Shown one piece after another: positions 1-64,000 of a stretch of DNA of 64,000 nt. The notes under the pieces were generated by a model. The model was not told where the DNA came from. It made no database searches and saw nothing but the letters and a program-made list of their open reading frames with translations. How positions within the stretch are numbered: the stretch's first letter is position 1; each line of letters begins with the position of its first letter. The stretch lies in the NCBI RefSeq assembly GCF_004353825.1, contig NZ_SMNA01000006.1:62001-126000 (forward strand), written 5' to 3'. Source of the stretch: Occultella glacieicola (GTDB taxonomy: Bacteria; Actinomycetota; Actinomycetes; Actinomycetales; Beutenbergiaceae). Both the position numbers and the translations under genes were made by a program.

Positions 1-1
1 G

Positions 2-499
2 GAACTCCTCGAGCTCGGTGACGACCTCGTCGTGCGCCGCCTCGGGTGCGTCGGCGGCCAGGGTGACGGAGACGAAGAAGCCGTCCTGCTCCGTGGAGAC
101 GAACGCGAGTGCCCGCGGGTCGGCCGGGCCACCGGGAAAGACATACGGGTCAACCACCGAGTCCACCCCGTCGATGGCCAACAGCGTGGTGTGCAGCGTC
201 GTGGACGCGCGTCCGGCGGCGCTCACGTCGTCCGGGTCCGACAGGTCGACGCCCTGGATGACGAGGGAGATGGTCTCGCCGGTGTCGTCGTTGTCGGCGA
301 TGATGTCCGCGCCGATCTGGCTCTGGGACCCCGGCACCCGGGGCTCCCCGGAGTGCAGCCGGTCGAACAGTCCCGGGCCGCCGCCGAAACCGGTCATGGC
401 GAGTGCGAGGCACCCCCCGACCAGGAGGATCCAGATGATCACGGTCAGGCGGGGGCGGTGGGCGATGTCACGTCCCAGGCGATCGAACACGGGAGCCAT
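2..499 (-). CDS. MMPL/RND family transporter, N-terminal part (runs off window start)
   Basis: Manual translation of the minus strand from ATG 499: MAPVFDRLGRDIAHRPRLTVIIWILLVGGCLALAMTGFGGGPGLFDRLHSGEPRVPGSQS..., an N-terminal TM helix followed by a 'PGS.S' extracytoplasmic segment typical of MMPL proteins; frame open to the window edge. Confidence 0.7.
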   Translation of the reverse strand, partial: MAPVFDRLGRDIAHRPRLTVIIWILLVGGCLALAMTGFGGGPGLFDRLHSGEPRVPGSQSQIGADIIADNDDTGETISLVIQGVDLSDPDDVSAAGRASTTLHTTLLAIDGVDSVVDPYVFPGGPADPRALAFVSTEQDGFFVSVTLAADAPEAAHDEVVTELEEF

Positions 500-578
500 G
501 ATGACAGCCCGGCGACAGCCCCGGTTGCGACCCGGGACCCCGCGATGATCCGGTCCGCGGGCCGCGTAGGCTGCTCGG

Positions 579-1934
579 GTGGATCTGTTCGAAGCGGCCG
601 GCACCGATGACGTCGGCGTCCCGCGGGCACGAGAGGGCGCCCCGCTCGCCGTCCGGATGCGGCCCGCCGTCCCTGCCGAGGTGCTCGGCCAGGACCATCT
701 CCTCGAGCCCGGATCGCCCCTGCGACGGCTGATCGACCCGCCCGTGGCGGGGGCGCTGCCGCCGTCATCGGTGATCCTGTGGGGTCCGCCGGGCACCGGC
801 AAGACGACGCTGGCCTACCTGGTCGCGCACGTGTCCGGTCGGCGGTTCGTGGAACTGTCCGCGGTCACCGCCGGGGTGAAGGACGTGCGGGCGGTCATCG
901 AGGACGCGCGGCGGCGTCTCGCCGGCTCGGGCGGGGAGACGGTGCTGTTCATCGACGAGGTGCACCGGTTCTCCAAGACCCAGCAGGACGCGCTGTTGCC
1001 CGCCGTCGAGAACCGGTGGGTCACCCTCATGGCCGCCACCACGGAGAACCCGTCCTTCTCGGTGATCTCACCGCTGCTGTCGCGGTCGATCATGCTGACC
1101 CTGCGGCCGCTTGAGACCGAGGACCTCGACGCACTGCTGACCCGGGCGCTGACCGACGAACGGGGCCTGGCCGGCCGGGCGAGCCTCGCCGACGACGCCC
1201 GGGCCTACCTGTTGCGCCTGGCCGGAGGCGACGCGCGCAAGTCGCTCACGATCCTGGAGGCGGCGGCCGGCACCGCCCAGTCCGGCTCCGACGCCGGTGA
1301 CGTGGTGATCGGTCTGCAGGCCGTGGAGCGGGCCATCGACGTCGCGGCGGTGCGGTACGACCGCGACGGGGATCAGCACTACGACGTGATCAGTGCCTTC
1401 ATCAAGTCGATGCGGGGCAGCGACGTGGACGCGGCCCTGCACTATCTGGCCCGGATGATCGCCGCGGGGGAGGACCCCCGGTTCATCGCCCGCCGGATCG
1501 TGATCGCGGCGTCCGAGGACGTCGGGATGGCGGACCCCGCGGCCCTGCAGACGGCGATGGCCGCCGCGCAGGCGGTCGCGATGATCGGGATGCCCGAGGC
1601 GCGGATCATCCTCGGGCAGGCCGTCGTGCACGTGGCCACCGCTCCGAAGTCGAACGCCTCCTACAACGCGATCAACGCGGCTCTCGCGGACGTGCAGGCC
1701 GGGAAGGTGCCGCTGGTCCCGGCGCACCTGCGGGACGCGCACTACGCCGGGGCGAAGCGCATCGGGCACGGGCAGGGGTACGTGTACTCCCACGACGAGC
1801 CGCACGGCGTGGCCCGCCAGCAGTACCTCCCGGACGACCTGCGGGGCACCACGTACTACAGCCCCACCGACCGCGGCTACGAACGTGGCCTCACCGAACG
1901 GCTCGCCCGGATCCGCGCGATGCTCACCGACTGA
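579..1934 (+). CDS. rarA: Replication-associated recombination protein A (RarA/MgsA AAA+ ATPase)
   Basis: PLAVRMRP, Walker [10 protein letters not shown], Walker [39 protein letters not shown]. Confidence 0.95.
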
Positions 1935-1958
1935 GAGCCGGCCGCGCTCCTCGCACCG

Positions 1959-2609
1959 TCAGGTCGCCGACGGGTGTCCGATCGAACGCAGGAAGGCGGT
2001 CACGGCGGCCTGCGCGTGGGCGCGACGCTCGGCCGGGGAGGGAATCGCCCCGTCACCCAGCAGCATCGCGGCATTGAGCGGCCCGCCCATCACCAGCCAG
2101 TTGTAGTGCCGGGCCGCCACGAGCGTGTCGTGGGCGGGCAGGACGCCCGCCGCGACCCACCCGGCCAACCGCCGCTGCACCCCGGCGATCGCGCGCTCGG
2201 GCCCGTGCTCGAACAGGGCCCTGCCGAGGTCGGGGAACCGGTTCGCCTCACCGATCACGAGTCGGCGCAGCCGGAGGATGCGGGGCGTGAGGACCGCGTC
2301 GAGCATGGCCACGGCGAGATCCGTGAGGTTCGTGCCGACGTCACCCGCTACCCCGGGGGTCTCATGCCCGACCGGGGCGCCGGTGTCATCCGTCATCGAG
2401 CTGACCAGGACCTCGAAGAGCTGCTCCTTGTTGCCGAAGTGCTTGTACACGGTCTGCTTCGAACTGCCCGAGATCCTCGCGACCTCGTCCATGCTCGAGC
2501 CGACATAGCCGTCGCGGAGGAAGACCTCCTCGGCGGCGCCGAGGATGGCGGCGTGGACGCGCTCGCTGCGTGAGGATGCGGGGGCTGCGGCTGGATCGAT
2601 CGTTGACAT
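1959..2609 (-). CDS. TetR/AcrR family transcriptional regulator
   Basis: HTH AILGAAEEVFLRDGYVGSSMDEVARISGSSKQTVYKHFGNKEQLF; start set at ATG 2609 (TACAGT-N6-ATG leaderless pattern) rather than the longer ORF start. Confidence 0.9.
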   Translation of the reverse strand: MSTIDPAAAPASSRSERVHAAILGAAEEVFLRDGYVGSSMDEVARISGSSKQTVYKHFGNKEQLFEVLVSSMTDDTGAPVGHETPGVAGDVGTNLTDLAVAMLDAVLTPRILRLRRLVIGEANRFPDLGRALFEHGPERAIAGVQRRLAGWVAAGVLPAHDTLVAARHYNWLVMGGPLNAAMLLGDGAIPSPAERRAHAQAAVTAFLRSIGHPSAT

Positions 2610-2612
2610 ACC

Positions 2613-2663
2613 AGAACTGTACCGTCTAGTGTTGAGGAACGGAACTGGACCGTCTAGTTCCGT
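2613..2663. promoter_or_regulatory. Two tandem TetR-type operator sites between divergent tetR and hydrolase
   Basis: GAACTGTACCGTCTAGT (2614-2630) and GAACTGGACCGTCTAGT (2642-2658); the second lies in the near-perfect palindrome ACGGAACT-GGACCGTCT-AGTTCCGT (2639-2663); the first overlaps the tetR -10 box. Confidence 0.75.
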
Positions 2664-2677
2664 GAAGGGAGCCGACG

Positions 2678-3472
2678 ATGACCGAGTACGCGGAGACCAG
2701 TGCGGGGGACCGGATCGGGTTCGACCGCTACGGCCCGGCGTCCAGCACCGGGCCGGGCGTCGTCTTCGTCGCCGGTGCCGGCCCATTCCGAGCCATGGAC
2801 CCGACGACCACCGAGACCGCCAGGCTCGCGGCCGAGGCGGGGGTGGTGACGCTGGTCCACGACCGACTCGGTCGTGGCGACAGTCAGGCCGCAGGCGACC
2901 TGACCCTCGAGCGTGAGCTCTCCGCGATCGCCGCGGCGATCGACGAGGTGGGCGGCAGCGCCGTCCTCGTCGGACACTCGTCGGGCTGCACGATCGCGAT
3001 GGCGGCGGCCGACGCCGGGCTGCCGGTGACGGGCCTGGCGCTCTGGGAGGCGCCGGTCGGGCAGTTCGACGGCGGGGCCGCCCAGTTCGAGACGGACTTC
3101 CTGCGGCACCTCGACCGGGGCGACCACGAGGCCGCGCAGAAGGAGTACATGCGCGACATGCCACCGGAGTTCCTCGAGGGCGCGATGCAGGACCCGGCCT
3201 GGCCGCAGATCGTGCGCGGCAGCCGGACCTACCGCGCCGACGCGCGCTCCCTGGCGTGGGCCGAGGAAGTGCCGGCGAGCGAGCGGTACGCGAGGATCAC
3301 CGTGCCCGTGCTCGTCATGGTCGGCGAGCAGACGTTCCCGGGCATGACCGAGTCGGCCGAGATGCTGCGGGACGCGATCCCGAGCGCGGCGTTCCGGGTG
3401 ATGCCCGGGGCGATGCACGAGTGGGAGGCGGGCCCGATGGCGCCCGTGATCGCCGCGCTCGCCCGCGCCTGA
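2678..3472 (+). CDS. Alpha/beta fold hydrolase
   Basis: HDRLGRGDS, nucleophile elbow GHSSG, PVLVMVGE, C-terminal His (GAMHEW); RBS AAGGGAG. Confidence 0.88.
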   Translation: MTEYAETSAGDRIGFDRYGPASSTGPGVVFVAGAGPFRAMDPTTTETARLAAEAGVVTLVHDRLGRGDSQAAGDLTLERELSAIAAAIDEVGGSAVLVGHSSGCTIAMAAADAGLPVTGLALWEAPVGQFDGGAAQFETDFLRHLDRGDHEAAQKEYMRDMPPEFLEGAMQDPAWPQIVRGSRTYRADARSLAWAEEVPASERYARITVPVLVMVGEQTFPGMTESAEMLRDAIPSAAFRVMPGAMHEWEAGPMAPVIAALARA

Positions 3473-3506
3473 AGACGTTGGACGGCCCGCGATCCGCGCC
3501 CGCCGG

Positions 3507-4790
3507 TCACCGGCGCGCGTCGACGTGCACCCGGAGGCCGTCCCGCGGCCGCATGGCCGCGAACCCGGTCGGCCGGATCCGCTGCTCGGGCAGGGTCAGG
3601 TCCAGCCGGGTGAGCATCCGGGCCAGCATCACGGTCAGCTCCGTGGTGGCCATGGTCGCGCCGATGCACCGGTGCGGGCCGCCACCGAACGGCAGGAACC
3701 GGGCCGGCCCCGGCTTGACATGCTCGGTCGATCCGGGGAGCCACCGCTGCGGCCGGAACTCCAACGGACGATCCCAGTACTCGGGCATCCGTTGGGTCAG
3801 GTACGGGCTGAGCAGCAGCGTCGTGCCGGGGCGAAGCACGGTGCCCTCGACCTCGAAGTCCTGGGCCACGTGACGGGCGGTGACCACCGCCGGTGGGTAC
3901 AGGCGCAGGGTCTCGTTCACGACCCCGGTCAGGTACGGCAGCGAGCCCAGGTCGCTCGGCCGGGGCGGCGCGTCGCCGACGACCGCGCGCACCTCCTCCC
4001 GCGCCGCCGCCCACACGTCGCGGTTGGTGGTGAGCGCGTAGACCGCCCACGCCATGGCCGCACTGGTGGTCTCGTAGCCCGCGGCGATCAGGGTGACCAC
4101 CTGGTCCCTGACCTCCAGGTCGCTCAGGCGCTCGTCGTCGGAGTCCCGGCCGTTCACCAGGGTCGCGAGGACGTGGTCACCGACCGGTGGCCCGAGGGAG
4201 CGGGCGCGCTCGATCTCGGCCCGGATCCGACGGTCGACGTCGGCCCGGGCCCGACCTGCTCGCTGCCACGTCCGCGTACTCAGCCGCCGGTGCCAGTCGG
4301 TCAGCGCCGGCAGGCCGTCGACGAGGTCGAGCAACGGCTGCAGGCTCCGGCCCAACTCGTCAGCGTAGGCGGCCAGTCCGGGCCCGAACAGTGCGTTGAT
4401 CGTGCTCCGCCGGATCGCGGCGCGGAACTCGGCGTAGGCGTCCACCTCGGTGCCCGGCCGCATGGTGTCGATCACAGCGTCCGCGGTCGAGGCCATGATC
4501 TGCACATGGTGCGCCACCTGGCTCAGGTGCATCGACGGCTGCACGAGCCGGCGCCGGCGCCGATGCGCAGCGCCGTCCGAGACGATCATGGACGTCGGCC
4601 CGTCCACCGGCACCAGGCCGGCGAAGGCCTCCTCCCAACGGAACCTGTCCGAGGCGGCGAAGACCGCGGCGTTCGCGGCCTCGCCGCGGACGTAGGCGAA
4701 CCCGCGCGCGCCGCCCACGCGCAGCACGGGGCCGAACCGGTCGTGGCAGCGCCCGAGGAACTCGGCGGGTCGGTAGGTCAGGGCGGTCAC
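3507..4790 (-). CDS. Cytochrome P450 (CYP139-like)
   Basis: I-helix AAGYETT, ExxR (ETLR), FRPQRW, heme motif FGGGPHRCIG; N-terminal LVPVDGPTSMIVSDG resembles mycobacterial CYP139 as recalled; GTG 4790 preceded by GAGGGGGAG. Confidence 0.9.
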   Translation of the reverse strand: MTALTYRPAEFLGRCHDRFGPVLRVGGARGFAYVRGEAANAAVFAASDRFRWEEAFAGLVPVDGPTSMIVSDGAAHRRRRRLVQPSMHLSQVAHHVQIMASTADAVIDTMRPGTEVDAYAEFRAAIRRSTINALFGPGLAAYADELGRSLQPLLDLVDGLPALTDWHRRLSTRTWQRAGRARADVDRRIRAEIERARSLGPPVGDHVLATLVNGRDSDDERLSDLEVRDQVVTLIAAGYETTSAAMAWAVYALTTNRDVWAAAREEVRAVVGDAPPRPSDLGSLPYLTGVVNETLRLYPPAVVTARHVAQDFEVEGTVLRPGTTLLLSPYLTQRMPEYWDRPLEFRPQRWLPGSTEHVKPGPARFLPFGGGPHRCIGATMATTELTVMLARMLTRLDLTLPEQRIRPTGFAAMRPRDGLRVHVDARR

Positions 4791-5054
4791 GGAACTCCCC
4801 CTCGTTGCGCTTCGTCCCACTGTGTCATCGCTACCGGGAGGGTCACCCACCCGCCACCCGGCGACCTGCCGCACGCACGGGCACACCCGGCGGATGCGGT
4901 AGAGTGGTCGGGTTGTCCGTTCGGACACCTGGGGTCCTAGCCGAAGGTCGCGCACGCGTTCGCCGAGCGTGGTCGGGAGTCGGCCCCACGCCACACCGGC
5001 ACCAGCCGGTCCGTGGTGTGACGTCATCAACAACACGACAGGAACACATTTCGC

Positions 5055-5681
5055 ATGGCATCACAGAACCGCACGCGCCGCCAGGTGCGACTGTCCCGCG
5101 CGCTGGGCATCGCCCTCACGCCGAAGGCCGTCAAGTACTTCGAGAAGCGCCCCTACCCGCCGGGCGAGCACGGCCGCGCCCGTCGCCGCACCGAGAGTGA
5201 CTACGCGGTCCGGTTGAAGGAGAAGCAGCGCCTGCGCGCCCAGTACGGGCTCCGCGAGGTGCAGTTGCGCCGTGCCTTCGACGAGGCCCGCCGCGAGCCG
5301 TGGCTGACCGGTGAGTCGCTGGTCGAGCTGCTCGAGATGCGTCTCGACGCGCTCGTGCTGCGCGCCGGCTTCGCCCGCACCATCGCCCAGTCGCGCCAGG
5401 CCGTGGTGCACCGCCACATCCTGGTGGACGGCAAGCTGGTGGACCGTCCCTCCTTCCGCGTGAAGCCGGGTCAGGTCGTCCAGATCAAGCCGCGCAGCCA
5501 GACCATGGTGCCGTTCCAGGTGGCCGCCGCCGGCGCCCACCGGGACGTGCTGCCGCAGGTGCCCGAGTACCTGAGCGTCGACCTCGAGAAGCTCCGCTTC
5601 GAGCTGGTCCGCCGCCCCAAGCGCGCCGAGGTCCCCGTGACCTGTGACGTGCAGCTGGTCGTGGAGCACTACTCGCGCTGA
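5055..5681 (+). CDS. rpsD: 30S ribosomal protein S4
   Basis: RPYPPGEHG, SDYAVRLKEKQRLR, LEMRLDALVLRAGFA, VVEHYSR. Confidence 0.97.
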   Translation: MASQNRTRRQVRLSRALGIALTPKAVKYFEKRPYPPGEHGRARRRTESDYAVRLKEKQRLRAQYGLREVQLRRAFDEARREPWLTGESLVELLEMRLDALVLRAGFARTIAQSRQAVVHRHILVDGKLVDRPSFRVKPGQVVQIKPRSQTMVPFQVAAAGAHRDVLPQVPEYLSVDLEKLRFELVRRPKRAEVPVTCDVQLVVEHYSR

Positions 5682-5708
5682 CGCTGCAGACGAACGTCGG
5701 AGCATCGA

Positions 5709-5751
5709 CCCGCCCCGGGACGGCCGCACCTCGGCCGGCACCCGGGGCGGG
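5709..5751 (+). terminator. GC-rich hairpin after rpsD (probable terminator)
   Basis: CCCGCCCCGGG (5709-5719) pairs with CCCGGGGCGGG (5741-5751); no U-tract. Confidence 0.5.
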
Positions 5752-5858
5752 CTCGTCTCGCCCACCGACGGGGGCCTGGGGTATCCGGTTCCCCGACTGG
5801 AACGGGTAGTGTCGCCCCGAGGATCTTCCCCCGCCCCGTAGCCGCTGGAGGCAGCGTC

Positions 5859-6212
5859 ATGTCAATCGCAGACGTCGCAGGTCTGATCGCCGCGATCGCG
5901 TTCGTGCTGCTCGTCGGAGCACTCGCGATCCCGCTGTTCAAACTGGGACGGGTGATGGACGAGGCCCGCACGTCACTGGCCCAGATCACCGAGCACACGT
6001 TGCCGGTGATCGACGAGGCCGCGCAGACCATCACCGCCACCAACGGTCAGATCGCCAAGGTGGACACGGTCACCACGGCCGCGGCCGAGGTCTCCACGAA
6101 CGTCTCCGCGATGACCTCGCTGATCTCCGCCACGGTCGGTGCGCCGCTGATCAAGGTGGCCGCCTTCTCGCTGGCGGTGCGCGGCCTGTTCGGCAAGGCG
6201 GAGAAGAAGTGA
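5859..6212 (+). CDS. DUF948-like membrane-anchored protein
   Basis: N-terminal TM AGLIAAIAFVLLVGALAIPLFKLG, helical region, PLIKVAAFS; usual position between rpsD and alaS; RBS GGAGG. Confidence 0.8.
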   Translation: MSIADVAGLIAAIAFVLLVGALAIPLFKLGRVMDEARTSLAQITEHTLPVIDEAAQTITATNGQIAKVDTVTTAAAEVSTNVSAMTSLISATVGAPLIKVAAFSLAVRGLFGKAEKK

Positions 6213-6541
6213 AGCGGCTGTTCTGGATCGGCGTCGGTGTGGGCGTGACCGTGCTCGTGCTCCGTCAGGTCGGACGCCTGAACAACACCGTCGGGAAGGT
6301 GGCCCACGCGGTCAGCCCGGCCGGGATCGCGGACTCGATCACGGAGCTGGCCACCACCGCCAAGGAACTCGGCGAGACGTTCCGGGCGTCGATGGCCGAG
6401 AACGAAGCCGCCCTGACGGCTGCGCTGCTGCCCTCCGAGGAGGAGCGCGCCCGGGCCGCACGGGTTCGCGAGGAACGACGCGCCGCCGAGCGACGGGTCA
6501 CCGACGAGTACAACCCCGACGACGAGAACGAGTTCTTCTAG
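6209..6541 (+). CDS. Conserved small membrane-anchored hypothetical protein
   Basis: [16 protein letters not shown]-terminus; GTGA overlap with upstream gene; usual position before alaS. Confidence 0.75.
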
Positions 6542-6623
6542 GCGCTGCGGCGCCTGCGAGAGCACCCCGGCCGGGCACCCGGCCCGCCGCCACAACGTGA
6601 ACGTGAACCTGAACGAAGGACCC

Positions 6624-9302
6624 ATGCGCACCGCCGAGATCCGACGCCGATGGCTGACCTACTTCTCCGACCGCGGTCACGCCGTCGTGCCGTCCGCCTC
6701 GCTGATCTCCCCGGACCCCTCCACGCTCTTCGTGATCGCGGGCATGGTCCCGTTCATCCCGTACATGACGGGGGAGCGGACCCCCCCGTGGTCGAGGGCG
6801 ACCAGTGTGCAGAAGTGTGTGCGGACCTCGGACATCGAGGAGGTCGGCAAGACCACCCGGCACGGCACGTTCTTCCAGATGAACGGCAACTTCTCCTTCG
6901 GCGACTACTTCAAGGAGGAGGCGATCCGGTACGCCTGGGAGTTCATCACCGGCTCCGAGGACGAGGGACGGCTGGGCTTCGACCCGGACGTCATCTGGGT
7001 CACCGTCTACGACGACGACGACGAGGCGTTCCGCCTCTGGCAGGAGATCGCCGGCCTCCCGCCGGAGCGGATCCAGCGCCGTGGCATGCGGGACAACTAT
7101 TGGTCCACCGGTGCTCGCGGACCGGCCGGACCGTGCTCGGAGATCTACGTCGACCGCGGACCCGAGTACGGGCTCGAAGGTGGACCCATCGCCGATGAGG
7201 ACCGCTACCTCGAGATCTGGAACCTCGTGTTCATGCAGTACGAGCGTGCGAACGGCGGCACGAAGGACCATTTCGAGATCCTCGGCGAGCTACGCCAGAA
7301 GAACATCGACACCGGCATGGGCCTTGAACGGGTGGCGTTCCTCAAGCAGGGCGTCGACAACATGTACGAGATCGACGAGGTCTTCCCGGTCATCGCGGCG
7401 GCGCAGCGGCTCTCCGGCCGGCGCTACGGCGACGACCACGACGACGACGTCCGCATGCGCGTCGTCGCCGACCACGTGCGCTCGGCCCTGATGCTGATCT
7501 CGGACGGGATCAAGCCCGCGAACGAGGGCCGCGGCTACGTGCTGCGCCGGCTGCTGCGCCGCGCCGTGCGCGCGATGCGGCTGCTCGGCGTCACCGAACC
7601 GACCCTGCCCGTGCTGTTGCCGGTGTCCAAGGACGCGATGAAGGCGTCCTACCCGGAGCTCGAGGCCGACTTCGCACGGATCTCCCAGGTGGCCTACGGC
7701 GAGGAGGAGGCGTTCCGGCGCACCCTCGACTCCGGTACCTCGATCCTCGACACCGCGGTGCGGAAGGTGAAGTCCTCCGGTGGTGACCTGCTCGCCGGCG
7801 ACCAGGCGTTCGCGCTGCACGACACGTACGGCTTCCCGATCGACCTGACCCTCGAGATGGCTGCGGAACAGGGCCTGAAGGTCGACGAGGAGGCGTTCCG
7901 CACCCTGATGACCGAGCAGCGTCAGCGCGCCCGCGCGGACGCGCTCGCCAAGCGCTCCGGACAGGTCGACACCCAGGTGTACCAGGGGCTACAGGCTGCG
8001 CTGGGCGCGCCCGTGCAGTTCCTCGGCTACACCGACCACACCGCGCCCGCGCGGGTCGCGGCGATCCTGGTCGACGGCGTGGCGGTGCCCCAGGCGCAGG
8101 CACCCGCCGACATCGAGGTGGTGCTCGACCGCACGCCGTTCTACGCCGAGGCCGGCGGTCAGCTCGCCGACCACGGCACCATCGTGCTCGACGGGGGCGG
8201 GATCGTCGAGGTGGACGACGTCCAGGCACCGATCAAGGGCATGCCGGTGCACCGCGGCCGGCTCGTCGACGGTCAGGCGACCCTCGACGAGGGTGCGACG
8301 GCCACGATCAACACCGACCGCCGTCGGGCGATCAGCCGGGCCCACACGGCCACGCACATGGTGCACAAGGCGCTGCGCGAGTCCCTCGGCGACTCCGCCA
8401 CCCAGGCGGGCTCCGAGAACGCCCCGAGCCGGGTGCGGTTCGACTTCCGGTCCGGCTCCGGCGTGCCCACCGGCGTGCTGTCCGAGATCGAGGAACGCGT
8501 GAACACCCAACTCGCCGAGAACCTCGAGGTGACCGACGCGGTCATGGGCCTGGACGAGGCCCGCGCCCAGGGCGCCATGGCCCTGTTCGGTGAGAAGTAC
8601 GGCGACCGGGTCCGGGTGGTCTCGATCGGCGGCGACTGGTCCAAGGAGTTGTGCGGTGGCACCCACGTGCGCACCTCCGGGGAACTCGGCCTGGTGACCC
8701 TCCTCGGCGAGGCCTCGATCGGCTCCGGGGTGCGCCGCATCGACGCGCTCGTCGGCGCCGGGGCGTACACGTTCCAGGCCCGTGAGCACGCCCTCGTCGG
8801 CCAGTTGTCCCAGCTCGTCGGCGCCCGCAGCGAGGAGTTGCCCGAGCGCGTCTCCGGGCTGCTCACCCGGCTCAAGGACGCCGAGAAGGAGCTCGCCGCA
8901 CTGCGTCAGGGCCAGTTGCTCGCCGGTGCCGGAAAGCTCGCTGCCGAAGCGGCCACGCATGGCGGCCTGCGGGTGGTGACCACCGACATCGGGGAGGTCT
9001 CCTCCGCCGACGACGTACGCACCCTCGTCCTGGACGTGCGGAACCGGCTCGGCAACGCCGCCGGCGCCGTGGTCGCCATCGGGGCGATCGTCAAGGACCG
9101 GCCGGTGGTCGTGGTCGCGACGAACGAGGCGGCTCGGAGCGCGGGTGCGAAGGCGGGCGCCCTGGTCCGGACGGCGGCCGGCCGGCTCGGCGGCGGCGGT
9201 GGCGGCAAGGACGACATCGCTCAGGGTGGCGGCACCGACGCCGCGGCGTTGGCGGACGCGCTGGCGGCGATCACCACGGACCTGGATGCCATCGGTGACT
9301 GA
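6624..9302 (+). CDS. alaS: Alanine--tRNA ligase
   Basis: [32 protein letters not shown] and ELCGGTH editing motifs, [22 protein letters not shown]. Confidence 0.97.
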
Positions 9303-9816
9303 CGGGCCCGGGGGCATGCGGACCGGCGTCCGGATCGGCGTCGACGTCGGCACCGTCCGGATCGGCGTGGCGCGTTGCGACCCGCACGGGATGCTGGCCA
9401 CCCCGGTGCGGACCGTGGCGCGTTCGGGGCCCGGTCGGGGGGTCGACGAACTGGCGCAGATCGTCGCCGATTACGAGGCGATCGAGGTCGTCGTCGGCCT
9501 GCCCAGGAGCCTGTCCGGGCAGGAGGGTGCTGCGGCACGCAGTGTTCGCGCGTACGCTGGAGCGATTGCGAAGGCGGTACGTCCCCTCCCCGTGCGCCTT
9601 GTCGACGAGCGGCTGACGACCGTGTCGGCACACCAGGCCCTGCACGCCTCGGGACGCGCCGGCCGCAAGCACCGACAAGTAGTGGACCAGGTCGCCGCGA
9701 CCATGATCCTGCAGGCTGCGCTCGACCAGGAGCGCCACCTCGGTCAGCCACCCGGCACGGCCGTCGGCGGCGAGGACAGTGCGAACGAATCGAGACCCCA
9801 GGAGGAGGAACGGTGA
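9295..9816 (+). CDS. ruvX: Holliday junction resolvase-like / pre-16S rRNA nuclease RuvX (YqgF)
   Basis: [32 protein letters not shown]; start GTG 9295 or ATG 9316. Confidence 0.93.
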
Positions 9817-11006
9817 CCGACCTCTTCGACGAAGCCTTCACGGGCTCCGCGGCCCCCGAACCGCAGCGGGCCACCTCCCGACGCAACTCACAGCGCCGAC
9901 GCGAGGCCAAGCGACGCGCGCAACGGCGCCGGAACATGATCACGTTCTTCGTGATGATCGTCTCCATCGCGCTGCTCGTCGGTGGTGCCTGGGTGCTGAT
10001 CCGCCCGATGATCTCCGGCGACGGCGCACCGAGCGCGACCGTCTCCGACTACCCGGGCCCCGGCACCGGTGAGGTGCAGATCGTGGTCAACACGGGTGAG
10101 ACCGGCGCCGACATCGCGACCACGCTCGTCGACAACGACGTCGTGGCCACCACCGGAGCCTTCGTGCAGGCCTACAACACCAACCCCGACGCCGTCAGCA
10201 TCCAGGCCGGGACCTACACGCTGCAGTCGCAGATGAACGCCGCCGACGCCGTCGCCGCGCTCCTCGACCCGGCCAGCCGGTCCGACCTGACCATCACGAT
10301 CCCGGAGGGCTGGCGGGCCACGAAGATCTACGCCCGGATCGCGAACCGGCTCGGCATCACCGAGGAGGAGGTGGCCACGGCCGCCGCCGAGGTCGCCGCG
10401 TCCTACCTGCCGGCGGAGGCCGGTGGCGAGATCGAGGGCTGGCTGTTCGCGTCCACGTACACGATCCAGACCGACTCCACCGCGACCTCGGTGCTGCAGC
10501 AGATGGTCGACCTGACCGTGGCGAACCTCGACGAGCGGAACATCGCGGCCGAGGATCGTGAGGAGCTCCTGATCAAGGCGTCGATCGTCGAGGCCGAGGT
10601 CGCCAACCAGGACGACTGGAACATGGTGGCCCGGGTGGTCGAGAACCGGCTCGCGGGTTGCACCGGTGACGGCACCCTCGGGATGGACTCCACCTACGCC
10701 TACGGGCTGAACAAGATCGCGCCTGAGATCACCCGCACCGAGTGGGAGACCGAGCACCCGTTCAACACCCGGATCGTGCCCGGACTGCCGCCGACGCCGA
10801 TCGGGGCACCCGGTGCCGGAGCTCTCGACGCCGTGCTGAACCCGCCCGAGGGCGACTGGTGCTACTTCGTCACCGTGAACCCGACGACCGGTGAGACCCG
10901 CTTCACCGCGGACTACGACGAACATCTGGAGAATCAGCGGCTGTACCGCGAGTGGCTCGCCGAACAGACCGCTGCGCCGGAGGAGACCACGGAGGGCGAA
11001 GGCTGA
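9813..11006 (+). CDS. mltG: Endolytic transglycosylase MltG
   Basis: N-terminal TM, TIPEG, ASIVEAE, LGMDST, GLPPTPIGAPG, YFVTVN; RBS GGAGGAGG. Confidence 0.93.
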   Translation: MTDLFDEAFTGSAAPEPQRATSRRNSQRRREAKRRAQRRRNMITFFVMIVSIALLVGGAWVLIRPMISGDGAPSATVSDYPGPGTGEVQIVVNTGETGADIATTLVDNDVVATTGAFVQAYNTNPDAVSIQAGTYTLQSQMNAADAVAALLDPASRSDLTITIPEGWRATKIYARIANRLGITEEEVATAAAEVAASYLPAEAGGEIEGWLFASTYTIQTDSTATSVLQQMVDLTVANLDERNIAAEDREELLIKASIVEAEVANQDDWNMVARVVENRLAGCTGDGTLGMDSTYAYGLNKIAPEITRTEWETEHPFNTRIVPGLPPTPIGAPGAGALDAVLNPPEGDWCYFVTVNPTTGETRFTADYDEHLENQRLYREWLAEQTAAPEETTEGEG

Positions 11007-11008
11007 GC

Positions 11009-11857
11009 ATGCGGCACCATGCGGCGGTGCTCGGTCACCCCGTCGCGCACTCGCTGTCACCGGTGTTGCACCGGGCCGCGTATGCCGACCTCGGGCTCAC
11101 GGAGTGGGAGTACGGGCTGCACGACGTCGACGAAGGTGACCTCTCGGCGTTCGTGCGCGGCCTCGACGACTCCTGGGCCGGCCTCTCGCTGACCATGCCG
11201 CTCAAGCAGCAGGCGCTGGCCCTCAGCGACCACGTGGAGCCGCTCGCCAAGGTGGTGGGCGCCGTCAATACGCTGCTGTTCCAACCCGGCGGCCTGCTGA
11301 TCGGCGCGAACACCGACGTCCACGGCATCGTCGAGGCATTGCGGGAGGCGACGCCCCAGCCACCGCGCGCCGACGCCCGGCGCGGCGTGATCATCGGCGC
11401 CGGGTCGACCGCGGCGGCCGCCCTGGCCGCGCTCGGTGAGTTGGGCATCCACGCACCGGTGGTACTGGCGCGTTCGGTCGGGCGGGCAGGGATCGTGATG
11501 CGTGCCGCCGCACGGATGGGCGTCACCCCCGAGTACGTCACCCTGACCGACGACCGGGCCCGTGCCGAACTGCTCGGCGCCGATGTGGTGGTCTCGACGG
11601 CGCCGCACGGCGCGGCGGACTCCCTGGTCGCTCTGCTCGACGGCGCCGCACTGGACCCCGATCAGGTCCTGTTGGACGTGGTCTACGAGGGCTGGCCGAC
11701 GGCGGTCGCGGCCGCCTGGCGGTCGGCCGGCGGATCGATCTCGCCCGGGTATCTGATGCTGCTGCACCAGGCCGTCGAGCAGGTCCGGCTGATGACGGGG
11801 CAGACCGGCCCCGTGGCGGCCATGCGCGCCGCCCTCATGCAGGCGCTGGCGGACTGA
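11009..11857 (+). CDS. aroE: Shikimate dehydrogenase
   Basis: GHPVAHSLSPVLH, GLSLTMPLK, GAVNT, NTD, GAGSTA, MLLHQA. Confidence 0.95.
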   Translation: MRHHAAVLGHPVAHSLSPVLHRAAYADLGLTEWEYGLHDVDEGDLSAFVRGLDDSWAGLSLTMPLKQQALALSDHVEPLAKVVGAVNTLLFQPGGLLIGANTDVHGIVEALREATPQPPRADARRGVIIGAGSTAAAALAALGELGIHAPVVLARSVGRAGIVMRAAARMGVTPEYVTLTDDRARAELLGADVVVSTAPHGAADSLVALLDGAALDPDQVLLDVVYEGWPTAVAAAWRSAGGSISPGYLMLLHQAVEQVRLMTGQTGPVAAMRAALMQALAD

Positions 11858-11862
11858 CCGGC

Positions 11863-12513
11863 ATGGGGGATCCGGTGGTGGTGCTGGTCTGCGCCGCGCT
11901 GACGGGCCTGGTCGCGCTCGCGCTGACGCCGTGGCTGCGGGTCCGTTGCGGCGAGGAGTCCACCCTGCCGAACTCGGGCCTGCACGCGATGCTGGCGAGC
12001 CTGGGCGGTGCCGGTGCGGCGATCCTGGCCGATGGCTGGGCCGAACTGGTGGCGCTGGCCGTCGCCGCCCTGGCGTGCTCGCTGCTGGTCGTGGTGGACG
12101 TGGCGACCCACCGGCTGCCGGACGTGATCGTGGTGCCGGCGTCCGCCGTCGTCCTCCTTGCCCTCGTGGTCGCGGCCGCGACCACGGGCACCTGGGCGGA
12201 CCTGCTGCGGGCCCTCGCCGGGGCGGCCGCCGTGGGGGTCGGCCTGCTTCTGCTGTGCCTGGCCAGCCCGACCGGTCTCGGCCTGGGCGATGTGAAGCTG
12301 GGCGCACTGCTGGGCCTGGTCCTCGGCTGGACCGGGTGGGCCGCGGTGGCGGCCGGGGTGCTGGCGGCGTTCGTGCTCGGTGGCCTGTTCGCGGTGATCC
12401 TGCTCGCCACCACGAAGGCGGACCGGCGCACGGCGGTCGCGTTCGGGCCGTGGCTGATCGCGGGCGCCGTGGTCGGTATGGTCTGGGGTCCGGCGCTGCT
12501 CGGCATGTCCTGA
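11863..12513 (+). CDS. Prepilin peptidase (A24 family)
   Basis: Multi-TM protein with D..THRLPD, GLGLGDVKL and AFGPW motifs. Confidence 0.88.
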   Translation: MGDPVVVLVCAALTGLVALALTPWLRVRCGEESTLPNSGLHAMLASLGGAGAAILADGWAELVALAVAALACSLLVVVDVATHRLPDVIVVPASAVVLLALVVAAATTGTWADLLRALAGAAAVGVGLLLLCLASPTGLGLGDVKLGALLGLVLGWTGWAAVAAGVLAAFVLGGLFAVILLATTKADRRTAVAFGPWLIAGAVVGMVWGPALLGMS

Positions 12514-12608
12514 GCCGCCGGAGCCGCCCCGGCCGGCCGGGCCGGTGGAACTGATCGAAGTCCGGACGGCGCCCGGACCGGACGGCGCGCCGTGGGACAC
12601 TAGCGATC

Positions 12609-13826
12609 ATGCTCAGATGGTTGACGGCCGGGGAGTCCCACGGCCAAGCGCTCGTCGGGATCATCGAGGGGGTGCCGGCCGGGGTCACCGTCGGCAGCGC
12701 CGAGATCCGCACCGCCCTCGCTCGGCGCCGACTCGGCCACGGCCGGGGCGCACGGATGAAGTTCGAACAGGACGAGGTGCGGGTCCTCGGGGGTGTCCGG
12801 CACGGTGTCACGATGGGCTCACCGGTCGCGATCGAGATCGGCAACTCGGAGTGGCCCAAGTGGGAGCAGGTCATGGCCGCCGACCCGGTCGGCGCGGGTG
12901 TCCTCGAGATCGACGCGGGCACCGGTGACGCACGGGAGCAGGCGCGTAACAAGCCGCTGACCACGCCGCGCCCGGGCCATGCCGACCTGGTCGGCATGGA
13001 GAAGTACCACCTGAGCGATGCCCGGCCGGTGCTTGAACGGGCCTCCGCGCGCGAGACGGCCACCCGGGTGGCGCTCGGCACCGTCGCCGCCGCCCTCCTC
13101 GAGCAGGCCGCCGGTGTACGCCTGGTCTCCCACGTGGTCTCGGTCGGTCCGGTGGGCACACCCGAGGACGCCCCGCGCCCGGGACCCGACGACGTCGCGG
13201 CCCTGGACGCGGATCCGATCCGCAGCTTCCACGCCGAGACGTCCGCCGCGATGATCGCCGAGATCGACGACGCGAAGAAGGCCGGGGACACCCTCGGCGG
13301 CGTGGTCGAGGTGCTCGCCTACGGACTGCCCCCGGGCCTCGGCAGCTACGTGCACAGCGACCGGCGCCTCGACGCCAGGCTGGCCGGCGCGCTGATGGGC
13401 ATCCAGGCGATCAAGGGGGTCGAGGTCGGGGACGGGTTCCGTACCGCTGCCCGGCGCGGCTCGGCCGCCCACGACGAGATCACCCGCGACGCCGACGGCC
13501 GGGTCCGGCGGCGCACGAACCGCGCCGGCGGCATCGAGGGTGGCATGTCCAACGGTGAGGTCCTCGCCGTGCGGGCCGCCCTCAAGCCCATCTCGACCGT
13601 GCCACGCGCCCTCGAGACCATCGACGTCGCGACCGGCGAGTCGGCGACCGCCCTGCATCAGCGGTCCGACACCTGCGCGGCCGCCCCGGCCGCGGTGGTC
13701 GCCGAGGCGATGGTGGCGCTCGTCCTGGCGGAGGCCCTGATGGAGAAGTTCGGCGGAGACGCGATCTCCGAGACCGCCCGGAACGTGGCCACCTACCTCG
13801 ACTCGATCCCGGAGACCATGAAGTGA
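12609..13826 (+). CDS. aroC: Chorismate synthase
   Basis: [40 protein letters not shown]. Confidence 0.97.
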
Positions 13827-14344
13827 GCGCCGCCACGAACGGACCGGCCCTGATCCTGATCGGCCCGCCCGGCGCCGGCAAGTCGACCGTTGGCCACCTG
13901 CTCGCAGCCGCCTGGGGCACGACGTTCCGGGACACCGACGCCGACGTGGAGGCGGCCGCAGGCCGCAGCATCCCGGACATCTTCATCGACGACGGCGAGG
14001 AGGTCTTCCGAGCACTGGAGCGCACGGCCGTGGCGACGGCGTTGGCCGAGCACGACGGCATCCTCGCCCTGGGTGGGGGCGCGGTGCTCGACGAGGGTAC
14101 GCAGGCGGCACTGGCGGGCCGCCGCGTCGTCTACCTGTCGGTGTCCCTGGCGCACGCGTCACCGCGGGTCGGACTGAGCGGCAACCGCCCTTTGCTCGTG
14201 GGCAGCCCGCGGCGGCAGTGGCAGGTGCTGATGGACGCCCGCAGGCCGGTGTACACCGCTCTCGCCTCCGTGGAGGTCAGCACCGACGGCCGGTCCCCGG
14301 AACAGGTCCGGGACGCCGTGCTCGCCGAGGTGGCCCTGCCGTGA
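13823..14344 (+). CDS. aroK: Shikimate kinase
   Basis: [35 protein letters not shown]. Confidence 0.95.
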
Positions 14345-15477
14345 CCGTCACCCGCATCCACGTCACCGCGGAGCGCAGTTACGACGTGCTGATCGGACGC
14401 GGGCTCGCGGGTGAGCTGCCCGGACTCGTGGGCGCCGGCACCCGCCGGGTGCTGCTGGTCCACCAGGTCGCCGTCGCGGACGCGGCCGAGGGGTTCCGTT
14501 CGGCCCTGACCGCCGCCGGGTTCGAGGTGCACCCGAGCCCGATCCCGGACGCGGAGGGGGCCAAGACCGCGACGGTCGCGGCCGGGTGCTGGGAACAGCT
14601 CGGTCTGGCCGGGTTCACCCGGGACGACGTCGTCATCGGGCTCGGCGGGGGAGCGGCCACCGACCTGGCCGGGTTCGTCGCGGCCACCTGGCTGCGTGGG
14701 GTCAGGGTGATCCAGGTGCCCACCACCCTGCTCGGGATGGTGGACGCCGCCGTGGGCGGCAAGACCGGGATCAACACGGCCGAGGGCAAGAACCTCGTGG
14801 GGGCGTTCCACTCCCCGGTCGGGGTGCTCTGCGACCTCGACACCCTGGCGACCCTGCCCGCCGCGGATCTTGCCGCCGGGCTGGCCGAGGTGGTCAAGTG
14901 CGGGTTCATCGACGACCCCCGGATCCTCGAGCTCGTCGAGGCGGATCCGGACGCCGCCCGCGACCCGGCCGCACCGGTGCTGCGTGAACTCGTGGAGCGC
15001 GCGGTCGCGACGAAGGCCCGGGTGGTCTCGGCGGACCTGCGCGAGGCCGATCTGCGCGAGATCCTGAACTACGGGCACACCTTCGGTCATGCGATCGAGC
15101 ACCACGAGCAGTTCCGGTGGCGGCATGGGGAAGCGGTGGCGGTGGGCTTGGTGTTCGCCGCGGAGCTGGCCCACCTCGCCGGGCGCCTGGACGCCGATCT
15201 GGCCGACCGGCACCGCCGGATCCTGGCCTCGCTCGGATTGCCCACCGGTTACCCGGCCGGGCACTGGGACGCGTTGCTCACCGCGATGCGCCGGGACAAG
15301 AAGACCCGGGGCGCGACCCTGCGGTTCGTGATCCTCGACGGCTTGGCCCGGCCGACCCGGCTCGAGGGCCCGACGCCGGAGCTCCTGATGGCCGCCTATG
15401 CCGCCATCAGCTCGCCCGCCGCCCCCGCCGGTGCCAACAGTGCCAACAGTGCCAACAGTGCCACGGAGCTCCCATGA
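14341..15477 (+). CDS. aroB: 3-dehydroquinate synthase
   Basis: [51 protein letters not shown] overlap with aroK. Confidence 0.96.
15431..15463 (+). repeat. 9-bp tandem repeat (GTGCCAACA)x3.7 in aroB 3' end
   Basis: Read directly; encodes the [10 protein letters not shown] tail. Confidence 0.9.
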
Positions 15478-15911
15478 CCGACGTCCTCGTCCTGAACGGT
15501 CCGAACCTGGGCCGGCTCGGCTCACGCGAGCCCGATGTCTACGGCGTTCTCGACCACGCCGGGCTGACCGCCGCGATCGGGCAGTGGGCCGACGCCCTCG
15601 GCCTGACCGCCGAGGTGCGCCAGAGCGACGACGAGGCCGAGCTCGTCCACTGGCTGCACGAGGCGGTCGACGCCCGTCGGGACGTGGTGCTCAACCCGGC
15701 CGCGTTCACCCACTACTCCTACGCGCTGCGGGACGCCGCCGCCCAGGTGACCACCTCGGGTCTGCGCCTGATCGAGGTCCACCTGACCAACCCGGCCACG
15801 CGCGAGCGGTTCCGGCACAACAGCGTGATCGGTGGGGTCGCCACCGGGACCGTCGCCGGCTTCGGGACGGACTCCTACCGGCTCGCCCTGGCGGCGCTCG
15901 TCGAGGCTTGA
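15474..15911 (+). CDS. aroQ: Type II 3-dehydroquinate dehydratase
   Basis: [45 protein letters not shown] overlap with aroB. Confidence 0.95.
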
Positions 15912-15968
15912 TCCTTTTGAATCAAGCCCTAAGGCTTGATACATATCAATCAAGACTGTAGCCTTGTC
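15905..15968. promoter_or_regulatory. AT-rich operator array (ATCAAG-N8-CTTGAT) over the promoter of the SatD-like gene
   Basis: Perfect inverted repeat ATCAAGCC-CTAA-GGCTTGAT (15921-15940), ATCAAG-ACTGTAGC-CTTGTC (15949-15968) and half-site GGCTTGAT (15905-15912), all 28 bp apart; -10 TAGCCT at 15959-15964. Confidence 0.7.
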
Positions 15969-15970
15969 TC

Positions 15971-16600
15971 GTGTTCGTACTGACGGTGGACCAGGACGCC
16001 TCCAGGCGGCGCGGGGACCGTGTCGACGCCGCGCTGGCCGGGCTCGACGCCCACATCGACGCCCGCGGCCTCGCCACCGACCTGGCGCTGCCCTTCGAGC
16101 GCACGGTGGGGGACGAGATCCAGGGGGTGGTGACCGGCGCCCCGGCCGCCCTCGACCTCGTCCTGTACCTCCAGCGGCGAGCCGAATGGAGCGTGGGGGT
16201 GGGCGTCGGCCCGGTCGACCTGCCGCTCGCCGGCAGCGCGCGGGCCTCCTCGGGTGAGGCGTTCGTACGCGCCCGGGCCGCCGTCGAGCGTGCCAAGGGC
16301 AAGTCGGTGCCGGTGCCCCTGGCGCTGGACGCGGGCGAGCGCCCGAACGGGGCCGCCGACGAGGCGGAGGCGCTGGTGCAGTTGCTGGCCGCCGTGGTCC
16401 GGCGACGTACCGAGCGCGGTTGGGAGGTGGTCGACCTCCTCACCGACGGCGTCGGGACGGCTCGCGAGGCGGCCTCTCGCCTCGGGATCACGCCGCAGGC
16501 CGTGAGCCAGCGCCTGGACGCGGCGATGTGGTCGGTCCAGGACCGGGTCCACCCCCTCGCGGAGCGTCTGCTGGCCGACCTGGACCTCGCCGCGACATGA
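15971..16600 (+). CDS. SatD-like protein (nucleotidyl-cyclase-like N-domain plus C-terminal HTH)
   Basis: VLTVDQ..SR, FERTVGDEIQG, WSVGVGVG, SGEAFVRAR; HTH TAREAASRLGITPQAVSQRL. Confidence 0.75.
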   Translation: MFVLTVDQDASRRRGDRVDAALAGLDAHIDARGLATDLALPFERTVGDEIQGVVTGAPAALDLVLYLQRRAEWSVGVGVGPVDLPLAGSARASSGEAFVRARAAVERAKGKSVPVPLALDAGERPNGAADEAEALVQLLAAVVRRRTERGWEVVDLLTDGVGTAREAASRLGITPQAVSQRLDAAMWSVQDRVHPLAERLLADLDLAAT

Positions 16601-16607
16601 TGGCGCG

Positions 16608-17021
16608 GTGAACCTCGTCCTCACCATCGAGATCGCGGCCGCCGCCCTGGTCATCTCCGCAGGCGCCGGCGGCCCCATCACCGCCTGGATCCTGCGCCTG
16701 GCCAGCCGGAAGCGACTCGAGGACGCCGCCGAACGGGACGGCGCGGATCCCGACGACCGGCAGGCCGACCCGGCCGCCGAGCAATTGCGCGGCGGTGCCT
16801 GGATCGGAGTCCTCGAGCGACTGGCGATCACCGGCTCGATCCTGGTCGGATACCCGGCCGCCATCGCCGTCGTGGTCGCGGTCAAGGGTCTCGGCCGGTT
16901 CCCGGAGATCCACGGCAGCGTAGGGGTCTCGGAGCGGTTCATCATCGGAACGCTGGCCTCCTACCTCTGGGCGGGCGCGATCGGCGTGGCAGCGGTGGCG
17001 GCCCTCGGCGCGTTACCCTGA
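16608..17021 (+). CDS. Membrane protein, DUF3307/SatE-like partner of the SatD-like gene
   Basis: Several hydrophobic segments, GGAWIGVLERL, AVKGLGRF, ERFIIGTLAS; 7 bp after the SatD-like gene. Confidence 0.7.
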   Translation: MNLVLTIEIAAAALVISAGAGGPITAWILRLASRKRLEDAAERDGADPDDRQADPAAEQLRGGAWIGVLERLAITGSILVGYPAAIAVVVAVKGLGRFPEIHGSVGVSERFIIGTLASYLWAGAIGVAAVAALGALP

Positions 17022-17123
17022 GGGCCGCACCTTTCCTGCACCGGGCCCGGTGACCGCAGATCCCGTGCGCCCCCGTCGGCCCGCCCGGATCCGACAGACC
17101 GAACAGAAACGAAGGAAACGCCT

Positions 17124-17687
17124 GTGGCATCGACGAACGACCTCAAGAACGGCCTGGTTCTCAACATCGACGGCCAGCTCTGGTCCGTGGTGGAGTTCCA
17201 GCACGTCAAGCCCGGCAAGGGCCCGGCGTTCGTGCGCACCAAGCTCAAGGGCGTCACCAACGGCAAGGTGGTCGCGAAGACGTTCAACGCGGGCGTGAAG
17301 GTGGAGACGGCGAATGTCGACAAGCGCGACATGCAGTACCTGTACCAGGAGGGCGAGGACTTCGTCTTCATGGACACCAGTGACTACGAGCAGATCACCG
17401 TGCCCGGCGCGACCGTGGACAGCGCCGCGAACTTCATGCTCGAGGGCCAGGAGGTCATCGTCGCCATCCACGAGGGCACCCCGCTCTACGTGGAGCTGCC
17501 GGCGTCCGTGGTCATGGAGATCACCTACACCGAGCCGGGACTGCAGGGCGACCGCTCCTCGGCCGGCACCAAGCCCGCCACGATCGAGACGGGCTACCAG
17601 ATCCAGGTGCCGCTGTTCCTCGAGACCGGCACGAAGGTCAAGGTCGACACCCGTAGCGGTGACTACCTGGGCCGCGTCAACGACTAG
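17124..17687 (+). CDS. efp: Elongation factor P
   Basis: [42 protein letters not shown]. Confidence 0.97.
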
Positions 17688-18136
17688 TGGCCGCACGCAG
17701 CAAGGCGCGCAAACGCGCGCTCGACGTGCTCTATGAGGCCGATCAGCGCGCCCTCGGCGCCGCCGCGACCGAGGGTGGCGCGGCGCCGACCCTGATGGGT
17801 CTGCTCGCGGACCGCATCCTCGAGCCCGGCACCCAGGCCGCGCTGCCCGAGTACTCGGTGCAGATCGTCGAGGGCGTCAGCGAGCACGTGGCCCGGATCG
17901 ACGAGATCCTGTCGACGTTCTCCCAGGGCTGGACGCTCGCGCGGATGCCCGCAGTGGACCGGGCCATCCTGCGCCTGTCCACGTGGGAGATCCTCTACAA
18001 CGACGAGGTGCCGGACGCCGTCGCGATCGACGAGGCACTCGAACTCGCCCGGGCGCTGTCCACGGACGACTCGCCGCCGTTCATCAACGGCATGCTGGGT
18101 CGGATCGCCCAGTACGGCTCCGACCTCCTGGACTGA
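17687..18136 (+). CDS. nusB: Transcription antitermination factor NusB
   Basis: [38 protein letters not shown]. Confidence 0.95.
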
Positions 18137-18165
18137 ACGGACCGACCCTCGACCCGGGAGCAACC

Positions 18166-18615
18166 ATGCCCCTTCACGGTGACTACGCCCCGAGCCCCAG
18201 CGACCGCTCGGCCGCACAGGTGGCCGCCTACGAGTCGTCCGGGGGCACGAAGGGCATCACCCTGGGCGGCAAGCCCGTCGTGATCCTGACCACGGTCGGC
18301 GCGAGGTCGGGGAAGCTGCGCAAGATCCCGCTGATGCGCGTGGAGCACGACGGCGAGTATCTCGCCGTGGGCTCCTACGGGGGCGGCCCGAGGAACCCCG
18401 TCTGGGTCCACAACCTGCTCGCCGACCCTCGGGTGGGGCTCCAGGACGGCCCGCGGACGTGGGACATGGTCGCTCGGGAGCTCACCGGCGCCGAGCGGGA
18501 CGTCTGGTGGGAGCGTGCGGTCGCCGCATTCGGGACCTACGCGAGCTATCAGCGCAGGACCGAGCGGCTGATCCCCGTGTTCCTGCTCACACCCGCGTCG
18601 ACGCCGCACGCCTGA
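18166..18615 (+). CDS. Deazaflavin (F420H2)-dependent nitroreductase family protein
   Basis: [54 protein letters not shown]. Confidence 0.88.
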
Positions 18616-18734
18616 GGCCCGCGGTCACAGGGGCACTCGGCACGTCGTCGGGGTCGTCGGAACGTCGTCGGTACGTCGCGGTCAGGTCGTGGACGGGGAT
18701 GGTCGACCGGTGCGAGTCGAACTAGCGTGGCGGC

Positions 18735-19202
18735 GTGAACCGGATCTCAGTCCCCGACCTGTTTCCCGACGTCTACCGGCGGCTCCTGACGCTCAACCGG
18801 GAGGTCGAGGCGGCCCGGCGCAGCGCCGACGTCGAACTCGCCGTCATCGAGCTCGTGAAGGTGCGTGCCTCGCAGATCAACGGCTGCGCGTTCTGCACGG
18901 ACATGCACGCCAAGGAGGCCCTGGAGGCCGGCGTCACCGCACGTCAGCTCGCGGTTCTGCCGACCTGGCGCGAGACCCGGCTGTTCACGTCCGCCGAGCG
19001 CGCGGCGCTGGACCTGGCGGAGTCGATGAGCCGGCTCGCCCTCACCCAGCACGTGCCCGACGAGGTCTACGCGGCGGCCGCCGAGGTGTTCGACGAGGAC
19101 CAGTTGGCCGTGGTGATCTGGGCCGCGGCCGTGATCCAGACCTTCAACGCCCTGAACGTCACCTGCCCGAAGCCGTTGCCGGAGCAGGACTGGCCGAGCT
19201 GA
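18735..19202 (+). CDS. Carboxymuconolactone decarboxylase/AhpD family protein
   Basis: ELVKVRASQINGCAFCTDMH, WRET.LFT.AERAAL. Confidence 0.9.
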   Translation: MNRISVPDLFPDVYRRLLTLNREVEAARRSADVELAVIELVKVRASQINGCAFCTDMHAKEALEAGVTARQLAVLPTWRETRLFTSAERAALDLAESMSRLALTQHVPDEVYAAAAEVFDEDQLAVVIWAAAVIQTFNALNVTCPKPLPEQDWPS

Positions 19203-19260
19203 GCGCACCCGTGCGGATCGGGTCGCCGGGGGCGGTAAGGTGACCGAGGCATGTTGACAT

Positions 19261-20839
<1,579 letters not shown>

Positions 20840-20843
<4 letters not shown>

Positions 20844-22195
20844 CCAGCTACCTGATCCGCGCCGCGTCCGTCCTCGGCGGCGAGCGCACCGACCTCTATC
20901 TCGCCGATGGCGTGATCGCGGCCCTCGGGCCCGACGCGGCCGCGGCCGCGCCGCGCGGCGACGGCGGCAGTGCCGTCGAGGTCGTCGAGATCGACGCGAG
21001 CACCCTGATCGCGTTGCCGGGCCTCGTCGACCTGCACACGCACCTGCGCGAACCGGGCCGCGAGGACGCCGAGACGGTCGCCTCCGGTACCCGTGCGGCG
21101 GCCGTCGGGGGTTTCACCTGTGTGCACGCGATGGCGAACACGGACCCCGTCGCGGATACCGCGGGCGTGGTCGAGCAGGTCTGGCGACTCGGCCAGGACG
21201 CCGGCTGGGCGCAGGTGCGCCCGGTGGGTGCCGTGACCGTCGGACTGCGCGGGGAGCAGCTCGCCGAGCTCGGCGCGATGGCCGACTCCGCGGCGGCCGT
21301 GCGGGTGTTCTCCGACGACGGCATGTGCGTCCACGACCCGGTCCTGATGCGGCGGGCCCTGGAGTACGTGAAGGCGTTCGACGGCGTCGTGGCCCAGCAC
21401 GCGCAGGAGCCACGCCTGACCGCGGGTGCGCTCATGCACGAGGGTGTCGTCTCCGCGGCCCTCGGGCTGACCGGCTGGCCCGCGGTCGCGGAGGAGGCGA
21501 TCATCGCCCGCGACGTCCTGCTCGCCGAGCACGTGGGCTCCCGCGTGCACATCTGCCACCTCTCGACGGCCGGTTCCGTGGACATCATCCGCTGGGCCAA
21601 GGCCCGGGGCATCGACGTGACCGCGGAGGTCACCCCGCACCACCTGGTGCTCACCGACGAGGCGGTGCGCGGCTACGACCCCCAGTTCAAGGTGAACCCG
21701 CCGTTGCGCACCGCGGCCGACGTGGCCGCGGTCCGCGCCGGCCTCGCGGACGGCACCATCGATATCGTCGCCACCGACCACGCACCGCATCCGGACGAGG
21801 ACAAGGACTGCGAGTTCGCCGCCGCCGCGATGGGCATGACCGGGCTGGAGACCGCCCTGTCCGTGGTGGTCGAGGCGATGGTGAACAACCCCGACCACGA
21901 CTTCGGCTGGGCCGACGTGGCCCGCACCATGTCCGCGGCCCCGGCGGCCATCGGCCGGGTGTCCGAACAGGGGCGCCCGCTCGAGGTCGGGGAGCCCGCG
22001 AACCTCGTCCTGGTGGACCCCGAGGCCACCTGGACCGTCGACCCACCGGCCCTGCGCACCGCCAGCTCGAACACCCCCTTCGCGCAGCGCGAACTGCCGG
22101 CCCGCGTGGTCGCCACGTTCTGGCGCGGCGCGGCGACCGTGCTCGACGGTGCCCCCCGTGAGGCCCTCCGCGAGCGTGCGGGGGCCGGCGCGTGA
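20840..22195 (+). CDS. pyrC: Dihydroorotase
   Basis: [28 protein letters not shown]. Confidence 0.96.
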
Positions 22196-22230
22196 ACACC
22201 CAGCAGCAGATGAATACCGAGGTGAAAGTC

Positions 22231-23487
22231 ATGACGTCCGCAGCGACGCTCGATCCGGCCGCCGACCAGGCCGGCCACGGGGCGGAAACCGCCCTGCTCG
22301 TCCTCGAGGACGGCACCGTCATGCGCGGACGCGCCTACGGCGCCCGGGGCGTCACGTTCGGCGAGATCGTCTTCTCCACCGGCATGACCGGCTACCAGGA
22401 GACCCTCACCGACCCTTCATACCACCGGCAGATCGTCATCATGACGGCCCCGCACATCGGGAACACCGGCGTGAACGACGAGGACCCCGAGTCCCTGAAG
22501 ATCTGGGTGGCCGGCTTCGTCGTGCGCGACCGGGCCCGCCGCGCCTCGAGCTGGCGCTCGCGCCGGGAGCTCGAGGACGAGCTGGCCGCGCAGGGCATCG
22601 TCTCGATCAGCGACGTGGATACCCGCGCCCTGACCCGCCGGCTGCGGGAGGAGGGTGTGATGCGCGCCGGGATCTTCTCCGGGGACGCACTGCCGGCCCT
22701 GCCCGGCCGGCACGGCGAGGCCGAACTGCTCGCGCAGGTCGCGGCCAGCCCGCAGATGACCGGTGCGGACCTGGCCCGCGAGGTGAGCACCCCCGAGCCG
22801 TACGTCGTGGAGCCGTCCGGCGAGTTCGCCGGCCGGGACCCGCTCGCCACCGTCGTGGCCGTCGACCTCGGCATCAAGGCGATGACCCCACAGCGGCTCT
22901 CCGAGCGCGGCGTCCGGGTGCACGTGGTGCCCTCACGCAGCACGATCACCGACATCACCGCACTGCAGCCGGACGGCGTGTTCTTCTCGAACGGTCCCGG
23001 TGACCCCGAGGCGTCCGTCCACGAGGTGGAACTGCTACGCGAGGTTCTCGACGCCGGCCTGCCCTACTTCGGGATCTGCTTCGGCAACCAGATCCTCGGG
23101 CGTGCCCTGGGCTACGGCACCTACAAGCTCGGCTACGGCCACCGCGGGCTGAACCAGCCCGTCAAGGACGTCACCACCGGCAAGGTCGAGATCACCTCGC
23201 ACAACCACGGCTTCGCCGTCGACGCCCCGATCGACGGCGAGTCGACCGCCCCGCATGATGGCGGCCGTTACGGGCGCGTGATCGTCTCCCACATCGGTCT
23301 CAACGACAACGTGGTGGAGGGCCTGGAGTGCCTGGACATCCCCGCGTTCTCGGTGCAGTACCACCCGGAGGCCGCGGCCGGCCCACACGACGCCGCCTAC
23401 CTGTTCGACCGGTTCGTGGACCTGATCACCGGCGGCGCGACGCCGGCCCGGGCCACCGCCCCACAGACCCAGAAGGACGCCAACTGA
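22231..23487 (+). CDS. carA: Carbamoyl-phosphate synthase small chain
   Basis: [40 protein letters not shown] 22231 has RBS GAGGTG (alternative GTG 22192). Confidence 0.96.
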
Positions 23488-26400
23488 TGCCCCGTCGTTC
23501 CGATATTGCCAGCGTCCTCGTGATCGGGTCCGGCCCGATCGTGATCGGCCAGGCCGCAGAGTTCGACTACTCCGGCACCCAGGCCTGTCGCGTCCTGCGC
23601 GAGGAGGGTCTGCGGGTCATCCTGGTCAACTCCAACCCGGCCACGATCATGACCGACCCGGAGTTCGCCGACGCCACCTACGTGGAGCCGATCACGCCCG
23701 AGGTGGTGGCGTCCATCATCGAGAAGGAACGACCCGACGCCCTGCTGCCGACCCTGGGCGGGCAGACCGCCCTCAACACGGCCATCTCGCTGCACGAGGC
23801 CGGGGTGCTGGAACGGTACGGCGTGGAGCTGATCGGCGCGAACATCGACGCCATCAACGCGGCCGAGGACCGACAGCTCTTCAAGGGTGTCGTGGAGCGC
23901 TGCGGCGCCGAGGTGGCCCGGTCCGCGATCACCCACTCGATCGAGGACTGCCTGGACGCCGTCGCTGACCTCGGTTACCCGGTCGTGGTGCGCCCCTCCT
24001 TCACCATGGGCGGCCTCGGCTCCGGGATCGCCTACGACGAGGCCCAGTTGCGCCAGATCGCCGGCGCCGGGCTGCACTACTCACCGACCACCGAGGTGCT
24101 GCTCGAGGAGTCCATCCTCGGCTGGAAGGAGTTCGAGCTCGAACTCATGCGCGACCGCGCGGACAACGTGGTGGTCGTCTGCTCCATCGAGAACTTCGAC
24201 CCGGTGGGGGTGCACACCGGTGACTCGATCACCGTCGCCCCGGCCCTGACCCTGACCGACCGCGAGTACCAGCGGCTGCGGGACATCTCGATCGCGGTCA
24301 TCCGTGAGGTCGGGGTGGACACCGGTGGGTGCAACATCCAGTTCGCCGTGGAGCCGTCCACCGGCCGGATCGTGGTCATCGAGATGAACCCCCGGGTGTC
24401 CCGCTCGAGCGCCCTGGCCTCCAAGGCCACCGGGTTCCCGATCGCGAAGATCGCCGCCCGCCTCGCCGTGGGCTACACCCTCGACGAGATCCCGAACGAC
24501 ATCACCGGATCCACGCCGGCCTCGTTCGAGCCGACCCTCGACTACGTCGTGGTCAAGGTGCCCCGGTTCGCGTTCGAGAAGTTCCCGGCCGCGGACCCCA
24601 CCCTCACCACCACGATGAAGAGCGTGGGGGAGGCGATGGCCCTCGGCCGCAACTTCACCGAGGCGCTGCAGAAGGCGATGCGCTCGATCGACACCGACGA
24701 CTCCTCGTTCACCTGGGCCGGAGAGGTTCCGGACGCCGAGGAGACCGGTCTGCTCCTGGAGTCGATCCGGGTCCCGACCGACCACCGCATCCTCGACCTG
24801 CAGCGGGCCATCCGCGGCGGCGCCACCCTTGAGGAGATCACCGCCGCGACCGGGATCGACCCCTGGTTCGTCGACCAGATCATCCTCCTGGACGAGGTCG
24901 CGCATGAGATCACCGCGGCCGCGACGCTGCAGCCCGACATCCTCGCCCGGGCGAAGCGGCACGGCTTCTCGGACGCCCAGATCGCGCAGATGCGCGGCCT
25001 GGGGGAGGCGACCGTGCGCGAGATGCGCCACGCCTACGGGCTGCGGCCGGTCTACAAGACGGTGGACACCTGTGCCGCCGAGTTCGCCGCCCGGACCCCG
25101 TACCACTACTCCAGCTACGACGCCGAGACCGAGGTGGCCGCCCGGGGCCGCCCGGCCGTGCTGATCCTCGGCTCGGGACCGAACCGGATCGGGCAGGGCA
25201 TCGAGTTCGACTACTCGTGCGTGCACGCGGCCCTGGCGCTCAAGGGCTCGTACGAGACCGTCATGATCAACTGCAACCCGGAGACGGTCTCCACCGACTA
25301 CGACACCGCGGACCGCCTGTACTTCGAGCCGCTCACGTTCGAGGACGTGCTCGAGGTCTACCTGGCCGAGCTGGCCGTCGGCCCGGTCGCGGGCGTGATC
25401 GTGCAGCTCGGTGGGCAGACGCCGCTCAAGCTGGCCGACCGCCTGGCCGCCGCCGGCCTGCCCATCTGGGGCACCCCGCCGTCGGCCATCGACGCGGCCG
25501 AGGACCGCGGCCAGTTCGGCCAGGTGCTGCTGAACGCCGGGCTGCCGGCGCCGGCGTTCGGCACCGCGATCTCGCTGGCGCAGGCGACCGAGATCGCGGA
25601 CCGGATCGGCTACCCGGTCTTGGTGCGACCGTCCTACGTTCTCGGCGGGCGCGGGATGGAGATCGTCTACGACGCCGAGCAGCTCGTCGACTACGTGCGC
25701 CGGGCCACCGGCGCCGGTGACGCCGGGGCGCTGCTGCCCGCCCCGGTGCTCGTGGACCGGTTCCTCGACCAGGCGATCGAGATCGACGTGGACGCCCTCT
25801 ACGACGGCACCGAGCTGTACCTGGGCGGGGTGATGGAACACATCGAGGAGGCGGGGATCCACTCCGGCGACTCCGCGTGCGTGCTGCCACCGGTCACGCT
25901 CTCGGACTCCATGATCGACCGGATCCGGACCTCGACCGAGGCGATCGCCGCCGGCGTCGGGGTGCGCGGGCTGATCAACATCCAGTTCGCCCTCGCCGCG
26001 GACGTCCTGTACGTCCTCGAGGCGAACCCGCGCGCGTCCCGGACGGTGCCCTTCGTCGCGAAGGCCACCGGCGTGCCGTTGGCGAAGGCGGCGGCGCTGC
26101 TGATGAGCGGCCGCTCGATCGCGGACCTGCGCGCGGACGGAGTGCTCCCTGAACAGGACGCCAGCCACACCGATCTCGACGCGCCGATCGCGGTCAAGGA
26201 GGCGGTGCTGCCGTTCAAGCGGTTCCGCACCGCGTCCGGTCAGGTCGTGGACACCGTGCTCGGGCCGGAGATGCGCTCCACCGGTGAGGTCATGGGCTAC
26301 GACGTGGACTTCCCGCTCGCGTTCGCGAAGTCCCAGGCGGCGGCGTTCGGCGGGCTGCCGACCGAGGGCACCGTGTTCGTGTCCGTCGCGGACCGGGACA

Positions 26401-26846
26401 AGCGGTCCCTGACCATGGCCACCGGCCGGCTGCTGGAGCTCGGCTTCCGGATCCTCGCGACCGCCGGGACCGCGAGCGTGCTGCGCCGCAACGGCCTGTC
26501 CGCCGAGGTGGTCCGTAAGGCCTCCGACGGCACCGGCCCGAACGGAGAGCCGACCATCGTCGACCTGATCAACGCCGGGCAGGTGGACATGGTCATCAAC
26601 ACCCCGGGGAGCAAGGGCGCGCGCGCGGACGGGTACGACATCCGGACCGCGACCACCGCAGCAGACAAGGCGATCTCGACCACCACGCAGCAGTTCACGG
26701 CGGCGGTCCAGGCGATCGAGGCGATCCGGCGGGGACCGTTCGCGGTGCGCTCGCTGCAGGAGCACGACGCCGCCCGGCTGGCGCGGCACGAGGCAGCGGA
26801 CCAGGGGCTGACGGGCTCGAGGACGACCGGACGAACCAGGAGATGA
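23487..26846 (+). CDS. carB: Carbamoyl-phosphate synthase large chain
   Basis: [58 protein letters not shown]. Confidence 0.97.
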
Positions 26847-26856
26847 GGGAGCGGGG

Positions 26857-27762
26857 ATGAGCACCACCACCACGACCACGGGCGAGCGGTCCACACGCAC
26901 CGGCTTCGGCACCCGGTTGTCCCAGGCGATGGCGGCCCGCGGCCCGCTGTGCGTCGGGATCGACCCGCACGTCGGACTGCTGCACCGGTGGGACCTGCCG
27001 GACGATGCCCGCGGCGTCCGTGAGTTCTCCCTGCGGGTGGTCGAGGCCGTGGCCGGCCAGGTCGCGGCCGTCAAGCCCCAGTCCGCATTCTTCGAGCGGT
27101 ACGGCTCCGCCGGGATGGCCGCCCTGGAGGAGACGATCGCGGCCTGCCGGGCGGCCGGTCTGCTCTGCGTCGTGGACGCCAAGCGCGGCGACATCGGATC
27201 CACGATGGACGGCTACGCCGACGCGTTCCTCGGGAAGGACTCGGGCTTCGCCGGGGACGCGGTCACGCTCTCCCCGTACCTGGGCTTCGAGACCCTGCGA
27301 CCGGCGATCGAGGCCGCGCTGGCTACCGGCCGGGGGGTGTTCGTGCTCGCCCTGACGTCGAACCCCGAGGGCGCCGAGGTGCAGCACGCCCTGGTCGACG
27401 GCGTCCCGGTCGCCGCGGTGATCGCGCGGCACGCCGCCGCGGCGAACGTCGCCGAGATCGAGGCCGGGGCGCCGCTCGGCAGCGTCGGCCTGGTCGTCGG
27501 TGCCACGATCGGGTCCGCGGCACGCGACCTCGGGGTGGACCTGGCGGCCGTACGCGGGCCACTGCTCGCCCCGGGCGTTGGGGCCCAGGGTGGGGGAGCG
27601 GCACAGATCCGGGACGCATTCGCCGGCGCCCTCGGCGCGGTACTGCCGTCGAGCTCGCGTGACATCCTGCGCGCGGGGCCGAGCGTCGACGACCTGCGCG
27701 CCGCGGCCCGGGCGATCAACGCCGAGCTGCGCGACGCCGTCGGGCAGGTGCCGGCCGGCTGA
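26857..27762 (+). CDS. pyrF: Orotidine-5'-phosphate decarboxylase
   Basis: LCVGIDP, KPQSAFFE, DAKRGDIGST, LAPGVGAQG. Confidence 0.96.
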   Translation: MSTTTTTTGERSTRTGFGTRLSQAMAARGPLCVGIDPHVGLLHRWDLPDDARGVREFSLRVVEAVAGQVAAVKPQSAFFERYGSAGMAALEETIAACRAAGLLCVVDAKRGDIGSTMDGYADAFLGKDSGFAGDAVTLSPYLGFETLRPAIEAALATGRGVFVLALTSNPEGAEVQHALVDGVPVAAVIARHAAAANVAEIEAGAPLGSVGLVVGATIGSAARDLGVDLAAVRGPLLAPGVGAQGGGAAQIRDAFAGALGAVLPSSSRDILRAGPSVDDLRAAARAINAELRDAVGQVPAG

Positions 27763-27916
27763 GCCGGTCTGAGCCAGTCCTGAGCCAATCCATGGGCGGG
27801 GCACCCCGCCGAACGTGTTCAGGCCCACGCCTTCCCGATTGATCTGCGGGCCCGCCCTCGCTAGGTTGCCTAGCAACCATCCTCCGCCGACGCTTCGAGA
27901 GTTGAAGGTAAACACC

Positions 27917-28228
27917 GTGGCTCTTCCCCCACTGACACCGGAGCAGCGCGCCAACGCGCTCGCCAAGGCCGCCGCCGCTCGTGCGACCCGTGCCGAGGTG
28001 AAGAACCGGCTGAAGTACTCCGGTGGCAAGCTGTCCGAGGTGATCGCCGAGGGTGCCACCGACGACGCCGTGGGCAAGCTGAAGGTGCTGTCGCTGCTGG
28101 AGTCCCTGCCCGGCGTGGGCAAGATCACCGCGCGCGCCGTCATGACCGAGGTGGGGATCTCCGAGAGCCGACGCGTGCGTGGGCTCGGTCCGAACCAGAT
28201 CGCCAAGCTGGTCGAGCGGTTTGGCTGA
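27917..28228 (+). CDS. mihF: Actinobacterial integration host factor
   Basis: [30 protein letters not shown] after AAGGTA. Confidence 0.95.
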
Positions 28229-28835
28229 GCAGACCACCCCCGCTCGGCTCACGGTCCTGGCCGGCCCGACCGCGGTCGGCAAGGGCACCGTCTCCGCGGA
28301 CCTGCGCGCCCGCTACCCGAACATCTGGCTGTCGGTGTCCGCGACCACCCGGGCACCCCGGCCCGGCGAGGTCGACGGCGTCCACTACCTGTTCCTGAAG
28401 CCCGACGAGTTCGCCGGGATGGTCGCGGGCGGGGAGTTCCTGGAATGGGCCGTGGTGCACGGCCGCAACAGCTACGGCACCCCGCGCAGGCCGGTGGAGG
28501 AGCGCCTCGCCGCCGGGGCGCCGGCACTCCTGGAGATCGACCTGCAGGGCGCCCGCCAGGTCCGCCAGACCATGCCGGAGGCGCGGTTCGTGTTCCTGGC
28601 CCCGCCGAGCTGGGAGGAGTTGGTCCGGCGACTCGAGGGTCGCGGCACCGAGGACGCCGAGGAACGCGAGCGCCGGCTCGTCACCGCCCAGGTCGAGCTC
28701 GCGGCCGCCGCGGAGTTCGACCACACGATCGTCAACGACGACGTGCAGCGGGCCACCGACGAGCTGGTCGCGCTGATGGGATGTGCGCCGGCACCGCGCG
28801 AGCGCCTCGCCCCGACCGACCCGACGAGCCGCTAG
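28221..28835 (+). CDS. gmk: Guanylate kinase
   Basis: [35 protein letters not shown] start overlapping the mihF stop. Confidence 0.95.
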
Positions 28836-28866
28836 ACTAGAGCGTTCGAACACCCAGCCGGCACCT

Positions 28867-28898
28867 GCCGACACAAGCCGACACAAGCCGACACAAGC
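28867..28898 (+). repeat. 10-bp tandem repeat (GCCGACACAA)x3 in the rpoZ leader
   Basis: Read directly: 28867-28876, 28877-28886, 28887-28896, plus GC. Confidence 0.9.
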
Positions 28899-28918
28899 AC
28901 AGACGAGGTTCTCCCGAC

Positions 28919-29182
28919 ATGTCAGGAACCGTTGCCGCACCCGAGGGCATCACCGATCCGCCGATCGACGAACTCCTCGAGGCAGCCGACTCCAAGTACG
29001 CCCTGGTCATCTACGCCGCCAAGCGCGCGCGTCAGATCAACGCCTACTACGCCCAGCTGAACGAGGGGCTGCTCGAGTACGTGGGCCCGCTCGTGGAGAC
29101 CGAACAGCAGGAGAAGCCCCTCTCCATCGCCATGCGCGAGATCAACGAGGGCCTCCTGACGGTCGAGCCGACCGAGGACTGA
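28919..29182 (+). CDS. rpoZ: RNA polymerase omega subunit
   Basis: [38 protein letters not shown]. Confidence 0.96.
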
Positions 29183-29190
29183 GCCCGAGC

Positions 29191-30447
29191 GTGCACGTCG
29201 TCCTCGGGGTCGGCGGGGGGATCGCCGCCTACAAGGCCGTCCTGCTGCTGCGCCTGCTGCGCGAGGCCGGGCACGACGTGCGCGTGATGCCCACGGACGC
29301 CGCGCTGGCGTTCGTGGGCGCACCGACCTGGGAGGCCCTCAGCGGGCACCCGGTCACCACCAGCGTCTTCGACGGTGCCGACACCGTCGATCACGTCCGG
29401 TTCGGTCGCGCGGCGGACCTGGTGGTCATCGCCCCGGCGACGGCGGACCTGCTGGCCCGCGCCGTCGGCGGACACGCCGACGACCTGCTCACCGCCACCC
29501 TGCTGACCGTGACCAGCCCGGTGCTGATGGCACCGGCGATGCACACGGAGATGTGGCACCACCCGGCCACCCGGGCCAACGTGGCCACCCTGCGCGAGCG
29601 CGGTGTGCACATCCTGGACCCCGCCGACGGACGCCTCACCGGCGCCGACTCCGGGCCCGGCCGGCTGCCGGAACCCGAGCAGATCCTCGCGGCGGCACTC
29701 GCCCTGGTGCCCGACGAGCGAGGCGACGCCCGTCCGTTGCCGCCGGCCGGTGACCGGTTCGCGGCCTCCCACGGGGGCCCCCTGAGCGGACGCCGGGTCG
29801 TCGTGAGCGCGGGCGGCACCCGCGAGCCGCTCGACCCGGTCCGGTTCATCGGGAACCGGTCCTCCGGCCGGCAGGGCGCCGCCCTGGCCGCGGTGGCCGC
29901 GGCCCGCGGCGCCGACGTGGAACTGGTCGCCGCGAACGTGGACGCGGCCCTGCTGCCCGACGGCGTCCGGGTCACCGCCGTGGAGACGACCGCGGAACTC
30001 CACGACGTGATGACCGCCCGCGCGGGCACCGCCGACGTGCTCGTCATGGCCGCCGCCGTCGCCGACTTCCGCCCCGTGCACACCGCCGCGTCGAAGACGA
30101 AGAAGAACGACGACGGGTCGGTCGCTCCCATCGAGCTGACCCAGAACCCGGACATCCTGGCCACCCTCGCGGCCGGCCGGCGACGAGGCCAGGTGATCGT
30201 CGGGTTCGGGGCCGAGACCGGGGACGCCGGCGGGAGCGTGCTCGACCACGGCCGGGCCAAGGCCCGGCGCAAGGGCGCCGACCTGCTCGCCGTGAACCAG
30301 GTCGGCGTCGGACAGGGGTTCGGCGACGTACCCAATCAGGTGGTCGTGCTCGACGGCTCCGGGACCGAGGTCGCCACCGTGGCCGGCAGCAAGGCCGAGG
30401 TGGCCGCCGGGCTGTGGGACGTGATCGCCGAACTGCTCAGGGACTGA
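29191..30447 (+). CDS. coaBC: Phosphopantothenoylcysteine decarboxylase / phosphopantothenate-cysteine ligase
   Basis: GGGIAAYK, APAMHTEMW, GGTREPLDPVRFIGNRSSG, AAVADF, VGFGAET. Confidence 0.95.
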   Translation: MHVVLGVGGGIAAYKAVLLLRLLREAGHDVRVMPTDAALAFVGAPTWEALSGHPVTTSVFDGADTVDHVRFGRAADLVVIAPATADLLARAVGGHADDLLTATLLTVTSPVLMAPAMHTEMWHHPATRANVATLRERGVHILDPADGRLTGADSGPGRLPEPEQILAAALALVPDERGDARPLPPAGDRFAASHGGPLSGRRVVVSAGGTREPLDPVRFIGNRSSGRQGAALAAVAAARGADVELVAANVDAALLPDGVRVTAVETTAELHDVMTARAGTADVLVMAAAVADFRPVHTAASKTKKNDDGSVAPIELTQNPDILATLAAGRRRGQVIVGFGAETGDAGGSVLDHGRAKARRKGADLLAVNQVGVGQGFGDVPNQVVVLDGSGTEVATVAGSKAEVAAGLWDVIAELLRD

Positions 30448-30528
30448 GCCGGATCGGCTCACGCATCGAGCGGATCTTCTCGACGGAAACTCCGCGGGCG
30501 CGCACGCGCAGGCATTAGGCTCGCCCCC

Positions 30529-31734
30529 GTGACTATGCGCCTCTTCACCTCGGAATCCGTGACCGAGGGCCACCCCGACAAGGTCTGCGATCTCATCTCC
30601 GACTCGATCCTGGACGCGATGCTCGCGGCCGACCCGACCTCCCGGGTGGCCGTCGAGACCATGGTGACCACGGGACTGGTCCACGTGGCCGGGGAGGTGA
30701 CCACCGACAGTTACGTCGAGATCCCGCGCCTGGTCCGGGGCGTTGTCAACGCGATCGGCTACACGTCCTCGGACATCGGCTTCGACGGCCACTCCTGTGG
30801 CATCTCGATCTCGATCGGGCAGCAGTCCCCGGACATCGCCGTCGGCGTCGACAAGGCCCTCGAGGTCCGCACCGACAGCGCCGACAGCGACCCCAACGAT
30901 CTGCAGGGCGCCGGTGACCAGGGCCTGATGTTCGGCTACGCCTCCGACGAGACGCCCGAACTGATGCCGCTGCCGATCGTGCTCGCGCACCGGCTCTCGG
31001 CCCGGCTGACCCAGGTCCGCAAGGAGGGCATCGTGCCCGGCCTGCGCCCCGACGGGAAGACCCAGGTCACGATCGCCTACGACGGCGACAAGCCGGTCGC
31101 GGTGGACACCGTGGTGCTGTCCACCCAGCACGAGGCGGACGTTCGCCTGGAGGAACAGCTCGAGCCGGCGATCCGCGAGCACGTGATCGACTTCGTGCTC
31201 GACGAGTACGCCGAGAAGACCGGCCTCGACGTCTCCTCCTACAAGCTCTTCGTGAACCCGACCGGCACATTCGTCGTCGGTGGCCCGATGGGCGACGCGG
31301 GGCTGACCGGCCGCAAGATCATCGTGGACAGCTACGGCGGCATGGCCCGGCACGGCGGCGGCGCGTTCAGCGGCAAGGACCCCTCGAAGGTGGACCGGTC
31401 GGCCTGCTACGCGATGCGGTGGGTCGCCAAGAACGTGGTGGCGGCCGGGCTCGCACGGCGCTGCGAGGTGCAGGTCTCGTACGCGATCGGCCGGGCCCAC
31501 CCGATCGCGGTCTACGTCGAGACGTTCGGCACCGAGACCGTCCCGACCGCGCGGATCACCGACGCCATCACGTCGGTGTTCGACCTGCGCCCGCGGGCCA
31601 TCATCGCCGACCTGGACCTGCTCCGGCCGATCTATGCGCTGACCTCCAACTACGGGCACTTCGGGCGCGAGCTGCCGGAGTTCACATGGGAGCGGACCGA
31701 CCGCGTGGACGCCCTCAAGGCCGCGGTGTCCTGA
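30529..31734 (+). CDS. metK: S-adenosylmethionine synthetase
   Basis: [28 protein letters not shown]. Confidence 0.97.
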
Positions 31735-31806
31735 CCATCCGGCCGCGGCCCGGCCCGTTGGGCACGGCGTTCGTGGCTGTCGGCAGTTCATGATGGGATC
31801 GGTCCT

Positions 31807-34005
31807 GTGCCGGCACCAGAACAACCCAGCCTCCTCGACCCGGGGATCTCTGCCCCGGAGCCACCGCGGTACGCCGGGGTGGCGCAGGTGCTCGTCGACA
31901 TGCCGTTGCCACACCTGGACCACACGTTCGACTACGGCATCCCGGACGCCCTCGACGGGGTCGCGCAGCCCGGCGTGCGGGTCAAGGTCCGGTTCGCCGG
32001 GACGGACCGGGACGGTTACCTGATCGCCCGGACGCCCGGCACGAACCACACCGGCACCCTCGCGCCCTTGCGGAAGGTCGTCTCGCCGCTGCCGGTCCTG
32101 ACCCCGGACATCCTCGAACTGGCCCGCACGGTGGCCCGCCGGTATGCCGGAACCAGCACCGACGTGCTCCGGCTCGCCATCCCGCCGCGACACGCGACGG
32201 CCGAGAAGGCGGTCCTGGCGCAACCGGAGGTGGCGCCCGAGCGGGTCCCGGCGCCGCCGGCGGCCGTCGCGGCCCCATCCGCCGCGCATGGCGCCGCCGG
32301 GACCGGACCCACGACCGGGCGAGCATCCCCACCCGAGCCGGCCGCCGCCGTCGGGCAGGAACCGTTACCGGACCCGACCGGTGCGCAGGTGCTGCTCGGC
32401 CCCGACCGGCTCGCCCACTGGGCCGACTACCCGGGCGGCGCCGCGTTCCTGCGCCGCATCGGCGCCGGCGAGTCCCCGCGCGCGGCCTGGTGCGCGCTGC
32501 CCGGGCGCGACGAACTGGCCGGCACCGAGCACCCGCACTGGGCGCTGGCGACCGCGGTCGCGGTGCTGGCGGCCCGGGCCGGGCGGCGGGACGCGATCGT
32601 CTGCGTCCCGGATGCCCGCGACGTCGCCACCGTCGGAGCGGCTCTGGACGCCCTGCAGGTCGAGCACGTGGTGCTCACCGCGGAGCAGGGCGCCTCGGCC
32701 CGGTACCGGCGCTTCGTGCGTGCCCTGACCGGCCGCACCCACGTCGTGATCGGGACCAGGTCGGCCGCGTTCGCGCCGCTGCCGAACCTCGGCCTCGTGG
32801 TGTGCTGGGACGACGGCGACGACCTGCTCGCCGAACCGCGCGCCCCGTACCCGCACACCCGCGAGGTGCTCGTGCAGCGCGCCGACATGGCCGGCGCCGC
32901 CGCCCTCGTCGGCGGTTTCGCGCGGACCCCGGAGGCCCAGTTGCTGGTGGCCGACGGGTGGGCCCGCTCGCTGCAGGCGGACCGGGCCGTGGTGCGGGCT
33001 CGCACTCCGCGGGTGATCGCACCGGGGGAGGCCGACCTCGCCCGCGAGGGGGACGGCGGCCGGGCCCGGATCCCGGCGACGGCGTCCGCGCTGGCCCGTC
33101 GTGCGCTCGCGCGGGGACCCGTGCTGGTCCAGGTGCCCCGGGCCGGGTACCTGCCGGTGGTCGCCTGCGCGCGCTGCCGCACCCCCGCCCGCTGCGGCCA
33201 CTGCCACGGACCGTTGCGGCTCGACCGGCCGGACGCGCCGCCGCAGTGTCGGTGGTGTGGCCGGCACGCGACCGCATGGGCATGCGGCGCGTGCGGTGCG
33301 ACGGCGGTGCGGGCCATGCGTACCGGCGCCGGCCGGACGGCCGAAGAACTCGGGCGGGCGTTTCCCGGGGTGCCGGTGACCGTCTCCGGCCGCGACGGCG
33401 GAGTGCAGGACCGGGTGCCCGGATCCCCGCGGCTCGTGGTCGCCACGCCCGGCGCCGAGCCACCCGCGGACGGCGGGTACGCTGCCGCACTGCTGCTCGA
33501 CGCGGCGCTGGTCTCGAACCGACCGGAGCTGTCGGCGGGGGTGGAGTCGCTGCGTCGGTGGCTGCGGGCGGCCGCGCTGGTGCGGTCCTCGGGTGACGGT
33601 GGCGAGGTGATGATCCTCGGCCAGGGCGCGCCGGTTCCGGTGCAGGCGCTGGTGCGATGGGATCCCGTCGGACATGCGGGTCGCGAGCTCGGCGAGCGGC
33701 AGGATCTCGCGTTCCCGCCCCTCGTGCGGCTCGCCACCCTCACCGGCGGCTCGGCGGCGTTGGCGTCGATGATGCGTCACCTGCGGCTTCCCGCCGACGC
33801 GGAGGTGCTCGGACCGGTCCCGGTCGAGGACCAGGCCGGCATGAAGGAGGCCGGCGACGAGGAGATCCTGCGTACCCTGGTGCGTATCGACCGCCGGGCC
33901 GGGGACGACCTGAGCGTCGCGCTGGCCCAGGCCCAGGCGGTCCGCAGTGCCCGCAAGGAGCCCGGCGTGGTCCGGGTCCGCGTCGACCCCGACCAACTCT
34001 GGTGA
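31807..34005 (+). CDS. priA: Primosomal protein N' (actinobacterial PriA)
   Basis: HLDHTFDY, GVRVKVRF, GTRSAAFAP, four CxxC Zn ligands; usual position between metK and fmt. Confidence 0.9.
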   Translation: MPAPEQPSLLDPGISAPEPPRYAGVAQVLVDMPLPHLDHTFDYGIPDALDGVAQPGVRVKVRFAGTDRDGYLIARTPGTNHTGTLAPLRKVVSPLPVLTPDILELARTVARRYAGTSTDVLRLAIPPRHATAEKAVLAQPEVAPERVPAPPAAVAAPSAAHGAAGTGPTTGRASPPEPAAAVGQEPLPDPTGAQVLLGPDRLAHWADYPGGAAFLRRIGAGESPRAAWCALPGRDELAGTEHPHWALATAVAVLAARAGRRDAIVCVPDARDVATVGAALDALQVEHVVLTAEQGASARYRRFVRALTGRTHVVIGTRSAAFAPLPNLGLVVCWDDGDDLLAEPRAPYPHTREVLVQRADMAGAAALVGGFARTPEAQLLVADGWARSLQADRAVVRARTPRVIAPGEADLAREGDGGRARIPATASALARRALARGPVLVQVPRAGYLPVVACARCRTPARCGHCHGPLRLDRPDAPPQCRWCGRHATAWACGACGATAVRAMRTGAGRTAEELGRAFPGVPVTVSGRDGGVQDRVPGSPRLVVATPGAEPPADGGYAAALLLDAALVSNRPELSAGVESLRRWLRAAALVRSSGDGGEVMILGQGAPVPVQALVRWDPVGHAGRELGERQDLAFPPLVRLATLTGGSAALASMMRHLRLPADAEVLGPVPVEDQAGMKEAGDEEILRTLVRIDRRAGDDLSVALAQAQAVRSARKEPGVVRVRVDPDQLW

Positions 34006-34128
34006 GCGGCGCCGAATGACGTCCACGAGCCCGACGACCCCGACCTCGCCCGGCGACCCGTCCACCACTGCGTCGCGCTCCCGACGATCCATGGTCCCGA
34101 TCACCGACCCACCCCAGGAGGCCCAGCC

Positions 34129-34758
34129 GTGACCACCATCGACCGGACCGTGACCACCGTCGTCTTCGACCTCGGGAACGTGCTGCTGCGCTGGGACCCG
34201 GCGGCCGTGTTCGAGGGCCGGCTCACCGATACCGAGGTCGCCGAGTTCATGGCCGCCGTCGACTTCCCGACGTTGAACCACTCCCTCGACGCCGGGCGGA
34301 CCTGGGCGCAGGCGCGGCCGGAGGTGGCCGAACGAGCCCCGGGCCACGTGCACCACATGGACGCCTACGTGCGCGACTTCGCGCGCTCGCTCGTCGGTGA
34401 GGTGCCGGGCACGGCGCAGGTCGCACGCGACCTCCTGGCTGCCGGGATCCGGGTCCTGGGCCTGACGAACTGGTCCGCCGAGACCTTCGAGCACGCCCCA
34501 CGGGCGGCGCCGGTGCTGGCCGAGTTCGAGCAGATCCTGGTCTCCGGGACCGTGGGCCTGGCGAAGCCGGATCCGGCGATCTTCCACCTGCTGATCCGCA
34601 CCACCGGGATCGTCCCGGTGCAGACGGTGTTCATCGACGACTCACCGGCGAACGTCGCCGCGGCCACCGAACTGGGTTTCCAGGCCCTGCTGTTCACCGA
34701 TGCGCCCACGTTCCGCGACGACCTGGTCGCGCGCGGTCTTGCGATCCCACGCTCCTAG
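34129..34758 (+). CDS. HAD family phosphatase
   Basis: VVFDLGNVLLRWDP, LTNWS, KPDPAIF, FIDD; RBS AGGAGG. Confidence 0.9.
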   Translation: MTTIDRTVTTVVFDLGNVLLRWDPAAVFEGRLTDTEVAEFMAAVDFPTLNHSLDAGRTWAQARPEVAERAPGHVHHMDAYVRDFARSLVGEVPGTAQVARDLLAAGIRVLGLTNWSAETFEHAPRAAPVLAEFEQILVSGTVGLAKPDPAIFHLLIRTTGIVPVQTVFIDDSPANVAAATELGFQALLFTDAPTFRDDLVARGLAIPRS

Positions 34759-34767
34759 ACTGCCCCC

Positions 34768-35727
34768 ATGCGTCTGTTGTTCGCGGGCACCCCCGCCGTC
34801 GCCCTGCCAACCCTGGCGGCCCTGCTGGACTCCGGCCACGACGTCGTCGGCGTGCTCACCCGGCCACCGGCCCCGGTGGGGCGCAAGCGCGTGATCACCC
34901 CGAGCCCGGTGCAGGTGCTCGCGCAGGAGCGCGGGGTGCCGGTGATCACCTCCGACCGGCCCCACGACGAGGCGACAATGTCAGCACTGTCGGCACTGAC
35001 CGACCTTGAGATCGACTGCGCGCCCGTGGTCGCCTACGGTGCGCTGCTGCGGGAGCCCGCACTGTCGCTGCCCCGGCACGGCTGGGTGAACCTGCACTTC
35101 TCCCTGCTGCCCGCGTGGCGTGGCGCCGCACCGGTGCAGCACGCGATCATGGCCGGGGACGACATGACCGGTGCCAGCACCTTCCGGATCGAGGCCGGTC
35201 TGGACACCGGACCCGTCTTCGGCACGCTCACCGAGCCGGTCCGCCGACGGGACACGGCCGAGGATCTGCTCGAGCGGCTCGCGCAGGCGGGGCCGGCGCT
35301 GATGCTGGCAACCCTGGACGCGATCGAGGCCGGCACCGCCCGCCCGACGCCGCAGGCGGCCGACGGGGTCAGTCTCGCGCCGCGTCTGACCAGCGCGGAC
35401 GCGCGGGTGGACTGGTCGCTGCCCGCGCTGGCGCTCGACCGGCGGATCCGGGGGTGCACGCCCGCTCCCGGTGCGTGGACCACTCGGGACGGGGAGCGAT
35501 ACAAGCTCGGACCGGTGCTGCCGGTGGTCGAGGACCCCGGCCTGGCCCCTGGACAGCTTGCGGCCGTCGACGGCGCCGTGCTCGTCGGCACCGGCTCGGG
35601 GCCGGTGCGGCTCGACGCGATCGCCCCGCCCGGGAAGGGCTGGATGGCCGCCGCGGACTGGCTGCGCGGTGCGCGGCTGCCCGCGGACGCCTCCTTCGAC
35701 CCGGTCGAGGTGGGCTCGGATGTCTGA
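34768..35727 (+). CDS. fmt: Methionyl-tRNA formyltransferase
   Basis: [32 protein letters not shown]. Confidence 0.96.
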
Positions 35728-37285
35728 CGGCGGACCGAACCGCGGCGGTGGCCGTGACTCGGGCGGCGCGGACCGGGAGAGCGGCAGCGGCTCAGCCGGC
35801 GAGCGGCGGGGTGGCCGGGGATCGGGCCGCCCGGCCCAGGGCCGGGGCTCCCGCGACCGGGGCCGTCGCCCTGACTCGCAGCGGACCGCGTCCCGGCCCG
35901 CGGACCGCTCCCGCGGCGGGGATCCGGCGCGGCGGGCCGCCTATGACGTGCTGCGGTCGGTCGCGGCGACGGATGCCTACGCCAACCTGGTGCTGCCCCC
36001 GGTCCTGACCGAGCGGAGGATCCGCGGTCGCGATGCCGCGTTCGCCACCGAGCTCACCTACGGCACCCTCCGACTGCAGGGCCGCTACGACGCGGTCATC
36101 GCCCACGCGGCCCAGCGCGACGTGGGCAGCCTCGACGCCGAGGTGCTCGACGTGCTGCGCCTTGGTGCCCACCAGCTCCTCGGGATGCGGGTGCCCGGTC
36201 ACGCAGCGGTCTCCGAGACCGTCGGCCTCGCCAGGGCGACCTGCGGCACCGGCCCCTCACAGCTCGTCAACGCCGTGCTGCGCCGGATCTCCGAGCGCAG
36301 CCTTCCGGAGTGGCTCGACCTCCTCGGCGCCGAGGCCGACGATGAGACCGCCCGCCTGGCCGTGACCCAGTCGCACCCGGCCTGGGTGGTCCGGGCCATG
36401 CGCTCGGCCCTGGCCCGGACCGGGCCGGGCGACGGTGACCTCGAGGCTCTCCTGGAGGCCGACAACGCCTCACCATCGGTGAACCTGGTCGTGCGGCCCG
36501 GACTCGCCGGACCCGAGGACGCGCCGGACGCGGTCCCCGGCCGGTGGGCCCCCACCGCCCTGGTGCTGCGCGGCGGCGATCCCGGCGCGATCGAGGCGGT
36601 CCGCACGGGGCGGATCGGGGTCCAGGACGAGGGCAGCCAGCTCGTGGCGCTCGCCGCCGCGGCCGTCGCCATCGAGGGCGCGGACCACACCTGGCTCGAT
36701 CTGTGTGCCGGCCCCGGCGGCAAGGCCGCGCTCTCGGCCGCACTCCTCGCCGCACGGGCCCCGGACGGCCGGTTCGTGGCGAACGAGGTCGCCGAGCACC
36801 GGGCCAGGCTGGTGGAGCGGTCGATGGCCGCGGTGCGCCAGGTGCTCCCTGGCATCGAGGTCCGCACCGGCGACGGCCGGGAGATCGGGACGAGCGAGCC
36901 CGGACGCTACGACCGGGTCCTCGTCGACGTGCCGTGTACGGGCCTCGGCGCACTCCGGAGGCGACCGGAGTCGCGATGGCGACGTTCGCCGTCGGACCTT
37001 GCGACGCTCGGCCAGCTCCAGCGAGAGTTGCTCACCTCCGCCCTCGCCGCCACCCGCGCCGGCGGGGTGGTCGCGTACGTGACCTGCTCACCGCACCTGG
37101 CCGAGACCCGGTTCGTGGTGGAGGACGTGCTCAAGCGCACCGCGGGCGCCACCCTGGTGGACGCCGTCGAGGTCCTCGCCGGGGTGAGCGCCGAGCCGCT
37201 CGGCGACCTGCGGGGCCCCTATGTGCAGCTCTGGCCGCACCGGCACGGCACCGACGCGATGTTCCTCGCCCTGATCCGGGCCTGA
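35720..37285 (+). CDS. rsmB: RsmB/NOP family 16S rRNA m5C methyltransferase
   Basis: NusB-like N-domain, [34 protein letters not shown]. Confidence 0.92.
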
Positions 37286-37331
37286 ACCGCACCGGGTCCG
37301 CGAGCCCGTGCGGCGCACTACGCTCGGCCAC

Positions 37332-37997
37332 ATGGGCATCCTCATCTCTCCCAGCGTCCTGAACTCGGACCTGTCGAACCTGGCCGGTGAGGTGGACCGG
37401 ATCTCCGCCGCCGACTACGTGCACCTGGACGTCATGGACAACCATTTCGTCCCGAACCTCACGTTCGGCCTGCCCGTGGTGACCGCGCTGCTCGCACACA
37501 CCAGCCTGCCGGCGGACGTGCACCTGATGATCGAGGACCCGGACACCTGGGCGCCCGCGTTCGCCGAGGCCGGCGCGAAGTCCGTGACGTTCCACGCGGA
37601 GGCCTCCAGCGCGCCGGTTCGCCTGGCCCGCGAACTCCGCAAACTGGGGGCTCGCGCCGCGATCGCACTGAAGCCGGCCACGGGCATCGAGCCGTACCTG
37701 GACCTGCTGCCCGAGTTCGACATGGTGCTCGTGATGACCGTGGAGCCCGGGTTCGGCGGTCAGTCGTTCATCGAGGGCACGCTGCCGAAGATCCGGCGCA
37801 CCCGGGACGCGATCACGTCGCTCGGCGCCGACATCTGGGTGCAGGTGGACGGCGGTGTGTCCCGGTCCACGATCGCGATGGCCGCCGGTGCGGGGGCGAA
37901 CATGTTCGTCGCGGGGTCCGCGGTCTACTCGGCCGAGGAGCCGAACGCCGAGATCGAGGCCCTGCGTGGTCTCGCCGAGGCCGCCTACCGGGACTGA
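37332..37997 (+). CDS. rpe: Ribulose-phosphate 3-epimerase
   Basis: [35 protein letters not shown]. Confidence 0.96.
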
Positions 37998-38082
37998 GGC
38001 ACGAGCCCGGCCGGTCTCGGAATCCGGTCCGTCCGGGCGCCGCGCACGAACGCGGCGTGGGTGTGTCAGAATCGTGGGGCAA

Positions 38083-38215
38083 GAACGTGCTCCGGGGTCG
38101 GTGAAATTCCGAGCCGGCGGTGATAGTCCGCGACCCGGCCACTGCTCGTCAGTGGTCGGTTGACCTGGTGGAACTCCAGGACCGACGGTTAAAGTCCGGA
38201 TGGGAGGAAGCACGC
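38083..38215 (+). promoter_or_regulatory. FMN riboswitch (RFN element)
   Basis: CGGGGTCGGTGAAATTCCGAGCCGGCGGTGATAGTCCGCGA...GACCTGGTGGAACTCCAGGACCGACGGTTAAAGTCCGGATGGGAG; P1 CGTGCT/AGCACG; downstream hairpin 38263-38291 sequesters the SD AAGGAG. Confidence 0.95.
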
Positions 38216-38300
38216 GGCGTTGGGTCGATCCCGGCGTCGGCGGACGGTCGCGCGGCGCGCCGTCCTTCCCCGGGGTACGCCTGGGGAAGGAGAACGGCAG

Positions 38301-39038
38301 GTGGCCCGCGAGGATCTCGTCGCGCCCGTCGCATTCGGCGGCTTCGCACTGCTCGCCTGGCAGGGGCTGTCCTTGGTGCTCCCGGACCGGGTGCTCCCGG
38401 GCCCGACGGAGGTCGCCGCCCGCTTCGTGCTCGAGTTGCGTGAGGGCGGTCTGCTCGGTTTCGCCGGCCACACCCTCGCCGAGGCCGTGCTGGGCAGCCT
38501 GCTCGGGCTCGCCGTCGCTGTTCCACTGGGCTATCTCGTCGCCCGGTTCCGGATCGTGGCCGCTGCCATCGGCCCCTACCTCGCCGCCTCCCAGGCGATC
38601 CCGGCCGTCGCGCTGGCGCCGCTGCTGGTGGTCTGGTTCGGGTACGGCCTGCTCCCGATCGCGCTGCTGTGCGCGCTCCTGGTGTTCTTCCCGATCTTCG
38701 TCAACACGACCCTCGGGCTGAGCACCCTCGACCCGGACGTCATCGGTGCGGCGAAGGTCGACGGTGCCGGACGGTGGCGACTGCTCCTGCACATCGAGGG
38801 TCCGCTCGCGCTGCCCGCCCTGCTCGCCGGCGTCCGGAACGGCTTCGTGCTGTCCGTGACGGGTGCGGTGGTGGGCGAGTTCGTCATGGGCGGCCAGGGC
38901 CTCGGCCTGCTCCTGTCCGTGTACCGGGACCGCTCCGACATCGAAGGCATGTTCGCCGTGCTCGTCGCGCTCATCGCCCTGGCGATCAGCGTGTTCTATC
39001 TCATCCGTTCCCTCGAAAGGCGTATCCAATGGCTCTGA
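38301..39038 (+). CDS. ribX: ABC transporter permease (RibX-like riboflavin uptake)
   Basis: SsuC/TauC-type permease (QAIPAVALAPL, FFPIFVNT, EAA-like IGAAKVDGA, GAVVGEF) directly under the FMN riboswitch; ribX name inferred from that context. Confidence 0.8.
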   Translation: MAREDLVAPVAFGGFALLAWQGLSLVLPDRVLPGPTEVAARFVLELREGGLLGFAGHTLAEAVLGSLLGLAVAVPLGYLVARFRIVAAAIGPYLAASQAIPAVALAPLLVVWFGYGLLPIALLCALLVFFPIFVNTTLGLSTLDPDVIGAAKVDGAGRWRLLLHIEGPLALPALLAGVRNGFVLSVTGAVVGEFVMGGQGLGLLLSVYRDRSDIEGMFAVLVALIALAISVFYLIRSLERRIQWL

Positions 39039-40051
39039 CCGTGCCCCCCGTCCGGTCGCTCGCGGCGCTGACCGGCGCCGCCGCCCTCGCCCTGGCGCTC
39101 GGTGCCTGCGGCACCGATGAGCCCGACGGCGGAGCCCCGGATCTGCCGGGACTCACCATCGGTCTGACGTACGTCCCGAACGTCCAGTTCGCCCCGTTCT
39201 ACGTCGCGGAGCAGCGGGGGTACTTCGACGAGGCCGGAGTCGACGTCACCCTGCGGCACCACGGCGAGTCCGAGGACATCTTCGGCGCACTCGCCAGCGG
39301 CACCGAGGACGTCGTCACCGCCGGCGGTGACGAGATCCTCCAGGCCCGTTCGCTCGGCACACCCGCGGTCAGCATCGCGACCATGTACCAGGAGTACCCG
39401 GTGGCCCTGATCGTGCCGGAGGACTCCGACATCCAGTCGGGGGCGGACCTGGCCGGGCGCACCATCGGCGTGCCGGGGCCGTTCGGGGAGACCTACTTCG
39501 GCCTCCTGGCGATGCTCGACCTGGCGGGTCTGACCGCCGAGGACGTCACCATCGAGTTCATCGGCTTCACGCAGCAGAGCGCCCTGGCCGAGGAGCACGT
39601 CGACGCCGTGATGGGCTTCTCCAACAACGACATCCCGCAGTTCCGGGCGACGGGCCTGGACGTCCGCGCGGTCCCGCTGGGCCCCGACGTCCCGCTCGTC
39701 GGCATCGGCCTGGGCACCACGGATGACGTTCTAGCCGCCGAACCGGAGGCACTCACCGCGGTGATCACTGCCGTCGGGCGTGCGGTTGCCGACATCGCCG
39801 CGGAGCCCCAACTCGCCGTCGACGCGGCCCGGGAGGAGATCCCGGGCACCATGACGGCGGAGCAGGAGGCGATCAGCCTGGCCACCGTCGAGGAGACCAT
39901 CCCGCTCTACGGGGACCTCGGCGGCCCGTGGGGCCGGCAGGACGGCGGCACCTGGGAACAGATGGCGGAGTTCATGACGCAGACCGGACTGATCACCGAC
40001 CCGGTCTCAGCATCGCAGGCGCATACCAACGACCTCATCGGTGCCGAGTAG
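39029..40051 (+). CDS. ribY: ABC substrate-binding lipoprotein, NMT1/THI5-like (RibY-like)
   Basis: Lipobox LGAC, GLTYVPNVQFAPFYVA..GYF; overlaps the permease; FMN-riboswitch operon. Confidence 0.8.
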   Translation: MALTVPPVRSLAALTGAAALALALGACGTDEPDGGAPDLPGLTIGLTYVPNVQFAPFYVAEQRGYFDEAGVDVTLRHHGESEDIFGALASGTEDVVTAGGDEILQARSLGTPAVSIATMYQEYPVALIVPEDSDIQSGADLAGRTIGVPGPFGETYFGLLAMLDLAGLTAEDVTIEFIGFTQQSALAEEHVDAVMGFSNNDIPQFRATGLDVRAVPLGPDVPLVGIGLGTTDDVLAAEPEALTAVITAVGRAVADIAAEPQLAVDAAREEIPGTMTAEQEAISLATVEETIPLYGDLGGPWGRQDGGTWEQMAEFMTQTGLITDPVSASQAHTNDLIGAE

Positions 40052-40060
40052 GCTCGGGCC

Positions 40061-40324
40061 GTGAAAACCTTCGACGACCTCTTCACCGAACTGCAGGAGA
40101 AGTCCATCAGCCGCCCGGAGGGCTCGGGTACCGTCGCCCAGCTGGACGCCGGCGTGCATGGCATCGGGAAGAAGATCGTCGAGGAGGCCGCCGAGGTGTG
40201 GATGGCCGCGGAGTACCAGACCGACGCCGAGACGGCCGAGGAGATCTCCCAGCTCATCTACCACCTGCAGGTACTCATGGTCGCGAAGGGTCTGACCCCG
40301 GACGACGTGTACCGCTACCTCTGA
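40061..40324 (+). CDS. hisE: Phosphoribosyl-ATP pyrophosphohydrolase
   Basis: [32 protein letters not shown]. Confidence 0.96.
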
Positions 40325-40391
40325 GCGGGCACCCCGAACCACCGACAGTTACGCCCCGGCCGCCGGGGCACGAACCAACAAGGTTGACGAC

Positions 40392-41237
40392 GTGTTGCGA
40401 ATCGCCGTGCCGAACAAGGGCTCACTCTCCGAGCCCGCGACCCAGATGCTCCGAGAGGCGGGCTACCGCCAGCGCCGCGACGGTGGCCGTGAGCTGGTCC
40501 TTCCGGACCCGGAGAACGACGTCGAGTTCTTCTTCCTGCGACCCCGCGACATCGCGGTGTACGTGGGCGCCGGTGTGGTCGACGCCGGGATCACGGGGCG
40601 GGACCTCCTGCTGGACTCCGGTGTGGACGCCGTGGAACATCGGTCGCTCGGCTTCGCCGGCTCCACGTTCCGGTTCGCCGGTCCGGAGGGCAGCGTGCGC
40701 AGCCTCGCGGACATCGAGGGCAAGCGGGTGGCCACCTCGTACGAGGTGCTGGTCCGCAACTACCTGACCGAGCGCGGCATCACCGCCGAGGTGGTCCGTC
40801 TCGACGGCGCCATCGAGTCCACGGTCCAACTCGGTGTCGCCGACCTGGTCGCGGACGTCGTCGAGACCGGCAGCACCCTCCGGGCCGCCGGTCTGCACGT
40901 CTTCGGCGATCCGATCCTGCAGTCGGAGGCGGTGCTGATCCGGCCGAACGCGGAGCCGAAGTCCGGACTCACCGTGCTCGACCGGCGCCTGCACGGGGTG
41001 CTCGTGGCGCGCCGGTACGTGCTGATGGACTACGACTGCCCGGTCGAGAAGGTGGACGCCGCCGTGTCCATCACACCCGGCCTGGAGTCACCGACCGTCT
41101 CGCCGCTCCATCGGACCGGCTGGGCCGCGGTGCGGGCCATGGTTCCGCGGGAGCGGACGAACGCGGTGATGGACGAGCTGTACGACGTCGGCGCGCGCGC
41201 CATCATCGTCACCTCGATCACCGCGAGTCGCCTGTAG
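40392..41237 (+). CDS. hisG: ATP phosphoribosyltransferase (long form)
   Basis: [41 protein letters not shown]. Confidence 0.96.
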
Positions 41238-41250
41238 GGAGTGGCCCGCC

Positions 41251-41700
41251 ATGGCCGCCGCCGACCCCGATCCGTACGCGCCGTTCCGCCCACGGGCGAC
41301 CCGGATCGCCTGCCTGGTGATCGCGGTCTGGCTGATCACCGGCCTTGCCGTCCTCGTCGTGGTCCTGAACAGGCTGGAGGAGCCACGCCTCCCCGACCAG
41401 GTCGCGGCGGCCGTCATCGTGGCTCTGGTGTGCGCGTTCCTCGCCCGACAGGCGGGGGTCAAGGCGGTGCCCTCCGCCGACGGTCTCATGGTTCGTAACG
41501 TCTTCCTCACCCACCGGCTGGAGTGGGCCGAGATCGTCTCGGTCCGCTTCGGGGAACGCGACTGGGTGCTACTCGACCTCGCCGACGGCTCGACGCTGGC
41601 AGTGATGGCCATACAGCGCGTCGACGGCAAGCGGGGCAGAGCGGCGGCCTCGCGCCTGGCCAGTCTCGTCGCCGCCCACGAGCCCCGAGGGGGCGGGTAG
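41251..41700 (+). CDS. PH-domain membrane protein
   Basis: Two TM helices, then GLMVRNV...LEWAEI...W.LLDLADG..LAVMAIQ; usual neighbour of hisG. Confidence 0.8.
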   Translation: MAAADPDPYAPFRPRATRIACLVIAVWLITGLAVLVVVLNRLEEPRLPDQVAAAVIVALVCAFLARQAGVKAVPSADGLMVRNVFLTHRLEWAEIVSVRFGERDWVLLDLADGSTLAVMAIQRVDGKRGRAAASRLASLVAAHEPRGGG

Positions 41701-41775
41701 TCCGCCCGGTTGTAGGTCGACCGCTCCCGCTGAACGGATCGCACAACCGGGTCGTCGCACTTCTGGGGCGTGGCC

Positions 41776-41791
41776 TCGGACGCATGTTCGA
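41776..41791. promoter_or_regulatory. LexA (SOS) box
   Basis: TCGGAC-GCAT-GTTCGA, one mismatch to the actinobacterial consensus TCGAAC-N4-GTTCGA. Confidence 0.7.
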
Positions 41792-41802
41792 TTGCTGTCG
41801 TC

Positions 41803-41824
41803 ACCCTAGACCGCACCTCCGACA
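41803..41824 (-). promoter_or_regulatory. PafBC-type (RecA-NDp) DNA-damage promoter
   Basis: Minus strand TGTCGG-AGGTGCGGTC-TAGGGT = TGTCGG-N10-TAnnnT. Confidence 0.72.
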
Positions 41825-42067
41825 TCGAAAGATCCCGATTTTCGTTGTGGATGCAGGGCAATCGGGCACTCCAACCACCCCACCCAGGCGCCGAAACGCA
41901 CCCCGGATGACACCCCATCCACAGGCCGGGCCCAACCGGCCTGGCGATGTCACGTGCTGCACCCATGTCAGCGCGCTGGCAACGAGCCCCACAAGGGCAG
42001 ATGAGGAAGAGAAGGGGGACCGGCACGAGGGCGATGGGAAGGTCCTGCTCGGGAGGCTGCGAGAACC

Positions 42068-42230
42068 GCCCGGAACGAGAGTGGCCCGGAACGAGCAGCC
42101 CGGCACCAAAGAGCAGCCCGGCACCAGGGGCACCCCGGCTCAAGCGAGCGACCCGGCTCAAGTGAGCGGGCGAGCGGCACCAATGCAGGAGACCGGCACA
42201 AGGGCAGGAGGCCGGCACAAGAGCAGGAGG
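42068..42230 (+). repeat. Compound degenerate tandem repeat (16-19 bp units)
   Basis: GCCCGGAACGAG x2, GAGCAGCCCGGCACCA x2, CCCGGCTCAAGYGAGCG x2, GCAGGAGRCCGGCACAAG x2+. Confidence 0.8.
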
Positions 42231-42237
42231 ACGGGCC

Positions 42238-42260
42238 GGACCGGGTGGACACACCGGTCC
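42238..42260 (-). terminator. Hairpin downstream of the DUF3866-like gene
   Basis: GGACCGG...CCGGTCC inverted repeat 18 bp past the stop codon. Confidence 0.4.
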
Positions 42261-42277
42261 CGGCGGTCCTGCGCCCC

Positions 42278-43393
42278 TCAGCTCCCGGCGCGCACCCGCA
42301 CCGCGTGCACGCCGGCGGCCGCGGCCGCGAGGAACGATGCAGGATCCTCGACCAGGCCGCGCCCCATCGTGGACAGTCGCACCGGCGCGTCCGCGAGCGC
42401 GTCCATCAGTCCGTCGGTGCCCACCTGGACCAACCGGTGCCCGGCGGGGGCGTCCCGAAGCACCTCGGCCTGCGCGGCGACCCGCGCACCCAGCGGCGCC
42501 AGGTCGCCGTCGAACCTCGGGACGACCAGGTCCGCCGGGGCGAGCGCCACCCGGCCGTACGCCGTCAGGCTGTGATGGGAGATGCCCAGGTGCCGCTCCC
42601 GCGCGTCCGCTCCGGAGACGCGCAACGAGGCCACAGCTCGCCCGCCGAGCACCGCGACCGCATTCACCGCTTCACCAGCGCTGACACCCGAGAACCCCCA
42701 CATGGTGCCCGTCCCGAGGTTGCCCGGCCCCTGTGCGACCACCACGAGGTCTGCCGCGACGACCAGATGGGCGGCGAGCATCCCGGTGTGCACGGTGACC
42801 GCCTCAAGATCACCACCGAACGCCTGCCCGACCGTGATCGTCGCGGTGAGCCAGTCCGCGTCCCGCAGTGCCCCGATCGTCCGCGAGAACCAGGCCGGCA
42901 GCGCTCCGCCGTCGGTCATCACGTAGGCGACCCGCGGCGCCGCGAGTCCCGCCCGGGAGGCCTCCAACCGCGCCCCGGCCACGATCGCCGGCAGCGCGGA
43001 GTGCAGATCCGCGACCACGACCGGCAGGCCGGCGAGGTCGTCGGCGTCGCGCAGGACGTCGTGGTGCGCGGACTCCTGCTCGTCCACCCCGAGGACCATC
43101 GTCTGCAGCGGCGTGTACCGGGCCTTGACGATGTGTCCGGGGCCGGCGGGGGGATCGACCGGCAACCGGTCGGGCAGCGCCACCACGAGTGCATAGCCGC
43201 CGGTGCCGAGCCCGCGGGTGAGGGCCGTCGTCGTGACGGTGACCCGGTCACCGACCTCCGGTGCGCCGACCAGTTCCGGGTAGGCCAGCGCCCGGACCGC
43301 GGCCGGAGTGCCGTCGATCTCGATCTCGAGTTCGACCGCCCCGGGCCAGTTCCGGCCGAGTGAACGCACCACGCCGTCGCGCCAGTTGATCAT
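42278..43393 (-). CDS. DUF3866 family protein
   Basis: LGTGG, GHIVKARYTPLQ, DLHSALP, MTDGGALP, TVGQAFGGD, QGPGNLGTG, HLGISHHS; divergent from pafB. Confidence 0.82.
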   Translation of the reverse strand: MINWRDGVVRSLGRNWPGAVELEIEIDGTPAAVRALAYPELVGAPEVGDRVTVTTTALTRGLGTGGYALVVALPDRLPVDPPAGPGHIVKARYTPLQTMVLGVDEQESAHHDVLRDADDLAGLPVVVADLHSALPAIVAGARLEASRAGLAAPRVAYVMTDGGALPAWFSRTIGALRDADWLTATITVGQAFGGDLEAVTVHTGMLAAHLVVAADLVVVAQGPGNLGTGTMWGFSGVSAGEAVNAVAVLGGRAVASLRVSGADARERHLGISHHSLTAYGRVALAPADLVVPRFDGDLAPLGARVAAQAEVLRDAPAGHRLVQVGTDGLMDALADAPVRLSTMGRGLVEDPASFLAAAAAGVHAVRVRAGS

Positions 43394-43424
43394 CTCGGCA
43401 ACCTATCGCGACTAGCCTCGCAGT

Positions 43425-44429
43425 ATGAGTGAGCGCGTCGAACCTGCCGAGCGGCTGCTCGATCTCGTGATCGCACTGGCCAACACCCCACACCGGATGA
43501 CCAAGTCGCAGATCCGCCGGGGCGTGAACGGCTACGCGGACGCCAAGAACGACGCGGCGTTCGACCGGATGTTCGAGCGGGACAAGGACGCCCTGCGCAC
43601 CCTCGGCATTCCGATCGTCACCCTCACCGACGCAGCTCATGAGGACGACATCGGCTACCGGATCGACACCGACTCCTACGACATGCCGGCGGTGGCGTTC
43701 ACGCCCGCCGAGGTGGGGGCGCTCTCGCTCGCTGCCGAGGTCTGGCAGGACTCGACGCTGTCGGCACAGTCGCGCCGGGCCCTGACGAAGGTCCGAGCCG
43801 TCAGCGAGCTCGAGGACGCCGCCCTGCACGCCGGCCTGGCCTTGCGGGTGCGTGGCCCCGACGCCACCTTCGGCGCCCTGCTCGACGCGATCTCCGACCG
43901 GATCACGGTCCGGTTCACCTACCGCGCGGCGAACACCGGCCGCACGAAGCAGCGCATCGTCGAGCCCTGGCGCCTGTATGCCAAGGACCGCGGCTGGTAC
44001 CTCGTCGGTCACGACATCGACCGGGACGCCGAACGCGAGTTCCGGCTGTCCCGGATCGTCGGGCGGGTCAGCCGGATCGGCGAGCCCGGGAGCGTCCGGG
44101 TGCCCGATCGGGCGCGCCCGCACCGGGAGGCGCCGATCATCCGCGCCACGCTCGCGCTGCGCCCCGAGCGGGCGTCGGCGCTGCGTGCCCGCGCCGTCGA
44201 GATCGGGAGCCCGACGGCGGGGGCCGGGTCCGCACCGGCGTCACCTCAGGCGGAGGTACCCGGGCCCCCGGACCGAGACGTGATCGCCGTCGACGTCAGC
44301 GACCTGGACCTGTTCGCCGAGGAACTGGTCGGCTACGGCGACGCGGTGCTGGTCCTCGACCCGCCGCGGCTGCGCGAGGCGGTCCTGGCCCGGCTGCGTC
44401 CGGCCGCGACCCTGGGAGGGAGGTCCTGA
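43425..44429 (+). CDS. pafB: WYL-domain transcriptional activator PafB
   Basis: ERLLDLVIAL, RMFERDK..LR.LGIP, GWYLVGHD.DR...REFRLSRI. Confidence 0.88.
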   Translation: MSERVEPAERLLDLVIALANTPHRMTKSQIRRGVNGYADAKNDAAFDRMFERDKDALRTLGIPIVTLTDAAHEDDIGYRIDTDSYDMPAVAFTPAEVGALSLAAEVWQDSTLSAQSRRALTKVRAVSELEDAALHAGLALRVRGPDATFGALLDAISDRITVRFTYRAANTGRTKQRIVEPWRLYAKDRGWYLVGHDIDRDAEREFRLSRIVGRVSRIGEPGSVRVPDRARPHREAPIIRATLALRPERASALRARAVEIGSPTAGAGSAPASPQAEVPGPPDRDVIAVDVSDLDLFAEELVGYGDAVLVLDPPRLREAVLARLRPAATLGGRS

Positions 44430-45415
44430 TGGCCGACACCGCCGAGGACCGCCTGGTCCGCATGCTCGCCCTGATCACCTACCTGGAGGGGCACCCGAGC
44501 GTTCCGGTCGCGGACGTGGCCGCGCACTTCGGCGTCACGGAGGGCCAGGTCCTCCTGGACATCGACACCCTGTGGGTCGCCGGGACCCCCGGCTACCTGC
44601 CCGACGACCTGATCGACTTCTCGGTCGACGACCACGAGCAGAACCGGCTCACCCTCACCAACGCGCGGGGGATGGATCGCCCGCTCCGGCTCGGCCCGCA
44701 GGAGGCGGTGGCACTCCTGGTCGCGCTCCGCTCGCTGCAGGCCACCCCGGCTCTCGCCCAGGACCCGGTCCTGGCGTCCACGATCGACAAGCTGCGGGCG
44801 GCCGCGGGGGAGGCGGCCGGCGCCGCGGACGCCGTCGACGTGTACGTCGGCGCCGAGGACGTCGGCGAGCGACTCAGCGCCCTGCGCTCGGCGCTGGCCG
44901 ACGGCCGGCAGGTGCGGCTGCGCTACGTGTCCGGGTCCGACGTCGTCAGCGAGCGGGTCGTGGACCCGCTGCAGCTGCTCACCGACGCCGAGCGGTGGTT
45001 CCTCTACGCGTGGTGCCACCGCGCCGACGGCGTCCGGCAGTTCCGGCTGGACCGGATGCTGGAGGTCGAGGTGCTCGACTCCGGCGCCCCGGCACACCCG
45101 GACGTGGCCCTGACCGGGAGCACCGACCCCGAACTCACGACGGCGCAGTGGCATGTGCGCCTCGAGCTCGCCTCCCGGGCGCGCTGGGTCGCTGAGAAGT
45201 ACCCCAGCGCGGCCGTGACCGACCTCGAGGAGGGCTGGTTCGCCGTCGAACTGGACGTCGTGAACCTGGCCTGGTTGCACAACCTGGTGCTCGGCCTCGG
45301 CGCGGACGTGCGCGCGGTGCAACCGCCCGAGGTCGCGGAGTCGATCGCCGAGCGGGCGCAGGCCGCCCTGGATGCCTATGGCGCCCTCGACGGCGGTGCC
45401 GGGGCCCCGCAGTAG
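44429..45415 (+). CDS. pafC: WYL-domain transcriptional activator PafC
   Basis: RLVRMLALITYL, G.PGY.PDDLID, RVVDP, WFLYAWCH, RQFRLDRM. Confidence 0.88.
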   Translation: MADTAEDRLVRMLALITYLEGHPSVPVADVAAHFGVTEGQVLLDIDTLWVAGTPGYLPDDLIDFSVDDHEQNRLTLTNARGMDRPLRLGPQEAVALLVALRSLQATPALAQDPVLASTIDKLRAAAGEAAGAADAVDVYVGAEDVGERLSALRSALADGRQVRLRYVSGSDVVSERVVDPLQLLTDAERWFLYAWCHRADGVRQFRLDRMLEVEVLDSGAPAHPDVALTGSTDPELTTAQWHVRLELASRARWVAEKYPSAAVTDLEEGWFAVELDVVNLAWLHNLVLGLGADVRAVQPPEVAESIAERAQAALDAYGALDGGAGAPQ

Positions 45416-45425
45416 GCTGGCGGTC

Positions 45426-45758
45426 ATGCTCTGGTTCAGTGTGTGGACGGTCCTCGTCCTCGGCACCCTCGTGGGGGCGTTCCTCCTCGGTCGCCGGTTG
45501 TGGCGGTCGGCGAAGGCGCTGATGGCGCAGGCGGGGGAGACCTCCCGCGTGATGGCCGACCTGTCCGCGAAGGTGGCCGAACTGGAGGCCGCCGCCGGGG
45601 CGACTCGCACGTTCACCCCCGACCTGGCCGCCACCCAGGAACAACGTGAGAACTGGCGGGCCAGGCGCGCCGAGAATCTGGCTTCGCGGCGCGCGCGGGT
45701 GCAGGCGCGGCGATCGCGTACCCTGGCGAGGTGGCGCTCGATCGGGATCCCGTTCTAG
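45426..45758 (+). CDS. Small membrane-anchored hypothetical protein
   Basis: N-terminal TM WFSVWTVLVLGTLVGAFLLGRRLWR; TAGGCT-N7-ATG; between pafC and tatA. Confidence 0.7.
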   Translation: MLWFSVWTVLVLGTLVGAFLLGRRLWRSAKALMAQAGETSRVMADLSAKVAELEAAAGATRTFTPDLAATQEQRENWRARRAENLASRRARVQARRSRTLARWRSIGIPF

Positions 45759-45821
45759 TGCGGCGCCGCGCAGACGTTAGACTGAGCACATCACCATCCT
45801 CAAGGCGGAGGGCCTGAGCCC

Positions 45822-46109
45822 ATGCGATTGCAACCGGTACACCTGATCATCCTTCTCGTTCTCGTCCTTCTGATCTTCGGGGCCGCCAAGTTGCCGGACA
45901 TCACCCGCAACGTGGGCAAGTCCATGAAGATCTTCAAGCAGGAGGTCAAGGAGCTCCGGGATGACACCGACCCGAACCAGCCGCCGGCCACGGGCTCGGA
46001 CGCCACGCCGCCCGCCGCCGGCACCGACGCTCCGACGGTGACCACGCCGCCCCAGCAGGGCGGTGGGGGCACACCACCTGGCAGCGCGCCGGGCGATACC
46101 AACCGCTAA
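45822..46109 (+). CDS. tatA: Twin-arginine translocase TatA
   Basis: HLIILLVLVLLIFGAAKLP...GKSMKIFKQE; RBS GGAGG. Confidence 0.93.
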   Translation: MRLQPVHLIILLVLVLLIFGAAKLPDITRNVGKSMKIFKQEVKELRDDTDPNQPPATGSDATPPAAGTDAPTVTTPPQQGGGGTPPGSAPGDTNR

Positions 46110-46115
46110 CGCCCG

Positions 46116-46940
46116 GTGGCCCTGAACACAGGGGCGCGCAAGAGCAATCCCGAAGCGCGGATGGCCTTGACCGCGCACCTACGTGAACTCCGGAAGCGAG
46201 TCGTCCTGGCCGCGATCGGCCTGGCGGTCGGTGCCGTGGTCGGCTGGATCCTGTACGACCCGGTGTTCAAGGCGCTGCAGGCGCCCGTGGACGACCTGGT
46301 GGCCGAGGGGCGCATGGCCGCGCTCAACTTCGGCGGGATCGCCACCTCGTTCGACATCAAGATCCGGGTCGCCCTGTTCGTCGGAGCCTTCATCAGTTCA
46401 CCCTGGTGGATCTACCAGGCGTGGGCGTTCATCACGCCGGGCCTGACGAAGAAGGAGCGGCGCAACGCCATCGGCTTCGTCGCGGCGGCGGTGCCTCTGT
46501 TCCTCGCCGGGGCCTATCTGGCCTGGTCGGTGCTGCCGAACGCGGTCCGGATCCTGACCGAGTTCACGCCCGAGGGTTCGGTGAACTGGATCAGCGCCGA
46601 CGTCTACCTGAAGTTCGTCATGCAGTTCATGCTGGCCTTCGGCGCCGCGTTCCTGATGCCGCTGGTCATGGTCGTGGTGACGTTCCTCGGGCTCGTGCGA
46701 GGCACGACCTGGCTCAAGGGCTGGCGCTGGGCGCTCGTCGGGATCTTCACGTTCTGTGCGTTCGCGACCCCGACCCCGGACGCGATCTCGATGATCCTGC
46801 TCGCGCTGCCGATCATCGCCCTGTACTTCATCGCGGTCCTGATCTGTATCCGGCATGACAAGCGCCGGGACAAGCGCCGCGCCGAGGAGGACGCCAAGCT
46901 CGACGCGGCCCTCGCGGATGACACGACGTCCGCGGCCTGA
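46116..46940 (+). CDS. tatC: Twin-arginine translocase TatC
   Basis: HLRELRKR, YQAWAFITPGL, ATPTPD. Confidence 0.95.
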   Translation: MALNTGARKSNPEARMALTAHLRELRKRVVLAAIGLAVGAVVGWILYDPVFKALQAPVDDLVAEGRMAALNFGGIATSFDIKIRVALFVGAFISSPWWIYQAWAFITPGLTKKERRNAIGFVAAAVPLFLAGAYLAWSVLPNAVRILTEFTPEGSVNWISADVYLKFVMQFMLAFGAAFLMPLVMVVVTFLGLVRGTTWLKGWRWALVGIFTFCAFATPTPDAISMILLALPIIALYFIAVLICIRHDKRRDKRRAEEDAKLDAALADDTTSAA

Positions 46941-46986
46941 GACACCCGCATCGCGTGAGAGGTCCTGAACGCGGGCGCCGCCCGAA

Positions 46987-47928
46987 ATGAGCCGACTTGG
47001 GGTCCTGGTCAACCCGTCCGCCGGGCACGGGCGTGGCACCACCGGGGGACGTGACGCCGTCGCCGGGCTGGCCAGGTCCGGGCACGAGGTCATCGACCTG
47101 TCCGGACGCACCGCCGCCGAGGCGCTCGCCAACGCGCGGGCAGCGCTCTGGGAACTCGACGCCGTCGTGGTGGTCGGTGGTGACGGCATGGTGCACCTGG
47201 GCGTGAACGCCGTCGCCGGCACGAACCTCCCGCTCGGGATCGTGCCGTTCGGCAGCGGCAACGACTTCGCCCGGTGCATGGGGCTGCCGGTCCACGACGT
47301 GCCCGCGGCCGTCGCCCTGATCCTGGCCGCCCTCGACCGACCGCCCCGGATCATCGACGCGATCGCCACCCGGGTGCACAACCCGGAGGCGGCCCCGGAG
47401 CAGGAGACGGCCGTGGAGTGGACGGCGTGCATCCTCTCGGCGGGATTCGACGCCGCGGTGAACGGTCGGGCGAACGACTTCACCTGGCCGAAGGGGGAGG
47501 CGCGGTACCTGCGGGGGGTGGCCGCCGAACTGATCGGGTTCCGCCCGTACGGATACCGGCTCACCATCGACGGAGTGGTCCGCGAACAGGACGCCACCCT
47601 GGTGGCGCTGGCGAATGCGAGGTCCTTCGGCGGGGGCATCCCGATCGCCCCGGATGCCGAGGTCGACGACGGCCTGATCGATGTGGTCATCGGGGACGCG
47701 ATGGGTCGGGGACAGGTGCTGCGGTTGTTCACCAAGCTCCTCAAGGGCGCCCACCTGGGTGATCCCAAGGTGCACGTGGTCCGCGCCCGCGAGGTGATCA
47801 TGGAGGCCCTGCCGGGTCATCGCTCGCCGCCGCAGGTCTTCGCCGACGGTGAGCCGCTCGGCTCCCTGCCGATCCACGCCCGGCTGCGGCCCGGCGCGCT
47901 GCGGCTGTTGGCGCCCGCGGACGCCTAG
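46987..47928 (+). CDS. Diacylglycerol/lipid kinase family protein
   Basis: NPSAG, GGDG, P.GSGNDFAR, FGGG, ADGE. Confidence 0.92.
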   Translation: MSRLGVLVNPSAGHGRGTTGGRDAVAGLARSGHEVIDLSGRTAAEALANARAALWELDAVVVVGGDGMVHLGVNAVAGTNLPLGIVPFGSGNDFARCMGLPVHDVPAAVALILAALDRPPRIIDAIATRVHNPEAAPEQETAVEWTACILSAGFDAAVNGRANDFTWPKGEARYLRGVAAELIGFRPYGYRLTIDGVVREQDATLVALANARSFGGGIPIAPDAEVDDGLIDVVIGDAMGRGQVLRLFTKLLKGAHLGDPKVHVVRAREVIMEALPGHRSPPQVFADGEPLGSLPIHARLRPGALRLLAPADA

Positions 47929-47938
47929 TCTGGGAGGC

Positions 47939-50737
47939 ATGTCCTCACCAGCCGAGCGATACGCGGCTGCCCGTCAGCGGCACCAGGATTCGCGCACCCG
48001 GCTCGGCGCGTTCCGCGCCGGCCTGGCCTTCGACCTCGACGAGTTCCAGATCCAGGCCTGCGAGGCCGTCGAGGCCGGTCGGGGGGTGCTCGTGGCAGCA
48101 CCGACCGGGGCGGGCAAGACCGTGGTCGGCGAGTTCGCCGTCGACCTCGGCCTGAAGACCGGCCGCAAGGCGTTCTACACGACGCCGATCAAGGCCCTGT
48201 CGAACCAGAAATTCACCGACCTGCAGCGCCGGTACGGGCCCGAGCACGTCGGCCTGCTCACCGGGGACACCTCGATCAACGGGGACGCGCCGATCGTGGT
48301 GATGACCACCGAGGTGCTGCGGAACATGCTCTACAGCGACTCGCCGGCGCTGACCGGCCTCGGGTTCGTGGTCATGGACGAGGTGCACTATCTCGCCGAC
48401 CGGTTCCGTGGTCCGGTCTGGGAAGAGGTGATCCTGCACCTGGCCGACGACGTGCAGGTGGTCTCCCTGTCCGCGACGGTCTCGAACGCGGAGGAGTTCG
48501 GGGACTGGCTCACCGAGGTCCGCGGCGACACCGCGGTGGTGGTCTCCGAGGTTCGCCCGGTCCCGTTGTGGCAGCACGTGATGGTGAACAAGACCGTGCT
48601 GGACCTGTACAGCTCGAACGTGGACCCGACCAGGCCCGGGGTGAACCCGCCGATCAACCCGGACCTCGTCGAAGCCATCCGGGCCTCCGAGCGGGGCGGT
48701 CGGCCGGGCGAGCGCACCCGCGGCGCACGCGGCGACCGCCGCGGCGGCAAGGGCCGCTACCACCAACGCGGCCCGCTGGTGCGACCGCCGTCGCGGCCGG
48801 TGATGGTGGACCGGTTGGACCGGGCCGGGCTGCTCCCGGCGATCGTGTTCATCTTCTCCCGGGCGGGTTGTGAGGCCGCGGTCACCCAGGTGTTGCTCAG
48901 CGGCATCTCGCTGACCTCGCCGGCCGAGCGCAAGCAGATCGCCGCGATCGTGGAGGAGCGCTGCGCGAGTCTGCCCGCCGAGGACCTGGACGTCCTGAAC
49001 TACTGGTCCTGGCAGCAGGCGCTGCTGCACGGGGTGGCGGCCCACCACGCCGGGCTGCTCCCGGTGTTCAAGGAGACCGTCGAGGCGCTGTTCGCCGCGG
49101 GTCTCGTCAAGGTCGTGTTCGCCACCGAGACCCTCGCCCTGGGGATCAACATGCCGGCCCGGTCGGTGGTCCTGGAGAAGTTGACCAAGTGGGACGGGCG
49201 CGCCCACGCGGAGGTGACGCCGGGGGAGTACACCCAACTCACCGGCCGCGCCGGGCGACGTGGCATCGACGTGGAGGGACACGCCGTCGTCCTCTACTCC
49301 TCGGGCCTGGACCCGGTGGCTCTCGCTGGTCTGGCGAGCCGGCGCACCTACCCGCTCCGGTCCCGGTTCCGGCCCACCTACAACATGGCCGTGAACCTGA
49401 TCTCGGCGTCCGGGTGGACCCGGACCCGGGAGGTGCTCGAGACCTCGTTCGCGCAGTTCCAGGCGGACCGTGGCGTGGTGGGCCTGGCCCGGCAGGCGCG
49501 AACGCTCTCGGAGGGCCTGGCCGGCTACACCGAGGCGATGACCTGCCACCTCGGTGACTTCGAGGAGTACATGCAGTTGCGTCGGGACATCAAGGCTCGC
49601 GAGAGCGAGTTGTCCCGGTCCCGGTCCCGAGCGCAGCGGGAGGCGGTCAACACCGCGGTGGCGCACCTGCAACGCGGCGATGTGGTGCAGATCCCCACCG
49701 GGCGACGGGCGGGCTACGCCGTCGTCCTCGAGCCACCCGGCCCGCCGGGTCTTGACGGTCCGGCACTGACCCTGCTCACCGGCGACGGCAAGGTCCGCAA
49801 GCTCTCCGGCGCGGACGTGCCCTACGGCACGAGTTCCCTCACCCGGGTCCGGATCCCGAAGGCGTTCAACTCCCGGCGACCCGCGGACCGGCGTGACCTC
49901 ACCTCGTCCATGCGGAACGCGCTCGGTGCACTCGCCGACGACGCGCCGCGCACCCGCCATGGCGAGCGGCCGGCGTCGACCGCCACCACCGACACCGAAC
50001 TCGGCCGCCTCAAGCAGGCGCTTCGCTCACACCCGTGCCACGGCTGCTCCGACCGGGAGAACCATGCGCGGTGGGCCGAGCGGGCGGTGAAGCTCGCCGA
50101 CGAGCACGAGGCCCTGCTGCGACGGATCGAAGGCCGTACCTCCTCGATCGCCCGCGACTTCGAGAAGGTCTGCGAGGTCCTCGGATCGCTGCACTACCTG
50201 GAGGGCACCGGCGAGGACACCACCGTGACCGAGCAGGGGGCCTGGCTCCGGCGCCTGTACGCCGAGAAGGACCTCGTGCTCGCGGAGTGCCTGCGGTCCG
50301 GGTCCTGGGCCGACCTCGACGCCGCAGGCCTCGCGGCCGTGGTCTCCACGGTGCTGTACTCCTCCCGGTCCGACGAGGAACGGCCCGCACCGCGGCTGCC
50401 CGGTGGGCCCGGCGGCACCCTCGCCCGGGCCGTCCAGGGGACCGTGCTGATCTCCCAGGACCTCGAAGAACTCGAGCGGCAGCACGGGCTGCAGGCCGTC
50501 GAGCCGGTCGACCTCGGCCTGGTCCGGTCGATCCACCAGTGGGCGAGCGGCTCCACCCTGGAGGACGTCCTCGACGGCACCGATCTGGCCGCCGGGGACT
50601 TCGTGCGGTGGGCCAAGCAGGTCATCGACCTACTCGACCAGCTCACGCTGGCCGCGCCCACGCCCGCCCTGCGCCGCACCGCCCGAGCCGCGATCGAATC
50701 CGTGCGTCGCGGCATCGTCGCGCACGGCACCGTGTGA
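47939..50737 (+). CDS. helY: Ski2-like DEVH-box RNA helicase HelY
   Basis: APTGAGKT, TPIKALSNQK, MDEVH, LSAT, ATETLALGINMPAR, QLTGRAGRRG, DSHCT-like GDFVRW. Confidence 0.93.
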   Translation: MSSPAERYAAARQRHQDSRTRLGAFRAGLAFDLDEFQIQACEAVEAGRGVLVAAPTGAGKTVVGEFAVDLGLKTGRKAFYTTPIKALSNQKFTDLQRRYGPEHVGLLTGDTSINGDAPIVVMTTEVLRNMLYSDSPALTGLGFVVMDEVHYLADRFRGPVWEEVILHLADDVQVVSLSATVSNAEEFGDWLTEVRGDTAVVVSEVRPVPLWQHVMVNKTVLDLYSSNVDPTRPGVNPPINPDLVEAIRASERGGRPGERTRGARGDRRGGKGRYHQRGPLVRPPSRPVMVDRLDRAGLLPAIVFIFSRAGCEAAVTQVLLSGISLTSPAERKQIAAIVEERCASLPAEDLDVLNYWSWQQALLHGVAAHHAGLLPVFKETVEALFAAGLVKVVFATETLALGINMPARSVVLEKLTKWDGRAHAEVTPGEYTQLTGRAGRRGIDVEGHAVVLYSSGLDPVALAGLASRRTYPLRSRFRPTYNMAVNLISASGWTRTREVLETSFAQFQADRGVVGLARQARTLSEGLAGYTEAMTCHLGDFEEYMQLRRDIKARESELSRSRSRAQREAVNTAVAHLQRGDVVQIPTGRRAGYAVVLEPPGPPGLDGPALTLLTGDGKVRKLSGADVPYGTSSLTRVRIPKAFNSRRPADRRDLTSSMRNALGALADDAPRTRHGERPASTATTDTELGRLKQALRSHPCHGCSDRENHARWAERAVKLADEHEALLRRIEGRTSSIARDFEKVCEVLGSLHYLEGTGEDTTVTEQGAWLRRLYAEKDLVLAECLRSGSWADLDAAGLAAVVSTVLYSSRSDEERPAPRLPGGPGGTLARAVQGTVLISQDLEELERQHGLQAVEPVDLGLVRSIHQWASGSTLEDVLDGTDLAAGDFVRWAKQVIDLLDQLTLAAPTPALRRTARAAIESVRRGIVAHGTV

Positions 50738-50928
50738 CCGTCCTCCTCGAGCCGGGTCGTCCGGACCGGCCTGGTCACGATGTGAGACGTGCTCGTTCCT
50801 TCTGTCGGATGGCCTAGCGGGCCGCCAGCCGACACACCCCCACGACACGCCGAGCAGCGAGATCTTTTTGTGACCTCAGGGGGTCGCGCTGACCTGCGCG
50901 AACGCCCCTGACCTGCATCGATGCGGTG

Positions 50929-50957
50929 TTGGCGCGACCCGATCGGACGGGTAAGTT
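50929..50957 (+). promoter_or_regulatory. SigA-type promoter of the candidate sRNA
   Basis: TTGGCG (50929-50934)-N17-TAAGTT (50952-50957); two CTGACCTGC repeats upstream (50889-50897, 50908-50916). Confidence 0.6.
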
Positions 50958-50963
50958 CTCGTG

Positions 50964-51120
50964 TCACTACCTCGCCGGGGAGGCGGGTGGGCACCGACTA
51001 GGCCCGCGGGTTCACTAGACAACGAGGGGGCAGTTCCCTGCCGTCGCGGACCGAAGGATCCGCGGGCTGGTCGGTGGTAGAGCACGCCGGGTGGCTCGGC
51101 GTCCGGGACCGTTCGGACCG
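50964..51120 (+). ncRNA. Candidate structured small RNA (family not recognised)
   Basis: Stem 50992-51013 / 51056-51076 whose non-Watson-Crick positions are G-U on the + strand; 9x9-nt internal loop; apical stem GGCAG-TTCC-CTGCC; flanking hairpins; own promoter. Confidence 0.55.
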
Positions 51121-51156
51121 TCAACCGTAGCCCGCTGGGCCACGTATCCTGCAACG

Positions 51157-52857
51157 GTGTCCCCGTTCACACCGCCCCGATGGCTCACGCTGCTCCTCGC
51201 CGTCGTCGGCGGCCTGGTCACCGACACGGCTTTCCCGCAGCGCTCGTGGTGGCCGATGGCGTTCGTCGGGATCGCGCTCCTGATCATCGCACTGGGTCGG
51301 GACAGCGCCCGGTGGGCCTGGCTGGTCGGCTTCGTCTGGGGTCTGGCGTTCTTCCTGCCGCATATCTGGTGGGCCAACGAAGCGGTCGGAGTGATCCCCT
51401 GGGTGGCACTGTCCGTGGCCGAGGCAGCGATCGCCGGAATCGCCTGCGCCACTTGGATCTGGGTCCGCCGGATCGACTGGGTGGAGCGGCACCGGTTCGC
51501 GCAGCCGGTCGCGTTCGCGATCATCTGGGTGACCCTGGAGCAACTGCGTCAGGTGTGGCCGTTCGGTGGGTTCCCGTGGGGTCGGCTGGCCTTCTCGCAG
51601 ACGGATGGGCCGTTGCTCGCGCTCGCCTCGGTCGCCGGAGCACCCCTCGTCTCGGCCGCCGTCGTGATCGTCGGGTTCCTGCTCGCCGAGACCGTCCTCG
51701 GGCTGCGCCGGGTGCGGATCCTGACGGCCTCGACGGCGGCCCTCGCCGGTGCGGCGATCGTCGCCGCCACGGGGTTGATCCCGCTGCCCACGCAGGCCGA
51801 GAGTGGCGAACTGAACATCGGGGCGGTCCAGGGGAACGTGTCCGAACCGGGGCTGGGTGCGTTCAACAACGCACGCGAGGTGCTGAACAACCATGCGGCG
51901 GGAACCGAGGAACTGGCGCAGTCCCGTCCCGAGGGTTGGTTCGACCTGGTGGTGTGGCCGGAGAACTCCTCGGACATCAATCCCCGGGTGGACGAGGACG
52001 CGGCCGACGTGATCGACGGCGCCGTCGACGCCGTCCAGGCCCCGCTGCTGTTCGGCACCGACTCCTACACCGAGGTCGCCCGGTACAACGACATGGTGCT
52101 GTGGATGCCCGACGATGGGCCGGTGTTCTCCTACTCCAAGCAGATCCCCGCGGCGTTCGCCGAGTACATCCCGCTGCGCTCGATCGCCCGGGTCTTCTCC
52201 TCCGCCGTGGACCTGGTCCGCACGGACATGGCCCCGGGCACCGAGATCGCGCTCGTGCCGGTCCCGGTGGCCCGGCTGGACCGGATCGTCCCCGTCGGCC
52301 CGATCATCTGCTTCGAGGTCGCCTACGACGCGCTGATCCGCGAGTCCGCCCTTGGTGGTGCCGAGGTGCTCGTCGTACCCACGAACAACGCCTCGTTCGG
52401 ATACACCCAGGAGTCCACGCAGCAGTTCGCGATGTCCCGGTTGCGCGCGGTCGAGCACGGCCGCGCGACGATCCAGATCTCGACGGTCGGCGTCAGCGGC
52501 GTCATCGGACCGGACGGCACGGTCTGGGAGGACACCGCCTTGTTCACGCCGGACCACCTGTCCGCGACCGTCCCACTGCGCACGACCCTCACGATCGCGG
52601 ACCGCCTCGGCGACTGGCCGATCATCGCGGCGACCGCGCTGACCGTACTCGGTCTGCTGGCCGGGATCGTCGCGACGATCCGGCGCCGCCGCGAGGGGCG
52701 GCCCGACGGTCTTGCGACGGGCGTCTCCGCGGGAGCGGCGCCCACCGAGCCGGAGCCCGCCACGGGGGGCCACCGAACACGCGAGACCTCCGCGGAGGCT
52801 GCGGACGCGCTGCCCGCCGCGACCGAGGCTGCCACGCCCGCGAACGAGCGCGCGTGA
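51157..52857 (+). CDS. lnt: Apolipoprotein N-acyltransferase
   Basis: PFGGFPWG, VQGNV, VWPENS, K...FAEY, ICFEV, TNNA; TATCCT-N6-GTG start. Confidence 0.94.
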   Translation: MSPFTPPRWLTLLLAVVGGLVTDTAFPQRSWWPMAFVGIALLIIALGRDSARWAWLVGFVWGLAFFLPHIWWANEAVGVIPWVALSVAEAAIAGIACATWIWVRRIDWVERHRFAQPVAFAIIWVTLEQLRQVWPFGGFPWGRLAFSQTDGPLLALASVAGAPLVSAAVVIVGFLLAETVLGLRRVRILTASTAALAGAAIVAATGLIPLPTQAESGELNIGAVQGNVSEPGLGAFNNAREVLNNHAAGTEELAQSRPEGWFDLVVWPENSSDINPRVDEDAADVIDGAVDAVQAPLLFGTDSYTEVARYNDMVLWMPDDGPVFSYSKQIPAAFAEYIPLRSIARVFSSAVDLVRTDMAPGTEIALVPVPVARLDRIVPVGPIICFEVAYDALIRESALGGAEVLVVPTNNASFGYTQESTQQFAMSRLRAVEHGRATIQISTVGVSGVIGPDGTVWEDTALFTPDHLSATVPLRTTLTIADRLGDWPIIAATALTVLGLLAGIVATIRRRREGRPDGLATGVSAGAAPTEPEPATGGHRTRETSAEAADALPAATEAATPANERA

Positions 52858-53666
52858 GCACTGCCGAACCGGGCGGTGCCCGAGCGTCCGCGGGCGAGGG
52901 GTCGGAACGTCCCGGGACCATCCTGGTGATCGTCCCGACCTACAACGAGCGCGCAGCCCTGCCGGGCACGCTGGCCCGGCTCCGGGCCGCCGTGCCGTCC
53001 GCCGACGTCCTCGTGGTCGACGACGGCAGCCCGGATGGTACGGGGGAGTGGGTCGACGAGGTGGCCGCCTCGGACCCGCAGGTGCATGTTCTGCACCGGA
53101 CGTCCAAGGAGGGGCTCGGGCGGGCCTACATCGCGGGCTTCCGGTGGGGACTGGCGCGCGGGTACGAGCTGCTCGTGGAGATGGACGCTGATTCCTCGCA
53201 CCGGCCCGAGGACCTACCCCGGCTGCTCGACGCGGCGTGCCCCGGGGTGGACCTGGTCATCGGATCCCGGTGGGTGCCGGGCGGCCGGACCGAGAACTGG
53301 CCGCTGTCACGGTCCCTGCTCAGCCGCGGCGCGAACACCTACGCGAATCTCGCGATCGGGCTGCGGGTGAAGGACGCGACGGCGGGGTTCCGGGTCTACC
53401 GGGCGGACACGCTCCGGGCGATCGAGCTAGAGGACGTCAATTCCGCCGGATACTGCTTCCAGATCGACATGACCTGGCGGGTCCGACGCGCCGGCGGCAC
53501 CATCGTGGAGGTGCCGATCACGTTCGTGGAGCGCGTCGAGGGGGAGTCGAAGATGAGCCGCGACATCGTTGTGGAGGCCCTCTGGCGCGTCACTGCCTGG
53601 GGCGCGCAGGCGCGCTCCAGGCAGTTCGGCGGTCGTGTCTCTCAGGCGCTACGCCGGCGGGCCTGA
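52854..53666 (+). CDS. ppm1: Polyprenol monophosphomannose synthase (GT2)
   Basis: IVPTYNE, VDDGSPDGTG, GLGRAY, EMDADSSH, GSRWVPGG, EVPITFVER; GTGA overlap with lnt. Confidence 0.93.
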   Translation: MSTAEPGGARASAGEGSERPGTILVIVPTYNERAALPGTLARLRAAVPSADVLVVDDGSPDGTGEWVDEVAASDPQVHVLHRTSKEGLGRAYIAGFRWGLARGYELLVEMDADSSHRPEDLPRLLDAACPGVDLVIGSRWVPGGRTENWPLSRSLLSRGANTYANLAIGLRVKDATAGFRVYRADTLRAIELEDVNSAGYCFQIDMTWRVRRAGGTIVEVPITFVERVEGESKMSRDIVVEALWRVTAWGAQARSRQFGGRVSQALRRRA

Positions 53667-53989
53667 CCACTGCGGAGCAGCGCCAGCCGTTCGTCGAGGA
53701 GCACCTCGAGCTCCTTGATGGTGCGGCGCTCCAGGAGCATGTCCCAGTGAGTACGAACGTGCTTCGTGGGCTTGGCCTCCGGGCGAGTGGCGTCGCGCAG
53801 GAGGGCCTCGCCGCCGCCGGGGGCCTCCCAGACCGGGGGGATCTCGGCTTCCGCGGCGAACGGAATCACGATGACCCGGCCATCCGGGCAGTCGTAGATC
53901 GCTTGGACCCGGGGGGCCAGCTCGACGCCCTCGTCCGTCTCCATGCTGTTCGCGCCGATCTTCATGCCGCGCAGTGCTCGGTCAGCCAT
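53642..53989 (-). CDS. rbpA: RNA polymerase-binding protein RbpA
   Basis: MADRALRG, PF..EAEIP..W, RTHWDMLLERR...EL..LL.ERL; RBS AAGGAGGAG. Confidence 0.95.
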   Translation of the reverse strand: MADRALRGMKIGANSMETDEGVELAPRVQAIYDCPDGRVIVIPFAAEAEIPPVWEAPGGGEALLRDATRPEAKPTKHVRTHWDMLLERRTIKELEVLLDERLALLRSGQARRRSA

Positions 53990-54180
53990 CGCACTCCTCC
54001 TTGTGTCAGTGGTGCGTTCCAATTGGTCCAACGGCCGAGGCGTCGGCGCTGTTCCGGCCCGGGGTGAAGGTGATGTGAAGTTCGCGCAGGGAGAACGTGG
54101 CCGGATCCCGGGGTCTCGCATCCCGGGATCGGCTCCCGCGTGATATCAGGGGAATCCGACCTCGCATAGGCTCTGACGAC

Positions 54181-55137
54181 GTGAGCACACACTCGATGGA
54201 ATACCGGCAACTCGGCGCTTCTGGTCTCACGGTCTCAGCAGTGGGCCTGGGCTGCAACTCGTTCGGACGGAACACCGCCGCCGGTGAGGTCCCCGGACTC
54301 GTGTCCGCGGCGCTGGACGCGGGCGTCACCCTGTTCGACACGGCCGACACCTACGGGGCCGTACCCGGGCTCAGCGAGGAACTCCTCGGCGCGGCGCTCG
54401 GCGGCCACCGGGACGATGTTGTCGTGGCCTCCAAGTTCGGCATGGACACCCGCGGCCTGAACGGGCCCGACTGGGGCGTGCGAGGCTCACGTCGCTACAT
54501 CCGGCGAGCGGTGGAAGGCTCCTTGCGCCGTCTCGGCACCGACCACCTCGACCTCTACCAGATGCACAAGCCGGACCCGCATACCCCGATCGAGGAGACC
54601 CTCGGGGCCCTGCACGAGCTGGTCGTCGAGGGCAAGGTCCGCTACGTGGGTTCCTCCAACTTCGCCGGCTGGCAGGTCGTCGACGCGGACTGGACGGCCC
54701 GGACCGCCGGGTATACCCCGTTCATCTCGGCGCAGAACGAGTACTCCCTGCTGAACCGCCGCCTCGAGGCGGAGGTGGTGCCCGCCGTGGAGCAGGTCGG
54801 CGCCGGCATCCTGCCGTTCTTCCCGCTCGCGTCCGGCCTGCTGACCGGCAAGTACGCACGGAACGCCCCGGCACCCGAGGGCACCCGCCTCGCGACGCGT
54901 CCGGAACGGTTGGAGCGGGCGGACTTCGACGCCATCGAGGCGCTGCAGACGTTCGCGCGGGCCCGGGACCTGACCCTGGTGCAGGTCGCGATCGGGTGGC
55001 TCGCGGCGCAGCCCGCGGTCGGTTCGGTGATCTCCGGGGCCTCGCGCCCCGAGCAGGTCCGCACGAACGCCGCGGCGCTCTGGGACCCTTCGGCCGAGGA
55101 TCTGGTCGAACTGGACGAGATCACCTCGCCCGCCTGA
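54181..55137 (+). CDS. Aldo/keto reductase
   Basis: LGASGLTVSAVGLG, FDTADTYG, SLRRLGTDHLDLYQMH, QNEYSL, PLASGLLTGKY. Confidence 0.93.
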   Translation: MSTHSMEYRQLGASGLTVSAVGLGCNSFGRNTAAGEVPGLVSAALDAGVTLFDTADTYGAVPGLSEELLGAALGGHRDDVVVASKFGMDTRGLNGPDWGVRGSRRYIRRAVEGSLRRLGTDHLDLYQMHKPDPHTPIEETLGALHELVVEGKVRYVGSSNFAGWQVVDADWTARTAGYTPFISAQNEYSLLNRRLEAEVVPAVEQVGAGILPFFPLASGLLTGKYARNAPAPEGTRLATRPERLERADFDAIEALQTFARARDLTLVQVAIGWLAAQPAVGSVISGASRPEQVRTNAAALWDPSAEDLVELDEITSPA

Positions 55138-55183
55138 GCGACCGCCGCGGGAGCCGGCCGGGCCGTTCGTACCGGCGGCGGGT

Positions 55184-55456
55184 TCAGCCCCGGCGCATCT
55201 CGATCGCGGTCAGCCCGCGCATGCTCAGCCAGGCGCGATCGGGGGACTGGACGAGCACGGCCAGCACCTCGCCGCAGCTGGCGCAGCGCACCACGCTGCC
55301 CGCACCGCTGCGATAGACCATCGCACGGGCGACCTCGGCGACCGCGCCGCAGCCGGCGCAGCGTCCGCTGGCCTCGGTCACGTCGATTCCGAGCAGTTCG
55401 GCGAACGGACCGGCGAGGGCGTTCCCGTCGAGGTGGGGCGGGGCTGCATTCGGCAT
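55184..55456 (-). CDS. Small Zn-ribbon protein (DUF6510-like)
   Basis: LDGNALAG, CAGCG and RCASCG; coupled to the upstream reductase. Confidence 0.78.
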   Translation of the reverse strand: MPNAAPPHLDGNALAGPFAELLGIDVTEASGRCAGCGAVAEVARAMVYRSGAGSVVRCASCGEVLAVLVQSPDRAWLSMRGLTAIEMRRG

Positions 55457-56262
55457 CAGGTGCCTCCGAATCGTTCGGTGCGGATGTCCTGGGCGCGGTG
55501 GCCCAGTTCGAGGAGCCAGGATGCGACGGCTTCGACGAACCCGGTGGAACCGCAGACGAACACCCGCGGCGCCGCACCGGCGGGCAGGACCGTGGCCTCG
55601 AGACGCTCGCGGGTGATGCGGCCCACCGGCCGTGGATCGCCGTCAGGTGCTCGCCGCGTGTAGACGAGGTCGACGCGCAGTGCACCCGGCTGTTCCGGGT
55701 CGCCGGTCGCCAGCGCCGCCAGTTCGTCGGCGAAAAACAGGTCGCTGGGCGAGCGCACCGAGTACAGCAGCCGGAACGGGGTGGCATCGCGTGCGGCGGC
55801 GTGGGCGGAGGCCATCGCGAACAGGGGCACAACCCCGGATCCGCCGCCGACCAGTTGCACCGGTCGCGGCGCTGCGGAGGGATCCGGGTCACGCCGGTGG
55901 CCGGGACTCGGAGCCCCGGCCGTGATCGGGTCCGGTCGCCACACGAAGAACCCGCCCAGCGGCCCGTGCACCTCGACGCGGTCGCCGACGCGCAACTCGT
56001 CCACCAGGAAGGGCGAGACCTCGCCGTCCGGCACCCGGTCGACCGCCAGCACGACGCGCGTCGACCCCCCGGACGACGCGATCGAGTATGAGCGGGTGGC
56101 GGTGTACCCGTCGGGCGCGGTGAGGCGCACGTCGAGGTGCTGGCCCGCCTCGTTGCCCGGCCAGCCGGCCACGTCGAGATCGATGCGGGCGGAGCCCGGC
56201 GTCTCGGGGCGGGTGCTGACGACAGTCGCGACGTGCCACGCGCTGCGCGGCCGTGCGATCAC
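55456..56262 (-). CDS. FAD/NAD(P)-binding ferredoxin reductase family oxidoreductase
   Basis: GQHLDVRLTAPDGY, RSYSIAS, GEVS, GGGSGVVP, FVCGS, ERFG; GTG start overlapping the upstream stop. Confidence 0.9.
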   Translation of the reverse strand: MIARPRSAWHVATVVSTRPETPGSARIDLDVAGWPGNEAGQHLDVRLTAPDGYTATRSYSIASSGGSTRVVLAVDRVPDGEVSPFLVDELRVGDRVEVHGPLGGFFVWRPDPITAGAPSPGHRRDPDPSAAPRPVQLVGGGSGVVPLFAMASAHAAARDATPFRLLYSVRSPSDLFFADELAALATGDPEQPGALRVDLVYTRRAPDGDPRPVGRITRERLEATVLPAGAAPRVFVCGSTGFVEAVASWLLELGHRAQDIRTERFGGT

Positions 56263-56852
56263 CAGTACCGCTCCTCCTTCCACGGGTCGCCACGCAGGTG
56301 GTAGCCGTTCTGCTCCCAGAATCCCGGTTCGTCCCGTTCGATCATGTCGAGCCCGCGCACCCATTTCGCGCTCTTCCAGAAGTACAGATGCGGCACGATC
56401 AGGCGGGCCGGCCCGCCGTGTTCGGCCGGGAGCGGTTCACCGTCGAACTCGAAGGCGACCCAGGCCTTACCGTCGAGCAGGTCGTCGAGGGGTACGTTCG
56501 TCGTGTAGCCGCCGTAGCTGTGCGCCATCGTGTAGTCGTAGCCGGTCTCGACATCGGCGAACAGGGTGTCGAGGGCGATGCCGCGCCAACTGGTGCCGAG
56601 CTTGGACCAGTGGGTCACGCAATGGATGTCGGTGGAGACGTCCTCGATCGGGAGCGCCATGAGGTCGTCCCAGGTCCAGCGATGGTCCACGCCCGTCTCG
56701 GTGTGGATCGTGAAGGCCCAGTCGGCGGTGTCGACCTCGGGGGTAGGACCGGCGGAGAGCACCGGGAAGTCGTGCACGAGGGTCTGCCCCGGGGGCAGGC
56801 GTTCGTCCCGGTCCCGACTGCGTCCGCCGAAGCCTCTGGTGATGAACGACAT
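56259..56852 (-). CDS. Sulfite oxidase-like molybdopterin oxidoreductase
   Basis: RLPPGQ, DIHCVTHWSK, YTTNVP, EHGGPARL, YFWKSAKW, GFWE..GYH. Confidence 0.92.
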   Translation of the reverse strand: MSFITRGFGGRSRDRDERLPPGQTLVHDFPVLSAGPTPEVDTADWAFTIHTETGVDHRWTWDDLMALPIEDVSTDIHCVTHWSKLGTSWRGIALDTLFADVETGYDYTMAHSYGGYTTNVPLDDLLDGKAWVAFEFDGEPLPAEHGGPARLIVPHLYFWKSAKWVRGLDMIERDEPGFWEQNGYHLRGDPWKEERYW

Positions 56853-56918
56853 CGTCACTCCCTGGTCGAGCCAAGACTAGGGCGCGAGGGGCGTGCCTGT
56901 CACGGGTCCCAGGAGCGC

Positions 56919-57560
56919 TCAGAGCAGGCTCGCCCGCCGGGATCCGAGCGCAGCCACGGCCCGCAACGTGACCTGGTGGCGGGTGGCCGCCGCGGTCACG
57001 GCCGTGTGCCAGAGGCGTTCGTAACCGCCCCGGTCGCCGCCATCGGGCCGCGCGATCGCGATGACGAGGCTGGCCGGCACCCGGTCCGGGCCCTGGGCCG
57101 CCTCCCGGAACTCCGCGAACAGCCGGTCCAGGTGGGCCCGCTCGGGCCGCTGCCCGCGCTCACCCAGCAGGAGCAGCAGATCGGTCATCGTGTCCCGTCC
57201 GTCCATCACGAAGCACCACACCGATGGTGAGCCCTCGACGATCAGGGCGCTGGTCGTCGTGGTCAGCACCGCCAGCAGGGCGGCGTCGTCCGGGATCGCC
57301 ACCCCCGGACCGGGCATCGGGACGTGCACTCCGGCCGAGGTGGCTGCGGAGGGTTCGGTCACGTCCGGGACGGACCAGTCGCCGTAGTCGTCGTCGTCGT
57401 CAACGTCGTCGTCGACGTAGTCCCAGAGGTCATCGTCGTCACCGCCCAGGTCGTCATCCTCATCACCCAGGTGGCCGAGGTCGAGGTGGGCCAGTTCCTC
57501 GATCCACAGCTCGACGGTCTCAGGTTCGCTTCGCCGCTGCTCGTGCCCGCGCTCGCTCAT
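56919..57560 (-). CDS. Hypothetical protein with an acidic N-terminal tract
   Basis: Asp-rich tract (DEDDDLGGDDDDLWDYVDDDVDDDDD) followed by a globular-looking domain; fills the gap between genes. Confidence 0.6.
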   Translation of the reverse strand: MSERGHEQRRSEPETVELWIEELAHLDLGHLGDEDDDLGGDDDDLWDYVDDDVDDDDDYGDWSVPDVTEPSAATSAGVHVPMPGPGVAIPDDAALLAVLTTTTSALIVEGSPSVWCFVMDGRDTMTDLLLLLGERGQRPERAHLDRLFAEFREAAQGPDRVPASLVIAIARPDGGDRGGYERLWHTAVTAAATRHQVTLRAVAALGSRRASLL

Positions 57561-57732
57561 CCGGCCACGATGGCCTCGGTCGGGCCCGCGGTCCCGGGCT
57601 CGTCAGCCGCCTGTGGAAAGGGCGGCACTTCAGCCCGCCTGTGGACGTGCAGTGGTCATACTGGTGTTCGACCGCCGACGGCCCCACTGCCGTCGCCGAC
57701 GACATCCACGATCGGCGGTCGAGGAGGCGGTC

Positions 57733-58185
57733 ATGGCGATCCAGGGCTATCTCAGGATCCAGGACATCCGTGGCGAGAGCGCCCGGGACGGCCACGAGGA
57801 CGAGATCGAGTTGCACGGGATCGAGTTCGGCATGGCCGCACCGATCGACGGCGGGGCCGGGGGAGCGCGCCGGGGCCGGGTCACCCTCGAACCGATCCGG
57901 GTCGTGAAGCGCTACGACCGGTCGTCTGCGGCATTGAAGCAGGCACTCTTCCGCAACCAGGTCTTCCCCGAGGCCCTGATCGCGGTGCGCCGGACCGTCG
58001 ATGGCGAGACGTCCGACTACCTCGTGATCACGATGACGGGAGCCAACATCATCGAGTACCACCTACGGCCCGGGGGCGAGCCGGACGTGCTGGAGGAGAC
58101 CCTCGCCTTCAGCTACGCCGAGGCAACATTCGTGTATGACGGATCATATGAGGTGGCCCTGGAATCCCGACGTGGCGTCCGTTGA
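57733..58185 (+). CDS. hcp: Hcp family type VI secretion tube-like protein (orphan)
   Basis: YLRIQDIRGES..DGHEDEIEL, V.KRYDRSS..L, YL.ITM.GA.I, E.LAFSY; 150 aa; RBS GAGGAGG. Confidence 0.8.
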   Translation: MAIQGYLRIQDIRGESARDGHEDEIELHGIEFGMAAPIDGGAGGARRGRVTLEPIRVVKRYDRSSAALKQALFRNQVFPEALIAVRRTVDGETSDYLVITMTGANIIEYHLRPGGEPDVLEETLAFSYAEATFVYDGSYEVALESRRGVR

Positions 58186-58194
58186 CCCGAGCCG

Positions 58195-58986
58195 GTGCAC
58201 TCGGTGAGCCCACCGAACACCGCCGAGGCCGCAACGGTGCTGCGGCTGCGGGCGGCCGGGTGCGTGTTCGCCGAGGACGAGGCTCACCTGCTGCACGAGG
58301 CCGCGACCGGTTCCGTCCACCTCGAGACGCTCGTCACTCGGCGCACCGGCGGCGAGCCGCTGGAGCAGATCCTCGGCTGGTCCGCCTTCGCGGGGCTGCG
58401 GATCCTCCTCGAGCCGGGGGTCTTCGTCCCGCGCACGCGCACCGAGTTCCTGGCCGAGACCGCCGCCGCCCTGCTGCGGCCCGGCGACGTGGCTGTGGAC
58501 CTGTGCTGCGGCGCCGGGGCCATCGCCGCCGTTCTCGCGGCCCGGGTCCCCGGCCTCGACCTGCACGCCGCCGACATCCAGCCGGAGGCGGTGCACTGCG
58601 CGCGGCGCAACCTGGCCGGCCGCGGACAGGTTCACGCCGGGGACCTCTTCGGCGCGCTGCCCGCTGACCTGACCGGACGCGTCGGAGTGCTCGTCGCGAA
58701 CACTCCGTACGTACCGACCGACGCGATCGCCCGGATGCCTCCCGAGGCGCGCGACCATGAGCCACACGTGACCTTGGACGGCGGGCCCGACGGCCTCGAC
58801 GTGCAGCGTCGGCTGGCCGAGGGGGCAGGTCGGTGGTTGGCGCCCGGCGGGTACCTGCTCGTCGAGACGAGCAGCGCGCAGGGCCCGACGGCGGCCCGCA
58901 TCTTCTCCGGGCACGGCCTCGTCGCGCAGGTGCTCACCGACGACGAGGTCGGTGCCACGGTGGTGCGCGGCCGCCGCCCAGGCTGA
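58195..58986 (+). CDS. PrmC/HemK-like putative protein N5-glutamine methyltransferase
   Basis: LRAAGCVFAEDEA, RR..GEPLE.ILG, VFVPR.RTE, DLCCGAG, NTPYVP, LDGGPDGL. Confidence 0.85.
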   Translation: MHSVSPPNTAEAATVLRLRAAGCVFAEDEAHLLHEAATGSVHLETLVTRRTGGEPLEQILGWSAFAGLRILLEPGVFVPRTRTEFLAETAAALLRPGDVAVDLCCGAGAIAAVLAARVPGLDLHAADIQPEAVHCARRNLAGRGQVHAGDLFGALPADLTGRVGVLVANTPYVPTDAIARMPPEARDHEPHVTLDGGPDGLDVQRRLAEGAGRWLAPGGYLLVETSSAQGPTAARIFSGHGLVAQVLTDDEVGATVVRGRRPG

Positions 58987-59023
58987 CCGACATCGAGGTG
59001 CTCCCGGCGTGACGCCCGGTCGC

Positions 59024-59728
59024 TCAGTCAGTCGCGAGGGCGTCGACGATCGTCGCGCCCAGGTCGTCCGGGCGACTGAACTGGGGCCAGTGCCCGGTCG
59101 GCAGGTCCCGGTACTCGACCGAGCGGAGCCGCCCGAGTTCACGCACGAACGGGTGGTCCTGAGCCATCCAGTCCTTGAGCATGGCCGACGGGAACTCGCA
59201 CGCGATCACGGTGGCCGGAACGTCGAGGCGCCGTTCGTCGGTCAGGTGCATCGGATCCTGCGCGACGTGCGCGGGCGTGGGGATCGCCCGGGCTCGGAAC
59301 TCGGCTCGGAGCGCGTCGTCGAGGCCGACGAGATCAGCATCCTCGAACACCGACCAGTCCGGCAACGGCAGTTCGCCGCCGACCGTCGGGTACTCGTCGT
59401 TGATGACCGCGCCCTCGCCCGACGGTCCACTGTCCACGTAGATCACCCGCGCCACCCGGTCCGGTCGTGCGTCGACCGCGCCGTACGCGACGGCGCCTCC
59501 GCCGGAGTGCCCCACAAGCACCACGGGAGCCTCGGGGTGGGCGTCGATCTCCGCGACCACCGCAGCGATGTGGTCGGCGAGGGTGATCTGGCTGCGGTCG
59601 GTGTCCCGGGACTCCATGCCCGGGAGCGTCAGCGGGAAGCACGCATGGCCGGCCCGCTCGAGGTGTGGCACCACCGCCTCCCAGGATGCGCCGTCGAGCC
59701 AGAAGCCGGGGATCATGAGGATGTCCAT
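59024..59728 (-). CDS. Alpha/beta fold hydrolase
   Basis: IPGFWLDGASW, LTLPG, LVGHSGGG, TGHWPQFSRP; leaderless ATG 59728. Confidence 0.88.
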   Translation of the reverse strand: MDILMIPGFWLDGASWEAVVPHLERAGHACFPLTLPGMESRDTDRSQITLADHIAAVVAEIDAHPEAPVVLVGHSGGGAVAYGAVDARPDRVARVIYVDSGPSGEGAVINDEYPTVGGELPLPDWSVFEDADLVGLDDALRAEFRARAIPTPAHVAQDPMHLTDERRLDVPATVIACEFPSAMLKDWMAQDHPFVRELGRLRSVEYRDLPTGHWPQFSRPDDLGATIVDALATD

Positions 59729-59735
59729 ACCGAGC

Positions 59736-59757
59736 ACGGTACGGGCGGCCACCGACA
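59736..59757 (-). promoter_or_regulatory. PafBC-type promoter of the soluble hydrolase
   Basis: Minus strand TGTCGG-TGGCCGCCCG-TACCGT, then 7 nt to the ATG. Confidence 0.75.
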
Positions 59758-59827
59758 TTCGCCCGTGCGTGTGGTGGCCCGCCGGTGACCGGTGCGCCAC
59801 GGCCGGGCGCTTCGCACCGGCTGCCCT

Positions 59828-59849
59828 TGTCGGAGGGGCACGCTAGATT
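59828..59849 (+). promoter_or_regulatory. PafBC-type promoter facing the large membrane protein
   Basis: TGTCGG-AGGGGCACGC-TAGATT. Confidence 0.62.
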
Positions 59850-59894
59850 CGCAGCACAGACACTCCGACGAGCGCGGATCACCAGGTCGGGAGC

Positions 59895-62800
59895 GTGACG
59901 ATGCGCAAGAGGTGCCGGACCGGGCGGGACGGCCGACCGGAGCGGGTCCCCGTGTCGGTGCTCGAGTTGCGCGTGCACGGGATCGGGAACACGCCCCCGG
60001 CGGTGCTCCTCGACCTGCCTCCGGCCGAGATCCAGCAGTCGCGCGGGGACGCGCTCGGCAGCTTCTGGGTGCCGACGACCGCCGCGAGCGAACGGGATCG
60101 CGCCCTACCGCCGGCCGACGTCCACGCCATCCGGCCGGACACCCGCCGCGAGGCCTACTCCTGGGGCGCCATGGCCCGACTGTCCGCCATCCCCGGATGG
60201 GGTCTGATCGGATCGTTGGCCCGGGGCCTGATCCGGGTCGGCTGGACCGTCCTGGTCCCGTTCGGACTCGCCAACGTGGCGTACTGGACCCGGCGGCTAC
60301 CGGATGCGTCCGCGGGCTGGCGGGCCGGGAACGGCGCCGCGAGCATCCGGGTGTTCTCCCTGCTGCTCACCTTGCTCTTCACGGCGTCGACGGCGTCGGT
60401 GACCCTCGGGCTGCTCGCCGGGCAGTGCTTCCCGGCCGCGCAGTCGGTGGCGGCCCCGGGTGTCGGCACGGAGGTCGAGGTGGGTCTCGCCTGCGCGCAG
60501 CTGCCAGGATTCCTGCAGGCCCTGGCCGGATGGGAACCGGGTGCGCGGACCGTGGTGTTCGCCCTGGTGCCGTTGGCGGCCGTGCTGGCGCTTTGGTTGA
60601 TCTCCCTGACCGGTCAGGTCCGGTACGAGGAGCGGATGTCGGCGACATACGCGAGCCGGCCGGATTCGGACGGGAGCGGGATCCGAGGGAGCGGAACGGT
60701 CCCGGTGCCGCCGGGGGAGTCCGGGCCGATCCCGATCGCGCCCCGGCGGGTCCGGCCCGTGGTGGGTCCGGCTTCGGGGGTGCCGGTCCTGGCCACCCCG
60801 GGGTTCTGGGGCCACCGGCTGCTGACGGTCACCACTGCTCGGCTGCACCTCGCGGCCGCGGCCGCGCTGCTCACCGCGGTCCTCGCCTGGGACGGCGTGC
60901 TCGGTCCCGTGGCGGCGTGTCGGAGCCTGGCGAGCGTGCCGACCGGCGCATGCCTCGACGCGGGCGCGCGGCTCGCCGGCACCCGGCCGCTGCTGACCGG
61001 CCTAGGGGCCCTCGCGGTGGTGGTCCTGGCCTGGACCATCGCCCGGGTATGCATCGGATCCGAGGCGAGCCCGGACGTGGGCAGCGCCGGACGGACCCGG
61101 CGGCTCCAGTCCGGCTGGCTCCTGCTCGGCGCCCTGGCGGTGTTCGGGGGTGCGCTGCTGGTCACCTGGCGGTCCGAGGACCGTCAGGCCTCTGCGGGGT
61201 ACGCCGGGCTCGAAGCGGTCCCCGTGGTGCTGGTCGCGGTACTCCTCGGGATCGCGGTCGCGGCACTGGGGTGGCGTGGCGGCCTGCGGCCGGGCCTGTG
61301 GGTGCCGCTGCTGGCGATCGGGACGCTCGGCTGTGGTGGATTCGCCTTGCTGCGCGGTACGGCGGACTGGGCCGGACTGCTGCTCGGTGGCGGGATCCTC
61401 GCGCTCCTGACGTTGGTCGCGGCGGTGGTCGTGGCACTGCGCCGGCCCCCCGGAGCCGGCGAGGGCTGGTCCGGCGGTGCACCCGGTGTCCTGCTGCTCC
61501 TGGCGGCGGGCGCGGCGATGATCTTCTCGACGCTCGTCGTGCTCGGGACGGAAACCTTCCTGAACGGTTCCGGGCCACGCGCACCGTTCGCCGTCGCGGC
61601 TGGTTCAGCGCTGATGCTCCCGACGGCGGAGCTCGCCCCGATCGGCGATCTGGCCCGGGCGCAGGCGGGCTGGCCGGGTGCCCTGGCGGCGCCGCAGGCC
61701 TACGCCGAATTCGGGCTCGCGACGCTCGTCACGTTGGCCGTCTTCGTGCTGGCGGTGATCCCACCCGCGCTGCGCGCGGTGTTCGGGACCCGGCGGGTGC
61801 CCGGTGCCCCGAGGACCTGGACCGGCCCTGGCACCGGGCCAGAGGCCGGGACCCGGGACGGGACAGGGAACCGGAACGGGACGGCGACCCGGACCGGGAC
61901 AGCGACCCGGAACGGGACGGGGACACCGAACGGGACGGGCCGGGCGGGGACCGGGTCCGCGGCCGGGGGAGACGCGGACGCGCGGGCCGGCGACGGGGAT
62001 CGCTCCGGCTATGGTCCGGCGGCCACCCAGGTCGAGCGGTCGCGGCGGGTGGCCGCGGCGATCCAGCGCGCCGAGCCGGTCGTCGGGTGGCTCGCGGGTG
62101 GTGCGGGCCTCGCGCTCGTCCTCACCCTGCTGACCAGGTCGCCCGGGTTGCCCGGGCCGCCGGGTGGGACGGGAGCCGCCGCGGACGGCACCGCCGACAC
62201 CTCGGTGGTCGGCGTGGATCTGGTCGGGTTCGCGCTACCTCCGTGGGCGCTGCCGGCGGACGTGACCGCCTGGGCGGTCGCCGCCGTGGGAGCCGCAGCG
62301 GTCGCGCTGCTAGGGGCGATGCTGGCCGGCTCGATCGGTGGCGGCGCGCGACCCCTCGGGATCCTCTGGGACATGATCTGCTTCCTGCCCCGCGCCGCCC
62401 ACCCGTTCGGACCACCCTGCTACGCGGAGCGAGTGGTTCCGGAGTTGCGGGGGCGGATCGACGCGTGGTTCGCGCCGACCCCGGCGTCGGACGACCCACG
62501 GGACCTCGTCCCGCCGGAACGGCGCCGGGTGGTGCTCTCGGCACACTCCCTGGGGGCGGTGCTGGCCGTCGCCGTACTGCTCGCGCGCCCGCGGGACGCG
62601 GCTTCCGCCCGGATCGGCCTGTTGACCTACGGCACCCAGGTGCGCGGGTTCTTCGGACGCTACTTCCCCGAACTGCTCGGCCACCCGGCCACCGGCAGCC
62701 CGCCGTGCCGGGCGCCCTCCTACGTGAGCGCCGATCCGTGGCACCGCGACGCGGCCAGTCCACTCGAGGGCGGGGCGGGCGCGCACACCCTCGTGGCCCT

Positions 62801-63107
62801 GCTGCGCGGGCCCCGGCCGGGCGAACCAGCGTGGGTGAACCTCTGGCGCCGCACCGACCCCCTCGGGCTTCCCGTCCACTCCTACGCCGGCAACGAGATC
62901 GACCGCGGCGCCGAGGAGCGCGACCGGGCCGGGTACCTGTTCGGCGTGATGGCCCACTCCGGCTACCCGCGCGCCTACGCCTACCACCGCGGGCTCGAGG
63001 AGGTCCTGACGCGGCTGTCCGGCGACCGGTCCGGCACCATCAGCGGTGCTCACCGCCGTCGCCGCCCCGGGTTGGGAAGGACGGGTGAACGTGGCAGGAT
63101 CTCCTGA
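59895..63107 (+). CDS. Large polytopic membrane protein with split alpha/beta-hydrolase motifs
   Basis: ELRVHG near the N-terminus, many hydrophobic segments, then SAHSLG, LLTYG, NLWRRTDPLG, AHSGY; start uncertain (59895, 59901 or 59952). Confidence 0.75.
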   Translation: MTMRKRCRTGRDGRPERVPVSVLELRVHGIGNTPPAVLLDLPPAEIQQSRGDALGSFWVPTTAASERDRALPPADVHAIRPDTRREAYSWGAMARLSAIPGWGLIGSLARGLIRVGWTVLVPFGLANVAYWTRRLPDASAGWRAGNGAASIRVFSLLLTLLFTASTASVTLGLLAGQCFPAAQSVAAPGVGTEVEVGLACAQLPGFLQALAGWEPGARTVVFALVPLAAVLALWLISLTGQVRYEERMSATYASRPDSDGSGIRGSGTVPVPPGESGPIPIAPRRVRPVVGPASGVPVLATPGFWGHRLLTVTTARLHLAAAAALLTAVLAWDGVLGPVAACRSLASVPTGACLDAGARLAGTRPLLTGLGALAVVVLAWTIARVCIGSEASPDVGSAGRTRRLQSGWLLLGALAVFGGALLVTWRSEDRQASAGYAGLEAVPVVLVAVLLGIAVAALGWRGGLRPGLWVPLLAIGTLGCGGFALLRGTADWAGLLLGGGILALLTLVAAVVVALRRPPGAGEGWSGGAPGVLLLLAAGAAMIFSTLVVLGTETFLNGSGPRAPFAVAAGSALMLPTAELAPIGDLARAQAGWPGALAAPQAYAEFGLATLVTLAVFVLAVIPPALRAVFGTRRVPGAPRTWTGPGTGPEAGTRDGTGNRNGTATRTGTATRNGTGTPNGTGRAGTGSAAGGDADARAGDGDRSGYGPAATQVERSRRVAAAIQRAEPVVGWLAGGAGLALVLTLLTRSPGLPGPPGGTGAAADGTADTSVVGVDLVGFALPPWALPADVTAWAVAAVGAAAVALLGAMLAGSIGGGARPLGILWDMICFLPRAAHPFGPPCYAERVVPELRGRIDAWFAPTPASDDPRDLVPPERRRVVLSAHSLGAVLAVAVLLARPRDAASARIGLLTYGTQVRGFFGRYFPELLGHPATGSPPCRAPSYVSADPWHRDAASPLEGGAGAHTLVALLRGPRPGEPAWVNLWRRTDPLGLPVHSYAGNEIDRGAEERDRAGYLFGVMAHSGYPRAYAYHRGLEEVLTRLSGDRSGTISGAHRRRRPGLGRTGERGRIS
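61846..61955 (+). repeat. Degenerate 18-bp coding repeat (Gly/Thr/Arg/Asn hexapeptides)
   Basis: GTRDGT-GNRNGT-ATRTGT-ATRNGT-GTPNGT-GRAGTG in the translation. Confidence 0.7.
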
Positions 63108-63551
63108 GTGTCCAAGGATGAGGCGGAGCGGCTGAACGATCTGAAACGCCTGCGGCGCATCCGCGACCGGATCGACCGCGAGTACGCCCAGCCCCTCAAC
63201 GTCGAGGCCCTCGCGCGGGCCGAGTACCTGTCCTCGGGGCACCTGAGCCGCGAGTTCCGGGCCGCCTTCGGCGAGTCGCCCTACAGCTACCTGATGACCC
63301 GACGGATCGAGCGCGCGATGGCGCTCCTGCGCGTCGGAGAGCTCTCCGTGACCGAGGTGTGCTTCGCCGTCGGGTTCTCCTCCCTCGGCACATTCAGCAC
63401 CCGGTTCACCGAGCTGGTCGGCATGCCACCGAGCACCTACCGCAGCGAGGAGGCCGGCCCGCCGGCCGGCATCCCCGCGTGCATCGCCAAGAAGGTCGCC
63501 AGACCGATCAGGAATCGAGAAGCGCCCGCGAGGGCGCCGGAACTAGCGTGA
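63108..63551 (+). CDS. Short AraC-family HTH regulator
   Basis: RDRIDREYAQPL, HLSREFRAAFGESPYSYLMTRRIERA, SVTEVCFAVGFSSLGTFS.RF. Confidence 0.92.
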   Translation: MSKDEAERLNDLKRLRRIRDRIDREYAQPLNVEALARAEYLSSGHLSREFRAAFGESPYSYLMTRRIERAMALLRVGELSVTEVCFAVGFSSLGTFSTRFTELVGMPPSTYRSEEAGPPAGIPACIAKKVARPIRNREAPARAPELA

Positions 63552-63556
63552 GGCTC

Positions 63557-63970
63557 ATGGACATCACCATTCACCACGCATATCTCCCGCACACCGACCC
63601 CGAGGCCGCGCTCGCGTTCTACCGGGACACGCTCGGTTTCGAAGTTCGCAACGACGTCGAGTACCAGGGCCTGCACTGGCTCACCGTGGGCCCTCCGGGA
63701 CAGCCGGACACCTCGATCGTGCTGACCCCGCCGGCCGCCGACCCGGGCATCACCGAGGACGAGCGCAAGGTCATCGCCGAGATGATGGCCAAGGGCACCT
63801 ACGCGAGCATCAACCTCGCCACCAAGGACCTGGACGAGACCTTCGAGCGGGTGCAGGCCGGACCCGTCGGAGAGGTCGTCCAGGAGCCCACCGAGCAACC
63901 ATGGGGGGTGCGGGACGCGGCGTTCCGCGACCCGTCGGGCAACATGGTCCGCATCTTCGAGAGCAAGTAG
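63557..63970 (+). CDS. VOC/glyoxalase family protein
   Basis: ALAFYRDTLGFEVRNDV, WLTV, QEPTEQPWGVRDAAFRDPSGN. Confidence 0.92.
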   Translation: MDITIHHAYLPHTDPEAALAFYRDTLGFEVRNDVEYQGLHWLTVGPPGQPDTSIVLTPPAADPGITEDERKVIAEMMAKGTYASINLATKDLDETFERVQAGPVGEVVQEPTEQPWGVRDAAFRDPSGNMVRIFESK

Positions 63971-64000
63971 ACGACCGTTGGAGACCTCGATGAACACCGC

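Follow-up and report, generated by a model that had tools for sequence, protein, structure and literature searches.

A predicted hairpin RNA upstream of lnt in Occultella glacieicola belongs to a phylum-wide Actinomycetota family and is likely an orthologue of scr1424

A hairpin RNA predicted directly upstream of lnt in Occultella glacieicola belongs to a phylum-wide Actinomycetota family that has no Rfam match and is more widespread than had been thought in an earlier, sequence-only reading of the same DNA. The window analysed comprises 64 000 nucleotides (contig NZ_SMNA01000006.1, positions 62 001–126 000 of the forward strand), and all coordinates below are window positions. We favour, at a probability of about 0.52, a free-standing sRNA that belongs to an old family of Actinomycetota RNAs, is likely orthologous to scr1424 and likely acts in trans through a loop-E-type core on a putative RNA-binding protein.

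The gap between the stop codon of the upstream helicase gene (50737) and the GTG start codon of lnt (51157) is 419 bp in length; this value and the positions given in the sequence-only reading for the −35 and −10 boxes, the hairpins, the stem arms and the CTACC and GGTAG segments were all read again as given. The neighbouring lnt gene (51157–52857, + strand), which lies outside the RNA, was assigned as apolipoprotein N-acyltransferase with TIGR00546 (240 bits, over the cut-off). The upstream gene encodes a Ski2-like helicase, which we take to be helY from its place after pafBC–tatAC and a lipid kinase; it gave only sub-cut-off helicase matches in NCBIfam. Downstream of lnt are a GT2 glycosyltransferase gene (ppm1 by position) and then rbpA (PF13397; 53642–53989, − strand), which converges on ppm1 without an intervening fxsA, unlike the arrangement in several relatives. 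Of the location 'between helY and lnt', the linkage to lnt/ppm1 was retained among relatives; a link to helY was rejected, the gene upstream of the RNA differing between loci.

A primary-sigma promoter was predicted on the + strand at 50929–50957 (−35 TTGGCG at 50929–50934 and −10 TAAGTT at 50952–50957, separated by a 17 nt spacer), with +1 inferred at 50963–50964. A simple sigma-70 scan gave no site at this position, and the call rests on conservation: the pattern TTG[AG][CA]-N17..19-TAnnnT was present upstream in 63 of 131 loci and absent from the downstream control, the control stretches used for the promoter patterns being mostly coding, and TTGAC together with TAG[GT]TT was present in 79 of the 80 named Streptomyces loci. 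A direct repeat, TGACCTGC (50890 and 50909; 50890–50916, + strand), is a probable transcription-factor site. The element TGACC[TA]G was found upstream in 86 of 131 loci (six in the control) and is fixed at −39 to −41 relative to the −35 box, its second half being either direct at −20, as in this family, or inverted at −15, as in others. Five such direct repeats occur in the O. glacieicola genome, the other four of which are not followed by a promoter pattern; the element looks like the site of a conserved putative transcription factor. As a general feature of stable-RNA promoters the repeat was rejected, since it was absent upstream of 55 tRNA/tmRNA calls. Two GACAC boxes (50831 and 50844; 50831–50851, + strand) form a far upstream promoter element; GACACGC[CG] was found upstream in 76 of 131 loci (two in the downstream control), with starts clustered at 84–86 and 96–98 nt before the −35 box, the tandem boxes being separated by about 12 nt. 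Their sequence agrees with the WhiA motif, GACAC (PMC10243135), which makes them candidate WhiA-type sites; no ChIP support for WhiA was obtained from three supplementary files of PMC3781837, in which the locus tags do not appear.

Counted from the predicted start, the RNA would be 107 nt long to the end of the model and about 115 nt (about 50963–51077) to the end of the longer stem, the 3′ end being predicted just after the long stem. It contains no open reading frame with a start codon on the + strand longer than a 13-codon frame. Across the family a promoter was called at 67 of 136 loci, for which the predicted lengths are 75–259 nt, a range that arises because the 5′ domain varies or is absent; in forms of 75–96 nt almost the whole of this domain is gone. 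Of 136 loci, 25 have a U-tract after the stem (seven in the control), and most of these are from deep lineages. The lnt gene has a separate promoter of the leaderless type, in which a −10 box, TATCCT, is followed by the GTG start codon (51145–51159, + strand); the same layout was found in 24 of the 24 family loci scored, five loci without a promoter call and one truncated locus having been left out. The earlier assignment of a leaderless −10 box to lnt is supported, and that of an independent promoter to the sRNA is upheld by the conserved promoter patterns, the transcript being predicted in this organism.

The conserved 3′ domain (50992–51076, + strand) consists of a long outer stem with arms at 50992–51013 and 51056–51076, a conserved internal loop and a variable apical stem-loop. 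The segments 50992–51077 and 50963–51082 fold with z-scores of −5.88 and −4.73, respectively, and none of 200 shuffled sequences was equally stable in either case; for 50964–51120 the z-score was −2.99 on the + strand and −1.83 on the − strand. Covariance model R1, the training set of which included the window itself, scored 50992–51076 at 54.2 bits and gave no other credible match in the window. In a MAFFT alignment of 56 diverse cores pairing was kept in 88.5% of cells (67.4% after shuffling), and double changes were seen in 22 of 26 pairs; slid controls were 32–46% paired, a comparison that favours the structure since it was drawn from the same sequences. A model-fitted alignment of 99 sequences was 89.9% paired. 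The sequence of the stem varies freely among homologues while pairing persists, and the sense strand gave the better fold for 122 of 156 cores. These results bear out the proposal of a structured RNA and add strong covariation to it.

Outside this domain the fold is less constant. The 5′ hairpin (50967–50990, + strand; z = −2.36) is a shrunken form of a variable 5′ domain which is absent in some relatives and reaches about 165 nt in Streptomyces. The 3′ hairpin (51084–51102, + strand; z = −2.85) is a real fold, as the sequence-only reading had it, that probably lies outside the functional RNA: it is not conserved in sequence across the family loci (judged by eye), and the spacing from the stem to the −10 box of lnt ranges from 11 to 106 nt among 24 of them. 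The two segments of the proposed alternative pairing, CTACC (50967–50971) and GGTAG, are present, but the pairing is not conserved beyond the genus; a duplex of at least 5 bp between the 5′ part and the tail was found in six of 24 loci (three from this genus, two within the main stem and one other), and no conserved alternative structure as expected of a riboswitch or cis leader was found in these 24 loci. Apical loops, of the NGCCR or GGGGAAG type, are conserved within lineages; the lineage-specific loop is kept in 55 of 56 long forms and 41 of 73 short forms, counts in which kin are not independent, and is missing from the other 32 short forms, that of the window among them. In the Streptomyces loci (L199–L278) the 5′ domain contains a conserved AGCCAGG segment and a hairpin with a UGCCG loop, which resemble the apical loop (AGCCA/AGCCG) found in the 3′ domain (judged by eye); this echo may possibly represent repeated protein sites.

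Only about 22 core bases are held across the family, in the pattern UAGANAACG opposite CGGNCC[G/C]AA. According to column counts and variants, the 5′ strand of the core in the window is CACUAGACAACG (51013–51024, + strand; family consensus [C/G]AGUAGANAACG) and the 3′ strand is CGGACCGAAG (51047–51056, + strand; family consensus CGGNCC[G/C]AA). The bases U, A, G, A, A and C of the 5′ strand and G, G, C and A of the 3′ strand were present in all 98 aligned rows, an invariance that is partly by construction as 70 of the rows had been recruited with the exact pattern. The loop, previously described as a symmetric 9 × 9 nt one, is 9 × 7 nt instead, with C51023–G51048 and G51024–C51047 paired in the MFE fold; G51024–C51047 becomes A–U in six of 99 homologues and a G–C pair within the loop is invariant (99 of 99 in the model-fitted alignment). 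The reading of TAGACA as a −10-like sequence was not sustained, since it lacks the final T and its fifth base may be A, C, G or U in homologues.

The invariant G–C pair leaves AGUA/GAA on one side of the loop and ANAA/GNC on the other. In 105 of 154 cores the bases before the central G are AGUA, and AGUA/GAA is a sarcin–ricin motif sequence (PMC1865062). Most Actinomycetes members fit, in sequence, the motif in which AGUA/GAA would form non-canonical pairs between two Watson–Crick pairs, and the loop is probably a zipped non-canonical helix of the loop-E type rather than an open bubble. The likeness to the sarcin–ricin loop and loop E lies in the consensus C-AGUA-G/C-GAA-G of the Actinomycetes members; these are a motif rather than a family, however, and the hairpin RNA is without an adjoining GNRA cap. 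The substitutions in the core are coupled (C..G/G in 85, G..C/A in 39 and C..C/C in nine of 154 cores), and in deep lineages the G of GAA is replaced by C together with a change in the closing pair. Because the window has ACUA, which is outside the four sarcin–ricin sequences derived in PMC1865062, and the deep lineages have CAA, the loop-E assignment may be only approximate. A different register of the core, pairing GAC with GUC, was rejected as its A–U pair is broken and uncompensated in 25 of 56 cores.

When 24 genomes of the family were searched at the DNA level, 17 gave matches, whereas none of 16 from other families did; most matches were centred on the long hairpin, and one had neither lnt nor the helicase gene beside it. 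The pattern TAGA[AC]AAC...GG[ACT]CCGAAG in the long stem was found at 29 of the 30 lnt-upstream loci of the family, the 30th being cut by a contig end. At the level of the order, 62 of 301 genomes contained the exact pattern, compared with 0 for the reversed control. At the level of the class the tally was 129 of 301, compared with 1 for the control; the unpublished genomes G323 and G359 are counted here. With a covariance model, 27 of 79 pattern-negative genomes were positive, including six of six in family f51, as was the one positive control, and a pattern derived from f51 matched at least 120 stretches, all 80 of those listed being titled Streptomyces. Outside the class, a third covariance model detected the RNA in 32 of 139 genomes; ten of these 32 were in the training set of the model and one (G686) is unpublished. 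A more sensitive model gave no credible match in 40 pattern-negative Actinomycetes genomes, including seven of seven in family f70 (two weak matches had E values of 0.23 and 0.50, one of them inside an open reading frame and with the core missing), so that the RNA appears to be dispensable there.

One match per genome was found in 61 of the 62 positive genomes of the order and in 128 of the 129 of the class. Genome G082 has two dissimilar copies, both before lnt (L075 and L099), and G351 has two identical ones, one of which is at a contig end; these double matches are probably assembly artefacts. Two unlike copies were found in five deep-branch genomes, G631 (L454/L469), G645 (L460/L471), G659 (L323/L472), G692 (L456/L473) and G736 (L459/L470), one type being short with a small 5′ hairpin and the other having a GGGGAAG apical loop and usually a long 5′ domain. 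As the hairpin is also single-copy in the genome of O. glacieicola (blastn and nhmmer), it is not a REP/MITE-like repeat, which had been named as a possible refutation. Viral sequences contained 22 exact-pattern matches, none with an E value better than 0.044 with R1, and BLAST searches of plasmids and phages returned short partial matches only. As for gene order, lnt and ppm1 form an apparent single open frame in L179 (G498) and L180 (G365), the RNA of L179 being inverted between lnt/ppm1 and an amidohydrolase gene, and loci L071–L073, L051, L132 and L134–L138 are without lnt and have the RNA directly before ppm1.

The family was not recognized in the sequence-only reading, and the Rfam check likewise gave a best E value of 2 in the window region and only a tRNA in 12 other loci. 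No description of it was found in the literature searched, which consisted mostly of open-access texts. In term searches neither lnt nor ppm1 was mentioned in the main text of the motif-discovery papers PMC11109978 and PMC8632094; the former is a screen of S. avermitilis intergenic regions, and a prior motif entry from it is possible. The motif and scr1424 were both absent from the supplements of PMC11678152 and PMC8388888 as searched.

The Streptomyces loci of the RNA sit between an amidohydrolase gene and ppm1. A transcript, scr1424, was listed between sco1423 and sco1424 on the minus strand with a length of 216 nt and as conserved in the form of sar6923 (Moody 2013; PMC3765725); it was later placed at 1519532–1519788 (256 nt) with a class III start that was not TAP-enriched (Romero 2014; PMC4681348), and starts were mapped at 1519787 and, separately, at 1519424 for SCO1423, with an abundance of 3 for the start at 1519787 and 11 for the ppm1 start (Jeong 2016; PMC4895711). 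From the predicted +1 to the 3′ end the Streptomyces members measure 255 nt (median; IQR 253–258 nt; 66 of 80 loci measurable) compared with the 256 nt reported, and the distance from the amidohydrolase stop codon is 145–146 nt in five of six Streptomyces loci compared with 138–139 nt for scr1424. The interval (amidohydrolase SCO1424 to ppm1 SCO1423), the strand, the length and the spacing to the downstream promoter are thus shared with scr1424/sar6923; the Streptomyces form has a 165 nt 5′ domain and a C-rich apical pentaloop, whereas the window is without both. The hairpin RNA is likely an orthologue of scr1424, as judged by synteny, strand and geometry. No main-text mention of scr1424 was returned by the full-text literature search. 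The earlier description of the RNA as novel stands for the family, which was not found described in the literature searched, and needs qualifying for its likely Streptomyces member, already tabulated as scr1424/sar6923 without a function; the family was likely first seen as scr1424.

In the mechanism that we favour, the RNA would be made from its own promoter as a transcript of 115 nt (about 50963–51077). Its core would consist of the pair C51013–G51056, an ACUA/GAA module, the pair G51018–C51052, an ACAA/GAC loop and two closing pairs, and the internal loop zipped in this way would be presented to a conserved RNA-binding protein, which the RNA, acting in trans, would titrate or scaffold; accessory roles are envisaged for the variable 5′ domain and the apical loop. 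The promoter, the helices and the loop bases are kept while the neighbours, the 5′ domain and the apical loop are lost, a pattern best explained if a conserved protein docks on the RNA. Points against this mechanism are the low start count and the class III start of scr1424, which do not suggest a very abundant decoy, and the adjacency to lnt/ppm1 in most Actinomycetes, for which plain synteny is a sufficient explanation but which could also reflect a functional link. The chances are about even that the putative partner is a protein other than RNA polymerase. That it is a protein which normally reads a loop-E or sarcin–ricin-type motif in rRNA or a leader RNA is a first guess, and a tentative one.

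An RNA polymerase decoy like 6S, Ms1, CoRP or scr0792, in which the hairpin would bind core or holoenzyme as an open-promoter mimic, was the mechanism favoured in the sequence-only reading and is doubtful. The stem–loop–stem shape on which it was based stands, and a promoter that is both strong and conserved, the paralogous pairs of some genomes and a position three genes from rbpA would suit such a role; scr0792, with 85 nt, does bind polymerase (PMC11077062), and the Ms1 of O. glacieicola is unaccounted for, since the Ms1 model (RF02566) matched nowhere in the genome and the ssd/CpaE-like gene has no HAD gene beside it. (At this Ms1-synteny spot about 390 bp upstream of the ssd/CpaE-like gene, G000:C4:118774–119160, L483, are without a called gene.) Against a decoy, RIP-seq of RNA polymerase and HrdB in two growth phases of S. 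coelicolor names two RNAs, scr3559 and scr0792, and places no RNA strongly on HrdB in the accessible text of PMC11077062; an open bubble is not expected of a 9 × 7 nt loop with an invariant internal G–C pair, and forms of 75–90 nt exist. RbpA is missing from five of five RNA-positive deep genomes, on which count it was also rejected as an obligate partner. The RIP-seq result and the absence of RbpA lowered our estimate of this mechanism. In the accessible passages of PMC9130861, seven expressed 6S/Ms1 candidates are named, scr1424 not being among them, and six unexpressed ones are unnamed. The 6S model gave no match to an E value of 10 in window positions 50500–51500 or to an E value of 1 in 12 homologous loci, and RF02566 gave none at the window region or in those loci. 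6S RNA (RF00013) is likewise a rod with an internal loop, its own promoter and paralogues in some genomes, but it is about 160–200 nt long with a large open central bubble, compared with the 107–115 nt predicted here. Ms1 (RF02566; scr3559) is also actinobacterial and intergenic and resembles the long forms of 200–260 nt with two domains; its locus, however, is tied to a HAD-IB hydrolase or CpaE (PMC9130861), whereas the hairpin RNA is next to lnt/ppm1, an amidohydrolase gene or unrelated genes, occurs together with scr3559 in Streptomyces and gave no match in family f70. A switch or attenuator acting in cis on lnt–ppm1, also proposed earlier, would agree with the same-strand position directly before lnt or ppm1 in 58 of 60 and 25 of 28 Actinomycetes loci and with the entry of the start of the RNA as a secondary start of SCO1423 (PMC4895711). 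It is nevertheless very improbable: the RNA points away from lnt–ppm1 in two genomes (G498 and G365), three others (G392, G363 and G330) have a TauE or MFS gene on the opposite strand between the RNA and lnt, and no lnt was found within 1.5 kb in eight of 11 deep loci, the neighbours there being divergent dapA or 5′–3′ exonuclease genes or convergent ABC, GGDEF or tRNA genes. With these inversions, opposite-strand genes and unrelated neighbours, the fixed 5′ UTR position before a coherent gene set that characterizes a riboswitch was not found. Moreover, lnt has its own −10 box, a separate primary start is listed for ppm1 in S. coelicolor, and the alternative pairing is not conserved.

The core could instead be a self-contained aptamer or catalytic centre (for an ion, a metabolite or self-processing) without an expression platform. 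Near-invariant unpaired bases in the internal loop are typical of ligand pockets and the coupled substitutions of the deep lineages imply a defined three-dimensional fold; this reading is unlikely, however, as there is no regulated downstream gene, pairing between the apical loop and the 5′ domain is at chance level and so gives no pseudoknot (longest duplex 4.98, compared with 5.09 for shuffled sequences), and a full-length transcript is present in S. coelicolor (PMC4681348). That the apical loop or the 5′ domain holds the seed of a base-pairing regulatory sRNA is quite unlikely: the apical loops are conserved within lineages and kept in nearly all long forms, but many short forms, including that of the window, have lost the motif, and the sole universal bases lie in the constrained internal loop. 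Since some lineages have a U-tract after the stem, the stem may also end transcription; an element that is only a terminator, a repeat or a DNA-level feature is nonetheless extremely improbable given the single copy, the dedicated promoter, the near-invariant loop bases, the strand-biased folding and an upstream gene that is divergent in many loci. Barely credible is a Y RNA-like ligand of Ro60/Rsr. The commonest 3′ strand does contain GGUCCGA, a sequence contacted by Ro60 (PMC4201824), in a long stem, and the size is similar to that of the Y RNAs YrlA and Yrn1; however, this motif is variable and on the 3′ strand, so that the strand order is reversed, there is no tRNA-like domain and the hairpin RNA is neither linked to nor co-occurring with Ro60. 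TROVE was found in eight of 48 RNA-positive and two of 12 RNA-negative genomes, and not in O. glacieicola, and Ro60 was excluded as an obligate partner by this co-occurrence.

Few bacterial noncoding RNAs are kept across a whole phylum at one copy per genome, and those that are (tmRNA, RNase P, SRP, 6S, Ms1 and 6C) have central roles. To our knowledge, Actinobacteria are without regulation of the Hfq type in its usual description, and little is known of the protein-binding RNAs in this group. It is possible, although we would put the chance well below even, that the hairpin RNA represents an ancient Actinomycetota class that ranges from deep lineages of the anaerobic type up to Streptomyces and has escaped notice as a family. 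In that case its loop-E core, which is rRNA-like, would capture some part of the core machinery of transcription or translation, and the RNA, under a dedicated conserved promoter, would regulate globally and be different from both 6S and Ms1. With a minimal form of 75–90 nt, a short list of invariant bases and a likely S. coelicolor member with mapped ends, both the partner and the phenotype are testable in a standard strain.
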